Source of the DNA: an uncultured Lachnospiraceae bacterium
GTDB taxonomy: Bacteria > Bacillota > Clostridia > Oscillospirales > CAG-272
Assembly (NCBI GenBank): GCA_964430755.1
Contig: CAYSFT010000002.1
Location: 21,001 to 85,000, forward strand
Reading direction: 5' to 3'
Length of the DNA stretch: 64,000 bases
Below are positions 1 through 64,000 of the stretch, in pieces. The position numbers and the translations under genes are program-made. The notes under the pieces are model-generated. The model did not search any database. It was not told where the DNA came from and saw nothing but the letters and a program-made list of their open reading frames with translations. Positions within the stretch are counted from its first letter, which is position 1; every line of letters starts with the position of its first letter.

Positions 1-84
1 TGTCATGAGCTTGATCACCTTGAGGGTATACTTTTCACAGACAATGTTGTCCGTATGCTTGATCCCGACGAGGTTGAAGCGTGA
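1..84 (+). CDS. def: peptide deformylase, C-terminal fragment (5' end lies outside the window)
   Basis: Frame 1 reads CHELDHLEGILFTDNVVRMLDPDEVEA*, which contains the HExxH metal-binding box typical of PDF. It sits immediately upstream of fmt, the classical def-fmt order. Confidence 0.8.
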   Translation, partial: CHELDHLEGILFTDNVVRMLDPDEVEA

Positions 85-85
85 T

Positions 86-1042
86 ATGAAATCAAAGATA
101 TTATTCATGGGTACGCCCGATTTTGCGAAGATACAGCTTGAAGCTCTGATTGGAGCGGGTGCAGACGTTATCGGTGTTGTAACCCAGCCCGACAAGCCAA
201 AGGGACGCAAAATGATATTGACTCCGCCGCCGGTTAAGGTGTGTGCCGAGGAACACGGCATTACTGTATACCAGCCGACCACTCTGCGCGGCGATGAATT
301 TGCATCACTTCTTGATTCTCTTGCGCCGGAGCTTATAATTGTTGCCGCTTACGGCAAGATTCTGCCAGAGAATGTTATCAACTATCCGCGCCTCGGATGC
401 ATTAACGTGCACGGCTCGCTTCTTCCGAAATATCGTGGTGCGGCGCCGATACAGCGTGCCATTATCGACGGTGAGTCTGAAACGGGTATCACGATAATGT
501 ATATGGATGTCGGGCTTGACACGGGCGATATGCTCTCCAAAGTGACAGTCCCGATTGAAGCTGACGACAACTTTGAAACCATGCACGATAAGCTTGCAGA
601 TGCAGGTGCAAAGCTGCTTCTTGAAACAGTTACGGCACTCGAAAACGGCAGTGCATCCCGTGAAAAGCAGGATGACACAAAATCCACCTATGCCGCAAAG
701 ATTGAGAACGCAGACTGTATACTCGATTTTTCCTGCAATGCAACAGAGGTGTTCAACCGTATTCGTGGACTTTCACCGTTTCCGCTCTCGGTCTCATCGC
801 ATAACGGTAAGTCGCTGAAGATAGTGCGTGCCGAGCTTGCCGATGATAAAAAATCACATGACAATCCCGGCGAGGTTCTCGCTCTTGATGCGGCTAAGAA
901 CCGTATTGAGGTTGCCTGTGGTGTCGGTTCCATTGCAGTGACCAACCTTCTTCCCGAGGGCAAGAGCCGCATGAGTGCTGCCGATTATATCAACGGAAGA
1001 AAGATATCCGTCGGAGACGTGCTCGAAAAATATTCTAAATAA
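86..1042 (+). CDS. fmt: methionyl-tRNA formyltransferase
   Basis: MKSKILFMGTPDFA... and HGSLLPKYRGAAPIQRAI are formyltransferase motifs. I chose the ATG at 86 over the track start at 5 because bases 1-84 encode the end of def. Confidence 0.95.
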   Translation: MKSKILFMGTPDFAKIQLEALIGAGADVIGVVTQPDKPKGRKMILTPPPVKVCAEEHGITVYQPTTLRGDEFASLLDSLAPELIIVAAYGKILPENVINYPRLGCINVHGSLLPKYRGAAPIQRAIIDGESETGITIMYMDVGLDTGDMLSKVTVPIEADDNFETMHDKLADAGAKLLLETVTALENGSASREKQDDTKSTYAAKIENADCILDFSCNATEVFNRIRGLSPFPLSVSSHNGKSLKIVRAELADDKKSHDNPGEVLALDAAKNRIEVACGVGSIAVTNLLPEGKSRMSAADYINGRKISVGDVLEKYSK

Positions 1043-1053
1043 GAGGAAATAAT

Positions 1054-1752
1054 ATGCTATTCTACGGTATAGATGCAACGTATCTTATACTCGTCCTGCC
1101 TGCGGTGCTGTTCGCACTTTGGGCGCAGATGAACGTCCAGGGAACATTCAAAAAATACGCAAAAGTCGCTTCAAAGCGAGGAATGACCGGCTTTGACGCG
1201 GCAAGACAGATTCTTGATGCAAACGGACTTCATCATGTTCGTATCGGACAGGTGCAGGGTGATCTCACAGACCACTTTAATCCTAAAGATAACACCGTTT
1301 ATCTTTCCGATACGGTACACTCCGAAAAAAGTGCCGCTGCGATAGGTGTTGCCGCGCATGAGGCAGGTCACGCTGTTCAGTATGCAGTCGGTTATTCTCC
1401 GATGAAGCTTCGCTCGGCGATAATTCCGATAACCAATATCGGTTCAAACCTTGCAATTCCGCTTGTGCTTCTCGGTATACTTTTGTCATTCCCGGCGCTT
1501 GCTTATGTCGGCGTTATCGCGTTCGGTTTATCGACGGTGTTTCAGCTTGTAACGCTTCCCGTTGAATTTAACGCAAGCTCACGTGCAATGGCGGCTCTCA
1601 GTGCATCGGGACAGCTTGACAAGGATGAACTGAAAAGCGCGAGAAAGGTGTTAACAGCCGCGGCGCTGACATATGTTGCGGCACTTGCCGTTTCGCTTGC
1701 TAACTTAATAAGAATATTTCTGCTTGCCAAGCGCTCGGACAGACGAAGATAA
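1054..1752 (+). CDS. putative neutral zinc metallopeptidase (YugP-like membrane protein)
   Basis: HEAGHAVQ zinc motif plus several hydrophobic segments. The RBS is aggaaataatATG. Confidence 0.8.
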   Translation: MLFYGIDATYLILVLPAVLFALWAQMNVQGTFKKYAKVASKRGMTGFDAARQILDANGLHHVRIGQVQGDLTDHFNPKDNTVYLSDTVHSEKSAAAIGVAAHEAGHAVQYAVGYSPMKLRSAIIPITNIGSNLAIPLVLLGILLSFPALAYVGVIAFGLSTVFQLVTLPVEFNASSRAMAALSASGQLDKDELKSARKVLTAAALTYVAALAVSLANLIRIFLLAKRSDRRR

Positions 1753-3080
1753 TGGATAAGAAAAAATACACTGCCCGTGAGGCAGCTTACCGTTCGCTGA
1801 TACTTTGCGAGCGCGACAAAAAATATTCAAGCCTTGAAATTGATTCGTCAATAAAACGTTTTTCGCTTGAGGGTGCTGACAGGGGACTCTATACAGCCCT
1901 TGTTTACGGCGTTATCGAGCGGAAAATCACGCTTGATTATATAATCGGAAAGCTTTCATCAAAGCCGATGGAAAAGCTCGATGACGAGGTTATAACACTT
2001 CTGCGCCTCGGACTTTATCAGCTGATATGGCTTGACCGCATACCGGACAGTGCGGCGGTTAATGAAACCGTAAATCTTGCTAAAAAGAACGCGCCTCGTG
2101 CCGCATCGTTTATAAATGCCGTTCTGCGCGGTTTTCTGCGCACGATGGGTAAGGACAGCCTGCCGTATCCGAGCAAGGATGCATCTGATTATCTTTCTGT
2201 CAGATATTCTTGCGGCGAGGATGTGCTCTCGGTTCTTCGTGAGTCTGTTTCCGATGTGGAAGCTTTACTTGCGGCGTTTGAGGTGCAGCCTGATATAACG
2301 CTTCGGGTGAACACGCTGAAAATATCACGCGATGAACTGCTCGTAAGACTTGCCGAAAACGGTATTGATGCCGTACCGACGGAGTATTCACCGTTTGGTG
2401 TACGTCTTACGAAAAAGACACTGCCCAAAGAGGTTTCGGAACTTATTTCCGACGGAATCGTCTATATTCAGGACGAAGCGTCACAGATTGCCGTCCTTGC
2501 GGCATCCCCGAAGCCTGATACTACTCTTATAGACACCTGTGCCTGCCCGGGAGGTAAAAGCTTCTCGGCGGCGATACTTATGGAAAACCGCGGCCGCGTT
2601 ATGAGCTTCGATCTTCACAAAAACAAGCTCTCCCTTGTTGAATCGGGCGCGAGGCGGCTTGGTATAAATATTATAGAAACCGCAGAAAAAAACGGCTCGA
2701 AGCGTGATGAAGCACTTGTCTCGTCCGCCGACACCGTTATTTGTGACGTGCCCTGCTCGGGACTCGGTGTTATTGCGAAAAAGCCCGAGATACGCTATAA
2801 ATCCGGCGAGGAGATTGAGCGTTTACCCGAGATTCAGTATGCGATACTCTCAAATTCGGCGGCATATGTCAAGAGCGGCGGAGTGCTGTGTTATTCAACG
2901 TGTACCGTAAATAAGGCGGAAAATGAGGCTGTTGTAATGCGTTTTCTTACAGAGAACAGTGAGTTTTTTGCGGAGGATTTCAGTATTGGTACGCTTGAAA
3001 GTGCGGACGGTATGCTGACTCTGCTTCCGAATGTACACGGCACGGACGGTTTCTTTGTTGCAAAACTTCGTAAAAAATAA
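1752..3080 (+). CDS. rsmB: 16S rRNA (cytosine967-C5)-methyltransferase
   Basis: NusB-like N-terminus followed by a SAM methyltransferase core (DTCACPGGKS, DVPCSGLG, YSTCT). TAATG overlap with the upstream gene. Confidence 0.9.
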   Translation: MDKKKYTAREAAYRSLILCERDKKYSSLEIDSSIKRFSLEGADRGLYTALVYGVIERKITLDYIIGKLSSKPMEKLDDEVITLLRLGLYQLIWLDRIPDSAAVNETVNLAKKNAPRAASFINAVLRGFLRTMGKDSLPYPSKDASDYLSVRYSCGEDVLSVLRESVSDVEALLAAFEVQPDITLRVNTLKISRDELLVRLAENGIDAVPTEYSPFGVRLTKKTLPKEVSELISDGIVYIQDEASQIAVLAASPKPDTTLIDTCACPGGKSFSAAILMENRGRVMSFDLHKNKLSLVESGARRLGINIIETAEKNGSKRDEALVSSADTVICDVPCSGLGVIAKKPEIRYKSGEEIERLPEIQYAILSNSAAYVKSGGVLCYSTCTVNKAENEAVVMRFLTENSEFFAEDFSIGTLESADGMLTLLPNVHGTDGFFVAKLRKK

Positions 3081-3089
3081 GGAAAGATT

Positions 3090-4172
3090 ATGTTGACTGT
3101 AAACGGAAAAGCCGATCTTCTTTCGATGAATATTCCCGAGCTTGGGGAATTTTTGGCTTCGCTCGGCGAGCCCAAATACCGCGCAAAGCAGGTCTTTTCC
3201 TGGATGCATCGCGGCGTTTCGATTGACGGCATGACCGATATTTCAAAAAAGCTTCGTGAAAAGCTTTCAGAGACGGCACTTGTCGATTTCCCGAGTGTTG
3301 AACAAAAATTAGTTTCAAGGCTTGACGGAACGGTGAAGTATCTTTTCGGACTTCACGACGGTAATGTTATCGAGAGCGTTTTCATGCGATATAAGCACGG
3401 TAACACCATCTGCATATCAAGCGAGGTCGGCTGTCCGATGGGATGCAAATTCTGCGCTTCGACTATCGGCGGACTCGTCAGAAAGCTATCTCCTGCTGAA
3501 CTTCTCGGTCAGGTTATTGCCGCCCAGCGCGATATGGGTGAGCGGATTTCCAATATAGTTATGATGGGCATCGGTGAGCCGCTTGATAATTTTGATAATA
3601 CGCTGAAATTTTTGAGTCTTGTCGGCGATCCTTGCGGACTTAATATCGGTTCAAGACATATTTCGCTTTCAACTTGCGGTCTTGTTGATAAGATTGACGA
3701 GCTCGCGAGGCATGATCTTCAGATAACGCTTTCAATATCGCTTCATGCGGCAGACGATGAAACACGTTCGTCGATAATGCCGGTTAATAATAAATGGAAC
3801 ATAGAATCACTGCTTGAAGCTTGCAGACGTTATTTTGCGGCGACGGGACGGCGTATTTCGTTTGAGTATACGCTTATTGCAGGAAAGAACGATTCACCCG
3901 AATATGCTAAACGTCTCGCAAACACATTGAAGCACGGGCTTTACCGTTCATCAAAGCCGTTTCCGATACACGTGAATCTCATTCCGGTAAATGAGGTTGA
4001 GGAAAGCGGATTCTCTCGTTCAAGCGGCGACGCGGTTAAGAAGTTCTCGGAGATACTTAATTCGCTCGGTGTAAATGCAACCGTCAGACGTAAGCTTGGC
4101 GGCGATATAAACGCTTCCTGCGGTCAGCTTCGCCGTGCTAAACTTAAAGCGGATACAGCGGCTGATGCTTGA
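3090..4172 (+). CDS. rlmN: 23S rRNA/tRNA (adenine-C2)-methyltransferase, radical SAM
   Basis: CPMGCKFCAS radical SAM cluster motif, GIGEPLDN, and the C-terminal INASCGQL cysteine. Confidence 0.95.
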   Translation: MLTVNGKADLLSMNIPELGEFLASLGEPKYRAKQVFSWMHRGVSIDGMTDISKKLREKLSETALVDFPSVEQKLVSRLDGTVKYLFGLHDGNVIESVFMRYKHGNTICISSEVGCPMGCKFCASTIGGLVRKLSPAELLGQVIAAQRDMGERISNIVMMGIGEPLDNFDNTLKFLSLVGDPCGLNIGSRHISLSTCGLVDKIDELARHDLQITLSISLHAADDETRSSIMPVNNKWNIESLLEACRRYFAATGRRISFEYTLIAGKNDSPEYAKRLANTLKHGLYRSSKPFPIHVNLIPVNEVEESGFSRSSGDAVKKFSEILNSLGVNATVRRKLGGDINASCGQLRRAKLKADTAADA

Positions 4173-4289
4173 AGATATGTGTAACTTTTAAGATTTTATT
4201 CTTTTTTCTGTCATATATGTATAATATAATATAAGATGTTCGTATTAACCGTTTGGGGAGTCGCCCCAAAGAGAGGAATGATCGTATAA

Positions 4290-5093
4290 ATGAATTTTTT
4301 CGGTAAAAGTGATGTCGGTTTGGTGCGTACGGAAAATCAGGATAGCTATGTTATCCGTCCTGTATGCAAAAATGCAACGCTCTGCGTCGTTTGTGACGGT
4401 ATGGGCGGTGCGAAAAGCGGTAACGTCGCAAGCCGGCAGGCAATAGACACATTTGTTGAGAATGTTGTCAAATATGCGTCGGCAAAGCTGAATCGTGACG
4501 GTTCACTGTCGCTTTCGAGTGACGATGCCTGTGTCATTCTCGATGATGCCGCACGTGACGCCAACAAAACTGTATATGATTTAGCGCAGACCTCGCCCGA
4601 TTATCAGGGAATGGGTACTACGCTTGTCGGTGCGCTTTTCTGCGACAATATGGTTTATGTTATCAATATCGGAGACAGCCGTCTCTATCTTATTTCCAAT
4701 AATACGATCACTCAGATTACTCATGACCATTCCTATATTCAGCATCTTATTGACAGCGGCACCGTCAGTGTTGAGGAAGCGAGAAACCATCCGTTCAGAA
4801 ACCGTATTACACGCGCTGTCGGAATTGCTTCCGAAATTGAATCGGATATTTTCTCCGTTGACCTTTCAGAGCTTGACGTTGCTTACTTACTTCTTTGCTC
4901 GGACGGACTTTCCGGTCTGCTTTTTCCCGAGGATATATATGAGATGATATCCTCCGATCTTGATATTGAACTCGTTACAGACATTGAATCGGAGCTTTGC
5001 GATAAAACCGATCGCCTTATAAAAGCTGCCAACGACGCCGGCGGAACAGACAATATAACCGCGGTACTTGTAAAATATATAAAGGAGCGGTGA
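4290..5093 (+). CDS. stp: PP2C-family Ser/Thr protein phosphatase
   Basis: VCDGMGG, GDSRLY and GGTDNITAVLV motifs. Sits directly upstream of the PASTA kinase. Confidence 0.9.
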   Translation: MNFFGKSDVGLVRTENQDSYVIRPVCKNATLCVVCDGMGGAKSGNVASRQAIDTFVENVVKYASAKLNRDGSLSLSSDDACVILDDAARDANKTVYDLAQTSPDYQGMGTTLVGALFCDNMVYVINIGDSRLYLISNNTITQITHDHSYIQHLIDSGTVSVEEARNHPFRNRITRAVGIASEIESDIFSVDLSELDVAYLLLCSDGLSGLLFPEDIYEMISSDLDIELVTDIESELCDKTDRLIKAANDAGGTDNITAVLVKYIKER

Positions 5094-5095
5094 TT

Positions 5096-6958
5096 ATGGA
5101 TCAGTTTGAAAGATATGTCGGACAGGTTTTCGACAAGCGTTACAGAATTGTTAAAGTTATCGGTATCGGTGGTATGGCTGTCGTTTTCGAGGCGACTGAC
5201 CTTCTCATGCGCCGTAATGTTGCCGTGAAGATGCTTAAGGATGAGATCAACAACGATGTTCAGTCTGTTAAGCGTTTTATCAACGAAAGTAAGGCTGTTG
5301 CTATGCTTTCTCATCCCAATATCGTTAATATTTACGATGTTTCCGTTAAGGATTCACTGAAATATATCGTAATGGAGCTTGTTGAGGGTATAACTCTCAA
5401 AAATTACATTTTAAAGAAGGGTACTTTAAGCTTTGGTGAAATAATGAGCATCACCGAGCAGATACTTCGTGCTCTTGACCATGCACATCAGAAAGGCGTT
5501 GTCCACCGTGACATCAAGCCGCAGAATATCATGATGCTCAAAAACGGTTCGATCAAGGTTGCGGACTTTGGTATCGCAAAGCTTCCGAATGCTGAGACTG
5601 TAACCATGACGGACAAGGCAATCGGCACAGTGTTCTATATCAGTCCCGAGCAGGCAAGCGGCAAGAAAATTGACCGCAGAAGCGACATTTATTCACTTGG
5701 CGTAACTATGTATGAAATGGCGACCGGTAAGCTTCCGTTCGTTGCGGACAGCCCTGTAACCGTTGCGATAATGCAGGTTAAAAACCGTCCGCGTCCGCCG
5801 CGCGAGATCAACGATTCACTGCCTCTCGGACTTGAACAGATCATAATGGGCGCGATGGAAAAGAATCCCGACAACCGTTTCCAAAGTGCGGCACAAATGC
5901 TTCGTCACTTGGCGCAGGTTAAGAATAATCCGAGAACGGTTTTCAAAATGCCAAAGACAGAATCGTCCTATGAACCTGCTCCGGACGGTGGACAGGCTAT
6001 GCCCGATAATGTTAAAAAGCTCACAAGACCGACACGCGCCAGTCGTTCCATGTTTCCGGTCGTTGCAGGCGTTGCAAGCTCTTTCCTGATTGTTTTTCTG
6101 ATAAGCATGGTGGTTGTTTTCATGAAATTTTCTGAGGTTTCCGAAAATGATACATCAGAGCAGATAACAATTCCGAAATTTATCGGTAATTTTTACAGTG
6201 AAGACTATGAAGCACAGCTTGAAGACGGTTATTATAATGTTGAGGTTCAGTATATATACGATGCAAAATATCCGCAGAACGAGATTATCGGACAGGATCC
6301 GCTTCCCGATGAAAAGCGAAAAATAAATCCCGCCAAAAATCAGAAATGTGAGCTTATACTTAAGGTCAGCAAGGGCGCAACAACCTGCGAGCTTCCCGAT
6401 TTTGAATATAAAGATTCACGCTCGGCGGAAATTGAGATAAGAGCACTCGGACTTAAGCCTGTCATTATAAAAGAACAGCACGAGATTATCAGCGAGGGAT
6501 ATGTTATCCGCACCGATCCGGAGCCGGGAACAATACTTGAGGGCGGTGCTACTGTTACAATCTATGTCAGCAGCGGTCAGGAGATAGAGTATACGGTCGT
6601 TCCTGACTTCACCAATTGTACGGAAAATGAAGTTATGACACTGCTTGCCGAGCGAGGACTGCAGCTTGGTTATGTTTCAAAGGAATATAACGATAGCATT
6701 GAGGAGGGCAGGGTTATCAGTCAGAGCCTTTCGAAGGAGCAGCAGGTTCCGAGCGGAACAAAGATTGATTTTGTTATGAGTAAGGGTCCGTTTGTCGTTG
6801 AATCGGAAGAGACTACCGACGAGACCGGCGAGCCGATTGACAATCCGCTTGACCATCCTGATGATACAGAGAAGCAGCCGGATGCCTCGGATGACGAGAT
6901 GGAAGATCTGCTTGAAGCGATTTTAGGAGGTTCAGGCGGTGGATCCGGGGATGAGTGA
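5096..6958 (+). CDS. prkC: Ser/Thr protein kinase with extracellular PASTA repeats
   Basis: Hanks kinase motifs (VAVK, HRDIKPQN, DFGIA, SPEQ), one TM segment, and PASTA-like repeats. I chose the ATG at 5096, 8 nt after aaaggag; the track start at 5090 is a GTG. Confidence 0.9.
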   Translation: MDQFERYVGQVFDKRYRIVKVIGIGGMAVVFEATDLLMRRNVAVKMLKDEINNDVQSVKRFINESKAVAMLSHPNIVNIYDVSVKDSLKYIVMELVEGITLKNYILKKGTLSFGEIMSITEQILRALDHAHQKGVVHRDIKPQNIMMLKNGSIKVADFGIAKLPNAETVTMTDKAIGTVFYISPEQASGKKIDRRSDIYSLGVTMYEMATGKLPFVADSPVTVAIMQVKNRPRPPREINDSLPLGLEQIIMGAMEKNPDNRFQSAAQMLRHLAQVKNNPRTVFKMPKTESSYEPAPDGGQAMPDNVKKLTRPTRASRSMFPVVAGVASSFLIVFLISMVVVFMKFSEVSENDTSEQITIPKFIGNFYSEDYEAQLEDGYYNVEVQYIYDAKYPQNEIIGQDPLPDEKRKINPAKNQKCELILKVSKGATTCELPDFEYKDSRSAEIEIRALGLKPVIIKEQHEIISEGYVIRTDPEPGTILEGGATVTIYVSSGQEIEYTVVPDFTNCTENEVMTLLAERGLQLGYVSKEYNDSIEEGRVISQSLSKEQQVPSGTKIDFVMSKGPFVVESEETTDETGEPIDNPLDHPDDTEKQPDASDDEMEDLLEAILGGSGGGSGDE

Positions 6959-6964
6959 TATCCG

Positions 6965-7987
6965 ATGGAGCTGAAGCTTAAAGGCAAAATAATCAAGGGC
7001 GTCGGCGGCATATATGAGATTCGTATAAGCCGTGCGGATGCCGATATGCTTCGCGGTGACGGTATGAAGCTTGAGGGCGATACCTTGCTTTGTAAGGCAC
7101 GCGGTGTGTTCCGTCATGAAAAACTGACGCTTCTTGTCGGCGATGACGTTATTATCCGCATTGACACCGAGCTTGCTATGGCGTCGGACTCCGATTCGAG
7201 AGAGGGACGCACAAAACGTGACGAGGCTCGCGGCGGCGTTATGATCGAAGAAACGCTTCCACGCAAAAACGAGCTTATACGTCCTCCGATGGCGAACCTC
7301 GATATGATCTTCGCTGTCGTTGCCGCGGCAAAGCCCGAGCCTGCGCTTTCAACGGTTGATAAGCTGATAACAATCGCCGAATATAAGCGTATTGAGCCTG
7401 TTATAATCATCACCAAGGCAGATCTTGCGCCCGACGCGGCAGAGAATTATGCCTCGATTTACAGAAAATGCGGTTTTACCGTTTTCGTTGAAGGACTTGG
7501 GATCGACGGCGGCGAGCTTGAGGCGTTTATACGTGAAAATGCGGATAAGGTCTCGGCGTTCGCGGGAGCATCGGGTGTTGGCAAATCAACGCTCATGAAC
7601 CGACTTTTCCCATCTCTCGGACTCGTGACGGGTGAGATTAGTGAAAAGACCGAGCGCGGGCGTCACACAACACGTCACATTGAGCTTTATCCGCTTTCGC
7701 ATCAGTTTGGCGAGGGTACAACGGGATATCTTGCCGATACGCCGGGATTCGGAATGCTTGATTTTGTGCAGTTCGATTTTTACACGAAGGACGATCTGCC
7801 GCATGTGTTCCGCGAATTTGAGCCGTATATCGGTTTCTGTAAATACACCAAATGTACGCATACAAAAGAGGATGGCTGTGCACTGCTTGAAGCGGTCAGA
7901 ACAGGAGAAATACCGTCCGAGCGCCATAAGAGCTACCTCGAATTTTACGAAGTGCTGAAAAACAAGCACAAATGGGACAAAAAATGA
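6965..7987 (+). CDS. rsgA: ribosome small-subunit-dependent GTPase A
   Basis: Circularly permuted GTPase (TKADL ... GASGVGKST) with the C-terminal zinc knuckle CKYTKCTHTKEDGC. Confidence 0.9.
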   Translation: MELKLKGKIIKGVGGIYEIRISRADADMLRGDGMKLEGDTLLCKARGVFRHEKLTLLVGDDVIIRIDTELAMASDSDSREGRTKRDEARGGVMIEETLPRKNELIRPPMANLDMIFAVVAAAKPEPALSTVDKLITIAEYKRIEPVIIITKADLAPDAAENYASIYRKCGFTVFVEGLGIDGGELEAFIRENADKVSAFAGASGVGKSTLMNRLFPSLGLVTGEISEKTERGRHTTRHIELYPLSHQFGEGTTGYLADTPGFGMLDFVQFDFYTKDDLPHVFREFEPYIGFCKYTKCTHTKEDGCALLEAVRTGEIPSERHKSYLEFYEVLKNKHKWDKK

Positions 7988-8643
7988 GCATGGACTGTTA
8001 TATTTTTACGGGCGGACAAGTTTTTGCGGGTTCGCTTTCGGAGCTATCTCTCACGCCAAAGGACACAGACCTTGTGATCGCCGCAGACAGTGGTTATCTT
8101 ACGGCGCGCAGATTTGGAGTTACTCCCGACATATTGCTCGGCGATCTTGATTCGCTTGATAAATCCGCACTCTTGCCGCATGAACTTGATGAGCTTGAAA
8201 AAATCATCGCTCCTGCGATAAAGGATGACACGGACACACAGCTTGCGGTTGATACTGCAATTGAGCGAGGCGCGGAGAATGTCTATATAATCGGCGGACT
8301 CGGCGGACGGCTTGATCACACGCTTTCGAGTGTATTCTTGCTTGAATATATCATCAATCACGGTGTCGGATGTATGATGACGGACGGAAGAAATACTGTT
8401 CGCGTGCTTTCGGCTTACGGTGAGCGTTGTTCAGTGACGGTTGAAAAGGGGTACAAATATTTATCGGTGATTTCGCTGTCGGATATTTGCCTTGGTGTTT
8501 CGGTGAGCGGCGTGTTTTATCCGCTTGAAGATGCCCGACTTACGCGGAAATATTCTTATGCTGTAAGTAATGAGATTACAGAGAATTTTGCGGTAATATC
8601 ACTTTGTGAGGGCGTTTTGCTCATAATCGAGAGTCGCGATTAA
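7984..8643 (+). CDS. thiN: thiamine pyrophosphokinase
   Basis: GDLDS, DDTDTQLA and GGLGGRLDH motifs. ATGA overlap with the rsgA stop; an alternative ATG lies at 7972. Confidence 0.85.
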   Translation: MSMDCYIFTGGQVFAGSLSELSLTPKDTDLVIAADSGYLTARRFGVTPDILLGDLDSLDKSALLPHELDELEKIIAPAIKDDTDTQLAVDTAIERGAENVYIIGGLGGRLDHTLSSVFLLEYIINHGVGCMMTDGRNTVRVLSAYGERCSVTVEKGYKYLSVISLSDICLGVSVSGVFYPLEDARLTRKYSYAVSNEITENFAVISLCEGVLLIIESRD

Positions 8644-8725
8644 CAAACTTACAAAATTGCGCATATGATGAAATGAGGAGCTAACAAGCGTACCAATTAA
8701 ACTCACGAAGGGATATGCTATACTT

Positions 8726-8803
8726 ATGAAAGTTGTTGTTATGAAGTCTCCGCGGATATTTATTCCGCTTCTCAAAAGAATTTTTAAAATCGGAAAAAAG
8801 TGA
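8726..8803 (+). CDS. possible 25-aa cationic amphipathic peptide (MKVVVMKSPRIFIPLLKRIFKIGKK)
   Basis: Short ORF read by eye, followed 13 nt later by a clean terminator. The RBS is weak and no promoter is visible. Confidence 0.2.
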   Translation: MKVVVMKSPRIFIPLLKRIFKIGKK

Positions 8804-8815
8804 ATATATTCGGAG

Positions 8816-8843
8816 AAGCCGCAGTTTTGAAGCGGCTTTTTCC
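8816..8843 (+). terminator. rho-independent terminator
   Basis: Stem aagccgc / gcggctt with an 8-nt loop, followed by a T-run. Confidence 0.6.
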
Positions 8844-8915
8844 TGTTTTATGGGCGTACTTCTGCTATCAATTTGGCGTTCAAAAAAATTTTTTGCAAAA
8901 ACTACTCGAATAGTA

Positions 8916-8944
8916 TTGACAAATCCATACTATTGTGGTAGAAT
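8916..8944 (+). promoter_or_regulatory. sigma-A-type promoter of the blaI/blaR1-like operon
   Basis: TTGACA (8916-8921), 17-nt spacer, then TGgTAGAAT extended -10 (8939-8944). Confidence 0.6.
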
Positions 8945-8948
8945 AGTT

Positions 8949-8966
8949 ATACTATCATGATAGTAT
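8949..8966. promoter_or_regulatory. 18-bp perfect palindrome, candidate BlaI-family operator
   Basis: ATACTATCATGATAGTAT is its own reverse complement and lies just downstream of the -10. Further ATAGTAT/ATACTAT half-sites occur at 8910 and 8927. Confidence 0.55.
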
Positions 8967-9023
8967 GGCGCAGACCGTGGGAGTGCACGCTCATGCGAAG
9001 CGTCAACAATAAGGAGAATTTTT

Positions 9024-9383
9024 ATGACAATAAAACTATTCGATTCCGAATTAAAGGTGATGAATGTGCTCTGGAAAAACGGCGATACCACCGCAAAACG
9101 AATTGCCGAAATCCTCGGCGAAGAAATCGGTTGGAACGTCAACACCACATATACAGTCATCAAAAAATGTATTGCAAAGGATGCGATCAAACGAAGTGAG
9201 CCGGGATTCCTCTGCCATGCCCTTGTTACAAAGCGAGAAGTGCAGGAGATCGAAACCTGCGAGCTTATCGACAAGCTTTACGAGGGCGCGGCGGACAAGC
9301 TCGTTGCCTGTCTTATTGAGGGAAAACGTCTTACACCCGATGAAATCGCACGCCTTAAAGCAATGGTGGAGGAGCTTAAATGA
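9024..9383 (+). CDS. BlaI/MecI/CopY-family transcriptional repressor
   Basis: 119-aa winged-helix protein (ELKVMNVLW..., TTYTVIKKC). ATGA-coupled to an M56 transducer gene. Confidence 0.9.
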   Translation: MTIKLFDSELKVMNVLWKNGDTTAKRIAEILGEEIGWNVNTTYTVIKKCIAKDAIKRSEPGFLCHALVTKREVQEIETCELIDKLYEGAADKLVACLIEGKRLTPDEIARLKAMVEELK

Positions 9384-10987
9384 TTACGGCGGCAATCAGT
9401 GCAAGCGTGATGATACTTGTCATCATAGTGCTTCGGTTGTTTCTTTTGAAGCGTATGCCAAAACGCTGTTTTCGTCTATTATGGATACTTGCGGCGCTCA
9501 GACTTCTTGTCCCGTTTTCGTTTACTTTTGAAGTGGAGATCGAAGCAGAGAAGCCTGCAGACATACCGCAAACGGTGTATATTGACACATCGGATGCTGT
9601 ATATTCAAGCGATGAAACTGAAATTGAAGCAGCAGATTTTGATTTTACCATGATCATAAAACCAGTCCTTTTAATTGGAACGATAATCAGCGCGGGATTT
9701 TTAATTTCGGCGTATGCACGAATGAGAAAAATCGCTCTCCATGCTGATACACTCGCCCGGAAATATGCAAAGTGTATGCATAGGGTGCAGATACGCACGG
9801 GAAATGGCGCGAGTACACCTTTTTCCTGCGGAGTCTTTCGCCCGATCATATTTATTCCGACACAGATGCTCACTCTTGATTCTGTCAGACTTGACATGAT
9901 AATTGCCCATGAGCAGCGTCACATAAAAAACGGTGATCAGCTTGTTAAATGGCTTATTGCCGCGGCGTTTTGCCTTAATTGGTATAATCCGCTTGTGTGG
10001 CTTATGTGGCAGCTTGCTAACCGTGACATTGAGCTTGCTTGTGATGAAGCGGTTGTGAGTGGCGGAACGAGTAACTATGATTATGCGCTTTGTCTTATTG
10101 CGGCAGAGGAGGTTCGCATGACTGGTGCGGTTTGCTCATTCGGTGCGCCGGTGCTGAATGAAAGGATTGAATTAATTATGAAATCGAAAAAGTTAACGAT
10201 ATGCAGCTTTATCGGTGCAGGGCTTATCCTTGCGATGATGACAGTTTTCTTTGTAAATGTAACTGCTGTGGAGATTGACAGCAAGCCTGAAAATGAAACA
10301 GAATCAGAGGTTGTGACAACGTTCGCTGAACCCGAGGGAACGGAGGCGCTGTCTGTTGAGATCGAGGTTGAAGATGTGAAACATACACCTGCCGACAGCG
10401 AAGCAGAAATCGAGGCGATGTTTGATTGGTCGGTTTATGCAGAAAATGAGATATGCGCGGATTATTTTGAGAACTTCTATCCTGAAACGCCTTTTGAGGA
10501 GCTTTATGAAGTGACGACCGTTGAGGACATCTATATGGATGATGTTGAATGTGAGATTGGAGAGGTTGTACTCCAGTCTTCGCATCCGATTTCACCGTTT
10601 GGATTTTCGTGTCCGCTTAACGAATACGTCGGTATAACCGGTCATTTCGGCAGCCACACAAATCCGCTTGGGGTGGTTATATTCAATAACGGAGTGAACG
10701 TTTCGGCGGCGCTCGGTGCGGATGTTTTAGTCGCGGCAGACGGTAAGGTCACAAACGTCGGATATAATACATCTGTGGGTAACTTTATCGAAATTGATCA
10801 CGGCGAGGGATGGGTGACGATTTATCATCATCTTGAGAAGTCATTTGTTTCTATCGGTGATGAGGTTGAGAGCGGCGAGAAGATCGGCACGGTCGGCAGC
10901 ACAGGCGAGGCGACAGGCCCGAATCTCGGATTTGCCATAATCAAAGACGGCGCATATCTTGATCCGGAAGCATTGTTTAGCAAATAA
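9380..10987 (+). CDS. BlaR1-type M56 peptidase signal transducer with a C-terminal degenerate LytM (M23-like) domain
   Basis: N-terminal TM segments and HEQRH (aa 177-181). The C-terminus aligns with the M23 fold (IDHGEGW, YHHL, GSTGEATGP), but the zinc-ligand positions read NNGVN and GPNLGF. Confidence 0.85.
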   Translation: MITAAISASVMILVIIVLRLFLLKRMPKRCFRLLWILAALRLLVPFSFTFEVEIEAEKPADIPQTVYIDTSDAVYSSDETEIEAADFDFTMIIKPVLLIGTIISAGFLISAYARMRKIALHADTLARKYAKCMHRVQIRTGNGASTPFSCGVFRPIIFIPTQMLTLDSVRLDMIIAHEQRHIKNGDQLVKWLIAAAFCLNWYNPLVWLMWQLANRDIELACDEAVVSGGTSNYDYALCLIAAEEVRMTGAVCSFGAPVLNERIELIMKSKKLTICSFIGAGLILAMMTVFFVNVTAVEIDSKPENETESEVVTTFAEPEGTEALSVEIEVEDVKHTPADSEAEIEAMFDWSVYAENEICADYFENFYPETPFEELYEVTTVEDIYMDDVECEIGEVVLQSSHPISPFGFSCPLNEYVGITGHFGSHTNPLGVVIFNNGVNVSAALGADVLVAADGKVTNVGYNTSVGNFIEIDHGEGWVTIYHHLEKSFVSIGDEVESGEKIGTVGSTGEATGPNLGFAIIKDGAYLDPEALFSK

Positions 10988-10994
10988 TAAAAAA

Positions 10995-11032
10995 GTGGTA
11001 TCTGCACCAAAATGCGGATACCATTGTTTTTT
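10995..11032 (+). terminator. rho-independent terminator
   Basis: Stem ggtatctgc / gcggatacc followed by tgtttttt. Confidence 0.7.
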
Positions 11033-11033
11033 G

Positions 11034-11090
11034 GAGAGCCCTCTCCGCCATACCTTACGGCGTGACACCTCTCCCAAAGGGAGAGGCTTT
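11034..11090. repeat. REP/MITE-like intergenic repeat unit (single copy)
   Basis: gagagccctctccgcc...ttacggcgtgacacctctcccaaagggagaggc matches the units at 27072 and 44055. It contains the hairpin cctctccc-aaa-gggagagg. Confidence 0.7.
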
Positions 11091-11110
11091 ATGAGTGGCA
11101 GTCAGGAAAC

Positions 11111-11536
11111 TTATAAAAATCTCGCTAAATTATCAGAGGTGCTTTTTTCAAAATCAAGCACTTCCTCGGCAAGCTTGCGTGCTTCACCGGTGGGATTGTT
11201 TTCGTTGAACTGCTTTTCAATATTGATGATGCCCATTGTTGCACCGTTTATCATCATTTCGGCAATGTGTGAGGTCGTTGTGTCGAGCATGGTGTTGAAC
11301 GCCATACCGATTTTACTGCCTGCCTTTGCCATCATGCCGGGTTCTTCGGGCTTGAGTCCTCTCTCGGCAAGCAGGTCAGCCGCACGTGATGAGTATTCAC
11401 GGTATCGCTCAAGCTCACGTGTCATTTCGGTACGCATTTGTGGGTTCTGCGCCTTGTCCATCAGGTTAATGAGCGAGTCGCCGCCCATTGTTGTGTTTTT
11501 ATAGATCTCCTGAAGTAAAGTTTCGTTTTTATCCAT
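11111..11536 (-). CDS. hypothetical protein, predicted helical bundle
   Basis: 141-aa ORF with no recognisable catalytic motif. It is preceded by the conserved leader element. Confidence 0.65.
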   Translation of the reverse strand: MDKNETLLQEIYKNTTMGGDSLINLMDKAQNPQMRTEMTRELERYREYSSRAADLLAERGLKPEEPGMMAKAGSKIGMAFNTMLDTTTSHIAEMMINGATMGIINIEKQFNENNPTGEARKLAEEVLDFEKSTSDNLARFL

Positions 11537-11549
11537 TATGATAATTGTT

Positions 11550-11667
11550 GCTTTTGCAAAGCAAAAGCTTCCTTTCTATCCTTGTTGTGGCGCGGTTTGC
11601 GGAGCAAAATCTCGGTCTATGACCGAGATAGAGCAACAAAAGGTGGTTTGAAAATTTATTTTCAAAC
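11550..11667 (-). promoter_or_regulatory. conserved ~115-nt structured leader element, copy 1
   Basis: Roughly 85-90% identical by eye to 53824-53939. Three hairpins, including the 21-nt palindrome atctcggtc-ata-gaccgagat. It ends 13 nt before the start codon. Confidence 0.5.
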
Positions 11668-11677
11668 TTATCACTTC

Positions 11678-11714
11678 CAAAAATAAAAATACCGCGGTTG
11701 GTTGACCGCAGTAT
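11678..11714 (-). terminator. rho-independent terminator of metA
   Basis: On the minus strand: tactgcgg-tcaaccaa-ccgcggtat followed by ttttatttttgg. Confidence 0.7.
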
Positions 11715-11741
11715 TAGTGTTTGCAAAGTGTGAAAAAATAT

Positions 11742-12665
11742 TTATGCTTTTGAAAGATCGTCAAGATCGTATGGTGTGTTCTGATAAACAAAGTAGTTGA
11801 GCCAATTGGAGAACAACAGATTTGAGTGTCCGCGCCATACGTTCGGAGGACGGCGCTGCGGATCGTTGTTCGGGAAATAGTTATACGGAAGCTCAATCTC
11901 GAGTCCTTTGTCAACATCGCGGAAATATTCCTTTGAAAGGGTGTCATAATCATATTCCGAGTGTCCCGTTACAAAAAGCATACGTGAGTTTTTAGCTGCG
12001 ATAATGTAAGGACCGGCGATGTCACTTCTTGCGATAAGCTCAAGCTCGCTCACCTTGGTTATTTCACTCTCGGCGATACCCGTGTGACGTGAGTGCGGCG
12101 CCTTGAATACCTCGTCGAAGCCGCGCACGATCGGATGATTGGGACGGAGCGCATAGTGATCGAAAACTCCAAACATCTTCTTGTCAAGCGGATGCTTATT
12201 AACGCCGTAATGATAGTGAAGCCCTGCCTGCGCCGCCCAGCAGATGTGAAGCGTTGAAAAGACGTGAGTTTTTGACCACTCCATGATATCACAAAGCTCA
12301 TCCCAGTATGTAACATCGTGGAAATCGAGGTTTTCAACGGGTGCGCCGGTGATGATGAGTCCGTCGAAGTTTTCGCCTCTTATGTCGTCGAAGTTTTTGT
12401 AAAAGGCTTTCATATGCTCCTCGGATGTGTGAGTGGAGCGGTGTGTTGCGGTTTGAAGCAGGGTTATTTCTATTTGCAGGGAACTGTTTGAAAGAAGACG
12501 TATGAGCTGTGTTTCGGTGGTTATCTTTGTCGGCATCAGATTGAGCACTGCGATCTTCAGCGGACGTATATCCTGATGCTCAGCGCGAAAATCACTCATA
12601 ACAAATATATTCTCGCCTTCAAGCGTTTCTGCGGCAGGAAGTCCCTGCGGTATTTTAATAGGCAT
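11742..12665 (-). CDS. metA: homoserine O-acyltransferase (MetA family)
   Basis: MPIKIP..., NLMP and ICWAAQ motifs typical of MetA. I chose the ATG at 12665, which has the RBS aaggagac; the track ORF extends 21 codons further upstream. Confidence 0.9.
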
Positions 12666-12870
12666 TTTTGTCTCCTTGTTATCAAAATATTTGGCTTCAA
12701 AAATCGAAGACTTTTGTATCAATTGCAATTATTATACCACAGATTTTGCGTTATTACAACACTCTATCGAAAATTTGTATGAAAATCAAAAAAACATTTG
12801 CTTTTTTCAGAAAAAAATGATATAATATAATTATATATATTTTATTGTTATATTAGGGAGGTGTGCATCG

Positions 12871-15800
12871 GTGAAAAACGCGAAAAAAATCGGACGTTTA
12901 CGCTATGGCTTTGTGTTCGTTTTCATGCTTATTCTGGCTGCTTCGATTCTTGGTTTTACTGCTTTTGCAGAGCCGGGTGACACATATGTCATCGCCGATT
13001 TTAAAGCTTCATCCGATGGATTCGCACCTTTTGAAAATGTTTACATTGCGCGCCGAAAAAATCTGACTCTCGGCGGCAGGGATGCTTCTTTGCTTGAGGT
13101 GACCTCGCGTTGGGGTAATGCAGGCGATATGCGTTCTGTTCTTGCAAAGCTTGACGAGCCGATTGACCTTTCGGATTACCGCAAAATCAAATACGATATT
13201 TATGTTCCTCTTTATGAGGCTGACCCCAATGCCGTTTACTACACCCGTTTGATACTAACCACAAGCGATGGCGAAAACATAAAGCAGCTCGGACTTATAA
13301 CCGGCGGCGAATGGAACACCGTTTCGGTTGATATCGGTATGTGGAACGGACGCGATGATATTGTCTCGGTGCAGATTGAGGTTACAATAGACACAACCTT
13401 GCCGAAGAACGGTGTTTATTATTTTTATATTGACTCTGTTTATGCCGATGAGAGGATCGACCGAGAGCTGACTGAACGCTTCATGTTCGACGTTTATTCG
13501 GTAACCGGCGGTACAACATCATATTCCCCTGAGAAAAAGAGTATTCTTATGGTTCCGTCGCAAACGGAAAATATGCAGCTTGAAGCGGATATGTCATTGT
13601 CTGCTATTCTTCACGATGCCAATTCGCTTCGTATAAAGCTCATCAATCAAACCGAATCGGACAGCTTTACGCTTTATTATTCTACATCCGATACGATGGT
13701 TGGAAGCGAGGATAAAAGCGTTGTTATCCCGATGACAAAGGGCGAAGATGCGCAGTATGTCTATGCCTATGTCGGCGATCTTTCAATGCTTCATGGCATC
13801 AGGCTTGTTTTTGAAGCAGGAACGGGAAGTGTTGAGCTTTTGTCTATTGCACCCACGGTGGAGTTCCGGGCGGAAAGTTATGACACCTGCGGAAAGATAA
13901 GCTCGTGTTATCTTAATGACGATCTTGCGACCGTAAGCTTTATCGGCGAGATTGACAGCGAGATCGCAATAGAAAATCAATCGGGACAGATTGCGATATA
14001 CGCCTGGGACGGCGATGAGCTTCCGATGGGTGACGAGCTTCTTTCAAAAACGCCTGTCGTTACGGGGCTCATGAGCGCAAAATTCGATCTGAAATGGAAA
14101 ATATCAAGCAGTAATCGTCACGTACTGCATAGCCGCTTCCTTGCTGTTATCCTGCATGAAGGCGGTGGATATACGCTTATCGAAAAGCCGTTTTATTTGA
14201 GTAATCCCCAAAAACGCGCAAATGAATCAACTGTATTTTCGCCCGATGAAAAGGGTTTCGCTGCTGATGATATATCACTTGTCGGCGATCTTGATTCCGG
14301 TGTAACGACACTCGGACTTGACACTCACAGCGCATTTGTTCAAAAGAGTGAGGGCTTTCAGTATATTTACAACGGCAAGGCGTATTACCTGAATGAGACG
14401 TATCTTGATTCGCTTTCACAGAAGATTACGGTTCTTTCCGATGCAGGAGTTCAGGTGCTTCTGCGGCTTGACGGCTGGTCACGCGAATATGCCGATGAGC
14501 TTTACGAAAATTACAGCGCGGATGATTACATCAACTATGCCAGGATGATGGAAGCCGATGACGGTTTTGAATATATCGCCGCGCTCAGCGCATACGCCGC
14601 CGAAAATTGGTGCCGTGAGGGACGGCTTATCGGTGTTATATACGGTTTCGGTGAAAACCTTCTCACAGAGGGTGAATCGCTGCGTGCTTCCGTAAGGTAT
14701 ACAGCCGATAATCTTCGCAGTATATACATGAATCTGGCGGCTGTCAATTCCTCGGCAAAGGTTTATGTTTCGCTGACCGATCTTTTGATTTCGGACGCAG
14801 GTTTACGCGGTGATGAAATCGCTCTTTCGGAATATCTTCCCATGCTTATCGGAGAAACCGAAGCTTACGGACAGTTTGCCTGGGAAGTGGCAATCGAAAA
14901 AGTATACCGCGTCGGACAGGCGGAGGATTCGGAACTTATCAGTGCAGATGACTGCGGTGCGTTTAAAGATATCCTCTGGAATAATAACGCTTCAGGCAAG
15001 CACATTATATTCTGCGATTCCACATATACGGTTTCGGTTATCGGTTATGAGGAAAAGCTGAAAAGCTTGGTTATGGGTTACTATTCTGCGCTCTTTGATG
15101 ACAAGATTGACGCTTACATTGTCTGTGCGGCAGAGGACTGTGCTGATATTGCAGAAGTGGTTCGTCTTATAGACACAAATGAAGCGCAGACTGTTACCGA
15201 TGCGGCGGCAAAGCTTTTTGAGGTTGAAAATATTTTTGACCTTTTTGAAAATTACGACTCAAGCAAGCTGAAAACGAAAAGCCTTGTTTATGCAAATACA
15301 AGCAGAACTGCTCCCGAAAATATACGCGGCAGATTTTCATATTATAAGTTCAGCGGAACCTCCAGCATCGGAAAGATAAGGCCTGGATATTTTTCAAAGT
15401 CACTTCGTATTATGAGTGACACCGGAAATGTTTTATCGGCGCCGCTTGACGGTACACTTTACGGTGACGGCAGATATCCCGAATGGATGGGTATTTTCCA
15501 TAGCTTTGAGTCCCCCGAGGATTTTTCCCTGACTCCGATTCTTGAGCTTACAATAAAGGTTACCAAGGTCACCCCGACGGTTACTTATCCCATCCCGATA
15601 AAGCTTGTTTTGCTGTCGGGCAAGGATCGTTTTGAAGCACTTGGTGAAGTGAACCAGGGCGAATGGACAACGCTCTATATTGACCTTGGCAGTGATTTCC
15701 CGAGTGCGGATTCGGTTGACGGCTTGCAGATACTTGTCGGCGGTGATATACAATCCGCCTCGCTGTCGTTTAAATCGCTTGACGGTCTTTCGGATAAATA

Positions 15801-15975
15801 TAACAATGAATCGCTTGCAAATGTTATTGAAGAATCGAGAGAAAAGCGGCAGCTTCACGAATCGCGGAACGAATACTCAAATTTCATGTGGATTGGCGGC
15901 GGCGTTATAGTCGCTGTTGGCACAGTGATCGTTATTGCTCTGCTTAGCCGCAAAAGGAAGGATGACGATGAGTAA
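12871..15975 (+). CDS. large secreted, C-terminally membrane-anchored protein of unknown function
   Basis: 1034 aa with an N-terminal signal/TM segment, a C-terminal TM segment and an RKRKDDDE tail. GTG start 7 nt after gggagg. There are no clear catalytic motifs. Confidence 0.7.
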   Translation: MKNAKKIGRLRYGFVFVFMLILAASILGFTAFAEPGDTYVIADFKASSDGFAPFENVYIARRKNLTLGGRDASLLEVTSRWGNAGDMRSVLAKLDEPIDLSDYRKIKYDIYVPLYEADPNAVYYTRLILTTSDGENIKQLGLITGGEWNTVSVDIGMWNGRDDIVSVQIEVTIDTTLPKNGVYYFYIDSVYADERIDRELTERFMFDVYSVTGGTTSYSPEKKSILMVPSQTENMQLEADMSLSAILHDANSLRIKLINQTESDSFTLYYSTSDTMVGSEDKSVVIPMTKGEDAQYVYAYVGDLSMLHGIRLVFEAGTGSVELLSIAPTVEFRAESYDTCGKISSCYLNDDLATVSFIGEIDSEIAIENQSGQIAIYAWDGDELPMGDELLSKTPVVTGLMSAKFDLKWKISSSNRHVLHSRFLAVILHEGGGYTLIEKPFYLSNPQKRANESTVFSPDEKGFAADDISLVGDLDSGVTTLGLDTHSAFVQKSEGFQYIYNGKAYYLNETYLDSLSQKITVLSDAGVQVLLRLDGWSREYADELYENYSADDYINYARMMEADDGFEYIAALSAYAAENWCREGRLIGVIYGFGENLLTEGESLRASVRYTADNLRSIYMNLAAVNSSAKVYVSLTDLLISDAGLRGDEIALSEYLPMLIGETEAYGQFAWEVAIEKVYRVGQAEDSELISADDCGAFKDILWNNNASGKHIIFCDSTYTVSVIGYEEKLKSLVMGYYSALFDDKIDAYIVCAAEDCADIAEVVRLIDTNEAQTVTDAAAKLFEVENIFDLFENYDSSKLKTKSLVYANTSRTAPENIRGRFSYYKFSGTSSIGKIRPGYFSKSLRIMSDTGNVLSAPLDGTLYGDGRYPEWMGIFHSFESPEDFSLTPILELTIKVTKVTPTVTYPIPIKLVLLSGKDRFEALGEVNQGEWTTLYIDLGSDFPSADSVDGLQILVGGDIQSASLSFKSLDGLSDKYNNESLANVIEESREKRQLHESRNEYSNFMWIGGGVIVAVGTVIVIALLSRKRKDDDE

Positions 15976-16240
15976 ACTCAAAATTTACGGAATGATAACG
16001 GCGGCGGTTATTCTGGTGATTGCGCTTATTGCACGCTTCACTGATGAGACGGCGGCAAATTTCATTCTTCCGCTTATGGCGATTGCTGTGGCTGCGCTTT
16101 CCGTGATTGATATCATCGCTTACCGTAAAGACAAGCGAGAGGGAAGTGAACCCGGTATTGCCTCACTTATTCGCATTATCAGTCTAATTGTTATCGCGCT
16201 GCTTCTCATCGTGGCGACGGTGATAAATATTATTTTATAA
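15968..16240 (+). CDS. small integral membrane protein (three predicted TM segments)
   Basis: MSKLKIYGMITAAVILVIALIA... with the ATG at 15968 after ggaagg. Overlaps the end of the upstream gene. Confidence 0.5.
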   Translation: MSKLKIYGMITAAVILVIALIARFTDETAANFILPLMAIAVAALSVIDIIAYRKDKREGSEPGIASLIRIISLIVIALLLIVATVINIIL

Positions 16241-16252
16241 AGGAACTTAAAA

Positions 16253-16798
16253 ATGTTACAGAGAAATTTCGGCGCGGATGAGCCAATCGAAAGCCTGCCG
16301 ATACGGCTGTTTGGCGTTGTACGCGAGTCGATCGTTGACGGGCCCCAGCTCAGATACGTGATATTCACGCAGGGCTGTCCGCATAAATGCTATAACTGTC
16401 ACAATCCCGAGTCACATCCCTATTCGGGCGGAAAAACCACAACGACGGACAAGCTTTGGCGGGATATCTGCAAAAATCCGCTTATAAAGGGAATCACATT
16501 CAGCGGCGGTGAACCGTTCTTATGGGGACATGAGCTTGCCGTTATCGCAAAAAAAGCGAGAGAGCGCGGACTTGACGTTATGACTTACAGCGGTTTTACA
16601 TACGAACAGCTTCTAAAAAAATGTGAAACTGAACCGTCTGTTCATGAGCTTTTATGCGAGACTAATTATCTTGTTGACGGACGTTATGTTGACACCAAGC
16701 GCGACCTTACATTAAAATTCCGCGGAAGCTCAAATCAGCGGATTCTTGATGTCACCTGTTATCCCAATTCAACCGATGCCACACAGATCGAGCTTTAA
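16253..16798 (+). CDS. nrdG: anaerobic ribonucleoside-triphosphate reductase activating protein
   Basis: DGPQLRYVIFTQGCPHKCYNCHNPES is the NrdG-type radical SAM motif. No nrdD gene is adjacent. Confidence 0.85.
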   Translation: MLQRNFGADEPIESLPIRLFGVVRESIVDGPQLRYVIFTQGCPHKCYNCHNPESHPYSGGKTTTTDKLWRDICKNPLIKGITFSGGEPFLWGHELAVIAKKARERGLDVMTYSGFTYEQLLKKCETEPSVHELLCETNYLVDGRYVDTKRDLTLKFRGSSNQRILDVTCYPNSTDATQIEL

Positions 16799-16854
16799 TT
16801 TAGGGCTTGATTTATTATAAATTTTAAAATATATAATCAAAAGGAGATATAACA

Positions 16855-18021
16855 ATGTCTGACGCTTATTTATCCCGTGGCGTTTCTGCCACCAAAGACG
16901 AGGTACACAGTGCAATTTCAAAGCAGGACAAGGGTGTTTTCGCCGGTGCGTTCTGTAAAATAATTCCCGATCCCTGCGGCGATCCCGAATACTGCGCGGC
17001 TATGCACGCTGACGGTGCAGGAACAAAATCCTCGCTCGCTTATATCAAATATAAAGAAACAGGTGACCTTTCCGCATTCTATAATATTGCGCAGGACTCT
17101 GTTGTAATGAACCTTGATGACCTTCTCTGCATCGGTGCGACGGAAGGCTTCGTGCTTTCAAACACCATCGGAAGAAATGCACATCGCGTGAGCGGTGAGG
17201 CTATCAAGTCTGTTATCGACGGTTACACCGATTTCTGCGAGATGCTTAAGGGCTACGGCGTCGGAATCACAATGTCGGGCGGCGAAACTGCTGACGTTGG
17301 TGACCTTGTTTCAACCCTTATCGTTGACTCGACCTTCTTTGTCAGAATGAAGCGCAGTGACGTTATCGACTGCGACAACATCAAGGCAGGCGACGTTATT
17401 GTCGGTCTTGCTTCTTACGGCAAGGCAACCTACGAAAAGGCGTACAACGCAGGTATGGGTTCGAACGGTCTGACTGCGGCACGTCACCTCATGCTCTCGC
17501 ACGAATATGCGGCGAAGTATCCCGAAACATATTCGAACACCATTGATAACTCAAAGGTTTACTGCGGTACATATGGCGTTAACGATATTCTTCCGGGAAC
17601 CGACGTTTCGGTTGTTGACGCTATTCTCTCGCCGACACGTACATACGCTCCTATCATCAAGGAAATACTTGATGCAAAGCGTTCTGCTGTTCACGGTATG
17701 ATCCACTGTACAGGCGGCGGACAGGCTAAATGTAAGAATTTCGGTTCTGGTATCCACTATATCAAGGATAACCTTTTTGATACACCTCCGCTTTTTGCGG
17801 CTATCAAGAAGAACTCCGATATCGGCGATAAAGAGATGTATCAGGTGTTTAATATGGGACACAGAATGGAGCTTTACTGCGATGCTGCAGATGCAGATTT
17901 CATTATCGCGGCGGCAGAGAAGTACGGCGTTGAAGCGAAGATCGTCGGTCGCTGTGAGGCTTCCGAGGACGGTAAAAACCACGTTACAATAATTGACGGC
18001 GGAAATACTTACGAATATTAA
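16855..18021 (+). CDS. AIR synthase (PurM)-related protein
   Basis: PurM-like N and C domains (DGAGTKS, SGGETAD). The longer non-canonical ~388-aa form. Confidence 0.75.
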   Translation: MSDAYLSRGVSATKDEVHSAISKQDKGVFAGAFCKIIPDPCGDPEYCAAMHADGAGTKSSLAYIKYKETGDLSAFYNIAQDSVVMNLDDLLCIGATEGFVLSNTIGRNAHRVSGEAIKSVIDGYTDFCEMLKGYGVGITMSGGETADVGDLVSTLIVDSTFFVRMKRSDVIDCDNIKAGDVIVGLASYGKATYEKAYNAGMGSNGLTAARHLMLSHEYAAKYPETYSNTIDNSKVYCGTYGVNDILPGTDVSVVDAILSPTRTYAPIIKEILDAKRSAVHGMIHCTGGGQAKCKNFGSGIHYIKDNLFDTPPLFAAIKKNSDIGDKEMYQVFNMGHRMELYCDAADADFIIAAAEKYGVEAKIVGRCEASEDGKNHVTIIDGGNTYEY

Positions 18022-18062
18022 TTTCACTGCTTTTTAATAACATCAAAGAAAGGGTGTTTTGA

Positions 18063-18998
18063 ATGCAAAAGAGAATTCTGGTTATCAGCTCTGCAAATAT
18101 GGATTTTGTTATGCGCGTCGGAAAGCTTCCCGAGGCAGGACAGACTTTGATCGAGCGCCGCGGATATGATTATGTACCCGGTGGAAAGGGCGCGAATGCC
18201 GCTATCACTCTTGCGAAGCTCGGAGCGGATTCCATTTTCTGTGCAAGGCTCGGAAATGATGCTCATGCACAGCGCCTCAAGTCCCTTTATGAGGACTGCG
18301 GAATTGATACGCGTTTCATAATAAACGATCGCAGTGCACCGACGGGACTTGCCTCAATAATCGTTGAGGATAACGCTAACAACCGTATTATCGTTTATCC
18401 CGGTGCAAATGCAAATTTAACGCCCGATGATGTTGAGGATGCGATGACCTCGATTCCCGATGCTGTTTTTCTGCAGTTTGAGATTCCGACTGAAGCAGTG
18501 GTTGCCGCAACACAGTTTGCAAAAACGAAAAACATCCCCGTTTTTATTGACGCAGGCCCTGCAAGACGCAATTATCCTCTTGACCGTCTCGGTCCGCTTG
18601 AGGTCATTTCACCGAATGAAATTGAAACCTATGCGCTTACGGGTATCATGCCCTCAACGATTAACGAGTGCCTTCGTGCGGCAACGGTGCTTATGCAGAA
18701 GGTACAGACAAAATATGTTGTCATCAAGCTTGGCGAGCGAGGTGCTTATATTCATGACGGAAGATATTCGCAGGTCGTTGCGCCTTATGAGGTTGAAGCG
18801 GTTGACACAACTGCCGCAGGTGATGCGTTCACTGCCGCGATGACGCTTGAATATTTGAAAACCGGCGATATTGTGCGCGCGGTTACATATGCGAATGTGG
18901 TTGGCGCGATGGTCGTCAGCAAGGCAGGCGCATCAAGCTCACTTCCGAATGCGGCGCAGGTTGAGGCGTTCATGCGCGAAAATGAAATTGTACTGTGA
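18063..18998 (+). CDS. rbsK: ribokinase / PfkB-family sugar kinase
   Basis: GGKGANAA and DTTAAGDAF signatures. Confidence 0.85.
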   Translation: MQKRILVISSANMDFVMRVGKLPEAGQTLIERRGYDYVPGGKGANAAITLAKLGADSIFCARLGNDAHAQRLKSLYEDCGIDTRFIINDRSAPTGLASIIVEDNANNRIIVYPGANANLTPDDVEDAMTSIPDAVFLQFEIPTEAVVAATQFAKTKNIPVFIDAGPARRNYPLDRLGPLEVISPNEIETYALTGIMPSTINECLRAATVLMQKVQTKYVVIKLGERGAYIHDGRYSQVVAPYEVEAVDTTAAGDAFTAAMTLEYLKTGDIVRAVTYANVVGAMVVSKAGASSSLPNAAQVEAFMRENEIVL

Positions 18999-19007
18999 GG
19001 TTTAACG

Positions 19008-19427
19008 ATGGCTGAGAGAATTTTGGGTGTCGATTTCGGCGATACACGAACGGGACTTGCCGTCAGCGATACGCTTGGTATGCTCGCAAACGGAATCGGA
19101 TATGTTAATTCCACATATATGCCGAAGACCGTGTTGCTTGTCAGCGAAAAGGCGAAGGAGTACGACGTTACGAGGATAGTTGTCGGACTTCCGATCAATA
19201 TGAACGGTACTCGCGGCCCAAGAGCCGAACACGCAGAAGAATTTGCAAAGCTGCTCGGTGAGGCAACGGGATTACCCATCGAAATGTTTGACGAGCGATG
19301 CAGCACGATGGCGGCGCATCAGATACTCAATTTCACTGACACACGCGGAAAAAAACGTAAAGCCGCAGTGGATACGCTTTCGGCACAGATAATTCTTCAG
19401 AATTACCTCGACAGTCGAAGAAAATAA
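19008..19427 (+). CDS. ruvX: YqgF/RuvX Holliday-junction-resolvase-like nuclease
   Basis: ILGVDFGDTRTGLAVSD ... DERCST motifs. Confidence 0.9.
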   Translation: MAERILGVDFGDTRTGLAVSDTLGMLANGIGYVNSTYMPKTVLLVSEKAKEYDVTRIVVGLPINMNGTRGPRAEHAEEFAKLLGEATGLPIEMFDERCSTMAAHQILNFTDTRGKKRKAAVDTLSAQIILQNYLDSRRK

Positions 19428-19432
19428 AAAAA

Positions 19433-19459
19433 CGCCCAACTGTTTTTCTCGGTTGGGCG
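19433..19459. terminator. convergent terminator hairpin
   Basis: Stem cgcccaac / gttgggcg. The T-run is strong on the minus strand (gcgtttttttatttt). Confidence 0.7.
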
Positions 19460-19469
19460 AAATCTGCTT

Positions 19470-20501
19470 TTACTGTTTGGGCAGTTTTATGTTGTCGTAA
19501 GCATGGAGGTCAACGATATGAGTGCGGTAATAATCCGCAAGGATAACGCAGGAGTCGCGGTTTAAGTGCACTCCGTCTGACGAATGTGCGGGATCGAGCG
19601 TGCCGTCCTCAAGGATGAAAAGCTCGCGAGGATCGAGTAAAAACAGCTCTTTTTCTTTGACAAGCGTGGTCAGATACTCATTGAATATCACATTCTTTTC
19701 ATTTGTGATTCCATAAAGAGTTGTTTCGGATGAATAGGTCGTTACGGGAATTATAAGCTGAACATATATCGGAACGTCCGTAACTTCACGCAAGGCATCG
19801 ACAAGCTTTGAAAATTCGGCAATAAATCCATCAACTCCCCATCCGAGCTCGTTGAGACCGGTTGCTATATAGATGGCTTTATAGTTTACGTCCTCGTGCT
19901 CGAGTGCTTCGAGGAGCGTATACGATTGAAGCTCGCCTTCCTCATCCGGCAGACGTATGAACGGCTGTTTCATTAAAAGTCCGACATTGAGTCCGACCGA
20001 GGAAAAATCGTATGGGGAAATTTTGGAATATTTTATGAGTCCCTTGGTTCGCGAATCACCGATGAACACTGTGTCATCAAAATAACTGTAATCGACCGCT
20101 TCACATTCGGGGACAGCACTTGCAAAATCGTAGATAACAGGTGTTCGCGGAATCGGCGGAGCTTCGGCTTCGTCAATCGGGGTGACATTTTCAAGCCCGA
20201 TGTCGCTTTGGGCTTGCGGCGGCAGGTTGTGTGTTGAATATTTGTAATTATATTCGCAGAAAAGCTGTGAGATCAAGAAAATCGCGGCGCAAACGGTTAT
20301 AATTGCAAATATCAGATTGGTTACTGTAACCGCACGCGAAACACAGCTGTTTTTTTCAGGCTCATCGACCTTAACCGGTTCACTTGTTTGGGCAGCGGCA
20401 GGAACGGCTTTTATCGGATATATTTTTTCCGTTTTCACATGGTTTGAATGTTTATTTCTGTTCAGATGTTTCTTTTTTCCATGATGCTTCTTCTTGCTCA
20501 A
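19470..20501 (-). CDS. membrane-anchored SGNH/GDSL-family hydrolase
   Basis: FIGDSRTKG and SSDGVHLN blocks, basic N-terminus and one TM segment. I chose the TTG start at 20501, 7 nt after aaggaggtg. Confidence 0.7.
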   Translation of the reverse strand: MSKKKHHGKKKHLNRNKHSNHVKTEKIYPIKAVPAAAQTSEPVKVDEPEKNSCVSRAVTVTNLIFAIITVCAAIFLISQLFCEYNYKYSTHNLPPQAQSDIGLENVTPIDEAEAPPIPRTPVIYDFASAVPECEAVDYSYFDDTVFIGDSRTKGLIKYSKISPYDFSSVGLNVGLLMKQPFIRLPDEEGELQSYTLLEALEHEDVNYKAIYIATGLNELGWGVDGFIAEFSKLVDALREVTDVPIYVQLIIPVTTYSSETTLYGITNEKNVIFNEYLTTLVKEKELFLLDPRELFILEDGTLDPAHSSDGVHLNRDSCVILADYYRTHIVDLHAYDNIKLPKQ

Positions 20502-20586
20502 ACCGTTCCACCTCCTTTGACACCGATGATATAAAGCATTCCACAAAATAATTATACCACAAAGAAAGCACGGTTGCAATATTAAT

Positions 20587-21225
20587 TTGAAAAATACGAA
20601 AATTAATTATCAAGCCATACTCGATAAGGAGCTCTCGCTGATAGAGGAAAAAAAGTCAGCTCCGAGCTTGCTTTTACACGCCTGTTGTGCACCTTGCTCG
20701 AGCTATGTTCTTGAGTATCTTACCAGATATTTTAATATAACGCTGTATTTTTACAATCCCAATATCACCGATTTTGACGAATACAAAAAGCGTGCCGATG
20801 AGCTATGTAGACTGATATCGGTGATGGAGCACCAAAATCCGATAGAGCTTATCGTTTGCGAGCATGAGGCGAGCAGGTTTCTTGAATTGTCCCGTGGGCT
20901 TGAAGCACTTCCCGAGGGTGGAGTGCGCTGCTTTGCCTGTTACCGTGAGCGTCTTGAAGCGACGGCGCGTTATATGTCTGAAAATACAGAGAAATATGAT
21001 TATTTCGCAACGACACTGACCGTCAGTCCGCACAAAAACGCTGATAAGCTTAATGAAATCGGTGCCGAGCTTTCGGAAAAGTACGGCGTTCGTTATCTGC
21101 CCTCCGATTTCAAAAAGCGAGAGGGTTACAAGCGTTCAATAGAGCTCTCACGGGAATACGGGCTTTACAGACAGGATTTCTGCGGCTGTGAATTTTCGAG
21201 GATGTTTAAGCATGGAAACTCTTGA
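20587..21225 (+). CDS. queH: epoxyqueuosine reductase QueH
   Basis: LLLHACCAPCSSY, FYNPNI and FCGCEFS motifs. The TTG start lacks a clear RBS, so the start is uncertain. Confidence 0.85.
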   Translation: MKNTKINYQAILDKELSLIEEKKSAPSLLLHACCAPCSSYVLEYLTRYFNITLYFYNPNITDFDEYKKRADELCRLISVMEHQNPIELIVCEHEASRFLELSRGLEALPEGGVRCFACYRERLEATARYMSENTEKYDYFATTLTVSPHKNADKLNEIGAELSEKYGVRYLPSDFKKREGYKRSIELSREYGLYRQDFCGCEFSRMFKHGNS

Positions 21226-21913
21226 GTTCGGTAAGATTGTCTGCCGTGTTACACGTCGGGACAGACGCTCTGTATGCTTCCGTGTGGCAAAGGACGGAAC
21301 ACCCGAAATACTTGCGCCGAAGCGGATGACATTATATAAAATAAAAGAGCTTATGCTTCCGTATACCGAGCGCATCGAATCGGAATGTGAGCGACAAAGA
21401 GATTTGATTGCATCGCGTGAGGCGTTTTCACTTGATTACGGCTCGAAAGTGCGTTTCCTTGGAGCAGAGCGTGAAATACGTGCCGGTGACGGTTCCTCGA
21501 TGTTTATTGATAATGAAGCGGTTTATCTGCCGCCGATGCTTTCCTCGGACGAGATACGCACAGCGACGGTGGCGCTTTATAAAAAATATGCAAAGGAATA
21601 TATCTCGCAAAGAGTTTCCGAGCTTGCCGCTTTGATGGGGCTTTCGCCGAGTGCGGTGAAATTCAACAGTGCAACCTCACATTGGGCAAGCTGTTCACGA
21701 ACGGGCTCTCTTAATTTTTCGTGGTTCTGCATTATGGCGAATTCCGAGGCAATTGATTATATCATTGTTCACGAGCTTTGTCATATGCGTGAATTCAATC
21801 ACAGCAAGCGTTTTTGGGAAAATGTTGCCGTTCACTGTCCCGATTATAAACGCCACAGGGCATATCTTAAGGGATTATGGCGTGAAATACTTTCCGAAAA
21901 TTGGGGAAAATAA
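21212..21913 (+). CDS. YgjP-like (DUF45/M48-related) metal-dependent hydrolase
   Basis: VHELCHMREFNHSKRFW motif. I chose the ATG at 21212, which overlaps the queH end. Confidence 0.8.
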   Translation: METLEFGKIVCRVTRRDRRSVCFRVAKDGTPEILAPKRMTLYKIKELMLPYTERIESECERQRDLIASREAFSLDYGSKVRFLGAEREIRAGDGSSMFIDNEAVYLPPMLSSDEIRTATVALYKKYAKEYISQRVSELAALMGLSPSAVKFNSATSHWASCSRTGSLNFSWFCIMANSEAIDYIIVHELCHMREFNHSKRFWENVAVHCPDYKRHRAYLKGLWREILSENWGK

Positions 21914-22080
21914 TTTATTTATCTTCTCGGGGAATCTTTTAAAACAAAATATTTTCGAAAAATATTAAAAAAATTACGATTTCCTATTTATTTGACGCGA
22001 ATTATGTGTTATAATTAGAATGATATATTATAAATACTGCGATGTGACTGTCACTCGCTATGATATTAAACGAGGTTTGT

Positions 22081-23580
22081 ATGAACAATAACCGTCAACC
22101 AAATAGCGGCAGACCCCATATTCCGCCGCAGGGACAGCCGCAAAACCGTCAGGCCCAGAATAGACCGGCACAGCCTATGCAAAATAACTCAAACGTCAAT
22201 CCGGGGATGAACCGAATCAAGGATCAAACGCCGACACAGCGACGTACAGTGAAAAGCGAGGTTAAGCTGACTCCGGAGCAAATTGAAATCAACCGTGTCA
22301 ATAGGCAAAGAGAAAGATATTACATCAAAAAAAGACGTAAGGCAAGCTTTAAGACATTCTTGGCGAGATTTTTGCTGTTTCTCGTAATATTTGCGCTTAT
22401 GCTGGCAATTGCCGGCGGAGTATTTATGCGCGTGCTGACAAGTGCACCGGAGGATAAGTCGTCAAGCTACAGTTATTCTATCGGCGACAGTCAATATTCG
22501 CTTCCGAGCTCGAAGGCTGTCAGAGACGGCAGAGTTTATGTCAGCTTCTCCGATATTGCAGAGATGTGTGATCTTGCAGTTACCGGTTCAAACGATGATA
22601 TGAAGTATGTTATCAAGGGTGACGAAGCGGAAACGATACGGTTTGTTACCGATTCGCGTGTGGTTTACGTGAACGGCGTTGAAACGCGCCTTGGAGCGAA
22701 CTGCTACTTTGAGAATAAAGAATTGTATGTTCCGGTTGAGTTTGTCGGCGCATATTTGAGTGGAATCAATGTTGAGGTTGACGAGGGCAGGCATACAGTC
22801 ACTGTTGAGCGGATTATTACCAATTTAGGCGAAAACGGTAAGCTTCCAAAAGGTGAAGAACCGATTTATGCTGAGCTTTCCTTCCTGCTGCAGTCCACAG
22901 TAGGTCTTGAGCCTCTTGATGAGGAAGCGGAAATGCTGGCGGAGCTTCCCGATTTTGGATTTGTCTCCAATCTCGCGGCTTACGAGGAATATATGAACCC
23001 CGGAAACACCGACGAATTTTTAACGCTTGTTAATATAAATAACAAGCTCGGTGCCGATCATATTCCGCAGGATCTTGCATCACTTGTTGATACGAGACAG
23101 GACGGTCGCGAAACCCAGATGATGCGCAAAAATGCGGCGATGTCACTTGAAGCAATGTTCAAGGAGCTTCGTGCGGCAGGGTATGAGGATGTCAGCGTAA
23201 CCAGCGCATACAGAAGCTACAGCTATCAGGAATATCTTTTTAATATGTATCTTGCGCAGAATAATAACGATTATGAAAAAGTGGCGTCGTTCTCGAATCC
23301 TCCGGGTTCGAGTGAGCATCAGACAGGACTCTGCGCGGATCTGCATAATCTGCCGAGCGCAACCAAGGCTTTTGCAGATGAGCCTGCTTACGATTGGCTT
23401 CGTGAAAACTGCTGGAAGTTTGGCTTCATACTTCGTTATCCCGAGGATAAGACGGAGATCACGGGTATCTCATTTGAACCGTGGCATTACCGTTATGTCG
23501 GACGTTATCATGCGCAGAAGATGCATGAATCAAATATGTGTCTTGAGGAATATCTTGAATATATTTCCCCGGGAAACTGA
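22081..23580 (+). CDS. membrane-anchored D-alanyl-D-alanine carboxypeptidase (VanY/M15B family)
   Basis: SAYRSYSYQ, SEHQTGLCADL and FEPWHYRYVG motifs. Q/N/P-rich N-terminus followed by a TM segment. ATG at 22081 after gagg. Confidence 0.8.
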   Translation: MNNNRQPNSGRPHIPPQGQPQNRQAQNRPAQPMQNNSNVNPGMNRIKDQTPTQRRTVKSEVKLTPEQIEINRVNRQRERYYIKKRRKASFKTFLARFLLFLVIFALMLAIAGGVFMRVLTSAPEDKSSSYSYSIGDSQYSLPSSKAVRDGRVYVSFSDIAEMCDLAVTGSNDDMKYVIKGDEAETIRFVTDSRVVYVNGVETRLGANCYFENKELYVPVEFVGAYLSGINVEVDEGRHTVTVERIITNLGENGKLPKGEEPIYAELSFLLQSTVGLEPLDEEAEMLAELPDFGFVSNLAAYEEYMNPGNTDEFLTLVNINNKLGADHIPQDLASLVDTRQDGRETQMMRKNAAMSLEAMFKELRAAGYEDVSVTSAYRSYSYQEYLFNMYLAQNNNDYEKVASFSNPPGSSEHQTGLCADLHNLPSATKAFADEPAYDWLRENCWKFGFILRYPEDKTEITGISFEPWHYRYVGRYHAQKMHESNMCLEEYLEYISPGN

Positions 23581-23692
23581 TATTTGCGTGTGATTTTTCA
23601 GAATATTTAAAATTTAGTTTGTTAATATGTACATGACAGCCGTACTTTTTTCAGGGTGCGGCTGTCAACGCTTACGAAATTTCGATCGACAC

Positions 23693-23721
23693 TTGACAAA
23701 GTGCCTTTTTTTTCATATAAT
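23693..23721 (+). promoter_or_regulatory. sigma-A-type promoter of lysC
   Basis: TTGACA, 17-nt spacer, TATAAT. Confidence 0.6.
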
Positions 23722-23776
23722 ATAATATGTGCAATAAAATTGTCAATATAATTTTTATATACAGAGGTTGATTATC

Positions 23777-25090
23777 GTGTTAAAGGTTGTAAAATTCGGC
23801 GGCAGCTCTCTTGCGGATGCCGCACAGTTTAAGAAGGTTGCAGATATCATAAAGGCTGAGGCAGAGCGCCGTTATGTCGTTCCCTCCGCGCCCGGTAAGC
23901 GTTTCAAGGATGATACAAAAGTCACCGATATGCTCTATACTTGCTACGATATGGCGGCAAGAGGCGAGGACATTAACGAATATTTCTCGGCTATCGAGGC
24001 GCGTTACAACGGTATCATTGCCGAGCTCGGACTCGATTTCTCGCTTGATGATGATTTTCATCTCATAAAGAACGCTTTCATACATAAGGCAGGACGTGAC
24101 TTCGCTGCAAGCCGCGGTGAATATCTTAACGGTAAGATCCTGGCTCGTTACCTCGGCTTCGACTTTATAGATGCCGCAGAGGTTATCTTCTTCAACGATA
24201 ACGGTCTTTTTGATTCCGAGAGAACAAATTCGGTTCTTTCCGAGGTTCTGAAAAAGCACGAATATGCTGTTATCCCCGGCTTCTACGGCTCTATGCCGAA
24301 CGACACCATCAAGACCTTCTCGCGCGGCGGCTCGGATATAACAGGTTCGATCGTTGCACGTGCGGCTGAATGTGACATTTACGAAAACTGGACGGACGTT
24401 GACGGCTTCCTTATGGCTGACCCGCGTATCGTTGATTCTCCACGTGTTATTAACGAGATCACATATCGCGAGCTGCGTGAGCTTTCATATATGGGCGCTA
24501 CTGTACTCCATGAGGATGCAATTTTCCCCGTGCGTATCGCAGGTATTCCGATAAATATCAGAAACACAAACAATCCCGAGGCTCACGGAACATTCATCGT
24601 TTCATCGAGCGATAAATATGACACAGGCAACGTCATCACCGGTGTTGCAGGTAAAAAGGGATTCTCGGTACTCACAATCGAAAAGGATATGATGAACGCC
24701 GAGGTTGGCTTCGGACGCCGTGTTCTTGAGGTTCTCGAAACCAATGGTATCTGCTTTGAGCATCTTCCCTCCGGAATTGATAACATGAGTATTATACTCA
24801 ACACACATGAGCTTGATGGTAAGCGCGAGGCAATTAAGACGGGTATCTGCCGTCATGTAAACCCCGAAACGCTTGAAATCGAAGACGGACTTGCGCTTGT
24901 TGCAGTTGTCGGACGCGCTATGGTTAAGGCGAAGGGTACTGCGGCACGAGTATTCAAGGCGATAAGCGGTGCAGGTATTAATATTCGCATGATTGACCAG
25001 GGTTCAAGCGAAATCAGTATTATAGTCGGCGTTGAGGAAGCGGACTTCGAGGATGCACTTCGCGCAATTTACCAGGAATTTGTTTATTAA
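23777..25090 (+). CDS. lysC: aspartate kinase
   Basis: KFGGSSLA and GGSD motifs with C-terminal ACT domains. I chose the GTG at 23777, 9 nt after agagg; the track start is a TTG at 23768. Confidence 0.9.
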   Translation: MLKVVKFGGSSLADAAQFKKVADIIKAEAERRYVVPSAPGKRFKDDTKVTDMLYTCYDMAARGEDINEYFSAIEARYNGIIAELGLDFSLDDDFHLIKNAFIHKAGRDFAASRGEYLNGKILARYLGFDFIDAAEVIFFNDNGLFDSERTNSVLSEVLKKHEYAVIPGFYGSMPNDTIKTFSRGGSDITGSIVARAAECDIYENWTDVDGFLMADPRIVDSPRVINEITYRELRELSYMGATVLHEDAIFPVRIAGIPINIRNTNNPEAHGTFIVSSSDKYDTGNVITGVAGKKGFSVLTIEKDMMNAEVGFGRRVLEVLETNGICFEHLPSGIDNMSIILNTHELDGKREAIKTGICRHVNPETLEIEDGLALVAVVGRAMVKAKGTAARVFKAISGAGINIRMIDQGSSEISIIVGVEEADFEDALRAIYQEFVY

Positions 25091-25092
25091 TC

Positions 25093-25911
25093 ATGGGAAA
25101 CAAGTCGTATAAAATATTTGATATCCACACTCACACATATCCCGAAGCTATAGCCGAAAAAGCGGTTACGAGTCTTAATGCGTTTTATGAGTTTGTTTGC
25201 GAGGGAAAGGGTACATATGCCGATCTCGAAGCAAACAGTCGTGCAAACAATGTGAAAGGTATGCTGCTTTTCTCGGTTGCGACGAATCCTCATCAGGTTC
25301 AGAAGGTGAACGATTCAATTGCGGCACTGGCGCAGAAATCGCGTGATGACGGATATGAAACCGTGGGATTCATGGGTATGCACCAGGATTATCCCGATTT
25401 TGCGGCGGAGGTTGACCGTGCACAGTCACTGGGACTTCGCGGCGTTAAAATTCATCCGGATATTCAGGGAATCGACATCGACGCGCCTCGCATGATGGAG
25501 CTTTACGAGATCATAGAGGGACGTATGCCGCTTTATCTGCATATGGGCGATCCGCGTCCGAAATACCGTTTTTCAGAGCCTAAAAAGTTAGCGCGTGTGC
25601 TCGACAGATTTCCGAAGCTTGAGGTCGTTGCGGCACATCTCGGCGGTTACGGAGCGTGGGATGAAGCAGTGGAATGTCTTGTGGGCAGACCGACTGTTTG
25701 GTATGATACTTCAAGCGCTTTATGGACGATGACGTCGGAGTATGCAGGCGAGCTGATACATAAGCTTGGTGCTGACCGTGTAATGTTCGGTACGGATTAT
25801 CCCGTTAAAAACACCGAGGGCGAGATCGAACGTCTTCTTAAAATTGACCTCACCGAAAAAGAGCGCGAGGACATTTTCTACAATAACGCAAAGAGATTTT
25901 TGAAAATATGA
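25093..25911 (+). CDS. amidohydrolase-2 family TIM-barrel metal hydrolase
   Basis: IFDIHTHTYP ... HLGG ... FGTDYP metal-ligand pattern. Confidence 0.8.
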   Translation: MGNKSYKIFDIHTHTYPEAIAEKAVTSLNAFYEFVCEGKGTYADLEANSRANNVKGMLLFSVATNPHQVQKVNDSIAALAQKSRDDGYETVGFMGMHQDYPDFAAEVDRAQSLGLRGVKIHPDIQGIDIDAPRMMELYEIIEGRMPLYLHMGDPRPKYRFSEPKKLARVLDRFPKLEVVAAHLGGYGAWDEAVECLVGRPTVWYDTSSALWTMTSEYAGELIHKLGADRVMFGTDYPVKNTEGEIERLLKIDLTEKEREDIFYNNAKRFLKI

Positions 25912-27005
25912 AGATATATCATTCGGTTAAAGAAATAAACGTGGACCGCGATATGTGGCAGACGCTCAAGGAATCGACAAAGCCGATCGTGATGTATGGA
26001 ATGGGAAACGGTGCGGACAAGATCCTCGCCGTTTTTTCAGAGAAGGGAATTGAAGTTTCCGATTTTTTTGCATCGGATGGGTTTGTGCGGCATCAGCTTT
26101 TTCATGACAAGACGGTTATGAGCTATGCCGAAATTTCTGCGAAGTATGACGATTTTATAATTGTTGTGTCGTTCGGAACGCAGCTGTCGGAGGTTCTTGA
26201 GAATATTTACCGTCTTGACGCTGAACGTGAACTATATATTCCCGATGTGCCCGTTGTGAATGACGGTGAGGTGTTTGATCTTGAATTTTTCGAGCGTCAC
26301 CGTGATGAGCTTGATACGGTATGTGATATACTTGCAGATGACTTATCAAAGCAAACATTCTGCGATGTGATACTCTACCGTCTGACGGGTAAGCTCGAAT
26401 ATCTTCGCCGTCACGTTGTTACCAATAATGAAGTGATGGGACAGATACTCCACACGAAAAATTACCGTTATACTGCCGATCTCGGTGCATACAACGGAGA
26501 CAGTATACGTGAGCTTTACGAGTTTTCGCCGAAACTTTCGCGTGTCGTTGCCTTTGAGCCGGATGCTCGAACATTCAAAAAACTGACTGCGTTTGCCGAG
26601 AGTGTGCCATATGAGATAAAAGCGTACAATTTCGCCGCATGGGACAAGGACATGACGCTTGAATTCACTGCAGGCGGAAACCGTAATTCCACGCTTATCG
26701 GAAATGATGCCATTAAAACCGGTGCAAAGATCAAAACAGTTACGGCATCACGTCTTGACAGCGTTTACGCCGGTGAATGTGACTACATCAAGTATGATGT
26801 CGAGGGAGCAGAATACGAAGCGTTACTCGGTTCACGCGAGACCATAAAAAGGGAACATCCCGAGCTGCTTGTGTCACTATACCACAGAAGCGAGGATTTA
26901 TACCGTTTGCCGCTGCTTGTAAGGGATATGGGATATGATAAGCTTTATCTTCGCAGATATGAATATGTCCCTGCGTGGGATCTTAACTTATTGGCTGTTA
27001 AATAA
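25908..27005 (+). CDS. FkbM-family methyltransferase
   Basis: C-terminal DLGAYNGDS ... IKYDVEGAEYEAL pattern. ATGA overlap with the upstream gene. Confidence 0.8.
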   Translation: MKIYHSVKEINVDRDMWQTLKESTKPIVMYGMGNGADKILAVFSEKGIEVSDFFASDGFVRHQLFHDKTVMSYAEISAKYDDFIIVVSFGTQLSEVLENIYRLDAERELYIPDVPVVNDGEVFDLEFFERHRDELDTVCDILADDLSKQTFCDVILYRLTGKLEYLRRHVVTNNEVMGQILHTKNYRYTADLGAYNGDSIRELYEFSPKLSRVVAFEPDARTFKKLTAFAESVPYEIKAYNFAAWDKDMTLEFTAGGNRNSTLIGNDAIKTGAKIKTVTASRLDSVYAGECDYIKYDVEGAEYEALLGSRETIKREHPELLVSLYHRSEDLYRLPLLVRDMGYDKLYLRRYEYVPAWDLNLLAVK

Positions 27006-27010
27006 AATTG

Positions 27011-27046
27011 AGCTGTCTCAGAGCTTTTTGTGAGACAGCTTTTTCG
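27011..27046 (+). terminator. rho-independent terminator
   Basis: 10-bp stem agctgtctca / tgagacagct followed by ttttt. Confidence 0.8.
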
Positions 27047-27071
27047 TTGTATTGTAAATTATAGTTTACGC

Positions 27072-27222
27072 GAGAGCCCTCATCCGTCACGTCTTACGAC
27101 GTGCCACCTTTCCCCAGGGGAAGGCTCTTAAGTAGTTGGCGGCATATATTAGTGGCATGAAATCTTATCCAAAGGCTTCCCTTGGAGGAAGCTGTTGAGC
27201 TTCGCTCGACTGATGAGGGCAC
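27072..27222. repeat. REP/MITE-like repeat, inverted pair of units
   Basis: Left unit gagagccctcatccgtcac...gtgccacctttccccaggggaaggc. Right unit aaaggcttcccttggaggaagc...gactgatgagggcac, in the opposite orientation. Confidence 0.75.
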
Positions 27223-27255
27223 ACATAACTACAATTTAATTCCTGCGTGCCAATT

Positions 27256-28131
27256 TTATATCAGCTTATTTTTCGCATAAAGAATTTCTCTAAACGCTGA
27301 CGGAGTTGTCGTTTTGAACTTTCTGAAAACTCTGTTGAAATATGATACTGATGAAAATCCAACGTCCGTCGCAACCTCGAGGATGCTTTTTTCAGTTGTT
27401 GTAAGCAAGCCCTCGGCTTTCCATATGCGAACGTGATTTATGTACTCTGTGGGGGTGATGTTTGTTGCTTTTTTGAAGGTGCGGCAGAAGTATTCGCGGT
27501 TTACGTGTATCGTATCTGCAAGGGCCTTCAGCGTTATTTCATCGCGGTAATTTTTGTCTATATATTCGAGCACCGGACGTATTTTTCTGATGACTTCGTT
27601 GGTGTAAATATCCCACACATTTTCAAGTATACGGCTGCGATAAAAGATACCAAGCAGAATGTTTATATATCCGCGGATTATCATCTCAAAGCCGGTTTCC
27701 TCACGGATGTTTTCGTCATACATATCAATGATAATTTTGTATATTCGATTTGTCAGCTCCTCGCCGTTTTTCAGAAAAACGTATTTTTTTGTATTATCCG
27801 TCAAAATAAGCGGCAAATACTTGTCGATTTCACTGAACTCACCCTCATGCAATTTTTCGAGACGGAACTGTATCGTTATTTTTGAGGTGTTTGGTGCTTT
27901 GCAGATGGTACCGTGCGGAACTCGGCGATTGATTACGACAATATCGCCGCGACGAAGCTCGAGTGTATCACTGCCGACTGTTACATCGGCAACGCCCGTA
28001 TGACCGACGAGAATTTCAACTCCGTCATGCAGGTGCATCGGCGTGCAGAATCCCTCTGGGCAAGCGTCTATTCCTTTTGAAAGCATGACCGGTATTCCCG
28101 GAACGTTATGCTGTATGATTGCTACATCCAT
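27256..28131 (-). CDS. AraC-family transcriptional regulator (cupin sensor plus HTH)
   Basis: N-terminal cupin-like domain and C-terminal double HTH (TLKALADTIHVNREYFCRTFK ... VGFSSVSYFNRVF). Confidence 0.9.
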   Translation of the reverse strand: MDVAIIQHNVPGIPVMLSKGIDACPEGFCTPMHLHDGVEILVGHTGVADVTVGSDTLELRRGDIVVINRRVPHGTICKAPNTSKITIQFRLEKLHEGEFSEIDKYLPLILTDNTKKYVFLKNGEELTNRIYKIIIDMYDENIREETGFEMIIRGYINILLGIFYRSRILENVWDIYTNEVIRKIRPVLEYIDKNYRDEITLKALADTIHVNREYFCRTFKKATNITPTEYINHVRIWKAEGLLTTTEKSILEVATDVGFSSVSYFNRVFRKFKTTTPSAFREILYAKNKLI

Positions 28132-28448
28132 GCTGACTCACCTTTCGATTTGCGTTGTGCGTATGCAAGAAGTCAAAATAGTACAACAAAAAGTCAATGT
28201 CGGTATTGCGAAAAAGTCATATAATATATTATAATTATAACACAGCCGCGAATAAATTGCAATAGGCGAAAAAAGTTATTTTTGTTTAAAGTGTGTGGTT
28301 GGTATTTAAACGCTCGGAGCTCTATATTTTGAAGAAAAAAGAAAGAAAAAGAAAAGTTTTCATAGTTTGTTTTCCCATAGCGGACAGGATGAGTCGTCTG
28401 TGACCGAGCGCACGGACGGCTTTTCTATATTTCGATTATATTTTAATC

Positions 28449-28477
28449 TTGACATTCCTGCGAAAATTTGCTATAAT
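28449..28477 (+). promoter_or_regulatory. sigma-A-type promoter
   Basis: TTGACA, 17-nt spacer, TATAAT. The track ORF start at 28449 is actually this -35 box. Confidence 0.6.
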
Positions 28478-28541
28478 ATCACATGAAAATTTAATTGTTC
28501 CAAAGCATATATTCACAACACTCAGGAAAGAAGGCTTTATA

Positions 28542-29303
28542 ATGCAATATTTTTGGGAAACCGTTGAATCACTTAAAGCTGCAAAAATAAAAAACGTCGG
28601 CTTTGAGCATTTTGATGGGACACATATGTTCTGGCTTGTGATGTGTCTTGCTGTTTGCGTATTGTTCAGTGTGCTTTACAGAACTGCAAAAGCCGAAAAC
28701 CGCAAGGCTCTGCGTATATATCTTGCATCGGTGATAGTCGGGCTTGAGCTCATAAAAATAATCGGACTCATTGCGACCGGCTCGTTCACTATCAAATATC
28801 TGCCGCTTCACCTTTGTTCGATTAACATATTTATTATCGCGATACACGCCTTCAAGCCGACAAAAACGCTTGACAACTTTTTATATTTGCTTAGTATCCC
28901 CGGCGCATTTCTTGCTATGCTGATACCGACATGGACCGAGTTGCCGCTTGATAATTTCATGCATATTTTCGGCTTCGGTATGCACGTTTTCCTGCTTGCA
29001 TATCCGATAATGGTGACGGTTGGCGGCGATATCAAGCCTGAACTGCGTCATGTTCCGAAGGTGCTTGCATTGTTGTTGCTTTTTGCTGCCATTGCGTTTG
29101 CGGTGAACAGCAGTCCCGAGGGCGAGAGAATACGTCCCAATTTTATGTTTTTACAGTCGGCATCAGACATCGCACCGCTGCGTTTCTTCAAAAAGCTTTG
29201 CGGCACGCATCTTGTTGCCTTTCCCGTCATTTTAGCGGGCGTTATCGCGCTTTTCTATGCTCCGCCGACGATATGGCGTTACATTAAAAAGAAAAAACAA
29301 TAA
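28542..29303 (+). CDS. YwaF/TMEM164-like integral membrane protein
   Basis: Polytopic membrane protein starting MQYFWETV... with the ATG at 28542 after gaaagaagg. Confidence 0.7.
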   Translation: MQYFWETVESLKAAKIKNVGFEHFDGTHMFWLVMCLAVCVLFSVLYRTAKAENRKALRIYLASVIVGLELIKIIGLIATGSFTIKYLPLHLCSINIFIIAIHAFKPTKTLDNFLYLLSIPGAFLAMLIPTWTELPLDNFMHIFGFGMHVFLLAYPIMVTVGGDIKPELRHVPKVLALLLLFAAIAFAVNSSPEGERIRPNFMFLQSASDIAPLRFFKKLCGTHLVAFPVILAGVIALFYAPPTIWRYIKKKKQ

Positions 29304-29312
29304 CTACATACG

Positions 29313-29348
29313 AGATTGCTGTTTTTTATAGGACGGCAATCTTTTTTA
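29313..29348 (+). terminator. rho-independent terminator
   Basis: Stem agattgctg / cggcaatct followed by tttttt. Confidence 0.7.
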
Positions 29349-29519
29349 TCGGGCTTTGATTTTGCGTGAAACTTGGCGCGAGATGAGTGCAGGAAATCGC
29401 ACGAAAATCGAGGATTCGGGAGAATTTGAGTGTATTTTCCGATTTTCCTCGGAAAAACTCAGGTTAAATCAGTATAAACATAAAAAAATCGCGAAATTTC
29501 AAGAATTTTGCAAAAACTA

Positions 29520-29548
29520 TTGACTTTTTGTATTATCTCTGCTACAAT
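29520..29548 (+). promoter_or_regulatory. sigma-A-type promoter of the pot operon
   Basis: TTGACT, 17-nt spacer, TACAAT. Confidence 0.6.
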
Positions 29549-29554
29549 AGTTCT

Positions 29555-29658
29555 ATCACCTTTATTGTGGGGTGTGTACTGGCGATTTGTTTTACCATCT
29601 CTTTCCGGTCATCCGACGCCGATTTTGTCGGAGCATTGGTTCGGGGTGATTTTTTTTC
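29555..29658 (+). promoter_or_regulatory. candidate transcription attenuator in the potA leader
   Basis: Terminator-like pairing tcatccga / tcggggtga followed by a T8 run (29651-29658). Competing hairpins reuse the same arm. Confidence 0.35.
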
Positions 29659-29715
29659 GCAGTGCGATTTAGCAGATTACTTTATTTCATTATCAAAGGA
29701 GTACACAAGTCAGAA

Positions 29716-30837
29716 ATGGAAAAAAACAAAATTATTGAGCTTAAAAATATCACAATGGAATATGAGGGCGAAAAGGTTCTTCGGGAAATTAACCTTGATA
29801 TTCATGATAAGGAGTTCGTCACGCTTCTCGGCCCGTCCGGCTGCGGTAAAACAACCACGCTTCGTATTGTCGGCGGATTTTTGACTCCCGATTCGGGCGA
29901 CGTGTTTTTTGAGGGCAAGCGTATCAACGATGTTCCTCCGCATAAGCGCCCTGTAAATACCGTGTTCCAGAAGTATGCGCTTTTTCCGCATCTTAATGTT
30001 TACGAGAATATAGCATTCGGTCTGCGCCTTAAAAAGCTGTCCGAAGAAGAAATACACGAAAAAGTTGAAGAAATGTTGACTATGGTTAACATGAAAGGCT
30101 TCGAGCGGAGAAATGTAAACCTGCTTTCGGGCGGTCAGCAGCAGCGAGTTGCAATTGCACGTGCGCTTGTTAACTCTCCCAAGGTACTGCTTCTTGATGA
30201 ACCTCTCGGTGCGCTTGACTTAAAGCTTCGAAAGGATATGCAGAACGAGCTTAAAAATATTCAGAAGAAAACAGGTATCACCTTTATTTACGTAACACAC
30301 GATCAGGAGGAGGCTCTCTCCATGTCCGATACCGTGGTTGTTATGGCAGACGGTGAAATCCAGCAGATCGGTTCGCCGACGGATATTTATAACGAGCCGG
30401 TTAATGCTTTCGTTGCCGACTTTATCGGTGAATCCAATATCCTTGACGGCGTTATGCTTGACGATTACCGTGTTAAATTCTCCCGTGCGGAGTTCAAATG
30501 TCTCGACTCCGGCTTTGACAAAAATGAGCAGGTTGACGTTGTTGTACGTCCCGAGGATGTTGACGTTGTTGCGCCCGACAAGGGTATGCTCACGGGTGTT
30601 GTTTCCACTGTCACATTCAAGGGCGATTACTATGAGATAATCGTTGACGTTCAGGGCTTCAAATGGATGATTGAAACCTCCGACTATGTGGCTGTTGACG
30701 CAACAATCGGTCTTGACATCGAGCCTGAGGCAATTCACGTTATGAAAAAATCCGAATATTCGGGTATATACGGCGACTATTCCTCTTTCAGCGATGAGCT
30801 TGACAATCTCGGTAATCCCCAGGAGGATGAAGAATGA
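29716..30837 (+). CDS. potA: spermidine/putrescine ABC transporter ATP-binding protein
   Basis: [19 protein letters not shown] and LLLDEP motifs plus a PotA-type C-terminal regulatory domain. Confidence 0.95.
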
Positions 30838-31688
30838 GAAAAAACTCTCTGTTTCAAAAGATAGCGGCAGCACCGCATATTCTGTGGGCGATCATGTTTA
30901 TCGTTGCCCCCATGATATTCGTGCTCTACTTTGCTTTTACCGATGCAGAGGGAAAATTCTCGTTTTCTAACATTTCCTCTCTGTCGCAGTACGGCAACGT
31001 ATTTATTCTTTCAATTGCTTTTGCACTTATTGCAACCGTTATCTGTCTTCTCATCGGTTATCCTTTGGCGTATTTTATGTCAAAGCAGTCCGAGAGAACG
31101 CAGAAGATACTCATGGTGCTTGTTATGCTTCCAATGTGGTGTAACCTGCTCATCAGAACCTATGCACTGATGGCACTGCTTGATAACGGCGGCTTGCTTA
31201 ACTCCTTGCTCGAGCGGCTCGGACTTGGTAAAATTCCGATCGTCGGAACAAATTTCGGCGTTATACTCGGTATGATATACGACTTTTTGCCGTATATGGT
31301 TCTGCCGATTTTCACCGCTATGACAAAGCTCGATAAGCGTTACATAGAAGCGTCGCAGGATCTTGGCTGTACCGGCTGGCAGACGATGACACGCGTTATT
31401 ATGCCGCTTACCGTCTCCGGCGTTGTTTCGGGCATCACGATGGTGTTCGTTCCGTCGATCAGTACATTCTATATTTCGCAAAAGCTCGGCGCAGGTAAAA
31501 TTGACCTTGTTGGTGACACCATTGAGCGTCTTTTCCAAAATCCCAGCACGTATAATGTTGGCGCGTCGATCTCGCTTGTCATGATGGTGCTCATTATAAT
31601 TTCTGTCGGCATCATGAACCGCTTTACGGATGATGAGCATGATTCCGATACCGGTAAGGGTAAGAAGAAAGGGGGCTTCATGCCGTGA
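30834..31688 (+). CDS. potB: spermidine/putrescine ABC transporter permease
   Basis: Six-TM permease with the EAA-type loop (IEASQDLGC). ATGA coupling to the neighbouring gene. Confidence 0.9.
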
Positions 31689-32494
31689 AATTCCTGTCGA
31701 AATTCTATATCGGTCTGATATTCTTCCTCCTTTATATTCCGATTATCGTTCTGATCGTTTTCTCTTTCAATGAATCGGGAAGCCTTGCTGATTTTTCGGG
31801 CGTTTCACTTGTCTGGTATGAGGAGCTCTTTAACGACGAAGAGGCTTTGTCGTCACTCCTCAATTCGCTTATTCTTGCGGTTTCGTCATCGGTTATTGCC
31901 ACGGTGATCGCTACATTCGGCGCACTTGGACTTTATCGCATGAAGAGTAAGTACGTCAAGGGTGCAGTTAATACTGTAACCAATATTCCCATGATGAACC
32001 CAGATATCGTTACGGGCGTTTCGATGATGCTTCTGTTTGTTGCAGTGGCAGGTTTTCTTAAGTCGCAGTCGTTCTTTGGCTTCGGTACGATGCTTATTGC
32101 GCACGTGACGTTCAATCTGCCGTATGTGCTCCTGTCGGTTATGCCTCGCTTCAGGGGACTTGATAAATCCTTGTCCGAAGCGGCACAGGATCTTGGCTGT
32201 ACGCCTGCGCGTGCATTTTTCAAGGTGGAGCTTCCGGAGATCGTTCCGGGTATCGTTTCGGGATTCATGCTCGGCTTTACGATGTCGCTTGACGATTTTG
32301 TAATCAGCCATTTTGTAAGCTCACCTGACTTCCAGACGCTTCCTCTCTACGTTTACAATCAGACGGCACATAACGTGAAGTTCAGTATGTATGCGCTTTC
32401 CTCGCTTATTGTCGTTGCGATTCTTATAATTCTCCTTGTGGTCAACTTCGCAGGCTCTGTCGGTCGCCGCAAGGTAAGCGGAAAAAGGGGGTAA
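31685..32494 (+). CDS. potC: spermidine/putrescine ABC transporter permease
   Basis: Permease with SEAAQDLGCTP. Overlaps potB. Confidence 0.9.
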   Translation: MKFLSKFYIGLIFFLLYIPIIVLIVFSFNESGSLADFSGVSLVWYEELFNDEEALSSLLNSLILAVSSSVIATVIATFGALGLYRMKSKYVKGAVNTVTNIPMMNPDIVTGVSMMLLFVAVAGFLKSQSFFGFGTMLIAHVTFNLPYVLLSVMPRFRGLDKSLSEAAQDLGCTPARAFFKVELPEIVPGIVSGFMLGFTMSLDDFVISHFVSSPDFQTLPLYVYNQTAHNVKFSMYALSSLIVVAILIILLVVNFAGSVGRRKVSGKRG

Positions 32495-32498
32495 GGGC

Positions 32499-33770
32499 AT
32501 GAAGAAAATAACCGTTTCCCGAATTTTTTCGCTTGTTATTTCTGTGCTTTGTCTCGCTTTACTCGTCCTGCCGTCGCTTTCGGGGTGTTCCGCGGACGGT
32601 GTCAGTGACAATGTGACCTTGTATGTTTACAACTGGGGTGAATACATTTCCGATGGCTCCGAGGGCTGTCTTGACTCGAATCAGGCATTTGAGAAATGGT
32701 ACTATGAAACCTACGGCGTAAAGGTCAACGTCAATTATTCAACCTTTTCGAGTAACGAATCCCTTTATGCGAAGTTAAGCTCAGGCTCGGTCAGCTATGA
32801 CGTAATCGTTCCGTCTGACTATATGATAGAACGTCTTATTGACGAGGGGCTTTTGGCAGAGCTTAATTATGATAACATTCCGCACGCGGCAGAGAATCTT
32901 CTTCCCGAATTTTTCGGCGAGACCTCTGTTCATTCCGATTATGACCCGGGAAATAAATATTCGGTTCCGTATATGTACGGTATGATCGGTGTTATTTACA
33001 ATACGACGGTTGTCCCCGAGGATGAGCCGAATCTCGGAAGCTGGCAGCTTATGTGGGATGAAAAGTACAAGGGTGATATTCTTCAGTTCAATAATTCGCG
33101 TGACGCTTTCGGCTCGGCACAGTATTTTCTCGGTCTTGATGTCAACTCCGACAGCGAGGCTGACTGGCGTGCGGCACTTGAAAAGCTGAAGGAACAGAAG
33201 CCTATACTCCAGGGTTATGTTATGGACGAGATCTATAACAAGATGGAGAACGGTTCTGCGGCAATTGCGGCTTACTATGCAGGAGATTATCTTGCGATGT
33301 ATGAGAACAATTCCGACCTCGAGTTTTTCTATCCCGAGGAGGGAACTAATCTCTATGTGGACGCGATGTGCATTCCGAAATCTGCCAAGAACAAGGAAAT
33401 AGCGGAGCGTTACATTGACTTTATGCTCACAGAAGAGCCTGCTGTTGCGAACGCTGAATATACTTATTATGCTTCACCGAACCGCGTTGTTGTTGAGAGT
33501 GAAGAATACATTGAGTATATGAGCGAGATCAAGGAAGACGCTTACGAAAAGATGTACGACACGGACAGCGTTACGACATCCACATACAGAAATCTCACCG
33601 GAGAAAAGCTGCTTCTCATCAATACGCTTTGGGAAGAGCTTAAATCTGACGTAACGGTCAGTGCGGCGATTTATGTGATGTGCGGCGTTATACTTGCGGT
33701 GCTTATTGCATGGGCGGTATTCTCTTATGTGAGAAAGGCTCGCAGAAGCAAATTTTATACAGGTAAATAA
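32499..33770 (+). CDS. potD: spermidine/putrescine-binding lipoprotein with an extra C-terminal TM segment
   Basis: Lipobox LSGC, PotD-like body (YNWGEYI, VPSDYM), and the hydrophobic C-terminal stretch AAIYVMCGVILAVLIAWAVF. Confidence 0.9.
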   Translation: MKKITVSRIFSLVISVLCLALLVLPSLSGCSADGVSDNVTLYVYNWGEYISDGSEGCLDSNQAFEKWYYETYGVKVNVNYSTFSSNESLYAKLSSGSVSYDVIVPSDYMIERLIDEGLLAELNYDNIPHAAENLLPEFFGETSVHSDYDPGNKYSVPYMYGMIGVIYNTTVVPEDEPNLGSWQLMWDEKYKGDILQFNNSRDAFGSAQYFLGLDVNSDSEADWRAALEKLKEQKPILQGYVMDEIYNKMENGSAAIAAYYAGDYLAMYENNSDLEFFYPEEGTNLYVDAMCIPKSAKNKEIAERYIDFMLTEEPAVANAEYTYYASPNRVVVESEEYIEYMSEIKEDAYEKMYDTDSVTTSTYRNLTGEKLLLINTLWEELKSDVTVSAAIYVMCGVILAVLIAWAVFSYVRKARRSKFYTGK

Positions 33771-33777
33771 ATAAAAG

Positions 33778-33820
33778 AGCACTTACATCGAAACGAATAC
33801 GGTGTAAGTGCTGTTTTTTG
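33778..33820 (+). terminator. rho-independent terminator of the pot operon
   Basis: 10-bp stem agcacttaca / tgtaagtgct followed by gtttttt. Confidence 0.8.
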
Positions 33821-33875
33821 CCGGCAAATTTTTTTTCAAATTAAAAACCGGGGAGTGCAATTTTAGAATGAAGTA

Positions 33876-33905
33876 TTGACATTTCTGATTTATTTATGGT
33901 ATAAT
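33876..33905 (+). promoter_or_regulatory. sigma-A-type promoter of the toxin-antitoxin locus
   Basis: TTGACA, 18-nt spacer, TGgTATAAT. Confidence 0.55.
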
Positions 33906-33969
33906 TAATTTACGGATATGAATTATTTCTGTGTGTCCGCGTATAATGAAAATGGAAGATGATCTGATT

Positions 33970-34229
33970 ATGACTATACGGTATTCAAAGGATGCCTTGA
34001 AGTTTTTATCCAAGCTTGAAAAAAATCGGTGACACGTATTCGTGAAGCTATCGGTGGACTTACGCTTGTTCCGCCTGTTGGTGATATTAAGCCGATGCAA
34101 GACTATAACGATGGAACAAAGCGACTCAGAGTTGGTTCATGGAGAATTATTTATCGAATAAATACCGATGGTGGAGTCGATATATTGTTTGTTATCGACA
34201 TAGGAAATCGCGGTGACATATATAAATAA
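33970..34229 (+). pseudogene. RelE/ParE-family toxin gene, frameshifted in an A7 tract
   Basis: ATG 33970 gives MTIRYSKDALKFLSKLEKNR*. The -1 frame from 34029 continues VTRIREAIGGL...KRLRVGSWRIIYRI...VIDIGNRGDIYK. One extra A at 34019-34025 would restore a single ~86-aa ORF. Confidence 0.75.
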
Positions 34230-34242
34230 GGAGGTGCTTTAA

Positions 34243-34455
34243 ATGTCCGGTATTACAATGGAAGCTGCTCGTCTAATGGATGCTCTGCCCGAGGCTGACA
34301 AGAAATTTGCATACGAGTTTATTAAAAAGCTTGTTCTTGCGTGGGATCCTGACTTCACAAAAGTAACCTCAGAAGAAGCGAACTGCATCAAGGAAGCTGA
34401 GGAAAGCGGATTTATCGATGACAGTGAAGTTGATTGGGACAGCATCGGAACATAA
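34243..34455 (+). CDS. small acidic protein, putative cognate antitoxin
   Basis: 70-aa ORF 13 nt downstream of the toxin with a good RBS (aaggaggtg). The function is inferred from position only. Confidence 0.45.
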   Translation: MSGITMEAARLMDALPEADKKFAYEFIKKLVLAWDPDFTKVTSEEANCIKEAEESGFIDDSEVDWDSIGT

Positions 34456-34471
34456 AATTGAATAGTCAATC

Positions 34472-34499
34472 TCCCCGTCAGTGTGGCGGGGATTTTTTG
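34472..34499 (+). terminator. rho-independent terminator
   Basis: Stem tccccg / cgggga followed by tttttt. Confidence 0.7.
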
Positions 34500-34505
34500 T
34501 ATAAC

Positions 34506-34533
34506 AAAAAGCCCCAAGGAAAAACCTCGAGGC
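34506..34533 (-). terminator. terminator downstream of the orphan tRNA 3' half (original tRNA terminator)
   Basis: On the minus strand: gcctcgagg-ttttt-ccttggggc (9 bp including two G-U pairs) followed by ttttt. Confidence 0.6.
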
Positions 34534-34536
34534 TTC

Positions 34537-34585
34537 TGGAGCTGGAAATGGGATTTGAACCCACGACCTATTGATTACGAATCAA
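34537..34585 (-). pseudogene. orphan 3' half of a disrupted host tRNA-Thr(CGU) gene (attachment-site junction)
   Basis: The reverse complement reads ttgattcgtaatcaataggtcgtgggttcaaatcccatttccagctcca: anticodon arm, T arm and acceptor 3' strand plus CCA. No matching 5' half lies adjacent. Confidence 0.85.
34574..34585. repeat. att core direct repeat, left copy
   Basis: attacgaatcaa is the anticodon stem-loop sequence. An identical copy is at 40274-40285, and a third lies inside the intact tRNA at 40205-40216. Confidence 0.8.
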
Positions 34586-34746
34586 CAGGTCTAAATAGCC
34601 CCTTAAATACACCTTTTATTAGTCTTTACAACCTTTTTCTCGGTCGGCATTGACCGAATCGGTAATTGTTGAACGAAAATCTCGCCATTAGGTGCTATTG
34701 ATTACGCTTTTATTGTATCATAAGATTATGAATATTTCAAGAGGGG

Positions 34747-34781
34747 TAAAAAATCAACAGACGGATGTACTCCGTCTGTTG
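34747..34781 (-). terminator. rho-independent terminator of the lipoprotein gene
   Basis: Perfect 10-bp stem caacagacgg / ccgtctgttg, with atttttt on the minus strand. Confidence 0.75.
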
Positions 34782-34789
34782 AAGATGTG

Positions 34790-35344
34790 TCAAAACTCGT
34801 TGTATTTCTCCGCATACTCTTTTATGTTAAGAATAGAAACCTCGTCCCAATCAAGACTTGCTAATGTATCAGCATTAAAGGTGCTTCTTAAATATGCGGT
34901 CTGTACATTTCCATATTCTTCATAGAAAACAAACTTGACTGTCATATTGTAATCGTCTTTCATTCTATACAGTATGGTGTATTGAATTAAAAGAGCATCA
35001 GCAGGGTGAGGTTCTGTCAGTAAAAACTTAACTGTTGAATCATCGGCAGCGACATTTTCGACGTTTGCTTTGCCAACAACACTTTCGGCTAAATCTTGTA
35101 ATGCTTGTCTTTTTTCTGCTACTCCACTAGTACCTGCGGTTATAAAACGCCATTCCGCTTCGGTAAGTCCAAGTTCATTATTGGGGTCATAGGTTTGATT
35201 GTCGGGTTCATAAGTTTGATTATTAGGTTCAACAACGGTGGAGGCTTCGTTTTGTAAATCGTTCTTTTCTTCGCTATTAGAACACCCTACCAAAAAGAAC
35301 ATCAATATAATAGCGCTCAATAAAGAGCAAAGTATTCTTTTCAT
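34790..35344 (-). CDS. lipoprotein of unknown function (element cargo)
   Basis: MKRILCSLLSAIILMFFLVGCSN carries a lipobox. Contains a tandem EPNNQTYEPDNQTYDPNN repeat. Confidence 0.75.
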   Translation of the reverse strand: MKRILCSLLSAIILMFFLVGCSNSEEKNDLQNEASTVVEPNNQTYEPDNQTYDPNNELGLTEAEWRFITAGTSGVAEKRQALQDLAESVVGKANVENVAADDSTVKFLLTEPHPADALLIQYTILYRMKDDYNMTVKFVFYEEYGNVQTAYLRSTFNADTLASLDWDEVSILNIKEYAEKYNEF

Positions 35345-35776
35345 ATCTTTACTTGTACAACTCTCTTTCTATACAACATCCTTGATAAATCAATCAAATA
35401 CACATATAGTATATCATAATTTTATGAACTTTTCAATAGCGATATTGGTTATATTTCGGGAGTAATCGACAGTAAAATATAACAAACAAATCCAAATGGA
35501 AAGAATATAGAAAGGCAGAAAAAAAGATGGTCGGAAAGAAAAACAGAGCGGAAAGGACGGTTTGACAATAAGGTTATAAGGCTTATTTGTCAAACTATAC
35601 TTTCTACCAAAATGAGTATGAAGAAACGGCACGAAGTGTCGCTTCTTCATACGGAAATGGAAAAACGCTCTCATTCGAGCGTTTCACAAAATGGGGTTAT
35701 ACCCTTTGTCCTCGTCCCTATCGGGATAAAAAAGCGGTTATAGTCTTAACTATCAAAAAGCAAAGGGGGTGCGACT

Positions 35777-36691
35777 ATGGGAAGAAAGAGCGGTAATATC
35801 ACTATGCAGTTGAACAAACGCATTGACGATTTACTCCGTATCGGTGAGAAGAAAGTGAAAGATGACCCGACAAATAGCAATCGTGTCGAGGGTATTCACT
35901 CGATACAGACCGCATCAACATACCGAGCGGTAGCAAAACAACTTGGGGAATACCTCAAAGGGCAGGGCGTGAGGAACATTGGGGAGATTGACCGAACACA
36001 CATAGCAGGGTTTATGTCCGAGCGAAAGGACTTGTCTGCTTTTACGCATAGCAAGGATTTGTCGGCTATCAACAAAATCCTTGATACACGCTATACAGTT
36101 CGAGAGTTCGGACTACCTCAACGCAGTTATCACGATGTGTCAAACAACAGAGGTCTTGCGGTAAGAGATACAAGCGGAGCAGAACGCAACCGAGAGGCAC
36201 TTTCTTTTGTTCGTGCCTGCGGTATGCGTAGGGAGAGCATAGACCGAATAACACCGAACGATTTTTTGCGTGATAAAGACGGTCTGTGTATCGGGGTACA
36301 TCTTGTTGAAAAGGGTGGCCGTGAGAGAATGGCGGTAATCATTGAGCAAGACAGAGAGCGTATAACCGAGATTGTCAGTAATGCCATAGCACAAAACGGA
36401 GAGCATCAGCCATTCTTGAAAGCACCCGACTCAAACGCCAATCCTCACTATGAACGCAGGGAGTATGCCGAGAGATTATACACAGACCTTATCAACGCAA
36501 AGGAGAGCGGTTTTGACTACTACGCCAATATGAGAGAGCATTTTATAGACGAGTACAACTTTGAGAGAGCCACACACGGCAGAGCTGAGATAATCAAGGG
36601 GGTTGAGCGTGATACCCTTGCGGAAGTCTCCCAAAATCTCGGACACAATAGAATTAGCGTTGTATATTACAGTTATTTGAACATAGCATAA
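35777..36691 (+). CDS. tyrosine-recombinase-like protein (second recombinase of the element)
   Basis: Candidate catalytic residues in the canonical order: ACGMRRES (R), VEKGGRER (K), NPHYERREYA (HxxR), LGHNRISVVYYSY (H...Y). Assigned by eye only. Confidence 0.55.
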   Translation: MGRKSGNITMQLNKRIDDLLRIGEKKVKDDPTNSNRVEGIHSIQTASTYRAVAKQLGEYLKGQGVRNIGEIDRTHIAGFMSERKDLSAFTHSKDLSAINKILDTRYTVREFGLPQRSYHDVSNNRGLAVRDTSGAERNREALSFVRACGMRRESIDRITPNDFLRDKDGLCIGVHLVEKGGRERMAVIIEQDRERITEIVSNAIAQNGEHQPFLKAPDSNANPHYERREYAERLYTDLINAKESGFDYYANMREHFIDEYNFERATHGRAEIIKGVERDTLAEVSQNLGHNRISVVYYSYLNIA

Positions 36692-36766
36692 TTATATTTT
36701 GCTTGTTATTACATAGAATATAGTAAGCCCGAATGGGTAATACAAGTGGGCGGAAATAAAATGGTG

Positions 36767-36806
36767 AGGCTATCGAAATTACCCTTTCGGTAGCCTTATA
36801 TTTTTG
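36767..36806 (+). terminator. rho-independent terminator
   Basis: Stem aggctatcg / cggtagcct followed by tatattttt. Confidence 0.6.
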
Positions 36807-36856
36807 CTCGAACACCTATCCTCTTTATTTTTCCAAAAAAATATGAATAATGTATA

Positions 36857-36960
36857 TGTAGCAAAGTAGCAAACACTATTTTCTCACATTATTTCAACTA
36901 CTTTAAGGCTACATCGTGGCAGTTATCATTCCTGCCACGATGTAGCACAATGTAGCAAAA
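36857..36960 (+). promoter_or_regulatory. candidate replication/transfer origin: GTAGCA iterons plus a 15-bp inverted repeat
   Basis: tgtagcaaagtagcaaa (36857-36873). Perfect inverted repeat gctacatcgtggcag-N9-ctgccacgatgtagc (36908-36946). atgtagcacaatgtagcaaaa (36940-36960). All lie directly upstream of rep. Confidence 0.5.
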
Positions 36961-36993
36961 CCATAAAAATACTAAAAATAAGGAGGACTCAAT

Positions 36994-38205
36994 ATGAGTA
37001 AAACTCGCACTATGAGAAGTGCTTTTATAAGAATCTCAGCCACAAATAACACAAAGGACGGCTTGGTGGAATACACCAAAGAGCAAATCAAGGCCATGGT
37101 GGAGGGGCTTTGCGACAGATATACAGACACCAAATATGCCTACATTTGCCACGACAAAGACCAAGCACCAGACGGAGCCGTCCCAACACACTTTCATATT
37201 TACTTTAAGTTCAAGACATCTATACACTTTCCCTATCTGAAAGAGGCTTTTCCCTATGGGGACATCGAAAATGCGAGGTCGGCTAATGCTTGTGTTCAAT
37301 ACCTCATACATAAGAACAATCCCGAAAAGGCACAGTATGGCAAAGACGAGGTAATCAGCAATTTTACACAAGAACAACTCGAATACCTTTTCTTGAACAA
37401 CAAGAAATTGGAAAAACTCAACGAAGAATCCGAACTTGCTGACATTTTGGAAGGCATAGCCGAAAACGAAATCAGGCGTTTTAATATGTTTGACCATATC
37501 AGTGTAGAACTTTATAGCAAACACCGAGCGAAGATTGAAAACGCCTTTAAGTACCGAGACATTAAACTGCTGACTAACCCGAACAGAAACATTGATGTCA
37601 TTTTCGTGACGGGAGCAGCAGGCAACGGCAAGACAACCTTTGCCAAATCGTTCGGGAATGGATATAACGGCATTTGCGTTTCCTCGTCATCGAATGACCC
37701 TTTACAAGACTACTGCGACCAAGATGTTCTTATCCTTGATGACTTGCGTGATGAAGATTTCAAGTTTCAAGACCTTTTGAAAATACTTGACCCTCACACC
37801 GCATCAAGTATGAAGAGCCGATACAACAATAAGGTGTTCGTTGGAAAACTCATCGTTATAACGAGTTATAAGACACTTAGAGATTGGTACGGCAAAGTCC
37901 CTCACGATGCTAAAAAGCAGTTATACCGAAGAATGTCACTTTATGTTCAAGTCGAAAAAGAGGAAATCGATATTTACACAATAGATGCTGACTTGACTAA
38001 AACTCTTATTGCCACACTCCCGAACGTAGTGCCTACGCTCATCAAAGAGCACGAAAAGGCAAAAAAGACAGATGAGTTTGTCAATGGGGCAATCAATCAT
38101 TATTTCGACTCAATGAAAAACCTTGTGCCAGAGGAAGAAATCGAAAGAGGGCTGGCTGGTGTCAAGTATGGCTCGGACGGTTATGATAAAGAATTACCAT
38201 TCTAA
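36994..38205 (+). CDS. rep: HUH rolling-circle Rep/relaxase-type initiator (pMV158 RepB-like N-domain) fused to a P-loop NTPase
   Basis: CHDKD...PTHFHIYFKF (HUH motif), VQYLIHKNN (catalytic Tyr motif), and Walker A GAAGNGKTT with LILDDLRD. Confidence 0.8.
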   Translation: MSKTRTMRSAFIRISATNNTKDGLVEYTKEQIKAMVEGLCDRYTDTKYAYICHDKDQAPDGAVPTHFHIYFKFKTSIHFPYLKEAFPYGDIENARSANACVQYLIHKNNPEKAQYGKDEVISNFTQEQLEYLFLNNKKLEKLNEESELADILEGIAENEIRRFNMFDHISVELYSKHRAKIENAFKYRDIKLLTNPNRNIDVIFVTGAAGNGKTTFAKSFGNGYNGICVSSSSNDPLQDYCDQDVLILDDLRDEDFKFQDLLKILDPHTASSMKSRYNNKVFVGKLIVITSYKTLRDWYGKVPHDAKKQLYRRMSLYVQVEKEEIDIYTIDADLTKTLIATLPNVVPTLIKEHEKAKKTDEFVNGAINHYFDSMKNLVPEEEIERGLAGVKYGSDGYDKELPF

Positions 38206-38222
38206 TTAAGGGGGAAAATACG

Positions 38223-38402
38223 ATGAGAAAGAATAAAAATGGCTTTAACAAATATGAATGTATGGTTATCAAGGTAATCTTGACGATTGCCCGACAGATA
38301 ACCGACAACGAGGAAAGAAAGGATTTTATCAGCCGAGTAAGGCTATATGATAAAGAGGGAAACGAAATGCCCTTGTTCCTCAAACAGTTGGAGAGGAATT
38401 GA
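38223..38402 (+). CDS. hypothetical 59-aa protein
   Basis: ATG 7 nt after aaggggg, read by eye (below the ORF-track cut-off). Followed by a terminator. Confidence 0.45.
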   Translation: MRKNKNGFNKYECMVIKVILTIARQITDNEERKDFISRVRLYDKEGNEMPLFLKQLERN

Positions 38403-38404
38403 CT

Positions 38405-38444
38405 AATGGCGTTCTGCTATCACACAGAACGCCATTTTCTTTTA
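38405..38444. terminator. terminator between convergent genes
   Basis: 12-bp stem aatggcgttctg / cagaacgccatt followed by ttttctttt on the plus strand. Confidence 0.7.
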
Positions 38445-38813
38445 CATATTGGGAAAGAGGTGGAAACACTCTAAAACATCGTTCGGGGTCATATCCAAAA
38501 TCAAGGCTAACGCCATAATCTCACTTGCGGTGAAGTCCGACTTGCCCGACATTTTACGGCGGAGCGTCGCATCTGTGATGACACGCCCCAAGAGATTGTT
38601 GAAAATCATAAGTATATCGCTATTGGTTAGACCGAGTTCCTTTTTGCGATTCTCCAAAAAGTCTTTGTCGGCAGCGTTATAAACGCTATCCCGACAAGTT
38701 GCGGATTGAGAATACACAAGGCTTTTGTTTTTCTCTCGGAATTGCTCGGCTGTTTTCGGGGAGCAAAGAGCGTTCAATCGTTCTCTGTTCTCTTGTATCT
38801 TGGTCTTATCCAT
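38442..38813 (-). CDS. HTH-domain protein next to the integrase (possible regulator or excision factor)
   Basis: 123 aa. The C-terminal part is XRE-like (MSGKSDFTASEIMALALILDMTPNDVL). Its start lies 4 nt after the int stop. Confidence 0.6.
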   Translation of the reverse strand: MDKTKIQENRERLNALCSPKTAEQFREKNKSLVYSQSATCRDSVYNAADKDFLENRKKELGLTNSDILMIFNNLLGRVITDATLRRKMSGKSDFTASEIMALALILDMTPNDVLECFHLFPNM

Positions 38814-38816
38814 TGT

Positions 38817-39791
38817 TTATGCTCCTTTTCTTATGTTGCCACGCAGGGGGCGAGGTGTTTGGATTTGGGTTACGAAGTTGAGTTTTTCGGCACTTTCTTG
38901 AAGCATACCCATATCTTCGTTTATATATCGTCTTAACACACGGACATCACTAATCACCATAAGTTTTCTTGTTTTCTCGGTATCTTCAAGAGTGCCGTAT
39001 GTTTTGGTTGCGAATGTTCGTCTAAACTCATGACACGCTCTCGGCTTGACTCCTGCCACATTACAGAGTTCATACATATTTTTTGAAACTGTGTCGGGGT
39101 GTAGCATATTCCCCTCAACATTGGGGAAAAGGTACTCATAGCCTTCCTCTTTCAGCCGTGTCATTTTCAAATATCTTCTCAAAGCGACTTTCAAATCGGA
39201 GTTGAGGGGGATTTGCTGAATCTTGAACACATTGTTTCTCTTGATGTGTCGGAGAATCAAGATGTTTTCCTCAAACCGCACATCTTCAATCAGCATATTG
39301 ACAAGTGTGCCTCGTCTTATGCCAGTGAGCAAAAATGTAATCATCATATAATAGTCCCTTACCTCGCTGAATGTTTTAGAGGTTTTGTATCGGCAATTCA
39401 AGAGTTGCTTTATTTCTTCATCGGAATACACCGTAACCTCGTCTTTAGCAGGGGCTTGAAAGAGTTTGATTTTGAAAGGGACAAGGTTTTCTTCCTCAAA
39501 CAGATAGGAAGTAAAGGCTTTTAATGTCCTCAAATAAGTGTTGCGTGTTTCAACGGCTATCTCCATATCCAAAAGATGAAGTTTGTATTTTTCAACGAGG
39601 TCTTTGTCTATCTCGGAAATATCTGTATAGGCTTTATCGTCACAGAACTTCAAGAAGTCCTTAATTGAGCCTTTGTAGGAACGAATGGTAGCATCTCTGC
39701 GACCCTCGGCAATCTTTGATGTAATAAAACTATCGAAAGCGTTTATAATCGAAACGCCACTTTTTTCTATGTTCTTAATTTTTCTCTTCAT
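38817..39791 (-). CDS. int: tyrosine-type site-specific integrase
   Basis: SAM-like N-domain, then TGIRRGTL (R), CHEFRRTFA (HxxR) and VLRRYIN (Tyr). Sits next to the tRNA attachment site. Confidence 0.9.
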   Translation of the reverse strand: MKRKIKNIEKSGVSIINAFDSFITSKIAEGRRDATIRSYKGSIKDFLKFCDDKAYTDISEIDKDLVEKYKLHLLDMEIAVETRNTYLRTLKAFTSYLFEEENLVPFKIKLFQAPAKDEVTVYSDEEIKQLLNCRYKTSKTFSEVRDYYMMITFLLTGIRRGTLVNMLIEDVRFEENILILRHIKRNNVFKIQQIPLNSDLKVALRRYLKMTRLKEEGYEYLFPNVEGNMLHPDTVSKNMYELCNVAGVKPRACHEFRRTFATKTYGTLEDTEKTRKLMVISDVRVLRRYINEDMGMLQESAEKLNFVTQIQTPRPLRGNIRKGA

Positions 39792-39966
39792 AACAATTTA
39801 ATCTCCTTTATCAAAATATCTATAATCAGCATCACCTCTGCGCAGAGATTATTTTTTTGCTTGTACTCGTATTCTAACATATTTTTTCGCAAAAGTCAAG
39901 AGTGAGCGGTCAAAAATTACCGATTATTTTTGATAGCACAAGATAATTACGGAATTGTGGGCAAAT

Positions 39967-40010
39967 CATATTATACTAAAAACAGAATTGAGTTTATTTA
40001 GTATAATATG
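39967..40010. repeat. 14-bp perfect inverted repeat upstream of int
   Basis: catattatactaaa-N16-tttagtataatatg. Each arm contains a TATAAT hexamer on one strand. Confidence 0.5.
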
Positions 40011-40104
40011 CGTTTTCCCAGCATCAGCAAATTGTTAGAAAAAATACTCGAAAATATTTTTTCTCGTCTTGCTGAAAATCAAAAAATTACAGACCTATTG
40101 ATTA

Positions 40105-40152
40105 CACAAAAAACAAACCCCTTTCCGTGATTGTAAAAACCACGAAAAGAGG
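40105..40152 (-). terminator. rho-independent terminator of the element-borne tRNA
   Basis: On the minus strand: cctcttttcgtg-N11-cacggaaagggg (12 bp with two G-U pairs) followed by tttgttttttg. Confidence 0.65.
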
Positions 40153-40167
40153 CTTGTTATAAGGGTT

Positions 40168-40242
40168 TGGAGCTGGTGGAGGGATTTGAACCCTCGGCCT
40201 ATTGATTACGAATCAATTGCGCTACCCCTGCGCCACACCAGC
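40168..40242 (-). tRNA. tRNA-Thr, anticodon CGU (intact, carried inside the element)
   Basis: Reverse-complement cloverleaf: GCTGGTG-TG-GCGC-AGGGGTA-GCGC-A-ATTGA-TTCGTAA-TCAAT-AGGCC-GAGGG-TTCAAAT-CCCTC-CACCAGC-T-CCA. Confidence 0.92.
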
Positions 40243-40273
40243 ATTGCTATTTAGTTGTAAAACTCGTAATACA

Positions 40274-40285
40274 ATTACGAATCAA
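40274..40285. repeat. att core direct repeat, right copy
   Basis: attacgaatcaa, preceded by its inverted partner tcgtaat-aca (40264-40273). Confidence 0.8.
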
Positions 40286-40311
40286 TTGCGCTACCACTGC
40301 GCCATTCCAGC
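40274..40311 (-). pseudogene. orphan 5' half of the disrupted host tRNA-Thr(CGU) gene
   Basis: Reverse complement gctggaatggcgcagtggtagcgcaattgattcgtaat. The acceptor strand GCTGGAA is exactly complementary to TTCCAGC in the fragment at 34537. Confidence 0.85.
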
Positions 40312-40372
40312 TTATTTTAATTTTACTGTTGCAATTGCGTCAAAAATGTGATACAATATAGACAACACTAAT

Positions 40373-40401
40373 ATTATACCCGATTTGACTTCATTTGTCA
40401 A
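40373..40401 (-). promoter_or_regulatory. consensus sigma-A promoter reading into the tRNA locus
   Basis: On the minus strand: TTGACA-aatgaagtcaaatcggg-TATAAT (17-nt spacer), about 55 nt upstream of the orphan 5' half. Confidence 0.65.
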
Positions 40402-40456
40402 TAGCCGTATACGAAAAAAATAAAGTTTTTCACGGCAGTCGGGGCTTGGAGAATAT

Positions 40457-41338
40457 ATGAGACTTACAGATTTATCGACCATCCGTGAGATTATGTCGCG
40501 TCACGGTGTTTCTTTCCAGAAAAAATTCGGACAAAACTTTCTTATAAATCCGCAGGTGCCTGTTAAGATCGCGGACGCCGCTTGTGTTCGTCCCGATGAT
40601 ATGCCGCTTGGTATACTTGAGATCGGTCCCGGTATCGGTACGCTTACACGTGAGCTTGCCGAGCGTGCTGACAAGGTTATTGCGCTTGAAATTGACACCG
40701 CGCTCATACCGATTCTTGACGAAACGCTTGCCGATTGCCCTAATACATCCGTCATCAATCAGGATGTTATGAAAACCGATCTTGATGCGCTTATTGAGAG
40801 TGAATTTCTCTCGCAGAGTATGCGTGTATCGGTCGCGGCAAATTTGCCTTATTACATCACGACGCCGATACTCATGAAGCTCGTTGAATCGAAGCTCCCG
40901 TTTGAAACGATAACTGTAATGATACAAAAAGAGGTTGCACAGCGTTTGACCGCGCCTGCAGGGGACAGCGAGTACGGTGCGATTACGGCATCCCTTGCAT
41001 ACTACGGCAAAACCGAGCGACTTTTCACAGTGCCGGCAGGTTGCTTTTTGCCTGCGCCAAAAGTGGATTCGGCGGTTATTCGTATAACGCTTCATAAAGA
41101 GCCGCCGGTCAGTGTCATTGACGAAGCGACGTTATTCAAAACGATACGCGGCGCATTTGCACAGAGAAGAAAAACGCTCTCGAACTCGCTTTCCACCGAG
41201 TTTTCGCATCTCGGACGAGAGGGAATTGCCGCGGCGATTGCGGAGACAGGACTTGACGCTTCGATACGCGGTGAGCGTTTGACGCTTGAGGATTTTGCTC
41301 GGCTCGCGGATGCGCTTTATAGGATGGGAAATGATTAA
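40457..41338 (+). CDS. rsmA: 16S rRNA (adenine1518/1519-N6)-dimethyltransferase
   Basis: KKFGQNFL, EIGPGIGTLT and NLPYYITTPI motifs. Confidence 0.95.
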   Translation: MRLTDLSTIREIMSRHGVSFQKKFGQNFLINPQVPVKIADAACVRPDDMPLGILEIGPGIGTLTRELAERADKVIALEIDTALIPILDETLADCPNTSVINQDVMKTDLDALIESEFLSQSMRVSVAANLPYYITTPILMKLVESKLPFETITVMIQKEVAQRLTAPAGDSEYGAITASLAYYGKTERLFTVPAGCFLPAPKVDSAVIRITLHKEPPVSVIDEATLFKTIRGAFAQRRKTLSNSLSTEFSHLGREGIAAAIAETGLDASIRGERLTLEDFARLADALYRMGND

Positions 41339-41543
41339 AAGTTTTACGTGCCGTATTCACTGCGGTGCGTAATTTTTTTATGCAAAGAAAGTTAAAATAT
41401 TAACAATCTGTAAAAAATAAAAATAAATTTCAAAAAACACTTGCAATTGACGGATATATAATGTATAATATATAATGCGGAGGAATGGTATTCTCTCCCA
41501 AAAAACGAACAAAAAACATAATTTTTACATAAGGAGAACCAAA

Positions 41544-43325
41544 ATGGCACTTACTACCAATAAGTACGTTAACGAGTGGATCGACGAGATGGCTGCGATG
41601 ACAAAGCCCGATAAGATCGTTCTTATCGACGGCTCACAGGAGCAGATTGATGCTCTTCGTGATGAGGCTTGCTCAACCGGCGAGATCATCAAATTAAACC
41701 AGGAACTTCTTCCCGACTGCTATCTTCACAGAACTGCTATAAACGACGTTGCACGTGTTGAGGGCAGAACATTCATCTGTACCTCCAAGAAAGAGGACGC
41801 AGGCAACATCAACAACTGGATGGATCCTAAGGAATGCTATGCAAAGCTCACCAAGCTTTACACAGGCGCGATGAAGGGCAGAACCATGTACGTTATTCCG
41901 TACTCGATGTCTGCTGTTGGCTCTCCATTCGCAAAGTACGGTATCGAGCTTACCGACTCCATCTACGTTGTACTTAACATGGTTATCATGACTCGCGTAG
42001 GTCTTGATGTTCTCAAGGCTCTCGGCGACGATGCAGGCTTCATCAAGGGACTTCACGCAAAGGCTGACCTCGATGAAGAAAACCGTTACATTGTACATTT
42101 CCCCGAGGATAACACAATCTGGTCTGTTAACTCCGGTTACGGCGGAAACGTTCTTCTCGGAAAGAAGTGCTTTGCGCTTCGTATCGCTTCCTACCTCGGA
42201 CGCAAAGAGGGCTGGATGGCAGAGCATATGCTCATCCTCGGAATTGAAGCTCCGAATGGCGAAGTTAAGTACGTAACAGGCGCATTCCCGTCTGCTTGCG
42301 GAAAGACCAATCTCGCAATGCTTATTCCGCCGGAAATTTACAAGAAGAAGGGTTACAAGGCATGGTGCGTCGGCGACGATATCGCTTGGCTTCGTGTTGG
42401 CGATGACGGCAGACTTTGGGCTGTTAACCCCGAGAATGGTTTCTTCGGTGTTGCTCCCGGTACAAACGAGCAGTCCAACCCCAACGCTCTCCACACCTGC
42501 ATGAAGAACACCATCTTCACAAACGTAGTTCACAATCTCGACAACGACACCGTTTGGTGGGAAGGGCTTGACAAGAATCCTCCTGCAAACGCTATCGACT
42601 GGAAGGGCAACAAGTGGGATTACACCAAGTACGACAAGAAGGATAAGTCCACTTGCGGTGCTCATCCGAACTCACGTTTCACCGCTTCTGCGGCTAACTG
42701 CCCCTGCCTCTCCTCCGAGTTCAACAATCCGGCAGGCGTTCCGATCTCCGCTATCATCTTTGGTGGCAGACGTGCAAAGACAGCTCCGCTGGTATATCAG
42801 GCAAGAAGCTGGCAGCACGGTGTATTCGTTGGCTCGATCATGGCTTCCGAAACTACCGCTGCGGCTACCGGTGCAGTTGGCGTTGTAAGACGTGACCCGA
42901 TGGCAATGCGTCCTTTCACCGGTTACGATATGGGTGACTACTTCGGTCACTGGCTTGCAATGGGCAAGAAGATTTCCAATCCTCCGATGATCTTCAACGT
43001 AAACTGGTTCAGAACCGACGACGAAGGTCACTTCATCTGGCCGGGATTTGGCGACAATATGCGCGTTGTAATGTGGATCCTCGCTCGCTGTGCAGGTGAG
43101 GTTGACGCAGTTGAGACACCTATCGGATTTGTTCCGAAGGCAGAGGATATTGAGATCGACGGTCTCGACATCACTGTTGACACTGTACGCGACCTGCTCG
43201 ACGTTGATGCGGCACTCTGGAAAGAGGAGATTGCAGGTATCGACGAATTCTACAAGCAGATCGGCGACCGCGTTCCGAAGGAGCTTTACGACGAGCTCGA
43301 CGCTCTCAAAGCAAGACTTGGCTAA
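41544..43325 (+). CDS. pckG: phosphoenolpyruvate carboxykinase (GTP)
   Basis: FPSACGKTN, WMAEHML and GDDIAW motifs. ATG at 41544 after aaggaga; the track ORF starts 23 codons earlier. Confidence 0.95.
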   Translation: MALTTNKYVNEWIDEMAAMTKPDKIVLIDGSQEQIDALRDEACSTGEIIKLNQELLPDCYLHRTAINDVARVEGRTFICTSKKEDAGNINNWMDPKECYAKLTKLYTGAMKGRTMYVIPYSMSAVGSPFAKYGIELTDSIYVVLNMVIMTRVGLDVLKALGDDAGFIKGLHAKADLDEENRYIVHFPEDNTIWSVNSGYGGNVLLGKKCFALRIASYLGRKEGWMAEHMLILGIEAPNGEVKYVTGAFPSACGKTNLAMLIPPEIYKKKGYKAWCVGDDIAWLRVGDDGRLWAVNPENGFFGVAPGTNEQSNPNALHTCMKNTIFTNVVHNLDNDTVWWEGLDKNPPANAIDWKGNKWDYTKYDKKDKSTCGAHPNSRFTASAANCPCLSSEFNNPAGVPISAIIFGGRRAKTAPLVYQARSWQHGVFVGSIMASETTAAATGAVGVVRRDPMAMRPFTGYDMGDYFGHWLAMGKKISNPPMIFNVNWFRTDDEGHFIWPGFGDNMRVVMWILARCAGEVDAVETPIGFVPKAEDIEIDGLDITVDTVRDLLDVDAALWKEEIAGIDEFYKQIGDRVPKELYDELDALKARLG

Positions 43326-43335
43326 TTAATATTAT

Positions 43336-43370
43336 GAGCATCTGATTTTTATGTCAGGTGCTCGTTTTTA
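43336..43370 (+). terminator. rho-independent terminator of pckG
   Basis: Stem gagcatctga / tcaggtgctc followed by gttttt. Confidence 0.8.
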
Positions 43371-43373
43371 TTA

Positions 43374-43406
43374 TAAAAGAAAAATCCTCACCATTACAGT
43401 GAGGAT
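43374..43406 (-). terminator. rho-independent terminator of the XRE gene
   Basis: On the minus strand: atcctcac-tgtaatg-gtgaggat followed by ttttctttt. Confidence 0.7.
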
Positions 43407-43618
43407 TAAATGTTTCTTTTGGGATTGTCGGTTAGTCCGAGGAGATAATCGGTGGAAACGCCGTAATAATCTGCAATTTTAACTAATATTTCGATCGGCA
43501 GTGCATGAACACCCGTTTCATACTGTGAATAAGTATTTTGACTTATATGCAGATATTTGGCTAAATCCTTTTGCTTTAAATCTGCATCTTCACGTAAATC
43601 TCTTATACGTAATCGCAT
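43406..43618 (-). CDS. XRE-family HTH transcriptional regulator (70 aa)
   Basis: LREDADLKQKDLAKYLHISQNTYSQYETG is a classical Cro/CI HTH. Confidence 0.85.
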   Translation of the reverse strand: MRLRIRDLREDADLKQKDLAKYLHISQNTYSQYETGVHALPIEILVKIADYYGVSTDYLLGLTDNPKRNI

Positions 43619-43643
43619 TTCATCACCCTAAAATATTATACAT

Positions 43644-43689
43644 TATCTCGAAGTGAGATATTGACATTTATCTTGAAACAAGATATAAT
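43644..43689 (+). promoter_or_regulatory. promoter with two related palindromic operators
   Basis: TATCTCgaagtGAGATA (43644-43660), TTGACA (43661-43666), TATCTTGaaaCAAGATA (43669-43685), and TATAAT (43684-43689, 17-nt spacer). Confidence 0.55.
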
Positions 43690-43725
43690 GTAATTGTACA
43701 CATAATTTTAGGAGGAAATGCAGCA

Positions 43726-43995
43726 ATGGAAAAAAGTCTTCAGGAAAGGGTAGAGCTTTTAATGAAAGCACGGGATAAAGCGGATTCACTTATTGGTGCA
43801 ATAATACTTCATCGGATAAATAATAATATGAGCCGCGAGGATTTAGCGCATGAAAGTGGAGTTGAGTTGTCAATTATTGAAAAAATGGAGGATATAGGTA
43901 TATGTCCGAATTTGTACGCCATAATAATGATTTTGCGTGCCTTAAAATTATCATTGACATTTACTGAGTTTAAATACGATATCAGTGATTTATAA
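43726..43995 (+). CDS. small HTH-like protein (89 aa), divergent from the XRE gene
   Basis: MSREDLAHESGVELSIIEKME resembles an XRE HTH. RBS is aggagg. Confidence 0.6.
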   Translation: MEKSLQERVELLMKARDKADSLIGAIILHRINNNMSREDLAHESGVELSIIEKMEDIGICPNLYAIIMILRALKLSLTFTEFKYDISDL

Positions 43996-44054
43996 TTGGT
44001 AGATATAGTAATTTGAGTTTATGTGAAGTTAGCGGTTTGATTATCTATGCGGCT

Positions 44055-44560
44055 CATGCTCTCATCCGTCACACTTCCGGCGTGCCACCTTCCCCCAAGG
44101 GAAGGCTTTGGAGTTGATTTGAATATATGAAACAGAAAATGAAAACTTTTTTAAATTCAATCAAAATTTCGTTTTGCGGCATAAAGTTACCAAAAGGCTT
44201 CCCCTGGGGGAAGCTGTCGAGCTTTGCGAGACTGATGAGGGCAATTTTCGAAGTGCGGTGCTTCGAACTTCGCGTAAATTCGAGGGATGCGACACCAGCT
44301 GGCGCAGGTTTCTCACCCCTCGAGCTCCCCGTCTTCCTTGCCTGTGCTCGATTCGCGCTCAACTCCGCCTAACGGCTCCGGATTCGCTTCGTTAGCTGTA
44401 ACCGTTTCTCCGCCGCCAGCTTCGTCGGCGGCTCAAATGCACCTTTTTTCGTTTTGTTCCAAACGCCGCCTCAGCGGCTGAAGTTAGTTGGTGGCTCCGA
44501 CTAAAAAAAGCCTTCTCCGGTGGGAGAAGGTGTCGCCGATAGGCGACGGATGAGGCGTCA
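44055..44560. repeat. 0.5-kb non-coding cluster of REP/MITE-like repeats
   Basis: Units at about 44055-44111 (+), 44192-44243 (-) and 44505-44560 (-) match the family at 27072 and 11034. The GC-rich hairpin-rich filler between them has no credible ORF. Confidence 0.7.
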
Positions 44561-44578
44561 ACAAGCGGATTTGACTAC

Positions 44579-44606
44579 ACAAAAAAGGACGTCTGAAAAA
44601 CGTCCT
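44579..44606 (-). terminator. rho-independent terminator of yigZ
   Basis: Stem aggacgt / acgtcct with ttttttt on the minus strand. Confidence 0.75.
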
Positions 44607-44612
44607 CATTTT

Positions 44613-45278
44613 TTATCTAAAATCAAACCGTTCCCCAAGAATCTCTGGCACGATACTTCCTGCAAACATCTCGGCAAGCTTGTCTGAAAACTCCGTATAT
44701 TTCGTTTCCTTTATCGCAAGACGGAGCGTCACATTGCCGCCGAAGTCGCTTGCGTCCACGATTATGCCGTATTTGTCAAATTCATAGCTTATCTTCTGAT
44801 ATGCCGAATAATCGCAGACGATACGGAACTCGGTGTAATTTTCGTATGTCACGATGTGTGCCGCATCGAGCGCGATCTTTGCACCGTTGGCATATGCGCG
44901 CACAAGTCCACCTGCACCGAGCAAAATACCGCCGAAATAGCGTGTGACAACGACACAGCAATCGTCAGCACCGCTTTTTTTGATCACGTCAAGTATCGGA
45001 ACGCCTGCTGTACCTTGCGGTTCACCGTCGTCGCTGTAACGTGCGATACCGCCACCGTTCAGCTGATATGCGTAGCAATTGTGCGTTGCATCAGAGTGCT
45101 TTTTGCGTATCTTTGCGATAAATTCAGTTGCTTCCGCTTCGGTTTTTACAGGGCAGGCGTAACCGATGAACACCGATTTTTTCTCGGTGAATTCCGCGGA
45201 TGCTTCACGCTCAAGTGTTGTATATGTGCGAGGGGCATCAGCCACAGGTGTATCAATATTCTTCGTCTTCTTCGCCAT
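44613..45278 (-). CDS. yigZ: YigZ/IMPACT-family protein
   Basis: EKKSVFIGYACPV...HNCYAY...DDGEPQGTAG motifs. The start (ATG 45278 or GTG 45287) lies inside the 3' end of hflX. Confidence 0.85.
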   Translation of the reverse strand: MAKKTKNIDTPVADAPRTYTTLEREASAEFTEKKSVFIGYACPVKTEAEATEFIAKIRKKHSDATHNCYAYQLNGGGIARYSDDGEPQGTAGVPILDVIKKSGADDCCVVVTRYFGGILLGAGGLVRAYANGAKIALDAAHIVTYENYTEFRIVCDYSAYQKISYEFDKYGIIVDASDFGGNVTLRLAIKETKYTEFSDKLAEMFAGSIVPEILGERFDFR

Positions 45279-46563
45279 CACATTCACCGTCTTTTTTTAC
45301 TCTGTATCGGTCGTATTGTCCGCGTGTTTTTGCGTCAACCGTTGCACGAACAGTAACAACTTCACTTCCGTAGTCGATATCAATAATCTCCGCCGAGGCA
45401 TACAGTCGGTTTACGACGCCTGCGTCTGCGTTCGGGATGATGAAGGTCTCATCAGTTTTACCGTTCTGTACCATCGCTTCGAGCTTGTTTATCAGCTCGT
45501 CAAGTCCTTCGCCCGTCAGTGCTGACACTGCAACCGAGTTTTTGTCGGGATCGAGCGCCAAGTGACCGAAACCAAACTCTGCCTGATCGCATTTGTTGTA
45601 AACGTACAGTGTTGGTTTATCTTTGGTATATTCGGACTTTTCCATGAGCTCGGACAGAAGTTTTTCTGTTACCTCAAGCTGGTTCATTGCTTCGGGATCG
45701 GATGCGTCGATTATGATCATGATTATATCTGCCCAGACTGCTTCATCAAGCGTCGATTTGAATGCCTTTATGAGATGATGCGGCAGGTTGCGGATGAAGC
45801 CGACGGTATCCGTGAGCAGGATGTCGACGCCGCAGGGAAGTGTGAATTTTCTTGTTGTGGTGTCGAGCGTTGCGAAAAGCTTATCTTCTGCGAGGATGCC
45901 TGCGTCGGTGAGCTTGTTGAGAAGTGTTGATTTGCCTGCGTTTGTGTAGCCGACAATTGATACTTTAGTTATGCCGGAACGCTCTCGTGCTTTACGCTTT
46001 GTGAGTCTGCCGCGCTCAAGGTCGTCAAGCTCGGCGTTCAGCTGTTCCTCGCGACGCTTTAAGTGACGTCTGTCGATTTCGAGCTTGGATTCACCCGGAC
46101 CGCGTGTACCGATACCGCCGCCGAGTCGGGAAAGCTCTGTACCTTTACCTGTAAGTCGCGGTGCGGTATATTTAAGCTGTGCAAGCTCAACCTGGAGCTT
46201 ACCCTCGGCAGACGTTGCATGGAGAGCAAATATATCAAGTATAAGCATGGAACGGTCGAGAACACGCACGTCACAGTCGATGCCGTCCTCGATGTTGCGA
46301 ATCTGCATTGGCGAGAGCTCGAGGTCGAAGATGACGAGCTTGATATCGTTTGCCTTGCAAAGGTCGGACAGCTCCACAAGCTTACCGCTTCCGATGCAGG
46401 TGCGATTATTCGGCGAGTCGAGCGACTGTATCATTTTCGCGAATACACTGCCGCCTGCTGTGTCGAGTAATCTTTCAAGCTCAGCAAGCGAGGTTTCACA
46501 TTCGCCGTCCTTCATTTTATCTGTATTGACCGCGACAAGCACGGCTCTTTCGAAATCTTCCAT
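45253..46563 (-). CDS. hflX: GTPase HflX
   Basis: HflX N-domain followed by GYTNAGKSTL, DTVGF and NKCD G-motifs. Confidence 0.95.
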   Translation of the reverse strand: MEDFERAVLVAVNTDKMKDGECETSLAELERLLDTAGGSVFAKMIQSLDSPNNRTCIGSGKLVELSDLCKANDIKLVIFDLELSPMQIRNIEDGIDCDVRVLDRSMLILDIFALHATSAEGKLQVELAQLKYTAPRLTGKGTELSRLGGGIGTRGPGESKLEIDRRHLKRREEQLNAELDDLERGRLTKRKARERSGITKVSIVGYTNAGKSTLLNKLTDAGILAEDKLFATLDTTTRKFTLPCGVDILLTDTVGFIRNLPHHLIKAFKSTLDEAVWADIIMIIIDASDPEAMNQLEVTEKLLSELMEKSEYTKDKPTLYVYNKCDQAEFGFGHLALDPDKNSVAVSALTGEGLDELINKLEAMVQNGKTDETFIIPNADAGVVNRLYASAEIIDIDYGSEVVTVRATVDAKTRGQYDRYRVKKDGECDGEEDEEY

Positions 46564-46655
46564 GGTTTGTACCTCCGTATGGGTGTTTCAGAAAACGAAA
46601 AAGGGATATGAAGCCGCCAAAAAAAGACGCTTCATACCCCAAAAGAACGAAATAA

Positions 46656-46859
46656 TTATTTCGCCTGTTCAAGACGCTTCTTGAACTTATCTACACGACC
46701 GCCTGCATCAACGAGCTTCTGCTTGCCGGTGAAGAACGGATGGCACTTAGAGCAAATTTCAACTCTCATGTCGCCCTTGGTAGAACGGGTTACAACGGTT
46801 TCGCCGCAAGCGCACTTAATTGTAACTTCCTTGTATTCGGGATGGATTCCTTCCTTCAT
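46656..46859 (-). CDS. rpmE: 50S ribosomal protein L31 (Zn-ribbon type)
   Basis: MKEGIHPEY...CACG...[13 protein letters not shown] at 46859; the track ORF adds 21 spurious codons. Confidence 0.95.
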
Positions 46860-46990
46860 GATAAACACCTCACATAAAATATTTGCATGGATTTTGCCAT
46901 GCGGTTTTATATCATACACCATAGTATAACATATTTTTTCATAAATTGCAATAGGTTTTTGAAAAAAACTTGATTTTATTTGATTTTTAT

Positions 46991-48181
46991 CTAATCCGAG
47001 TTGATGCTGCTGTAAGAATTGACATATGTTCTCGGTACGCGCGCGGAAATTCCGCTGATCAGCTCATACGAGATGGTTCCCATCATCTCGGCGAGTTTAT
47101 CGGCACGTACACGTTCATCCGCACCGATGAGCGTTGCAATAGAGTCGATTTTGGCGCTCGGAATATCGGTAACGTCCACCATCAGCTGATCCATGCAGAC
47201 ACGGCCGAGGATCGGTGCGTATTTTTCATCAATAACAACGCCTGCCTTGTTTGAAAGCAGTCTCGGATAACCGTCTGCATATCCGATGGGAAGCGTTGCA
47301 ACCCTTGTTTCACGGGTGGTCACGTAAGTGTGTCCATAGCTGATTCCCGTGCCTGCAGGGAGCGTTTTAATTGCAGTTATACGTGTTCTGACTGCCATTG
47401 CAGGCTTTAAGTGAAGTACACGCTTTGTTTCCGGCGACGGATAATAACCGTACAGACTGATTCCCTCGCGCACAAGGTCGTATTTATTGGTAAATTCGGA
47501 TTCGGTCAGCGCCGCACTGTTGCAGAGGCTCATATGTGTTGGGCGAATACCGTGCTCGTCGAGTTTCTTTATAAAATCATCGAAAATTGCCGTTTGATTC
47601 AGTGCTGATGCTTTATCGTACTGATCGGCGCAGGCTAAGTGACTGAATATTCCGTCGATTTTTATATTTGCGAGTCTGCTGATTTCCTCGGCGAGCTTGA
47701 TACCTTCTGCCGTTTTTTCGGGAGTTGTGCACTCGATTCCGATGCGTGACATTCCGGTATCGCATACGAGGAAGCAGGGAACGGTTACGCTGTGCAGGAC
47801 TGCCGCCGCGGAAAGTGCACGTGCCGATTCGAGCTGAAATATACTCGGTATAACATTTTTATATCGCACCAATTCGCCGTAAAGCGAGGGATGTATTTCA
47901 CTTAAAATGAGGATTTTTGATTTTATTCCCGATTCGATAAGTGTGATGGCTTCGGGTAAGGTTGCAACGGCAAAAAAATCGGCACTGCAGTATTTTTCAA
48001 GCTCTGCGGCAACTGTAACTGCGCCGTGACCGTATGCATTCGCCTTGACAACGGCGACCATTTTTGCACCGTGCGAGCTTGCATATGCGGCAGCAGAGTT
48101 ATAATTCTGACGTATGGCGGCAAGGTCGATCTCCGCCCATGTGCGAGTCATTTTTATATCTATTCCCATTTTGGATTTCAT
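46991..48181 (-). CDS. alr: alanine racemase
   Basis: [13 protein letters not shown]-lysine motif and C-terminal Alr domain. An alternative start lies at 48151. Confidence 0.9.
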
Positions 48182-48264
48182 GACTCCCTTCTTTGGTTTG
48201 AAATATTACAGCACAATGCTTTTTGCACCGTGCTGATTTTGATTATAATCTTTAATTTTGTTTT

Positions 48265-49146
48265 TTATTCGTCATCACCGAACAAATCTCGCCACTGTAT
48301 CTCGGCAAACCTATACTGCGCCTCGGCTGTATAATGAATACCGTCGTGGAAAATACCGTGTGACGGCTTTTCGTCTGTATAAAATTCGGTTTTACTCATG
48401 TCGATGACCTTGCAGTTGTCGAAATATTCGGTGAATCCGTCGAAAATATCGCTCATTCTCTTGATGCGGCTTGCCTCAAAGCTTTCGGTAAGAGGGCGGT
48501 AAAGATACAGCGGTATGCCCTTGCCGAGCTTATCCGAGCCGAGGGCAGTGAAGAATCCCCAAAAGAGATTCTTGAAATTATCTTCGGCTTCGTTAAGTGC
48601 CTTTGATCCGGTGTGACATTCTTTTTCGTACTGATTCCAATGGAGTCCGATAACCTGAGGGTGTTTTCCACTTGCGATAAGATTTACTGTTGCAAGCGAG
48701 AGAATTTCCGTTGTGAGCGGATAAAGCGAAATGTCGCATTCGCCGAGTACTCCGGGCTTGATAATCGGTTCACGAAGCGGATACCACATATTTCCCGAGC
48801 GCGATTCATACTGCGCGATGCCCTGTGCGCCGATTGAGATCTGTATTACATAAAGATCGGGCAGGTCAGTGCCACCGTCGATTGCAGACTGCCACATTGC
48901 GGCGAAATAGTTTGCAAGGCAGCAGGTGTCGTCCTGGGTTTCGCCGAGGTTCATGCCGTCTGAAGTGAAGCCGCTCCAAGTGATGTCGTCAAGACCGTAT
49001 GCCTGATTGTATTCGCGGTTAAGACCGTGGACGTTTTTAAGCGGCGTATGTATAAGCTGTTCTTCCGGCAGGTGGGTGCCGTGTGCGTGTGCGTTGGATT
49101 GACCGAGTACGACAAGGATCGGTGCATCGTTTTTTTCAAATACCAT
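48265..49146 (-). CDS. SASA/DUF303-type carbohydrate (sialate-like) O-acetylesterase
   Basis: VVLGQSNAHAHG N-terminal nucleophile block. TAATG overlap with the upstream gene. Confidence 0.7.
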   Translation of the reverse strand: MVFEKNDAPILVVLGQSNAHAHGTHLPEEQLIHTPLKNVHGLNREYNQAYGLDDITWSGFTSDGMNLGETQDDTCCLANYFAAMWQSAIDGGTDLPDLYVIQISIGAQGIAQYESRSGNMWYPLREPIIKPGVLGECDISLYPLTTEILSLATVNLIASGKHPQVIGLHWNQYEKECHTGSKALNEAEDNFKNLFWGFFTALGSDKLGKGIPLYLYRPLTESFEASRIKRMSDIFDGFTEYFDNCKVIDMSKTEFYTDEKPSHGIFHDGIHYTAEAQYRFAEIQWRDLFGDDE

Positions 49147-50834
49147 TATTTCTTCTCCGCGTCGTTCTGACGGATCTCAACACGGCGTATCTTGCCGCTT
49201 GTAGTTTTCGGAAGCTCGTCAACAAACTCGACAACACGAGGATACTTGTAAGGCGCAGTTGTCACTTTAACGTGAGTCTGAAGCTCCTTCTTAAGTTCGT
49301 CTCCGGCTTTATCTTTCCAGCCCTTTGCGAGTACGATAGTTGCCTTAACGACCTGACCGCGTACGGGATCGGGTACGGCTGTAACCGCACATTCAAGTAC
49401 GGCAGGATGTGTCATAAGTGCGCTCTCAACCTCGAACGGGCCGATACGGTAACCCGAGCACTTGATAACGTCATCGTTTCTGCCCTCGAACCAGAAGTAA
49501 CCGTCCGAGTCGCGCCATGCCATGTCACCGGTGTTGTAAACGCCGTTTTTCCAGGAGCGTGCCATAGCTTCTGGAGCGTTGTAATATTCCATGAAAAGTC
49601 CCGTCGGATGGTCGCCTGCGTTCTTTATAACGATTGAACCGACGATACCGTCCTCGCAGGAGTTGCCGTCCTCGTCAACGATGTCGATGTCATATATCGG
49701 CGCAGGTTTTCCTGTGGAGCCGACCTTGATCTCGTCCCAGCCGTAGTTTGCGAGAATGACTGTCGTTTCTGTCTGACCGAAGCCCTCGTAAATGGTGTGT
49801 CCCGTTGCTTCCTTGAAGCGTTTTACGACTTCGGGGTTGAGAGGCTCACCTGCTGTACCGCAGTGATGGAGAGTTGAGAAGTCACAGCCCGACAGATCCT
49901 CTTTGATGAGGAAGCGGTAGATTGTGGGCGGTGCACAGAATGTGGTCAGCTTTAAGTGGTCAATTGCCGCAAGCAGCTTTGCAGGGACGAATTTGTCTGT
50001 GTCATATGCGACGTTTACAGCTCCGCAGATCCACTGACCGTAAATCTTACCCCATGCAAATTTTGCCCAGCCTGAATCGGAAACGGTGAGGTGTCTGCCC
50101 TCGTCCTCAACCTTCTGCCAATAATGCGCGGTCGTGATGTGACCGAGAGGGTAGAGGAAGTTATGAGTTAACATCTTGGGCATACCCGATGTACCCGATG
50201 TGAAGTACATGAGCATGGTGTCGAGATTCTTTGTTGCCGCGTCACCTGTGGGACGTGTCCATACGGCAGAGGCTTCACTTGTAATCTTTCTCATATCGAG
50301 AAATTCATCGCCAAAGCGTTCGCTGATGCCGTCGCCGACAAGTCCGACATGACGGAGAGTTGTACATTTTTCGCGACAGTTGCGGATATGCGAGATAATA
50401 ACGTCATCCTCTGCGGCGATAAGCATACGCACCTCTGCGGCCTCACAGCGGTAAACGATATCCTTTTCTGTGAGCTGGAAGGATGCGGGAATTGCAACAG
50501 CTCCCATTTTGCAGAGTGCGACAAGAGTGAACCAGACCTCGGGACGCTGCTTTAAGATGAGCATTACACGCTCGCCCTTTTTGATACCGAGCGCGGTGAG
50601 TACGTTTGCGATACGGTCTGACTGCTCTTTAATGTCACCGAATGTGAAATGCTTTTCCTCACCGTCATCGTTGAGCCAGATGAGCGCAGGCTTCGAGGGT
50701 TCAAGGCGAGCGTATTCGTCAACGATATCGTAACCGAAGTTAAAGCTTTCGGGAATGTTTAATTTATAGTTTTTCTTGAAATCCTCGTAGCTCTCGAAGT
50801 CGATGCGAGGCAGATATTTTGATAAGAAGTTCAT
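49146..50834 (-). CDS. AMP-forming acyl-CoA synthetase (medium-chain type)
   Basis: YFTSGTSGMPK, YGQTE, GD...DGYFWFEGRNDD and the C-terminal SGKIRR lysine motif. Confidence 0.85.
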   Translation of the reverse strand: MNFLSKYLPRIDFESYEDFKKNYKLNIPESFNFGYDIVDEYARLEPSKPALIWLNDDGEEKHFTFGDIKEQSDRIANVLTALGIKKGERVMLILKQRPEVWFTLVALCKMGAVAIPASFQLTEKDIVYRCEAAEVRMLIAAEDDVIISHIRNCREKCTTLRHVGLVGDGISERFGDEFLDMRKITSEASAVWTRPTGDAATKNLDTMLMYFTSGTSGMPKMLTHNFLYPLGHITTAHYWQKVEDEGRHLTVSDSGWAKFAWGKIYGQWICGAVNVAYDTDKFVPAKLLAAIDHLKLTTFCAPPTIYRFLIKEDLSGCDFSTLHHCGTAGEPLNPEVVKRFKEATGHTIYEGFGQTETTVILANYGWDEIKVGSTGKPAPIYDIDIVDEDGNSCEDGIVGSIVIKNAGDHPTGLFMEYYNAPEAMARSWKNGVYNTGDMAWRDSDGYFWFEGRNDDVIKCSGYRIGPFEVESALMTHPAVLECAVTAVPDPVRGQVVKATIVLAKGWKDKAGDELKKELQTHVKVTTAPYKYPRVVEFVDELPKTTSGKIRRVEIRQNDAEKK

Positions 50835-50852
50835 TTTTTCGAATCCTTTTTA

Positions 50853-51416
50853 TTATTTTCTTTTCATGTTTTCGTTGATGACAGTGAGGAATTTGGACAC
50901 CGTTCCGATAGCACGCTGACTGTGCGGAATGGTCGGGTTAAAATAAATGGAATCGCCTGCGCGCAGTATATATTCATGACCTGCGAGCTGTACTGCAACG
51001 GTACCCTCAAGCACCATATTGAACTCCTGACCCGCGTGTGTAACGAGATCGGGAGTTTTGCTGTTCGGATCGAGAGTGACGATCATCGGCTCCATTTCAC
51101 GGTCAATATAATTATATGCAAGCGATGAGAATTTATAGCCTGCATAGCGCTCAACCTCAAGACCGTTGCCCTGACGGACGAGGGTATAGTCAACCATACG
51201 CGGCTCGTCACCGAGTAGCAGTACGGTCGGGTCAACGCCGAGCTCTGTCGCTATTGCATAAAGCTTTCCGATTGGAATATCACATTCGGCGTTTTCATAT
51301 GAATCGTACACCTCACGTGTAACACCGATCCTTTCGGCGACGGTATCCGCATCAATATCAAGTATATCACGAAGCTCACGTACCCTTGCGGCAATTTGTT
51401 CAACCTGTGGCAGCAT
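50853..51416 (-). CDS. XRE-family HTH regulator with a C-terminal cupin domain
   Basis: N-terminal HTH (VAERIGVTREVYDSYE) followed by a cupin (GDSIYFNPTIPH). Confidence 0.85.
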   Translation of the reverse strand: MLPQVEQIAARVRELRDILDIDADTVAERIGVTREVYDSYENAECDIPIGKLYAIATELGVDPTVLLLGDEPRMVDYTLVRQGNGLEVERYAGYKFSSLAYNYIDREMEPMIVTLDPNSKTPDLVTHAGQEFNMVLEGTVAVQLAGHEYILRAGDSIYFNPTIPHSQRAIGTVSKFLTVINENMKRK

Positions 51417-51530
51417 AACTAATCTTCCTTTCAGAAATAAAAATAATTATCCATTATATTATACCACATAAGAGCGACAATTGCAAGTGGAATTTTACAC
51501 AAATCGAGGGTGATTCGCCGCTTTAAATAG

Positions 51531-51559
51531 TTGACAGCAACAGAAAAATGATGTATAAT
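51531..51559 (+). promoter_or_regulatory. sigma-A-type promoter
   Basis: TTGACA, 17-nt spacer, TATAAT. Confidence 0.6.
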
Positions 51560-51593
51560 ACTAAATAATTATGTTAACCAGAGGTGAATATAG

Positions 51594-52457
51594 ATGAAAA
51601 CTTCAACGGAAATAGCATCATGCGCAAAGCTTATCGGAGAAGAACATACAATTGAGCTTGTTGCAAAATCCGGATTTGACGCATGGGATTTTTCAATGTT
51701 CGATATGGCACGCTATGATTGGAAAAACGAATGTGTTATTAAAAGCACACATCCGCTGGCAGGTCACGGTTATGCAGATTTTGCAAAGCGCCTTGCACAA
51801 GTGGGACGTGACAATGGTATTGAATGTAATCAGTCTCACGCGCCGTTCCCGGTATATTGTAAGGAGATACGGTCTTTCCTCAAAAGAGCAATTGAATGTA
51901 CTGCGATTGCAGGAGGAAAAATATGCATAATTCATCCGGATAACAATAAATCACCCGAAGAAAATGCCGAAATGTATTTCGAACTTCTTCCTTTTGCGAA
52001 GGAGCACGGAGTTAAGATCGCCACTGAAAATATGTGGAATTGGTCCAACGAAAAAGGTGAGGCGACTTTTGCGGCCTGCATGACACCCGAGAGTTTTAAT
52101 GCGCATCTTGATGCGGTGAATGACGAATCGTTCGTTGCCTGTCTTGATATAGGTCACGCAGAGATGCGCGGCACGGGAACAAGTGCAGTTGAATTGATTC
52201 ACGTTCTCGGAAAACGTCTTGGCGCACTTCATATTCACGATAATGACAAGTGGCACGATTTACATCAGATCCCGCGTTCTATAGATATAGATTTTGACGC
52301 TGTTGTGAAGGCTCTCAAGGAAATCGGATATGATGGCTATTTTACTCTTGAAGCGGATCAGTATCTCTCAAAGTATACACCGGAAACAGTTCATATCGGA
52401 GTGAAGGAACTTGCCGATTCGGCACGGGAGCTGGCGGAGCTTTTTGAAAAGCTGTAA
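51594..52457 (+). CDS. sugar phosphate isomerase/epimerase (xylose-isomerase-like TIM barrel)
   Basis: Typical AP-endonuclease-2/TIM pattern (IATENM, LDIGH, HIHDN, TLE). Confidence 0.8.
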   Translation: MKTSTEIASCAKLIGEEHTIELVAKSGFDAWDFSMFDMARYDWKNECVIKSTHPLAGHGYADFAKRLAQVGRDNGIECNQSHAPFPVYCKEIRSFLKRAIECTAIAGGKICIIHPDNNKSPEENAEMYFELLPFAKEHGVKIATENMWNWSNEKGEATFAACMTPESFNAHLDAVNDESFVACLDIGHAEMRGTGTSAVELIHVLGKRLGALHIHDNDKWHDLHQIPRSIDIDFDAVVKALKEIGYDGYFTLEADQYLSKYTPETVHIGVKELADSARELAELFEKL

Positions 52458-52555
52458 TTCCACCCAACCGACGGTTGATATCTCCCCATTCAACCGTTAG
52501 TGTGTGGATTTTGTCTGCGAAATCGTGTAGAATGTAAGCGAAAGGAGGACGTCAG

Positions 52556-53167
52556 GTGGATCAGATCAAAATAGGAAAATTCATCGCCGAGTGCAGAAAA
52601 AAGCAGGGGCTTACCCAAATGCAGCTCGCCGAAAAAATGAATGTTACAGACAGAGCCGTATCAAAATGGGAAACGGGAAAATCCATGCCCGATTCCTCGA
52701 TAATGCTCGAGCTTTGCAGTGAGCTGAAAATTACTGTGAACGATTTACTATGTGGGGAGGTTGTTACAATGAATGATTACAACGAAAAATCGGAGCAAAT
52801 GCTCCTTGAAATGGTGAAGCAAAAGGAACAGTCCGACAGACAATTGCTGTCGCTTGAGATCTTGATAGGAACATTTTCGGTTATTATACTTTTGGGCTCC
52901 TCGATGGTTGCCGCACTGTTTGAGATGGAAGATTGGCTGCGTGTGCTGATTGCTGTGTCGGGCTTTGTCATAGGCCTTATCGGAATTATGTTCGCTCTGC
53001 GAATCGAGCAGACGGCAGGCTACTATGAATGTGCGAAATGTCATCATAGATATGTTCCTACATTTATGAGTGTGTTGTGGGCGATGCACGGCGGCAGAAC
53101 AAGATTTATGAAATGCCCGAAATGCGGCAAGATGTCATGGCAGAAAAAGAGAATCAGTAAAGAATAA
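52556..53167 (+). CDS. membrane-bound XRE-family HTH protein with a C-terminal zinc ribbon
   Basis: HTH (QGLTQMQLAEKMNVTDRAVSKWE), two TM segments, and CAKCHHRY...CPKCGK. GTG start after ggagga. Confidence 0.75.
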   Translation: MDQIKIGKFIAECRKKQGLTQMQLAEKMNVTDRAVSKWETGKSMPDSSIMLELCSELKITVNDLLCGEVVTMNDYNEKSEQMLLEMVKQKEQSDRQLLSLEILIGTFSVIILLGSSMVAALFEMEDWLRVLIAVSGFVIGLIGIMFALRIEQTAGYYECAKCHHRYVPTFMSVLWAMHGGRTRFMKCPKCGKMSWQKKRISKE

Positions 53168-53172
53168 AAAAT

Positions 53173-53202
53173 GCCTTCCTCACCTTAAATGATGGGGAAG
53201 GC
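53173..53202. terminator. convergent terminator hairpin
   Basis: Stem gccttcc / ggaaggc (extendable), flanked by an A-run and a T-rich tract. Confidence 0.6.
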
Positions 53203-53217
53203 TTTGCTTCTTGATTG

Positions 53218-53811
53218 TTACAGCATCTCGCGCACACGAAGTGTAACGCCCACGCCGTCTGCTATGCTTTGACAGATATCAATGTCACTGTCGGGAATCG
53301 AGCCGCGTACGACTGACAGAATAACAGTCGGAACATAATCCTTGACACGTCCTGCGAAGTCGATCAGCGCATCAAACGATGCCTCACCGAACTCGGAGTG
53401 ACATACATCCTGGTAGCTCTTTGCATTTGCACAGTTAAGGCTTATTGAAACCGTGTCGAAGCAACCGGCAAATTCGGGAGTGGTGTCGCGCTTGTTTATG
53501 AGGTCGGAGTGACCGTTTGTGTTGATGCGTATTTTTATGTTGTGTGCCGATTTGACCTTGCGGCAGACCCAGAGAATGTCGTCAAGACGCTCTGTCGGTT
53601 CACCGTAACCGCAGAATACCAGCTCGGGGTATGAGTTGAGGTCGCGCTTTTCTATATCTTCAAGAATTTCTTCGCGTGAAGGCTCACGGTCAAGCCAGAG
53701 GTCGCCGTAAAGCTCCTCGCCGTGTGAGCGGACGCAGAAATCACAGGAATTTGAACAGCGGTTTGTTGTGTTGACGTAGAGTGAGTCTCCGACAACGTAT
53801 GTTATGGTCAT
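53218..53811 (-). CDS. small radical SAM protein (resembles the TatD-associated rSAM family)
   Basis: NTTNRCSNSCDFCV (CxxxCxxC), GYGEP. 197 aa. Confidence 0.75.
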   Translation of the reverse strand: MTITYVVGDSLYVNTTNRCSNSCDFCVRSHGEELYGDLWLDREPSREEILEDIEKRDLNSYPELVFCGYGEPTERLDDILWVCRKVKSAHNIKIRINTNGHSDLINKRDTTPEFAGCFDTVSISLNCANAKSYQDVCHSEFGEASFDALIDFAGRVKDYVPTVILSVVRGSIPDSDIDICQSIADGVGVTLRVREML

Positions 53812-53823
53812 GTTATAATCATG

Positions 53824-53939
53824 GCTTTCGTTTTACGAAAGCTTCCTTTCTATCCTTATTGGGGGCGGTTTGCGAAGCAAAATCTCGGTCTATGACCGAG
53901 ATAGAACCACAAAAGGTAGTTTGAAATTTATTTTCAAAC
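53824..53939 (-). promoter_or_regulatory. conserved ~115-nt structured leader element, copy 2
   Basis: Matches 11550-11667 including the palindrome atctcggtc-ata-gaccgagat. It ends 12 nt before the start codon of the rSAM gene. Confidence 0.5.
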
Positions 53940-53956
53940 TTTTCTCCTTATACTTA

Positions 53957-53984
53957 ACAAAAACGCCACCGAGAAGGCAGCGTT
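53957..53984 (-). terminator. probable terminator of the ferredoxin gene
   Basis: On the minus strand: acgctgcc-ttctc-ggtggcgt (internal mismatch) followed by ttttg. Confidence 0.5.
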
Positions 53985-53998
53985 TTATGTATCTGAAA

Positions 53999-54169
53999 TT
54001 ATTCAGCCTTGGGAGCATCAACGGGGCAAGCACCTGCGCAAGCGCCGCATTCGATGCACTCATCTGCGTTGATCTCATACTTACCGTCTGCCTCAGCAAT
54101 GCAGCTTACAGGGCATTCATCAGCACAAGCGCCGCAAGCGATGCAATCATCAGAAATCTTATATGCCAT
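53999..54169 (-). CDS. fdx: 2x[4Fe-4S] ferredoxin (56 aa)
   Basis: Read by eye: MAYKISDDCIACGACADECPVSCIAEADGKYEINADECIECGACAGACPVDAPKAE, with two CxxCxxCxxxCP motifs. RBS is ggagg. Below the ORF-track size cut-off. Confidence 0.85.
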   Translation of the reverse strand: MAYKISDDCIACGACADECPVSCIAEADGKYEINADECIECGACAGACPVDAPKAE

Positions 54170-54284
54170 TTCAAATACACCTCCGTGTTATAAAATTTGC
54201 TTACGTACATATTGTATCACAAAATTTGAAAAATGCAAGGGGTTATACTAAAAGTTCATAGTATATTCATAAATGACGTAAAAA

Positions 54285-55784
54285 TCACTCACTTTGAGCG
54301 GTTTCCTTGGATTTTACACCCTTTCCGCCGATAACCTTAACGTCATCACGGTGGTAAACCTTAGGCGTGATCATTTCAGCCTTTGTTCCGAAGCGTACAC
54401 GAACAAGTCCGGCAAGCGGCTGAACCTCGATGACAGTACCTTCTCCGTCCGGAGTTTCAACGATCTGATCGACCTTGGGGGTCTTTTTTATTTCTTCCTG
54501 GTATGTGTCATGCTCATAGCGCAGACAGCACATGAGTCGTCCGCACGCACCGGAAATCTTCGCGGAGTTGAGCGAGAGATTCTGTTCCTTTGCCATCTTG
54601 ATGGAAACCTGAACAAAATCCGAAAGGAACGTCTTGCAGCAGAACGGACGTCCGCAGACACCGATACCGCCGAGCAGCTTGGTTTCATCGCGTATACCGA
54701 TCTGACGGAGCTCAATGCGTGTTCTGAATGCCGCAGCGAGATCCTTGACAAGCTCACGGAAATCGACACGTCCCTCGGCTGTGAAATAAAAGAGCAGCTT
54801 CGAGCCGTCAAAGGCAAGCTCAACGTCGATAAGCTTCATTCCGAGCTTATGCTCAAGCACCTTCTGCGCGCAAACCTCAAATGCTTCTTTTTCACGTGCG
54901 ACATTTGCTTCGTGACGGGTTATATCCTCCTCGGTTGCACGGCGTACCACTGTGCGAAGCGGAAGCACGACCTCGCGCTCGGTTACGGTGCGGTTTACAA
55001 TATCGCATATACCGAATTCGAGTCCGCGTGCGGTTTCAACGATAACTTTGTCGCCATATGCGAACTTCATGCCGTTCGGATTAAAATAATATATCTTTCC
55101 GCCGGATTTGAAGCGGATACCGACGATTTCATATTTTGCAAGCTCCACCTCGGGAGTCGGTTCGGGTGTATACTCGTATTCCTCGATACGCTTTGCATCA
55201 GCGGCAGTTATCGAATTGAGCTCGTCTCTTATTTCCTCGTCGATGCTTCCGGCGGTGGTGATGTACTCGCTGTATGCTGAGGCTTCGGACGCGGATTCTG
55301 AAGTCTGCTCGACTGCATTTGATTCAGCGCCCTGCGGCTTGCGGTCACGGGTATGCTTATGCGGATTTTTACCGCGGCGGTTCTCATTGCCCTCGCCGTT
55401 TGCGTTTGTGTTTTCCTTGATTGCTTCCTGCGTGCCGTTCTCGGCGTTTGCCGCAGCATTTGTGTTCTCACGGCGACGGTCACCTCTGCGGCGATGCGGA
55501 CGGTGAGGACGGTTTTCATTATCGCGGTTCTGCTGTGCGCGATTATCCTGGCGGGGTGTGTTCAGCGTTACCTCTGTCTTCTGATTATCCGCCGGAGGAA
55601 CATCGTAACGTCCCGGGCGAACTGTTATCGAATCGCCTGTGTTATTCTGTTCGGCAGACTGATTTGCCTGCGGACGGTTCGGTTTACGGCGATGATTATG
55701 CCAACGGTGTGGCTTTTTGCCGCCGTTTTCGCTGTTATTACCGTGCGCGTTCTTTTCGTTATTATCCATAACCTTTATGACCAT
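54285..55784 (-). CDS. yaaT: PSP1/YaaT (RicT)-family protein with a ~200-aa low-complexity N-terminal extension
   Basis: C-terminal 280 aa are typical PSP1 (GIRFKSGGKIYYF, GVCGRPFCC, GACGRLMCCLRYE). The N-terminus is rich in N/R/E/Q/H. An alternative ATG lies 5 codons downstream. Confidence 0.8.
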   Translation of the reverse strand: MVIKVMDNNEKNAHGNNSENGGKKPHRWHNHRRKPNRPQANQSAEQNNTGDSITVRPGRYDVPPADNQKTEVTLNTPRQDNRAQQNRDNENRPHRPHRRRGDRRRENTNAAANAENGTQEAIKENTNANGEGNENRRGKNPHKHTRDRKPQGAESNAVEQTSESASEASAYSEYITTAGSIDEEIRDELNSITAADAKRIEEYEYTPEPTPEVELAKYEIVGIRFKSGGKIYYFNPNGMKFAYGDKVIVETARGLEFGICDIVNRTVTEREVVLPLRTVVRRATEEDITRHEANVAREKEAFEVCAQKVLEHKLGMKLIDVELAFDGSKLLFYFTAEGRVDFRELVKDLAAAFRTRIELRQIGIRDETKLLGGIGVCGRPFCCKTFLSDFVQVSIKMAKEQNLSLNSAKISGACGRLMCCLRYEHDTYQEEIKKTPKVDQIVETPDGEGTVIEVQPLAGLVRVRFGTKAEMITPKVYHRDDVKVIGGKGVKSKETAQSE

Positions 55785-55818
55785 AACCCCGTTTGGGGTT
55801 CCTTTCTTTCGTGGAAAA

Positions 55819-56859
55819 TTATTTTACTCTTGTTGCCGCGGCTGCAGCGGCAGAGGTTCTGATCTGGGTGAGATTTATATTTGAGTTTCGCTCTAAACTA
55901 TCATGGGCGCTCACGAATACGTCGAGCAGTGTCATCAGCTTTGAAAGGGCGAACCTATCGGCATTTTCGCGTGCCTTATCGGGAGTGATATAAAAAATCG
56001 GGGATGGGGATTTTGTGAGTTTCACGTTGATTAAGTCCCTGATTGCATCCGAGAGCAGGGAATAGATATCCTTGAGCTCGTCACGCTCTTTTGAGTTTAC
56101 AAGCTTTGACGAATATTCAAAAAAAGCAAGCTCACTCGCCGAATCACGTCTGTTTGCAAGAAGCTCGATATAACGCTCCGCCTTTTTGTAAATTTTAAGA
56201 CACTCGGCGGCACTTTGGGGATCGGTCAGCTGTATCGCTTTACCGAGACTTCCGTGCGCAAGTCTGACTGCGGCATAGAAGGCATCGGGATCATTTTTTG
56301 AGAGTTCCTTTGCGCTTTCGTTCGATTTCAGTGCTTCGATTATAACATCATCCGGCAGCGCTTCTACGCGGTATATCGGCGCACGGCTGCGTATAGTCGG
56401 AAGCAGGTCGTCGGCTCTCTCGCAGAGAAGCAGAAACATGACGTAAGGCGGCGGTTCTTCGAGGATTTTAAGCATTGCATTCTGCGCCTGCACGTTCATT
56501 GTGTCCGCTCTCGGGATGATGTAAAACTTTCTTGAAAGATCGTTCGGTGCGACTGCCGTGTCTTCACGGAGCCGACGGATGACATCAACGCTTATTTGTA
56601 CGCGGTCTTTATCCGCTCCGACGGTTATAACATCCGGCGACTGTGCACGTAATATCTTATAGCAGTTTATACATTCCATGCAGGGACGGCTTGATTCACT
56701 GCACGATGCGGCGGCAGAGATCAGATTTGCGAGTGTACGCTTTCCGCAGCCCTCCCCGCCCTCGATGATGTAAGCGTGAGCAAGACGGTTTGCGTTGATA
56801 TCACGCTTCAGTCTTTCAATGAGTCTTTCGTTCTTCAAAAAAGAATCAAACCCCGACAT
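55819..56859 (-). CDS. holB: DNA polymerase III subunit delta'
   Basis: HAYIIEGGEGCGKRTLA, the zinc module C..C..C.C, and ILEEPP. Confidence 0.9.
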   Translation of the reverse strand: MSGFDSFLKNERLIERLKRDINANRLAHAYIIEGGEGCGKRTLANLISAAASCSESSRPCMECINCYKILRAQSPDVITVGADKDRVQISVDVIRRLREDTAVAPNDLSRKFYIIPRADTMNVQAQNAMLKILEEPPPYVMFLLLCERADDLLPTIRSRAPIYRVEALPDDVIIEALKSNESAKELSKNDPDAFYAAVRLAHGSLGKAIQLTDPQSAAECLKIYKKAERYIELLANRRDSASELAFFEYSSKLVNSKERDELKDIYSLLSDAIRDLINVKLTKSPSPIFYITPDKARENADRFALSKLMTLLDVFVSAHDSLERNSNINLTQIRTSAAAAAATRVK

Positions 56860-57263
56860 CTTACCGCCTCCATCCCTTACTGCGCATAATTATACAAATA
56901 ACATTATATCAGATTTTTTTCTGCTTGTCAACCGAGGATATTTATTATTTTCGCCTTTCACTGAAAAACGTGATGAAAATTTGTCTTATTATAATGTAAG
57001 TCGTAAATTTTCTGAAAATATTGGCGAAAAAAGCGTTTCGGGGTTGATTTTTGGTGTTATACTATGATATAATATACTATGTATAAGTATCGACGTTAAT
57101 CGACTGTTTTATTATCGCTTCCGCAAAGCGGCTCGAAAACGGGCGTGTATTTGTTAAACGCTTGTAAACATTTGCGATTTTTAATTTAACGGTGAAAAAA
57201 CGGCGTATATTAATAGGCGTATATTAATATTTGTACAGAGATTTTTTAATAGGACGGTAAATT

Positions 57264-58268
57264 GTGAACGATAAAACAATAGCCGAAATCTTACGCGAAC
57301 GTATGGAAAGCGCTTTCTCACCGTATGCTTTTCGTGAAGCGGATTCGCGCGGACGTGAGGTTCCACTGCCGCCATCTGAAGTGAGAAACGAATTTCAGCG
57401 TGACCGCGACAGAATCATCCATTCAAAAGCCTTTCGAAGGCTCATGCACAAAACGCAGGTCTTTTTAGCTCCCGAAATCGAGCATTACAGAACAAGACTG
57501 ACTCACACGCTTGAGGTCACGCAGATTGCACGCACGATAACACGCGCACTCTCGTTAAACGAGGATCTCTGTGAAGCAGCGGCACTCGGTCACGATCTTG
57601 GTCACACTCCGTTTGGTCACATCGGCGAAAAGGCACTTCAGCGTTACTGTCTGCCCGAATTCACTCATTACGGTCAAAGTCTTCGCGTGGTTGAAAAGCT
57701 TGAGCGGCTTAACTTAACCTGGGAGGTTCGCGACGGTATAGTCAATCACCAGGGCGAGCATCTTGCGTCAACGCTTGAGGGACGCATTGTGAAATTTGCA
57801 GACCGTATCGCTTATATCAACCACGATATTGACGACGCGGTTCGCGCAGGTATACTTTCCGAGTCGGATATTCCCGAGAAGCTTCACAAAATCCTCGGCG
57901 CAAACCATTCGGCAAGGATCAACACGATGGTTATGAGCATCGTCCGTGCAAGCGACGGAAAGAATACGATCGCAATGGAAGCGGACATTAAAGCAGCGAC
58001 GGATGAGCTTCGTGAATTTCTCTTTGAAAAGGTTTACTATAACGCTCACGTTCTTTCCGAGGAGGAGAGGGCAATGGGACTTATCGTGCGGCTTTTTGAA
58101 TATTTCGTGAAGCACCCCGAGAAGATGCCGTCAAATTATCGCGTACTCTGCGAGGAAGAACCGATTGAGCGTATCGTTGCAGACTTCATTTCCGGTATGA
58201 CAGACAGACACGCGATCAATGTTTACGAGGATTTGTTTATTCCAAGCACATGGAGCGGATTAACTTGA
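57264..58268 (+). CDS. dgt: dGTPase-like HD-domain triphosphohydrolase
   Basis: FQRDRDRIIHSKAFRRL, RLTHTLEV and HDLGHTPFGH motifs. GTG start. Confidence 0.85.
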   Translation: MNDKTIAEILRERMESAFSPYAFREADSRGREVPLPPSEVRNEFQRDRDRIIHSKAFRRLMHKTQVFLAPEIEHYRTRLTHTLEVTQIARTITRALSLNEDLCEAAALGHDLGHTPFGHIGEKALQRYCLPEFTHYGQSLRVVEKLERLNLTWEVRDGIVNHQGEHLASTLEGRIVKFADRIAYINHDIDDAVRAGILSESDIPEKLHKILGANHSARINTMVMSIVRASDGKNTIAMEADIKAATDELREFLFEKVYYNAHVLSEEERAMGLIVRLFEYFVKHPEKMPSNYRVLCEEEPIERIVADFISGMTDRHAINVYEDLFIPSTWSGLT

Positions 58269-58281
58269 GAGGTGGATACAT

Positions 58282-60069
58282 ATGATATCACCCGAAATCG
58301 TTGAAGAAATAAAATATCGCTGTGACATTGAGGAAATTATATCCGGATATGTACCGCTGAAGCGTGCCGGCTCAAACCTCAACGGGCGCTGTCCGTTTCA
58401 CAGTGAGCGTACACCTTCGTTCACGGTCTTTCCGTCAACACGAAGCTTTTATTGCTTTGGCTGCGGTGCCGGCGGCGATGTTGTGACGTTTATAATGAAA
58501 CGCGAAAATCTTGACTATGTTTCGGCACTTGAGCTGCTTGCCGCACATGTTGGCGTTGAGATACCGCGTGACACACGTAATCGTGAGGAAGAGCGCGGCG
58601 TAAAGCGTGAGCGTGTGCTTGCGATGAACCGTGAAGCGGCGAGGTTTTTCCATAATTGTCTATATGATAAGACTGTCGGTTCTGCGGCACTTAAATATCT
58701 GACAGACCGCGGACTTTCAGGCTCGGTTATCAAGCATTTCGGTCTCGGATTTGCGCCCGATGGCTTTGGTATGCTGACCGATCATCTTACAAAGCTCGGT
58801 TACACGGCTGAAGAAATGTCAGCGGCGTTCCTATGCGGAATATCAAAAAAGACCGGCAGACCTTACGATTATTTTCGCAACAGAGTTATTTTTCCGATCA
58901 TTGATGTTACGGGAAATGTCGTGGCGTTCGGCGGACGAGTTATGGACTCCTCGGAGCCGAAATATCTCAATACGTCAGATACGCCGGCATTCAAAAAGAG
59001 CCGTAACCTTTTTGCGCTCAATTATGCAAAAAGTAAGTGCGCCGACCGTTTGATACTTTGCGAAGGTTACATGGACGTTATCGCGCTTCATGCACACGGC
59101 TTTGAAAACTCCGTTGCAACGCTTGGTACGGCGATAACTCCCGATCAGGCACGTATCATGGCGAAATACACAAAGCAGGTCATAATCTCATACGATTCCG
59201 ATGAAGCAGGTCAGCGTGCCGCAAACAAGGCGATGAAGCTTCTCGGAGAGGTCGGGCTTGATGTCAGAGTTCTGCGCATCAACGGTGCAAAGGATCCGGA
59301 CGAATTTTTAAAGAAAAACGGTTCGACTGCGCATGAAAAATTCAAGCTTTTACTCGACAATAGCCGTGCGCAGTTTGAGTTCAAGCTTGATGGAGTGCTC
59401 TCGCGGCATGATGTTAACATTGTTGATGAGCGCATCAAGGCGGCGTCAGAGCTTTGTCGCATTATAAGTGAGGTTTATTCCGAGGCTGAGCGCGACGTAT
59501 ATATCGGCGTTGTGTCGGAAAAGCTCTCGATACCGCGTGACAGCTTGAAGAATGATGTCAAGCGTATGATGCAGAAAAACGACCGCGCACAGAAAAAGGA
59601 AGAATTCAGAGGTATCGTTAATAAAACAGCAGGCTTCGGTGACCGTGTCAATCCCGATATGATGAAAAGCACGGGTGCGGTCAACGCCGAGGAAAATATA
59701 CTCGGTATACTGTTATTATTCCCGGAAAACCTTGCCGATGTTAAGCGAGGCAAGCTTGATTTGTCGGAGGACGATTTCTTCTCCGAGTTTGGCAAACGGG
59801 TTTTCAGCGAGTCATTAGTGCGGTGTGATGATACCGGCAAATTTGATATAACACTTCTTAATGAGGTTTTCAGCACCGATGAAATGGGACGGATCACCTC
59901 CATGGTTATACGGCGCAGACAGCTTACCGAAAACGGCGGCGAGCTGCTTCGTGATATGATCGTGCGGCTTAAGGAAGAAACAAAACGCCGTCTTGGTGAA
60001 GGCGATGAGCTTTCGCAGATTGCGGATATTCTTGCAAGTCAGCGTTCCAAGCTAAAAAAGAAACAGTAA
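58282..60069 (+). CDS. dnaG: DNA primase
   Basis: Zinc finger CPFHSERTPSF...CFGCG plus a TOPRIM domain (EGYMDV, DSDEAG). Confidence 0.95.
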   Translation: MISPEIVEEIKYRCDIEEIISGYVPLKRAGSNLNGRCPFHSERTPSFTVFPSTRSFYCFGCGAGGDVVTFIMKRENLDYVSALELLAAHVGVEIPRDTRNREEERGVKRERVLAMNREAARFFHNCLYDKTVGSAALKYLTDRGLSGSVIKHFGLGFAPDGFGMLTDHLTKLGYTAEEMSAAFLCGISKKTGRPYDYFRNRVIFPIIDVTGNVVAFGGRVMDSSEPKYLNTSDTPAFKKSRNLFALNYAKSKCADRLILCEGYMDVIALHAHGFENSVATLGTAITPDQARIMAKYTKQVIISYDSDEAGQRAANKAMKLLGEVGLDVRVLRINGAKDPDEFLKKNGSTAHEKFKLLLDNSRAQFEFKLDGVLSRHDVNIVDERIKAASELCRIISEVYSEAERDVYIGVVSEKLSIPRDSLKNDVKRMMQKNDRAQKKEEFRGIVNKTAGFGDRVNPDMMKSTGAVNAEENILGILLLFPENLADVKRGKLDLSEDDFFSEFGKRVFSESLVRCDDTGKFDITLLNEVFSTDEMGRITSMVIRRRQLTENGGELLRDMIVRLKEETKRRLGEGDELSQIADILASQRSKLKKKQ

Positions 60070-60110
60070 ATATCCATTAACAATATAATTTCAGGAAAGG
60101 GTAAAGTGGC

Positions 60111-61289
60111 ATGGCAGATAAAACAAAGAAGTATGAAGCAGACGAAGAAATAGAAGAAACAGTGGAAACAGGCGAAACGGCGGAGGACGAAGCTCCCGAA
60201 AATGCCGAGAAAAAGTTCAACGTCGGTGATCTTATAGCCAAGGGTAAAAGCAAGGGCTCGCTGACATCAAGCGAGATTGTTGAAGCTCTCGGTGAGGTTG
60301 ATTACGACATTGATCAGATTGACAAGCTTTATGAGGATCTCGAAAGTCACGGCATTGAAGTTAATTACCTCGACAGTCCCGATTTCGCGGATATCGAAAC
60401 CGAGGTTGAGCAGTACGAATCCGCTGAGGAAATGGAAAAAATGCTTATGCAGGAGGGCCTTGCGATTGATGACCCTGTGCGTATGTATTTAAAGGAAATC
60501 GGTCAGGTTCCGCTGCTTGACAACGACCATGAGCTTGCGCTTGCCGAGAAGATGGCGAATGGCGACGAGGAGGCAAAGCAGGAGCTTGTTAAGGCTAATC
60601 TGCGACTTGTTGTTTCGATCGCAAAGCGTTACGTCGGAAAGGGTATGTTCTTCCTCGACCTTATCCAAGAGGGTAACCTCGGTCTTATGAAGGCGGTTGA
60701 TAAGTTCGATTACAGAAAGGGTTACAAGTTCTCAACCTATGCAACATGGTGGATAAGACAGGCGATCACACGTGCAATTGCAGATCAGGCACGTACAATC
60801 CGCATCCCGGTTCACATGGTTGAAACGATACACAAGGTTTCGCGTTATTCGCGTCAGCTTCTCCAGGAAAACGGACGTGAAGCGTCTGCAGAGGAGATCG
60901 CGGAAAAGATGGGCACAAGCGCCGATAAGGTACGTGAGATCATGAAGATCGCGCAGGATCCTGTTTCGCTTGAAACTCCTATCGGTGAGGAGGAGGACAG
61001 TCACCTCGGCGATTTCATTCCCGATGACGATTCTCCCGCACCTGCTGAAGCGGCATCACAGACTATGCTTCGCGAGGAGCTTGACAAGGTGCTTCAGACA
61101 CTGACGACACGTGAAGCTCACGTTCTTAAGCTGCGTTTCGGTCTTGTTGACGGACGCACACGCACGCTTGAGGAGGTTGGCAAGGAGTTTAACATCACAA
61201 GAGAGCGTATTCGTCAGATCGAGGCGAAGGCACTTCGTAAGCTTCGTCACCCCAGCCGTTCAAAGCGACTTAAGGATTATCTCGACTGA
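60111..61289 (+). CDS. rpoD: primary RNA polymerase sigma factor (sigma-70/SigA)
   Basis: Conserved regions 1.2 to 4.2 ([44 protein letters not shown]). Confidence 0.95.
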
Positions 61290-61466
61290 TAATTCGGCAT
61301 AAGTTACAAAAAAATGAATAAAACTTGTGAATGACAAACAAAACAATTTGTTAAAGTGACGAAAAATGTACCGCAAAATTGGTGGTATTTAACAATGATG
61401 TTTTACAAAACCGTTAAGAAATTTTGACGGGGTTTTACACTTGAAAAATAACCTGAAAAAAATTGC

Positions 61467-61495
61467 TTGACAGATTTCGAATAATGGTGTAAAAT
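61467..61495 (+). promoter_or_regulatory. sigma-A-type promoter
   Basis: TTGACA, 17-nt spacer, TGtTAAAAT. Confidence 0.55.
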
Positions 61496-61531
61496 ATTAA
61501 GAGTATATTTATATTTATCGGGAGGATAACA

Positions 61532-63193
61532 ATGAAAAAAAGATTTGTAAGCTCGGCTCTTGCCATGCTTATGTTATTGTCAACTCTTATGACCGCGTCC
61601 TGCGGAAAAGAGGAGGATTCGAGTGATACACTGCAGATCGAGGGCGATGATGCCTCGGCGATGACTCTCTCCATTTGGGGTATAAAGGGTGAGGGCACAA
61701 CAGATGAGGCTATTGCCGTCGTTGAAGAGGCAATGAACAAGATTACAAAGTCTCAGTTCAACACCGCCATTGACCTTAATCTTTATTTTGAAGACGAATA
61801 TGACGCAAAGCTCGAAGAGCGTATGGATGAGATCCAGAAGATTTTAGACGAGGAAAAGCCCACCTCCGGCGGCAAGAAAAAAGAAGAATCCACAACTGCT
61901 GCCGATGAAAACGAGGAAACCACCGAGGAGGAAACCATCCTTGATGAAGACGGTTATCCTGTAACAAAGTATCCCGAGGTTGGCGAAAAGCAGCTCGATA
62001 TCTTCCTTATCACCGACTATGAAATGCTCGAAAAGTATAATGAGAAAGAGGTTCTTTCCGTTCTCGATTCCGAGCTCAGCGGTGCATCGAAGCTCATCAA
62101 GTCTTATGTTCATCCGACATTTATTTCTGCGGGTGTTATAAAGGGTAAGACCGTTGCTATCCCCAATCAGCAGCTTGTTGGCGAATATACATATATGCTC
62201 GTTAATAAAGAGCTTGCAGACAAGTATTATTGGGATATCGACAATTTCACTATCCTTTCCGACACATATGATTTCATTCTCGACGTTAAGCGTGATGAAC
62301 CCGATTATCAGCCCGTTGTCGGCGACCTTTCCTACATTAATCTGAACTATTACACTCTTGACGGTGAGCCCTCGATTATCGGAAGCATGGTTAGCGCGGA
62401 TAAGGTTCACGGTTACAGCATTGAGCCGATGCTTCTTTTCCAGTCAACAAACTGGATGCGTTACACCAAGCTTTACGAAAAGCTTCGCGTTAACGAGTGC
62501 ATCGGAAGCGAAACATTCACGGCAGAGGACAAGTTCGGCGTTGGCGTTATGAAGGGAACTTCTGCGGATGTTGCCGCATTTGAAGAAGAATATCACATTG
62601 TACCTCTCCAGGTTCCGCAGGGTACAACCGAGAACCTTTTTAACGGTATGTTCGCTGTCAGCACATACACAAAGGATCTCGCGCGTTCAATGGAAATTAT
62701 CACATACCTCAATACCAGAAGCGATCTTCGCAATCTCTTCGGTTACGGTATTGAGGGCGAGCATTATGAGCTCGACGATGAGGGCAACCTTAAGGTTATA
62801 AGCGATGACTATAACATGAAGCTCGAATATACCGGTAACTGCTTTATAGCTCATGTTCCCGAGGGACAGCCTGCAAATTACTGGGATATCGCAAAGAGTC
62901 ATAATGTTGAGCTTGTACTCTCGCCTTACTTCCAGTTTGAAATTGATCCCGAGCAGATCGATATGCAGTTGCATAATTATATAGCTAAGCTCAGTAAGGA
63001 ATATTATGACGGTCTTGAGCTTTATACAACTGAAGAAGAAGTGCTTGACTACATTGATGATTTCTGGGAAAGAGCCGATGATGACGAAAAGGTTAACCTG
63101 TGGCTCAATCAGACTCCCGAAGCACTGAGCGAGGATGAAGAACCTCCCAAAACCCTTGGTGCATACTATATGGCATGGGACGCTGTAAACTAA
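61532..63193 (+). CDS. large extracellular solute-binding lipoprotein (ABC transporter, family-1-like)
   Basis: Lipobox LMTASCG. 553 aa with an acidic linker. The general architecture matches LplA-type sugar-binding proteins. No permease gene is adjacent in the window. Confidence 0.7.
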   Translation: MKKRFVSSALAMLMLLSTLMTASCGKEEDSSDTLQIEGDDASAMTLSIWGIKGEGTTDEAIAVVEEAMNKITKSQFNTAIDLNLYFEDEYDAKLEERMDEIQKILDEEKPTSGGKKKEESTTAADENEETTEEETILDEDGYPVTKYPEVGEKQLDIFLITDYEMLEKYNEKEVLSVLDSELSGASKLIKSYVHPTFISAGVIKGKTVAIPNQQLVGEYTYMLVNKELADKYYWDIDNFTILSDTYDFILDVKRDEPDYQPVVGDLSYINLNYYTLDGEPSIIGSMVSADKVHGYSIEPMLLFQSTNWMRYTKLYEKLRVNECIGSETFTAEDKFGVGVMKGTSADVAAFEEEYHIVPLQVPQGTTENLFNGMFAVSTYTKDLARSMEIITYLNTRSDLRNLFGYGIEGEHYELDDEGNLKVISDDYNMKLEYTGNCFIAHVPEGQPANYWDIAKSHNVELVLSPYFQFEIDPEQIDMQLHNYIAKLSKEYYDGLELYTTEEEVLDYIDDFWERADDDEKVNLWLNQTPEALSEDEEPPKTLGAYYMAWDAVN

Positions 63194-63257
63194 TTAAATA
63201 ATAAATGGGAGGTATCGAAAATGATATCTCCCGATTTTTATATTTTTGGAGGAAAAA

Positions 63258-64000
63258 ATGAGCTTTGATTTCAGAATGCCGACAGAAATAATCTCCGGCG
63301 AAAACACTGTGAAAAACAATGCCGAAAGATTTGCACTCGGCAAAAAATGCCTTATCATTACAGGTAAAAATTCCGCTAAAGCCTCGGGTGCGCTTGATGA
63401 TGTAACGGCTGTGCTTGAGTCGCTTGGAATCGGATATACGCAGTATGATAAAATAATGGAAAATCCGCTTGTTTCGGTTTGCTATGAGGGTGGAAAACTT
63501 GCGCGTGAATACGGTGCTGAGTTTATAGTTGCGATTGGCGGAGGTTCGCCTCTTGATGCAGCAAAATCTATCGCGGCATATGCGGCAAATCCCGATCTTT
63601 CACCGCTTGATATTTACACGGCAAGTCTTAAACCGTCACTGCCGATCATCGCTATTCCGACCACAGCGGGAACGGGCAGCGAGGTTAACTACTATTCGGT
63701 TATGACGCTCGACGGAAAGAACGTGAAAAAGACCTTCAAGAGTCCGTATTCTTATCCGAAATATGCAATTCTCGATCCCAAATACACCGAATCGCTCGGA
63801 CTTAATTACACTGTTTCAACCGCGCTCGATGCATTTTGTCACTGCGTTGAATCTTATCTTTCGCCAAGAGCGACGGAAATTTCGCGTATGTTTGCAGTGA
63901 TGGGCGCACGCAAGCTCTATGCTGCACTTGCTAAGATGGCAGATATTACGGATGGTGATGGTGTGCTTGAAAAATTAAAGCCGTATCGCTATGAGTTGTT
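63258..64000 (+). CDS. iron-containing alcohol dehydrogenase (3' end lies outside the window)
   Basis: MSFDFRMPTEIISGEN..., GGGSPLDAAK and PTTAGTGSE motifs. The ORF runs off the window end. Confidence 0.8.
   Translation, partial: MSFDFRMPTEIISGENTVKNNAERFALGKKCLIITGKNSAKASGALDDVTAVLESLGIGYTQYDKIMENPLVSVCYEGGKLAREYGAEFIVAIGGGSPLDAAKSIAAYAANPDLSPLDIYTASLKPSLPIIAIPTTAGTGSEVNYYSVMTLDGKNVKKTFKSPYSYPKYAILDPKYTESLGLNYTVSTALDAFCHCVESYLSPRATEISRMFAVMGARKLYAALAKMADITDGDGVLEKLKPYRYEL

Follow-up and report, generated by a model that had tools for sequence, protein, structure and literature searches.

A structured sequence of about 130 nt occurs twice in the window examined here (the window being the whole 64-kb stretch of DNA), and the genes that follow the two copies are unrelated. 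The question is whether this sequence is a conserved regulatory leader of both genes or a repeat that has been inserted in front of them. Copy A (132 nt; 11537–11668) separates the ATG of a gene for a 141-aa DUF2383-like protein from the host Shine-Dalgarno (SD) sequence. Copy B (128 nt; 53812–53939) occupies the corresponding interval, from host SD to ATG, of a TatD-associated radical SAM gene, which encodes a small protein of the TIGR04038/TIGR04100 type. Both copies, and all other window features given below, are on the minus strand. A covariance model of the family (R1) scores copy A at 108.9 bits and copy B at 108.6 bits. The original prediction, which had reported two similar minus-strand copies at these places, is borne out. 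Pairwise, the copies share 92% column identity over 134 columns, counted from 3 nt 5' of the first hairpin (H1) to the last base ahead of the ATG, and 85% identity once the unrelated flanks are taken in. A third copy is not found in the 64-kb window with either nhmmer or blastn.

The two copies have the same internal order of parts, and the hairpins first described for them are present. In copy A, H1 (GTTTGAAAA-TAAA-TTTTCAAAC; 11646–11667) is followed by CCTTTTGTTGC (11633–11643), which pairs over a long range with GCCACAACAAGG (11580–11591); the two are the 5' and 3' strands of helix P1. Between the two strands are H2 (ATCTCGGTC-ATA-GACCGAGAT; 11609–11629) and H2b (TTTGC-TCC-GCAAA; 11596–11608). 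An internal SD-like sequence, AGAAAGGAAG (11568–11577), comes next and is present in all pattern matches of the family; it is followed by H3 (GCTTTTGC-TTT-GCAAAAGC; 11550–11568). The 3' tail, AACAATTATCATA (11537–11549; family consensus YATGGTMATNNN), abuts the ATG at 11536–11534. The corresponding parts of copy B are H1 (53919–53939), H2 (53882–53902), H2b (TTTGC-TTC-GCAAA; 53869–53881), AGAAAGGAAG (53842–53851) and H3 (GCTTTCG-TAAAA-CGAAAGC; 53824–53842). Single-sequence folds of both copies are well beyond shuffles in stability (z = -5.05 for copy A and z = -4.57 for copy B). The 21-nt palindrome ATCTCGGTCATAGACCGAGAT of H2 has only two sites in the window, 11609–11629 and 53882–53902, with 0 expected from 100 shuffles.

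No known riboswitch had been recognised in the element, and database comparison agrees. Against Rfam 15, the only gathering-threshold match in the whole window is one tRNA, and both copy regions at E ≤ 10 give chance-level matches only (E 0.9–9.5), with scores far under gathering. There is also no sigma-70-like promoter within copy A or copy B, as previously noted.

The boundaries of the element differ from those first proposed. The distance of 12–13 nt to the start codon applies to H3 (13 nt in copy A and 12 nt in copy B), but the similarity between copies continues to the base before the ATG. At the other end, each copy had been placed right after the terminator of the upstream gene. Intrinsic-terminator-like hairpins are present, that of metA (11688–11715) upstream of copy A and that of a 2x[4Fe-4S] ferredoxin gene (53967–53982) upstream of copy B, but a host SD lies in between. 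This SD is GGAAGTGA for the 141-aa gene (11671–11678) and AAGGAGA for the radical SAM gene (53943–53949). Both genes are without an SD at normal distance from the ATG, and approximately 130 nt separates host SD and start codon. For the 141-aa gene, the distance from GGAAGTGA to the ATG is now about 135 nt; in the relatives L010, L016 and L058, this SD is directly 5' of the ATG.

Orthologous leaders were compared in contigs encoding homologues of both downstream proteins, in which synteny is kept at 60% to >90% protein identity. The spacer between metA and the 141-aa gene lacks the element and is 69–90 nt long in L006, L010, L012, L016 and L058. The spacer between the ferredoxin and radical SAM genes lacks it and is 61–68 nt long in L019–L024. 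At site A, the empty allele of L058, a locus of GCA_017466685.1 that contains no copy, is GGAAGTGATATCATGGAT (longer stretch ...tatttttatttttGGAAGTGATATCATGGATAAAAAC) and the filled allele of the window is GGAAGTGATA[AGTTTG...132 nt...TTATCATA]ATGGAT (longer flanks ...tatttttatttttGGAAGTGATA on the left and ATGGATAAAAAC on the right). At site B, the empty allele of L019 and L020 is GGAGAAAATCATGAC (longer stretch ATAAGGAGAAAATCATGAC), and the window has GGAGAAAA[GTTTG...128 nt...TTATAAC]ATGAC (longer left flank ATAAGGAGAAAA). The reverse case is found at hflX, where relative L021 carries a full copy and the window has an unoccupied ribosome-binding site (RBS), GGAGGTACAAACCATG (46561–46576), within the plain sequence ACGGAGGTACAAACCATG. 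In L018, the RBS of the gene behind copy A contains a hairpin-rich insert of about 170 nt that belongs to a different subfamily, starting with TAGCGTGAAAG and ending with AATGGAGATTAAAATG; nhmmer with this element as query finds no further copies. The same RBS is empty in L016, a close relative of L018. Since the insert of L018 is different and L016 is empty, the site of copy A has been hit independently. Judged by these alleles, both window copies are recent insertions, and neither is an ancestral leader.

The junctions follow no simple rule. Filled alleles are without the bases that precede the ATG in empty alleles, the missing bases being TC for copies A and B alike and CAAACC for hflX. This loss of 2–6 nt in three empty/filled pairs is not accounted for by a simple cut-and-insert model. 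Apart from it, no consistent junction rule (TA or other duplication) emerges across four empty/filled comparisons, and no direct repeat that would mark a target-site duplication is found at the junctions of the three pairs. One diverged copy, at 503–628 of L040, has GAAAGGAAG on both flanks, so duplication is possible in the subfamily of L040. Terminal inverted repeats are not found, as the left end (AAGTTTGAAAG or TAGCGTGAAAA) and the reverse-complemented right end (ATGACCATAGC...) are dissimilar.

Further copies, about 30 in number, are found in relatives and gut metagenomes by a sequence pattern and by the covariance model. The pattern, TTTTGCTNCGCAAAN{17,24}AAGGAAGC, is based on single-stranded stretches conserved in four copies (two from the window, one from L021 and one from L012). 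In metagenomes it matches 33 loci, 28 of which have the whole element; the matches in L032, L035, L036, L043 and L045 are unrelated chance matches. Model R1, built from 28 copies, yields 34 matches, including three extra diverged copies in L040. A single operon of L040 thus carries four copies: one preceding tsf, a tandem pair preceding cdsA and one preceding dxr. The family is distributed among gut and rumen Oscillospiraceae-like Clostridia, and element size is approximately 125–160 nt. In sample ERZ1643251, nine element loci fall on different contigs whose coverage is similar, and their pairwise identity reaches 98%, which indicates a recent burst within one genome. Viral contigs contain 0 matches to the internal pattern. 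A genome-collection scan with the 19-nt palindrome of H2, the most variable stem, gives four chance matches only, in Vicinamibacterales.

The element is small, non-coding, multi-copy and polymorphic for presence and absence, as a classical MITE is, but the terminal inverted repeats and target-site duplications of a classical MITE are not found. Approximately 600 kb of loci contain no orphan H1 or H3 pieces and no longer autonomous relative, and no transposase is seen on unsystematic inspection of the flanks. A conserved small ORF across the element was considered and rejected, since the reading frames differ between subfamilies when the sequences are read. The AUG of the tail was likewise rejected as the start of a leader peptide; it is in frame in some copies and out of frame or mutated in others.

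Placement was examined in 31 matches, with duplicates left out, and the share of copies outside RBS spacers refers to these roughly 31 copies. In 28 of the 31, the element runs directly into the start codon of an ORF of 74 aa or more; the codon is TTG for uvrC and ATG for the rest. The remaining three copies are one before a 42-aa ORF, one that abuts the second copy of a tandem pair, and one (L042) in a terminator loop. All copies but one are sense to the downstream gene, 0–5 nt 3' of a host SD-like purine tract and flush with the start codon. The 14 nt 5' of the element score a mean of -8.4 kcal/mol against the 16S anti-SD, versus -2.1 kcal/mol for random windows of the same loci (Mann-Whitney p = 4e-17); the anti-SD sequence used is that of the Firmicutes 16S 3' tail. 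Within this general SD-like character, the left flanks vary (GGAGGA, GGTGA, GGAAT, AGGC, ACTG, AGCC and others), and a comparison of the left flanks of the copies finds no fixed target of 4–5 nt abutting the left end. In the tandem pair of L040, the second copy follows the GGTGA tail of the first.

The downstream genes have no evident relationship. They encode UvrC, EF-Ts, Dxr, CdsA, HflX, PFK, an Mfd-like protein, an ABC-F protein, a Na+/H+ exchanger and a PHP protein, as well as the radical SAM and DUF2383-like proteins, so the lack of relationship seen in the window extends to functionally unrelated housekeeping genes across the family. Several copies are 10–25 nt from a terminator and many are internal to operons. 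The copy before pfk is downstream of the gene's own promoter (TTGACA-17-TAAACT). The element is certainly transcribed within the leader whenever the host gene is.

The copy of L042 is the exception that has no gene behind it. An ABC-transporter gene has an intrinsic terminator whose loop contains this copy (CGGGGAGAAGCC|element...TATATG|TATGGCTTCTCCCCGAGTTTTATTT), and the left arm and loop of the terminator mimic an RBS (GGAG, 5 nt, ATG). This pseudo-RBS copy argues that the insertion site is decided by sequence and not by gene function. From the distribution of its copies, then, the element is a mobile repeat whose placement is very non-random; orientation and start-codon distance are strict, where a randomly placed repeat would show no preference. 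The original prediction had implied a conserved cis-regulatory leader or riboswitch. That part is not upheld, since the closest relatives lack the element in their orthologous leaders, and since it is multi-copy, occurs in tandem, precedes functionally unrelated genes and has one copy in a terminator loop.

Other short bacterial repeats share much of this description. REP/BIME, ERIC/IRU, Correia (CREE) and the pneumococcal BOX, RUP and SPRITE families (the pneumococcal repeats have a comparison paper, PMC3049150) are likewise short, non-coding, multi-copy and hairpin-forming. They are likewise strain-polymorphic, co-transcribed with their neighbours and able to alter mRNA behaviour. They differ in occupying varied intergenic sites, for the most part downstream of a gene or between two convergent ones, where both orientations are frequent, and several of these families have terminal inverted repeats and TA duplications, unlike the element described here. 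To our knowledge, none of these families has an SD of its own, and no known small interspersed repeat is restricted to the 5–10 nt that separate SD and start codon. Rickettsia palindromic elements (RPEs) are selfish repeats inserted in frame inside protein-coding genes. They resemble this element as selfish structured repeats that survive in functional sequence while the function of the host gene is preserved. RPEs are translated within proteins, whereas this element fills the untranslated RBS spacer and would supply RBS signals. A search of the full-text literature, sequence strings included, finds no published description of the element or of placement between SD and start codon.

The family alignment defines the architecture more closely: host SD, H1, P1 5' strand, H2, H2b, P1 3' strand, AGAAAGGAAG, H3, tail and AUG. 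H1 has 9–12 bp and the loop ATAAAT, and its stem covaries among subfamilies (GTTTGAAAG, GCGTGAAAA, GATTGAAAG and CTTTGAAA). The long-range helix P1, with 5' strand GCGUUUUGUGGCU and 3' strand AGCCCCAAUUCCGC, contains a conserved U.C mismatch, and some copies have an extra hairpin after the 5' strand. H2 (8–9 bp) and H2b (UUUUGC-UNC-GCAAAA) form a three-way junction with P1. H3 has 8 bp and a 3-nt loop, and AGAAAGGAAG is single-stranded between P1 and H3. The A/U-rich tail consists of YAUGGUMAU and a further 3–6 nt, which leaves 12–15 nt from H3 to the AUG. Conservation peaks in the interior and at the internal SD rather than at the termini.

Covariation supports this structure. Paired cells make up 93.1% of the total, versus 85.0% in shuffled alignments (reached in 0/500 shuffles) and 33–46% with the partners slid. 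The covariation score is 0.237 versus 0.107 shuffled (again 0/500 reach it). Pairs changed on both sides number 19, and H1 and H2 covary most. In H2, the five main stem pairs are all doubly changed across the family, as in ACTTTAGTC/GACTAAAGT of L021. The 21-nt palindrome that had been called invariant is identical in the two window copies; its arms vary completely between subfamilies. P1 is supported by L025, L040, L044 and L054, and H2b by the diverged L040 copies (TTTCAC-AG-GTGAAA and TTTTC-TGC-GAAAA). RNAalifold chooses instead a pairing of UUUUGUGG with CGCAAAA; the diverged L040 copies favour P1 over this alternative. A helix that joins the two ends of the element and would return the host SD to the AUG is seen in copy A only and is rejected. 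The orthologous copies of L033 and L034 differ by four substitutions: two together turn a G-C pair of P1 into U-A, and a third makes a G-U pair. This single case hints that pairing may be kept up after insertion.

The paired cells bear on whether the stems act as RNA or as DNA. Among approximately 1250 paired cells of 32 distinct copies there are 13 G-U and 17 A-C pairs, and no transcribed-strand signature. The stems are near-perfect palindromes with 3-nt loops. This pattern fits RNA no better than it fits hairpins at the DNA level or copies that are very young. The compensatory difference between the H3 stems of the window copies is real, as first reported, but with no excess of G-U over A-C, compensatory changes alone do not argue for RNA over DNA. 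A role of the element as RNA is tentative.

The reading favoured here, with moderate confidence and on computational evidence throughout, is that the element is a structured repeat, mobile and targeted to SDs, with an SD of its own. Insertion would be directed by SD-like sequence, perhaps together with a nearby start codon, and not by selection after random insertion. Targeting by the SD is suggested by the SD-like tract at all left flanks, including the pseudo-RBS of the terminator and the GGTGA of the tandem copy. Essential genes may tolerate the element because it would be a co-transcribed, autonomously folding unit with a replacement RBS. This replacement could be the internal SD AGAAAGGAAG drawn nearer to the AUG by H3, the SD-like GGU(G/C/A)AU of the tail, or both. 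The near-perfect stems may serve mobility, probably via single-stranded DNA hairpins, may prevent the leader from disturbing its neighbours, or may do both.

Several observations bear on the internal SD. AGAAAGGAAG has eight contiguous bases complementary to the Firmicutes 16S 3' tail and is retained in the most diverged copies, which are found by the covariance model only. The copy at 503–628 of L040 has no H3, and its AGAAAGGAAG precedes the tsf start codon (ATG) by 9 nt. Some subfamilies have a genuine SD as their tail motif, namely GGTGA in L040 and GGAGA in L018. Accessibility of the internal SD is unremarkable in partition-function calculations (mean unpaired probability 0.46, versus 0.40 overall), and such accessibility of the SDs and the AUG is uninformative. 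Even with H3 formed, 12–15 nt remain between the internal SD and the AUG, more than the optimal spacing.

There are precedents for such an arrangement. Phage T4 genes 38 and 25 have split RBSs, in which a stable hairpin between SD and AUG shortens the effective spacing. In synthetic 5'-UTR insulators, such as RiboJ plus hairpin and bicistronic designs, the RBS is insulated from its sequence context by an upstream module that folds on its own. The element has the anatomy of the T4 case, with AGAAAGGAAG, then H3, then 12–15 nt to the AUG, and may function in a similar way; the residual spacing is long and the predicted accessibility unremarkable. Split RBSs and insulators are single-locus or engineered, whereas here the arrangement would be carried by a mobile repeat. 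A stronger form of the favoured reading would make the family a mobile element of a new class, which homes to sites of translation initiation by recognising the same two marks as the ribosome, the SD and the start codon, and swaps the spacer for a self-folding RNA cassette with its own ribosome-binding signals. This stronger form is tentative and on balance doubtful. If it is true, the targeting would have no known precedent and could involve, for example, anti-SD-like guidance or an RNA-level step, and the element would be a natural portable 5'-UTR module that rewires the translation of dozens of housekeeping genes together.

Mobile introns offer a partial parallel. Class C (IIC) group II introns are likewise mobile and structured, with strict orientation and an intergenic target defined by motif or structure, just after intrinsic terminators. 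They differ in that 125–160 nt is far too small for such an intron, many copies of the element are internal to operons, and its target is the SD-AUG spacer. No Rfam match to group I or II introns, IStrons or self-cleaving ribozymes is found in the two copy regions even at E ≤ 10, and 125–160 nt is below the size of self-splicing introns.

A purely DNA-level alternative is a non-autonomous transposon, either an IS200/IS605-like HUH/Y1 derivative or REP-like, whose hairpins bind a transposase and whose SD motifs are incidental; the placement would then reflect a purine target preference and the purging of genic insertions. This explanation is unlikely. Like IS200/IS605-derived PATEs and REP/RAYT systems, the element has no terminal inverted repeats, no obvious target duplication, subterminal hairpins (H1 1–3 nt from the left end and H3 about 10–13 nt from the right end) and a strict orientation to an asymmetric target. 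Those systems have a fixed left target of 4–5 nt, whereas no tetra- or pentanucleotide is fixed in the bases 5' of this element, which also differs in its large, conserved internal three-way junction. The ends themselves are not alike, as those of IS200/IS605 and REP elements are; H1 (GTTTGAAAG/CTTTCAAAC) and H3 (GCTTTCGC/GCGAAAGC) are unrelated. Perfect Watson-Crick stems with 3-nt loops and no G-U excess are what hairpins in DNA would show, but the strongest conservation is in the interior and internal SD instead of the termini, and the internal SD is kept even where copies have diverged most. Upstream of the terminator-loop copy is a GGGGAGAAG tract that is not a genuine RBS, and upstream of the tandem copy is the GGTGA belonging to its first member, as a purine target preference would have it. 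Flushness with the start codon, however, is not predicted by SD targeting alone. The sequence covered is 64 kb of the source genome and up to 20 kb of flank at other loci, and the flanks, inspected unsystematically over about 600 kb, reveal no transposase.

An improbable alternative is a cis-regulatory RNA module, such as a riboswitch, a thermosensor or a protein- or sRNA-binding leader, that hides or exposes the SD and has been spread by mobility into a dispersed regulon. Leader position, sense orientation and fixed distance to the AUG are those of such a module, but the downstream genes have no common function, the orthologous leaders of close relatives (60% to >90% protein identity) are without it and the L042 copy has no gene to regulate. 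The three-way junction is backed by covariation, and the L033/L034 comparison shows that, at one locus, a compensatory change and a G-U wobble have arisen since insertion; against this, G-U pairs are not enriched in the family (13 versus 17 A-C) and 3-nt loops are typical of DNA palindromes. Switching between structures is conceivable in two ways. The 5' strand UUUUGUGG is able to pair with AGCCCCAA (P1) or with CGCAAAA, the latter pairing being the one that the diverged L040 copies do not support. In two subfamilies, GCUUUCGC(C/U) occurs twice and could exchange partners with the 3' strand of H3, a feature that is missing from the window copies. H2 followed by UUUU is terminator-like, and no Rfam family matches.

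A duplicated promoter/operator cassette, with the palindromes as sites of a transcription factor that co-regulates both window genes, is highly improbable: the window copies share the 21-bp perfect palindrome and a second 8-6-8 palindrome and each follows directly after a terminator, where a promoter is needed, but no sigma-70-like promoter is inside, many copies are internal to operons, the pfk copy is downstream of its own promoter, empty alleles show expression of these genes without the element, and both arms of the palindromes vary together across the family, the H2 half-sites differing fully between subfamilies while staying complementary, so that a transcription-factor operator is refuted as far as sequence evidence goes.

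The description of this family as mobile structured repeats in RBS spacers, of which the literature holds no description that we could find, is well supported; its translational role and its mobility mechanism are what we infer. The tolerance of a 130-nt structured insert in the SD-AUG spacer by essential genes (tsf, dxr, cdsA, uvrC and pfk) bears on how far SD-AUG geometry is constrained in Firmicutes. The precise targeting points to an unfamiliar insertion mechanism. If the element is a context-independent RBS module, it would be a ready natural part for expression tuning in gut Clostridia. The element also affects sequence records, as assemblies break at it and gene callers are misled by it; several database proteins have false N-terminal extensions that read through the element.

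In the tsf-pyrH-frr-uppS-cdsA-dxr-like operon of locus L040, there are four copies of the element (503-628, 4362-4606 and 5473-5609), and the copies that precede cdsA form a head-to-tail tandem pair. The copy before tsf is diverged. It lacks the third hairpin and has GAAAGGAAG on both flanks.

In the pfk leader, a sigma-70-like promoter (TTGACA, a 17-nt spacer and TAAACT, with an upstream TG) is present approximately 75 nt 5' of the element (L030, 3290-3230 on the minus strand; L064, 225-285). The pfk-leader copy thus lies within a promoter-proximal 5' UTR. Compared with L030, where two similar inner hairpins are present, L064 has lost one of them.

At locus L042 (2390-2560), an ABC-transporter gene has an intrinsic terminator whose loop contains a copy of the element. 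The terminator stem is formed by CGGGGAGAAGCC and GGCTTCTCCCCG and is followed by AGTTTTATTT, and its left arm and loop together mimic an SD-N5-ATG ribosome-binding site. The inserted element should disable this terminator.

The orthologue of the 141-aa gene at locus L018 contains a different hairpin-rich insert of approximately 170 nt (8608-8780) in its SD-ATG spacer, which is the site occupied by copy A in the window. This insert begins with TAGCGTGAAAG, ends with AATGGAGATTAAAATG and contains GTTTGC-AAA-GCAAAC and GCCGCCGC-TAT-GGCGGCGG. The same spacer is without an insert in L016, a close relative of L018. The L018 insert probably belongs, as a distant member, to the element's superfamily and hit the same site independently.

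Five database homologues (P0005, P0008, P0011, P0015 and P0255) carry N-terminal extensions of 12-40 residues introduced by gene callers. Two of these extensions, those of P0008 (L018) and P0255 (L064), read through an inserted element and are annotation artefacts of the repeat. The exact 141-aa protein is found in just one further assembly, that of L001 (Logan contig SRR14307658_98717). This assembly breaks inside the element (1-89), 90 nt 5' of the 141-aa gene, which fits a collapse of the assembly graph at a repeat. A direct repeat at L032 (~130-340), with a unit of approximately 45 nt (CACATCGTCAACGTACGCAGGTTTTGYTTCGCAAAACTGCGGCTGCCTCA), was a false positive of the metagenome pattern scan and is unrelated to the element.

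In the window, the gene of a BlaI/MecI-type repressor (Penicillinase_R) precedes that of a 535-aa protein (9024-10987, plus strand), and the two are convergent to the 141-aa gene. The L001 orthologue of the 535-aa protein contains Peptidase_M56 (BlaR1-like sensor) and Peptidase_M23 domains. On the plus strand of the window, the third hairpin and the TTCCTTTCT after it score as an intrinsic terminator (11550-11568 and 53823-53843), and this opposite-strand sequence also resembles the 16S 3' tail (CCUCCUUUCU). These features are probably incidental to the element's internal SD-like stretch.

Follow-up and report, generated by a model that had tools for sequence, protein, structure and literature searches.

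The split tRNA gene and the inserted element

We analysed a 64-kb stretch of DNA (the window), in which a 5.7-kb insert separates two minus-strand halves of a tRNA-Thr(CGU) gene located upstream of rsmA (Table 1). As claimed in the original prediction, the 12-nt TTGATTCGTAAT is the only sequence common to both halves. When the halves are joined in silico, or the element is excised in silico, ARAGORN calls a 75-nt tRNA-Thr(cgt) without mispairs in the acceptor and anticodon stems. The only tRNA called by ARAGORN in the whole window is the complete tRNA-Thr(cgt) within the insert, and no tRNA was called at the attL or attR junction, either by ARAGORN on the 64-kb window or by the Rfam tRNA model; the right junction has the predicted sequence, tcgtaat-aca-attacgaatcaa. 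At the sequence level, it is established that neither junction rebuilds a tRNA.

The original prediction had called for a search for uninterrupted copies of the gene in related genomes. In three Flemingiibacterium-like relatives (L068, L117 and L100; RsmA 89-94% identical), both flanks of the window are colinear across an intact tRNA gene. The two isolated halves of the window are one gene, because L068 has both joined between the same flanks. The uninterrupted sister-genome gene, which is 1 nt off the joined host tRNA, scores 74.3 bits with the Rfam tRNA model. The assembly at the junctions is not chimaeric, because the left junction is also covered by an independently made Logan assembly of SRR14307658, and the junction architecture was found again in independent genomes. 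These genome alignments establish the insertion, its exact junctions and the empty site in sister genomes.

Table 1. Positions of the host tRNA halves, the element and its features in the window.
Feature	Position	Strand	Remarks
Displaced host tRNA-Thr(CGU) 3' half	34537..34585	(-)	TTGATTCGTAATCAATAGGTCGTGGGTTCAAATCCCATTTCCAGCTCCA (sequence read-out); anticodon arm to CCA end; adjoins 5' half in L068, L117, L100
attR core	34574-34585		TTGATTCGTAAT; within displaced 3' half
Element span	34586-40273
Conserved left end, P arm of attP	34586..34741	(.)	87-94% identical in L119 and L118
Subterminal inverted-repeat arm	34591-34599		ctaaatagc; within P arm
tRNA-derived motif copy	34692-34705		Within P arm; repeat search
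Promoter-like site pointing at junction	34740->34712	(-)	Promoter scan
Variable cargo slot	34742..35447	(-)	Here lipoprotein-like gene
Lipoprotein-like gene	34790-35344	(-)	Signal-peptide and lipoprotein-type matches
rec2, second tyrosine recombinase	35777..36691	(+)	Backbone gene; tyrosine-recombinase fold
Perfect 15-nt inverted repeat	36908..36946	(.)	Between rec2 and rep; repeat search
Rep, HUH origin-binding/nuclease domain and SF3 helicase	36994..38205	(+)	PF01719 9.6e-10, PF00910 6.4e-5
59-aa family-conserved protein	38223..38402	(+)	41-95% identical across L015, L017, L118, L119, L121, L123, L132
HTH (Cro/CI-like) protein	38442..38813	(-)	Directly downstream of int; HTH_26 weak match
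Xer-like tyrosine integrase (int)	38817..39791	(-)	PF00589 7.5e-18
Exact extra copy of GACCTATTGATTAC	40092..40105	(.)	In P' arm; repeat search
Intrinsic-terminator-like hairpin and T-run	40112..40158	(-)	Directly 3' of element tRNA
Complete element tRNA-Thr(CGU)	40168..40242	(-)	Acceptor stem GCTGGTG/CACCAGC; ARAGORN; Rfam 73 bits
Spacer, attL core to element tRNA	40243..40273	(-)	31 nt; holds inverted-repeat arm gctatttag, 40246-40254
Displaced host tRNA-Thr(CGU) 5' half	40274..40311	(-)	GCTGGAATGGCGCAGTGGTAGCGCAATTGATTCGTAAT (sequence read-out); same as 5' half of intact L068 gene
attL core	40274-40285		Within displaced 5' half
Host tRNA promoter region	40314..40401	(-)	Two sigma-70-like sites
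Sigma-70-like site TTGACG-18-TAAAAT	40343->40314	(-)	Promoter scan
Sigma-70-like site TTGACA-17-TATAAT	40401->40373	(-)	Promoter scan

The insert had been described as AT-rich, which holds only marginally (GC 0.34-0.47 inside versus 0.38-0.50 in the flanks). The predicted integrase, Rep, HTH and lipoprotein-like genes are upheld by Pfam, PHROG and signal-peptide matches, and the second recombinase-like frame by its fold. The integrase has XerA-, XerC- and XerD-type matches, none of which reaches its own family cut-off, and no recognisable arm-binding domain. Integrase relatives, including phage-borne ones without rec2 and Rep, always adjoin tRNA-Thr(CGU) sequence, and the predicted integrase target is the anticodon loop of this tRNA. 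The rec2 gene belongs to the backbone and is distinct from the tRNA-specific integrase. Residues R151/R152, K179, H224, R227, H290 and Y300 of its product are invariant or nearly so (at least 90%), the AlphaFold model has a pLDDT of 89, Foldseek matches are XerH, Cre and IntI (E=5e-5), and elsewhere, homologues occur in pairs with serine recombinases.

The remaining features are assigned more tentatively. The perfect inverted repeat that separates rec2 from rep might form a hairpin serving as the origin or nick site of Rep, and the 59-aa protein, for which profile searches returned no family match, is a possible excision or directionality factor. The extra copy of GACCTATTGATTAC, i.e., the reverse complement of the tRNA anticodon-stem 3' strand and variable loop, is a candidate accessory integrase-binding site; in L123, the equivalent site changes along with the P-arm sequence. 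The subterminal inverted repeat covaries in L123 and L132. In L118, the cargo slot is filled by a methyltransferase gene, and in L119 by a DUF998 gene.

The element-borne tRNA and the family of elements

Of the 75 positions of the element's complete tRNA, 9 are not the same as in the joined host tRNA: eight in the acceptor and T stems, both of which are still paired, and one in the D loop, in agreement with the compensated changes originally predicted. The same tRNA sequence is found in L017, L118 and L119, and the element tRNAs of the family score 65-74 bits with the Rfam tRNA model, for which the gathering score is 29. Across six element lineages, 99% of tRNA cells are paired and 10 of the 21 pairs have changed on both sides, a level of covariation that was matched by none of 500 shuffles. 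The carried anticodon is exactly that of the destroyed gene in all six lineages, and the carried tRNA always points the same way as the displaced 5' half and the host promoter, which it follows at a distance of 27-32 nt; in the window, it starts 31 nt behind this half, in the orientation of the host gene. Most element tRNAs retain the target loop, which is altered in the L121 lineage alone (ATCGTAA).

In the integrated state, both sigma-70-like sites precede the 5' half, spacer and element tRNA, and the promoter scan found no promoter-like site in the spacer. Inspection of the sequences of L015, L017, L119, L121 and L123 showed equivalent promoters ahead of the displaced 5' half, and the terminator-like hairpin is kept in L015, L017, L118, L119, L121 and L123. 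The 69-nt register between the start of the host tRNA and the element tRNA is preserved in L017, L118, L119, L015, L123 and L128/L129, and is 68 nt in L132.

The split-tRNA layout was found at ten occupied sites, with integrase identity down to 52%. It recurs as follows: (i) L017, L118 and L119, in which the backbone is 93-97% identical and the integrase 99%, while the split host tRNA-Thr(CGU) is different each time; (ii) L015, L128 and L129, with the same architecture at an integrase identity of 75%; (iii) L121 (62%), L132 (54%), and L123 and L124 (52%), again with the same architecture. Complete attL and attR pairs are present in L118, L119, L123 and L132. For example, the host tRNA of L119 matches that of the window at just 51 positions (tRNAs of 75 and 76 nt), with TTCGTAAT as the entire common core; one element occupies host tRNAs that have the anticodon loop alone in common. 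The complete tRNA, spacer and terminator travel unchanged into hosts with different tRNA halves, and a chimaeric tRNA consisting of a host 5' and an element 3' portion would mispair at 8 of the 10 occupied sites. Comparison of these genomes shows that the element tRNA is complete and cognate and that the architecture recurs across the family.

Several relatives depart from this layout. L118 has stacked 5' halves, and its element tRNA was demonstrably re-targeted. L133 and L062 are collapsed forms, with a single tRNA between the host promoter and element DNA. We interpret L133 as a secondary collapse, because it differs from L132 (same host, element 98% identical) by exactly one 69-bp unit, which it lacks, and has a damaged int; the collapse leaves one tRNA, part or all of which is element-derived. 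The integrase relatives in L130, L134 and L122 have only a tRNA 3' half beside int, i.e., a classical attP. The search for the circular junction suggested in the original prediction revealed no excised circle in JGI metagenomes or IMG/VR.

Proposed mechanism and alternative explanations

We consider it highly probable that the element integrates into the anticodon loop of tRNA-Thr(CGU), splits the gene and supplies a whole replacement tRNA. The Xer-like integrase would insert the 5.7-kb plasmid-like element into this loop by site-specific recombination, with the identity of attP and attB limited to the anticodon loop and some adjacent bases (12 nt here, 8 nt in another host). Such a short overlap leaves the host gene as two dead halves. 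Integration places the element tRNA 69 nt downstream of the host tRNA start, behind the host tRNA promoter. Most likely, this promoter would drive a precursor with a 5' extension, RNase P would release the mature tRNA from it, and this tRNA would replace the lost host tRNA-Thr(CGU). Because the replacement is a whole gene, no chimaeric tRNA must fold, and any host with tRNA-Thr(CGU) would be usable. Compensation by a whole tRNA, as originally proposed, is supported; we infer both the expression of the element tRNA from the host promoter and the need of the host for it. It should be noted that this tRNA might not be expressed, or might depend on transcription from another site, and that ACG codons may also be decoded by tRNA-Thr(UGU); the replacement would then benefit the host without being required.

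The insert might instead be a degenerate prophage or phage satellite, so that the case would be one of phage tRNA-dependent lysogeny. Phage contigs L120, L127 and L130/L134 encode integrase relatives of 59-62% identity alongside terminase, portal and tail genes, the HTH protein matches a PHROG of phage transcriptional repressors (6.9e-6), and the element has no conjugation genes and must therefore borrow some vehicle. We nevertheless regard a phage origin as unlikely: virion, packaging and lysis genes are absent, the PHROGs matches are restricted to the integrase, the repressor-like HTH and the signal peptide, the 5.7-6.8-kb unit with exact att bounds is kept whole in at least seven genomes, and Rep is closest to those of small phytoplasma plasmids.

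The element tRNA might have no compensatory role, serving codon supply or escape from anticodon nucleases, or being a relic of attP evolution, with tRNA-Thr(CGU) dispensable. ACG is decoded without a CGU tRNA in many Firmicutes. The spacer faintly resembles the sequence upstream of the host tRNA, which would fit capture via aberrant excision, and phage tRNAs have been proposed as a counter to tRNA-cleaving defences (PMC10865867, discussion). This explanation is very unlikely in view of the identity of the anticodon with that of the destroyed gene in 6 of 6 lineages, the foldability kept through many compensatory changes, the constant position and orientation behind the 5' half and host promoter, and the small translational demand of a 5.7-kb, six-gene element. 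A classical tRNA-restoring island, with the complete tRNA as the regenerated target and the halves as remnants of earlier insertions or as an error of assembly, is resembled by the collapsed L133 and L062 and by the classical attP of L130, L134 and L122, but is extremely improbable, and evidence from the window already contradicts it: compensated changes set the complete tRNA apart from the host tRNA in the 5' half as well as the 3' half, so it is not a host/element chimaera, it is carried unchanged with spacer and terminator into hosts with different tRNA halves, the isolated halves are one gene in L068, and the single-tRNA form of L133 appears to be secondary.

Comparison with known systems

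The original prediction considered this arrangement unusual, which overstates its novelty, as the strategy (short core, no rebuilt tRNA, element-borne cognate tRNA) is already known. It was shown experimentally as "tRNA-dependent lysogeny" in actinobacteriophages, namely Fionnbharth/K4, cluster L, Gaia and Gordonia CQ2/DL (Guerrero-Bustamante & Hatfull, mBio 2024, PMC10865867). These phages likewise use a tyrosine integrase and an attB within a tRNA gene; their common core of only 8-17 bp is too short to rebuild a tRNA at either att junction, and close relatives of the integrases restore the target in the classical way, as do L130, L134 and L122 here. The carriers, however, are 40-75-kb temperate phages of Actinobacteria, compared to a 5.7-kb Rep and integrase element without virion genes in gut Oscillospiraceae, and their integrases are lambda-like with an arm-binding domain, whereas the present one is Xer-like. 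The Fionnbharth tRNA is elsewhere in the genome, in overlap with gene 37, with a dedicated promoter that has been demonstrated; the tRNA described here, by contrast, is 31 nt from the crossover and behind the host tRNA promoter. The necessity of the tRNA is proven for those phages and presumed here.

The vTRX32-1-like phages of Rhizobium leguminosarum similarly have a 12-bp core within a tRNA-Leu gene, interrupt the host tRNA and bring along a complete tRNA of the same type as its presumed substitute (Ford et al. 2021, PMC8631192). The 12-bp motif is absent from their tRNA, and the authors interpret this absence as a safeguard against super-integration; by contrast, our carrier is not a phage, and most element tRNAs retain the target loop, one of them (L118) having been re-targeted.

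With classical tRNA/tmRNA islands (Williams 2002 sublocation classes; Islander), the element shares a tyrosine integrase, a crossover in the 7-nt anticodon loop flanked by a symmetric stem, an int beside attP and the possible pile-up at one tRNA gene. According to PMC4383910, those islands restore the target via a 3' portion carried in attP. The present element does not, and it would therefore be mis-mapped by endpoint-finders that seek a regenerated gene and a displaced 3' fragment. The closest plasmid relatives of Rep are phytoplasma plasmid Reps, which have the same Rep_OBD and SF3 helicase architecture (35% identity over 74% of the protein); those plasmids are free, 3-5 kb and without integrases, whereas the present element is chromosomal and carries two tyrosine recombinases and a tRNA. 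What is new, compared to these systems, is a small non-phage carrier in gut Oscillospiraceae, the position of the element tRNA behind the host tRNA promoter, the re-targeting of the element tRNA itself, which leads to stacked scars, and the 69-bp collapse to a single tRNA that is partly or wholly derived from the element.

The interrupted tRNA-Thr(CGU) gene and its empty counterpart

When the two host halves of the tRNA-Thr(CGU) gene were joined at their core, or when positions 34586-40285 were removed in silico, ARAGORN called a 75-nt tRNA-Thr(cgt). The overlap between the two halves is TTGATTCGTAAT only; thus, both the sequence read-out and ARAGORN agree with the original prediction that the halves share just a 12-nt core and form a tRNA once joined. 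The single tRNA that ARAGORN called in the entire 64-kb window is the complete tRNA-Thr(cgt) near the right end of the element, with a score of 73 bits against the Rfam tRNA model (gathering score 29). At neither junction was a tRNA called by ARAGORN or the Rfam threshold reached: the right junction (attL) runs from the host 5' half into tgtattacgag, the left junction (attR) runs from gacctg into the host 3' half, and neither is a tRNA. Between the element tRNA and the joined host tRNA there are differences at 9 of 75 positions: eight fall in the acceptor and T stems, both of which are still paired, and the ninth in the D loop. The common core of attP and attB (12 nt in the window, 8 nt in the occupied site L119 of another genome) is too short for a functional tRNA at attL or attR; attB overlaps the host tRNA gene, and both junctions fall within the tRNA-Thr(CGU) anticodon loop. 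Accordingly, the claims that neither junction regenerates a tRNA and that the element brings a complete tRNA-Thr(CGU) with compensated stem changes were upheld, and the description of the insert as AT-rich is true only marginally.

An uninterrupted tRNA-Thr of the GCTGGAA type, which had been proposed as the empty site to seek in related genomes, is present in the closest relatives L068, L117 and L100, with RsmA proteins 89-94% identical. The first of these comes from a Candidatus Flemingiibacterium sp.; on either side, it is colinear with the window, and in it the sequence of window 34501-34585 is directly continuous with that of 40274-41316. Apart from a single base in the variable loop, its intact tRNA (74.3 bits) is the same as the joined halves. 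Because of this synteny, and because the GCTGGTG-type tRNA moves with the element, we rejected the alternative that the latter is the host's own gene. The left junction is spanned by an independent Logan assembly of run SRR14307658, and the architecture of the right junction was found again in other genomes; therefore, a chimaeric assembly, the artefact against which the prediction was to be checked, is excluded. Logan look-ups by exact protein (window RsmA, a 70-aa flank protein and the integrase) returned one sample only, SRR14307658, in whose Logan contigs no empty site was found. The independently assembled unitigs from this run (L001-L003), which come from the window's own organism, break at 34536-34563 and ~40195-40282, inside repeated tRNA sequence, and short-read assemblies are likely to be fragmented at elements with such repeats.

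A degenerate pattern for the window tRNA, searched in GTDB species representatives, yielded 114 loci, nearly all from gut Oscillospiraceae or 'Eubacteriales' MAGs; as in the window, rsmA is the neighbour of the tRNA in 54 loci, of which 53 belong to the 114. The locus of tRNA-Thr(CGU) and rsmA is a hot spot of integration. Where the tRNA-Thr(CGU) gene is intact ('empty'), extra tRNA 3' ends, from the T arm to CCA, stand downstream of it at six loci (L100 3577-3850, L058 5600-5881, and also L004, L037, L028 and L106), accompanied by pieces ~90-97% identical to window 35448-35575 or 34661-34751; other insertions, at a T-loop or 3'-end position, seem to have left these scars. Directly beside the split tRNA, at 34029-34455, are a ParE-like toxin ORF (PF05016, 4.9e-6) and a 70-aa partner ORF. 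No related locus yielded either of them, and this flank of the tRNA is therefore variable.

Gene content and relatives of the element

Features of the element and its attachment sites (window coordinates; L118 and L119 are occupied sites in other genomes)
Feature	Position	Strand	Remarks
Host tRNA-Thr(CGU) 3' half	34585-34537	minus	reads TTGATTCGTAATCAATAGGTCGTGGGTTCAAATCCCATTTCCAGCTCCA
Conserved left end, 155 bp	34586-34741
Extra copies of GACCTATTGATTAC, both arms	34692-34705, 40092-40105
Left-end promoter-like site	34740->34712	minus	points across attP
Swappable cargo slot	34742-35447		lipoprotein gene (window), methyltransferase gene (L118), DUF998 gene (L119)
Lipoprotein-like gene			cargo gene in the window's element
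Conserved backbone	35448-40273
Inverted repeat at backbone/cargo boundary	35551-35604		TTTGACAA...TTGTCAAA
Predicted second tyrosine recombinase (rec2)	35777-36691	plus
Perfect 15-nt inverted repeat	36908-36946		GCTACATCGTGGCAG/CTGCCACGATGTAGC; just upstream of rep
Rep, HUH origin-binding domain and SF3 helicase	36994-38205	plus
59-aa ORF			conserved
HTH protein	38442-38813	minus	directly downstream of int; repressor-like match
Xer-like tyrosine integrase (int)	38817-39791	minus	PF00589 match; next to attL
Complete element tRNA-Thr(CGU)	40168-40242	minus
Host tRNA-Thr(CGU) 5' half	40311-40274	minus	reads GCTGGAATGGCGCAGTGGTAGCGCAATTGATTCGTAAT
Subterminal inverted repeat, three lineages			GCTATTTAG/CTAAATAGC, GTACCTATTTGG/CCAAATAGGTAC, CTTATTTAG/CTAAATAAG
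Predicted circle (attP) junction			GCTATTTAGACCTGTTGATTCGTAATTGTATTACGAG
Predicted repaired attB			GACCTATTGATTACGAATCAATTGCGCTACC

The genes of the element were identified by searches of Pfam, PHROGs and NCBIfam, and matches in these collections confirmed the integrase, HUH Rep, HTH protein and lipoprotein that had been called from the sequence. Pfam and PHROGs recognise only the integrase, the repressor-like HTH protein and Rep, and no virion, packaging, lysis or conjugation genes were found in the insert with any of the three collections; the element functions like phage tRNA-dependent systems but is not a prophage. Integrative mobilizable elements are defined by an integrase with att sites together with a relaxase and an oriT, through which they use a helper conjugation system. 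The element has an integrase and defined att sites; no recognised relaxase was found in it with the same collections, and it is conjecture that the HUH Rep could double as one. By its domain order, HUH followed by SF3 helicase (PF01719, 39 bits, cut-off 24.6; PF00910, 23.8 bits, cut-off 21.5), Rep appears to fit the HUH-plus-SF3 rolling-circle plasmid family of the phytoplasma type, and its nearest plasmid relatives are phytoplasma plasmid Reps with 35% identity. The 15-nt inverted repeat is a candidate Rep origin; half-copies of the other inverted repeat are present in L100 and L068. When near-identical copies are compared, three parts of the element can be told apart, namely backbone, left end and cargo slot.

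The catalytic set R-K-H-R-H-Y of rec2 is invariant or nearly so (at least 90%) across 33 homologues, and the AlphaFold model of the protein (pLDDT 89) resembles XerH, Cre and IntI; these conserved residues and the predicted fold identify a probable second tyrosine recombinase, as the label 'second recombinase-like' had anticipated. The nature of rec2 is known only via these two lines of evidence; no sequence match was found in PDB, and BLAST found no similarity to the element's own integrase. Serine recombinases accompany the rec2 homologues of Clostridium minihomine and Brassicibacter, and the phage relatives of int target tRNA-Thr without rec2; on these grounds, we rejected rec2 as the integrating enzyme. 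The association of int with tRNA-Thr(CGU) in ten or more loci suggests that integration is catalysed by this integrase. In C. minihomine and Brassicibacter mesophilus (L135 9001-14486; L136 7215-9912), large serine recombinases lie beside the rec2 homologues, in place of the Xer-like integrase; therefore, the backbone seems to swap integration modules. It should be noted that rec2 is the most conserved backbone protein, with 76-96% identity where the integrase shows only 52-62%.

With 36 protein clusters at E<=1e-20, the family of the integrase is a small one. Among the genomic contexts retrieved, three occupied sites (L017, L118 and L119) have an integrase that is 99% identical, so that these represent the same element as that of the window, and the layout is the same, with a host 5' half followed by an identical 31-nt spacer, an identical complete tRNA, a terminator and int. 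The host tRNA halves are different at each of the three sites. For example, the L119 host tRNA, GCTTGTGTAGCACAGTCGGTAGTGCAGCGCA-TTCGTAAT-GCGCAGGTCGTCCGTTCGAGCCGGATCACAAGCTCCA, matches that of the window at only 51 positions (75- and 76-nt tRNAs) and shares only TTCGTAAT with attP, which places the crossover in the anticodon loop. The same layout, each time with its own tRNA version, was found in L015 (integrase 74% identical), L128 and L129 (one element in two hosts, 75%), L121 (62%), L132 (54%), and L123 and L124 (52%). For L118, L119, L123 and L132, the sequence covers both junctions, and in each the two host halves match each other. A complete cognate tRNA is carried in six element lineages, and in every case its anticodon is that of the destroyed gene. 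The six versions score 65-74 bits each; when they are pooled, 99% of cells are paired and 10 of the 21 pairs are changed on both sides, a pairing value that none of 500 shuffles reached, and slid registers drop to ~30-55% paired. Paired changes of this kind show that the ability to fold is maintained in the element tRNA genes.

Divergence is far more rapid in the integrase than in the neighbouring proteins: identity in L015 is 74% for the integrase, 98% for the HTH protein and 94% for Rep (window 37168-40314), and in L128 75% for the integrase and 93% for the HTH protein, suggesting module exchange or diversifying selection on the integrase. In the backbone of the L128/L129 element, SLH and IS605 TnpB matches only were obtained. 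The element tRNA of L121 (9537-9611) has the anticodon loop ATCGTAA, not TTCGTAA, and a different anticodon stem; unlike those of the other lineages, it no longer matches the integrase core, and the altered loop could be a protection against re-targeting.

Relatives of the integrase were also found in phage-like contigs. In L130/L134 (7740-7810) and L122 (1-60), one of which is an IMG/VR UViG, the integrase is 59% identical and is preceded by a tRNA 3' half only, from the anticodon stem to CCA; to judge by this arrangement, these are classical restoring attP sites within the same integrase family. A phage contig with terminase, portal and tail genes (L120, integrase 62% identical) carries the tRNA-Thr(CGU) 5' half only (9676-9932), 190 nt upstream of int and flanked by two copies of GTAATCAGCAGT; from this one contig, we tentatively recognise an attP that supplies the 5' half. 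In the phage database, no relative of the integrase exceeded 26% identity, and, as far as integrase relatives in this database go, the system is carried by no known phage.

Attachment-site anatomy and fate of the displaced tRNA

Comparison of sites shows that the crossover of insertion lies within the 7-nt anticodon loop, the classical sublocation for tyrosine integrases. Unlike the classical case, the identity between attP and attB stops one base past the loop, and therefore no tRNA is rebuilt. Directly upstream of the displaced 5' half, a good promoter of sigma-70 type is kept at each host locus. In the window, TTGACG-18-TAAAAT ends 3 nt before this half and a second promoter site (12/12 consensus) lies 60 nt further up; comparable sites are readable in L015, L017, L119, L121 and L123. 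No promoter-like site was found in the 31-nt spacer, and an intrinsic terminator directly follows the element tRNA. The host's transcription unit would then yield the element tRNA in place of that of the host, and RNase P would have to trim a 69-nt leader from the transcript. That the left-end promoter-like site drives the tRNA in the excised circle is speculative.

If a classical element used a crossover in the anticodon loop, the resulting tRNA would come from two sources, with acceptor and anticodon stems half host and half element. When such chimaeric tRNAs were computed for ten occupied sites, 8 of the 10 contained at least one mispair, with up to five in L121. A complete gene would free the element from this constraint, and whole-gene carriage fits the occurrence of the same element in very different tRNA-Thr(CGU) genes, so that it is a plausible host-range device. 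A host-constraint idea was raised likewise for phages in Hatfull's discussion (PMC10865867).

An inverted repeat of 9-12 nt, with its arms 9 nt to the left and 19-20 nt to the right of the loop, varies in sequence and keeps its complementarity and position in three lineages. The P-arm bases beside the core, GACCTGTTGA, are the inverted image of the tRNA 3' stem and variable loop, TCAATAGGTC; therefore, attR is nearly palindromic. The inverted repeat, the P-arm image and the extra copies of GACCTATTGATTAC are candidate integrase-binding sites. The pattern TTCGTAATTGTNTTNCGANTTTTACAACTAAATNGCAATGCTGG, covering the attP circle junction and further attL sites, had no match in JGI metagenome contigs or IMG/VR, which says nothing firm on mobility because few sequences from such hosts are included in these collections.

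A stack of two 5' halves is present in L118. The first, of the GCTGGTA type, belongs to the host and agrees with the attR 3' half; behind it stand a spacer similar to that of L015 and a second 5' half, from an element tRNA of the L015 type, and last come the spacer and complete tRNA of the present element. Thus, the tRNA of an earlier element served as attB for a later one. In L133, from the same host as L132 and with an element 98% identical to it, exactly one 69-bp unit is missing and int is damaged; in L062, likewise, only one tRNA stands between the host promoter and what remains of an element. Recombination of the displaced 5' half with the element tRNA thus leaves one tRNA, with an element-derived 3' part, terminator and 3' flank. 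If the whole-gene cassette regenerates a target, stacking (L118) and collapse of the 69-bp duplication (L133, L062) would follow.

At the rsmA locus, AA, TA, AG and TG acceptor-stem variants of tRNA-Thr(CGU) occur among Flemingiibacterium species; an element-driven replacement behind them is suggested, not proven. Element-like terminators stand directly behind a single tRNA-Thr(CGU) in L084 (4246-4378) and L047 (828-924), and in these two and L016 either such a terminator follows the tRNA or an element-type (GCTGGTG) tRNA is present at the rsmA locus, a pattern compatible with fixed, element-derived replacement tRNAs in those Flemingiibacterium genomes. We tentatively propose, as a possibility somewhat short of even, that one crossover site has received three solutions to the broken tRNA (3' half, 5' half, and whole-gene promoter-capture cassette), with the net effect of horizontal tRNA-Thr(CGU) replacement. 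If this is true, horizontal replacement would explain the four acceptor-stem versions in closely related Flemingiibacterium at one rsmA locus. Through stacking and collapse, mobile elements have a concrete way of overwriting host tRNA genes that are called 'conserved'.

Comparison with known tRNA-dependent systems

For the mechanism, the comparison of loci provides good ground, and there is an experimental precedent. In actinobacteriophages including Fionnbharth, the sequence common to attP and attB is 8-17 bp long and lies within a tRNA gene, integration restores no tRNA, and the phage-encoded cognate tRNA is required for viable integrants (PMC10865867, mBio 2024). Restoring and non-restoring systems occur there among close integrase relatives (PMC10865867, Guerrero-Bustamante and Hatfull), and the same paper cites Lj965 of Lactobacillus johnsonii. 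Ford et al. described Rhizobium phages whose core, 12 bp long, lies in tRNA-Leu and which bring a replacement tRNA (PMC8631192), and a Sinorhizobium survey reported host tRNA genes substituted by prophage-borne ones. The element tRNA may be expressed and may be needed for integrants to be viable or fit; the compensatory cloverleaf changes, the promoter upstream and the terminator downstream lend indirect support to this. The interpretation originally offered stands in substance, by comparison and by experimental precedent, but not as a new principle, the strategy being already known from phages and unsurprising to a specialist after 2024.

The proven phage strategy of destroying the target tRNA and bringing one's own is here extended to small non-viral elements of gut Clostridia, which suggests a general solution for mobile DNA beyond actinobacteriophages. 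Island finders that need a regenerated tRNA and a displaced 3' fragment would miss or mis-bound such elements. For gut Firmicutes that are difficult to engineer, int, attP and the tRNA together would form a compact cassette for integration.

With actinobacteriophage tRNA-dependent lysogeny, the element has in common a tRNA attB, a tyrosine integrase, a short core and a complete cognate tRNA. In classical tRNA-restoring elements (Williams 2002; Islander), attP carries a 3' or 5' part of the tRNA, which is not the arrangement found here. In contrast to Fionnbharth and the Rhizobium phages, the carrier is a 5.7-kb Rep-plus-integrase element; strict lysogeny implies a temperate phage, and capsid, tail, terminase and lysis genes are lacking here. 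The integrase is Xer-like, whereas those of the actinobacteriophage systems are lambda-like. The tRNA lies in the attachment region behind the host promoter, whereas that of Fionnbharth is a separate gene with its own promoter; it usually keeps the target and gets re-used, unlike the tRNA of the Rhizobium phages, which is without the motif. The points that remain notable are a carrier other than a phage, the layout for promoter capture, the wide range of host tRNAs, and the evidence for stacking and collapse.
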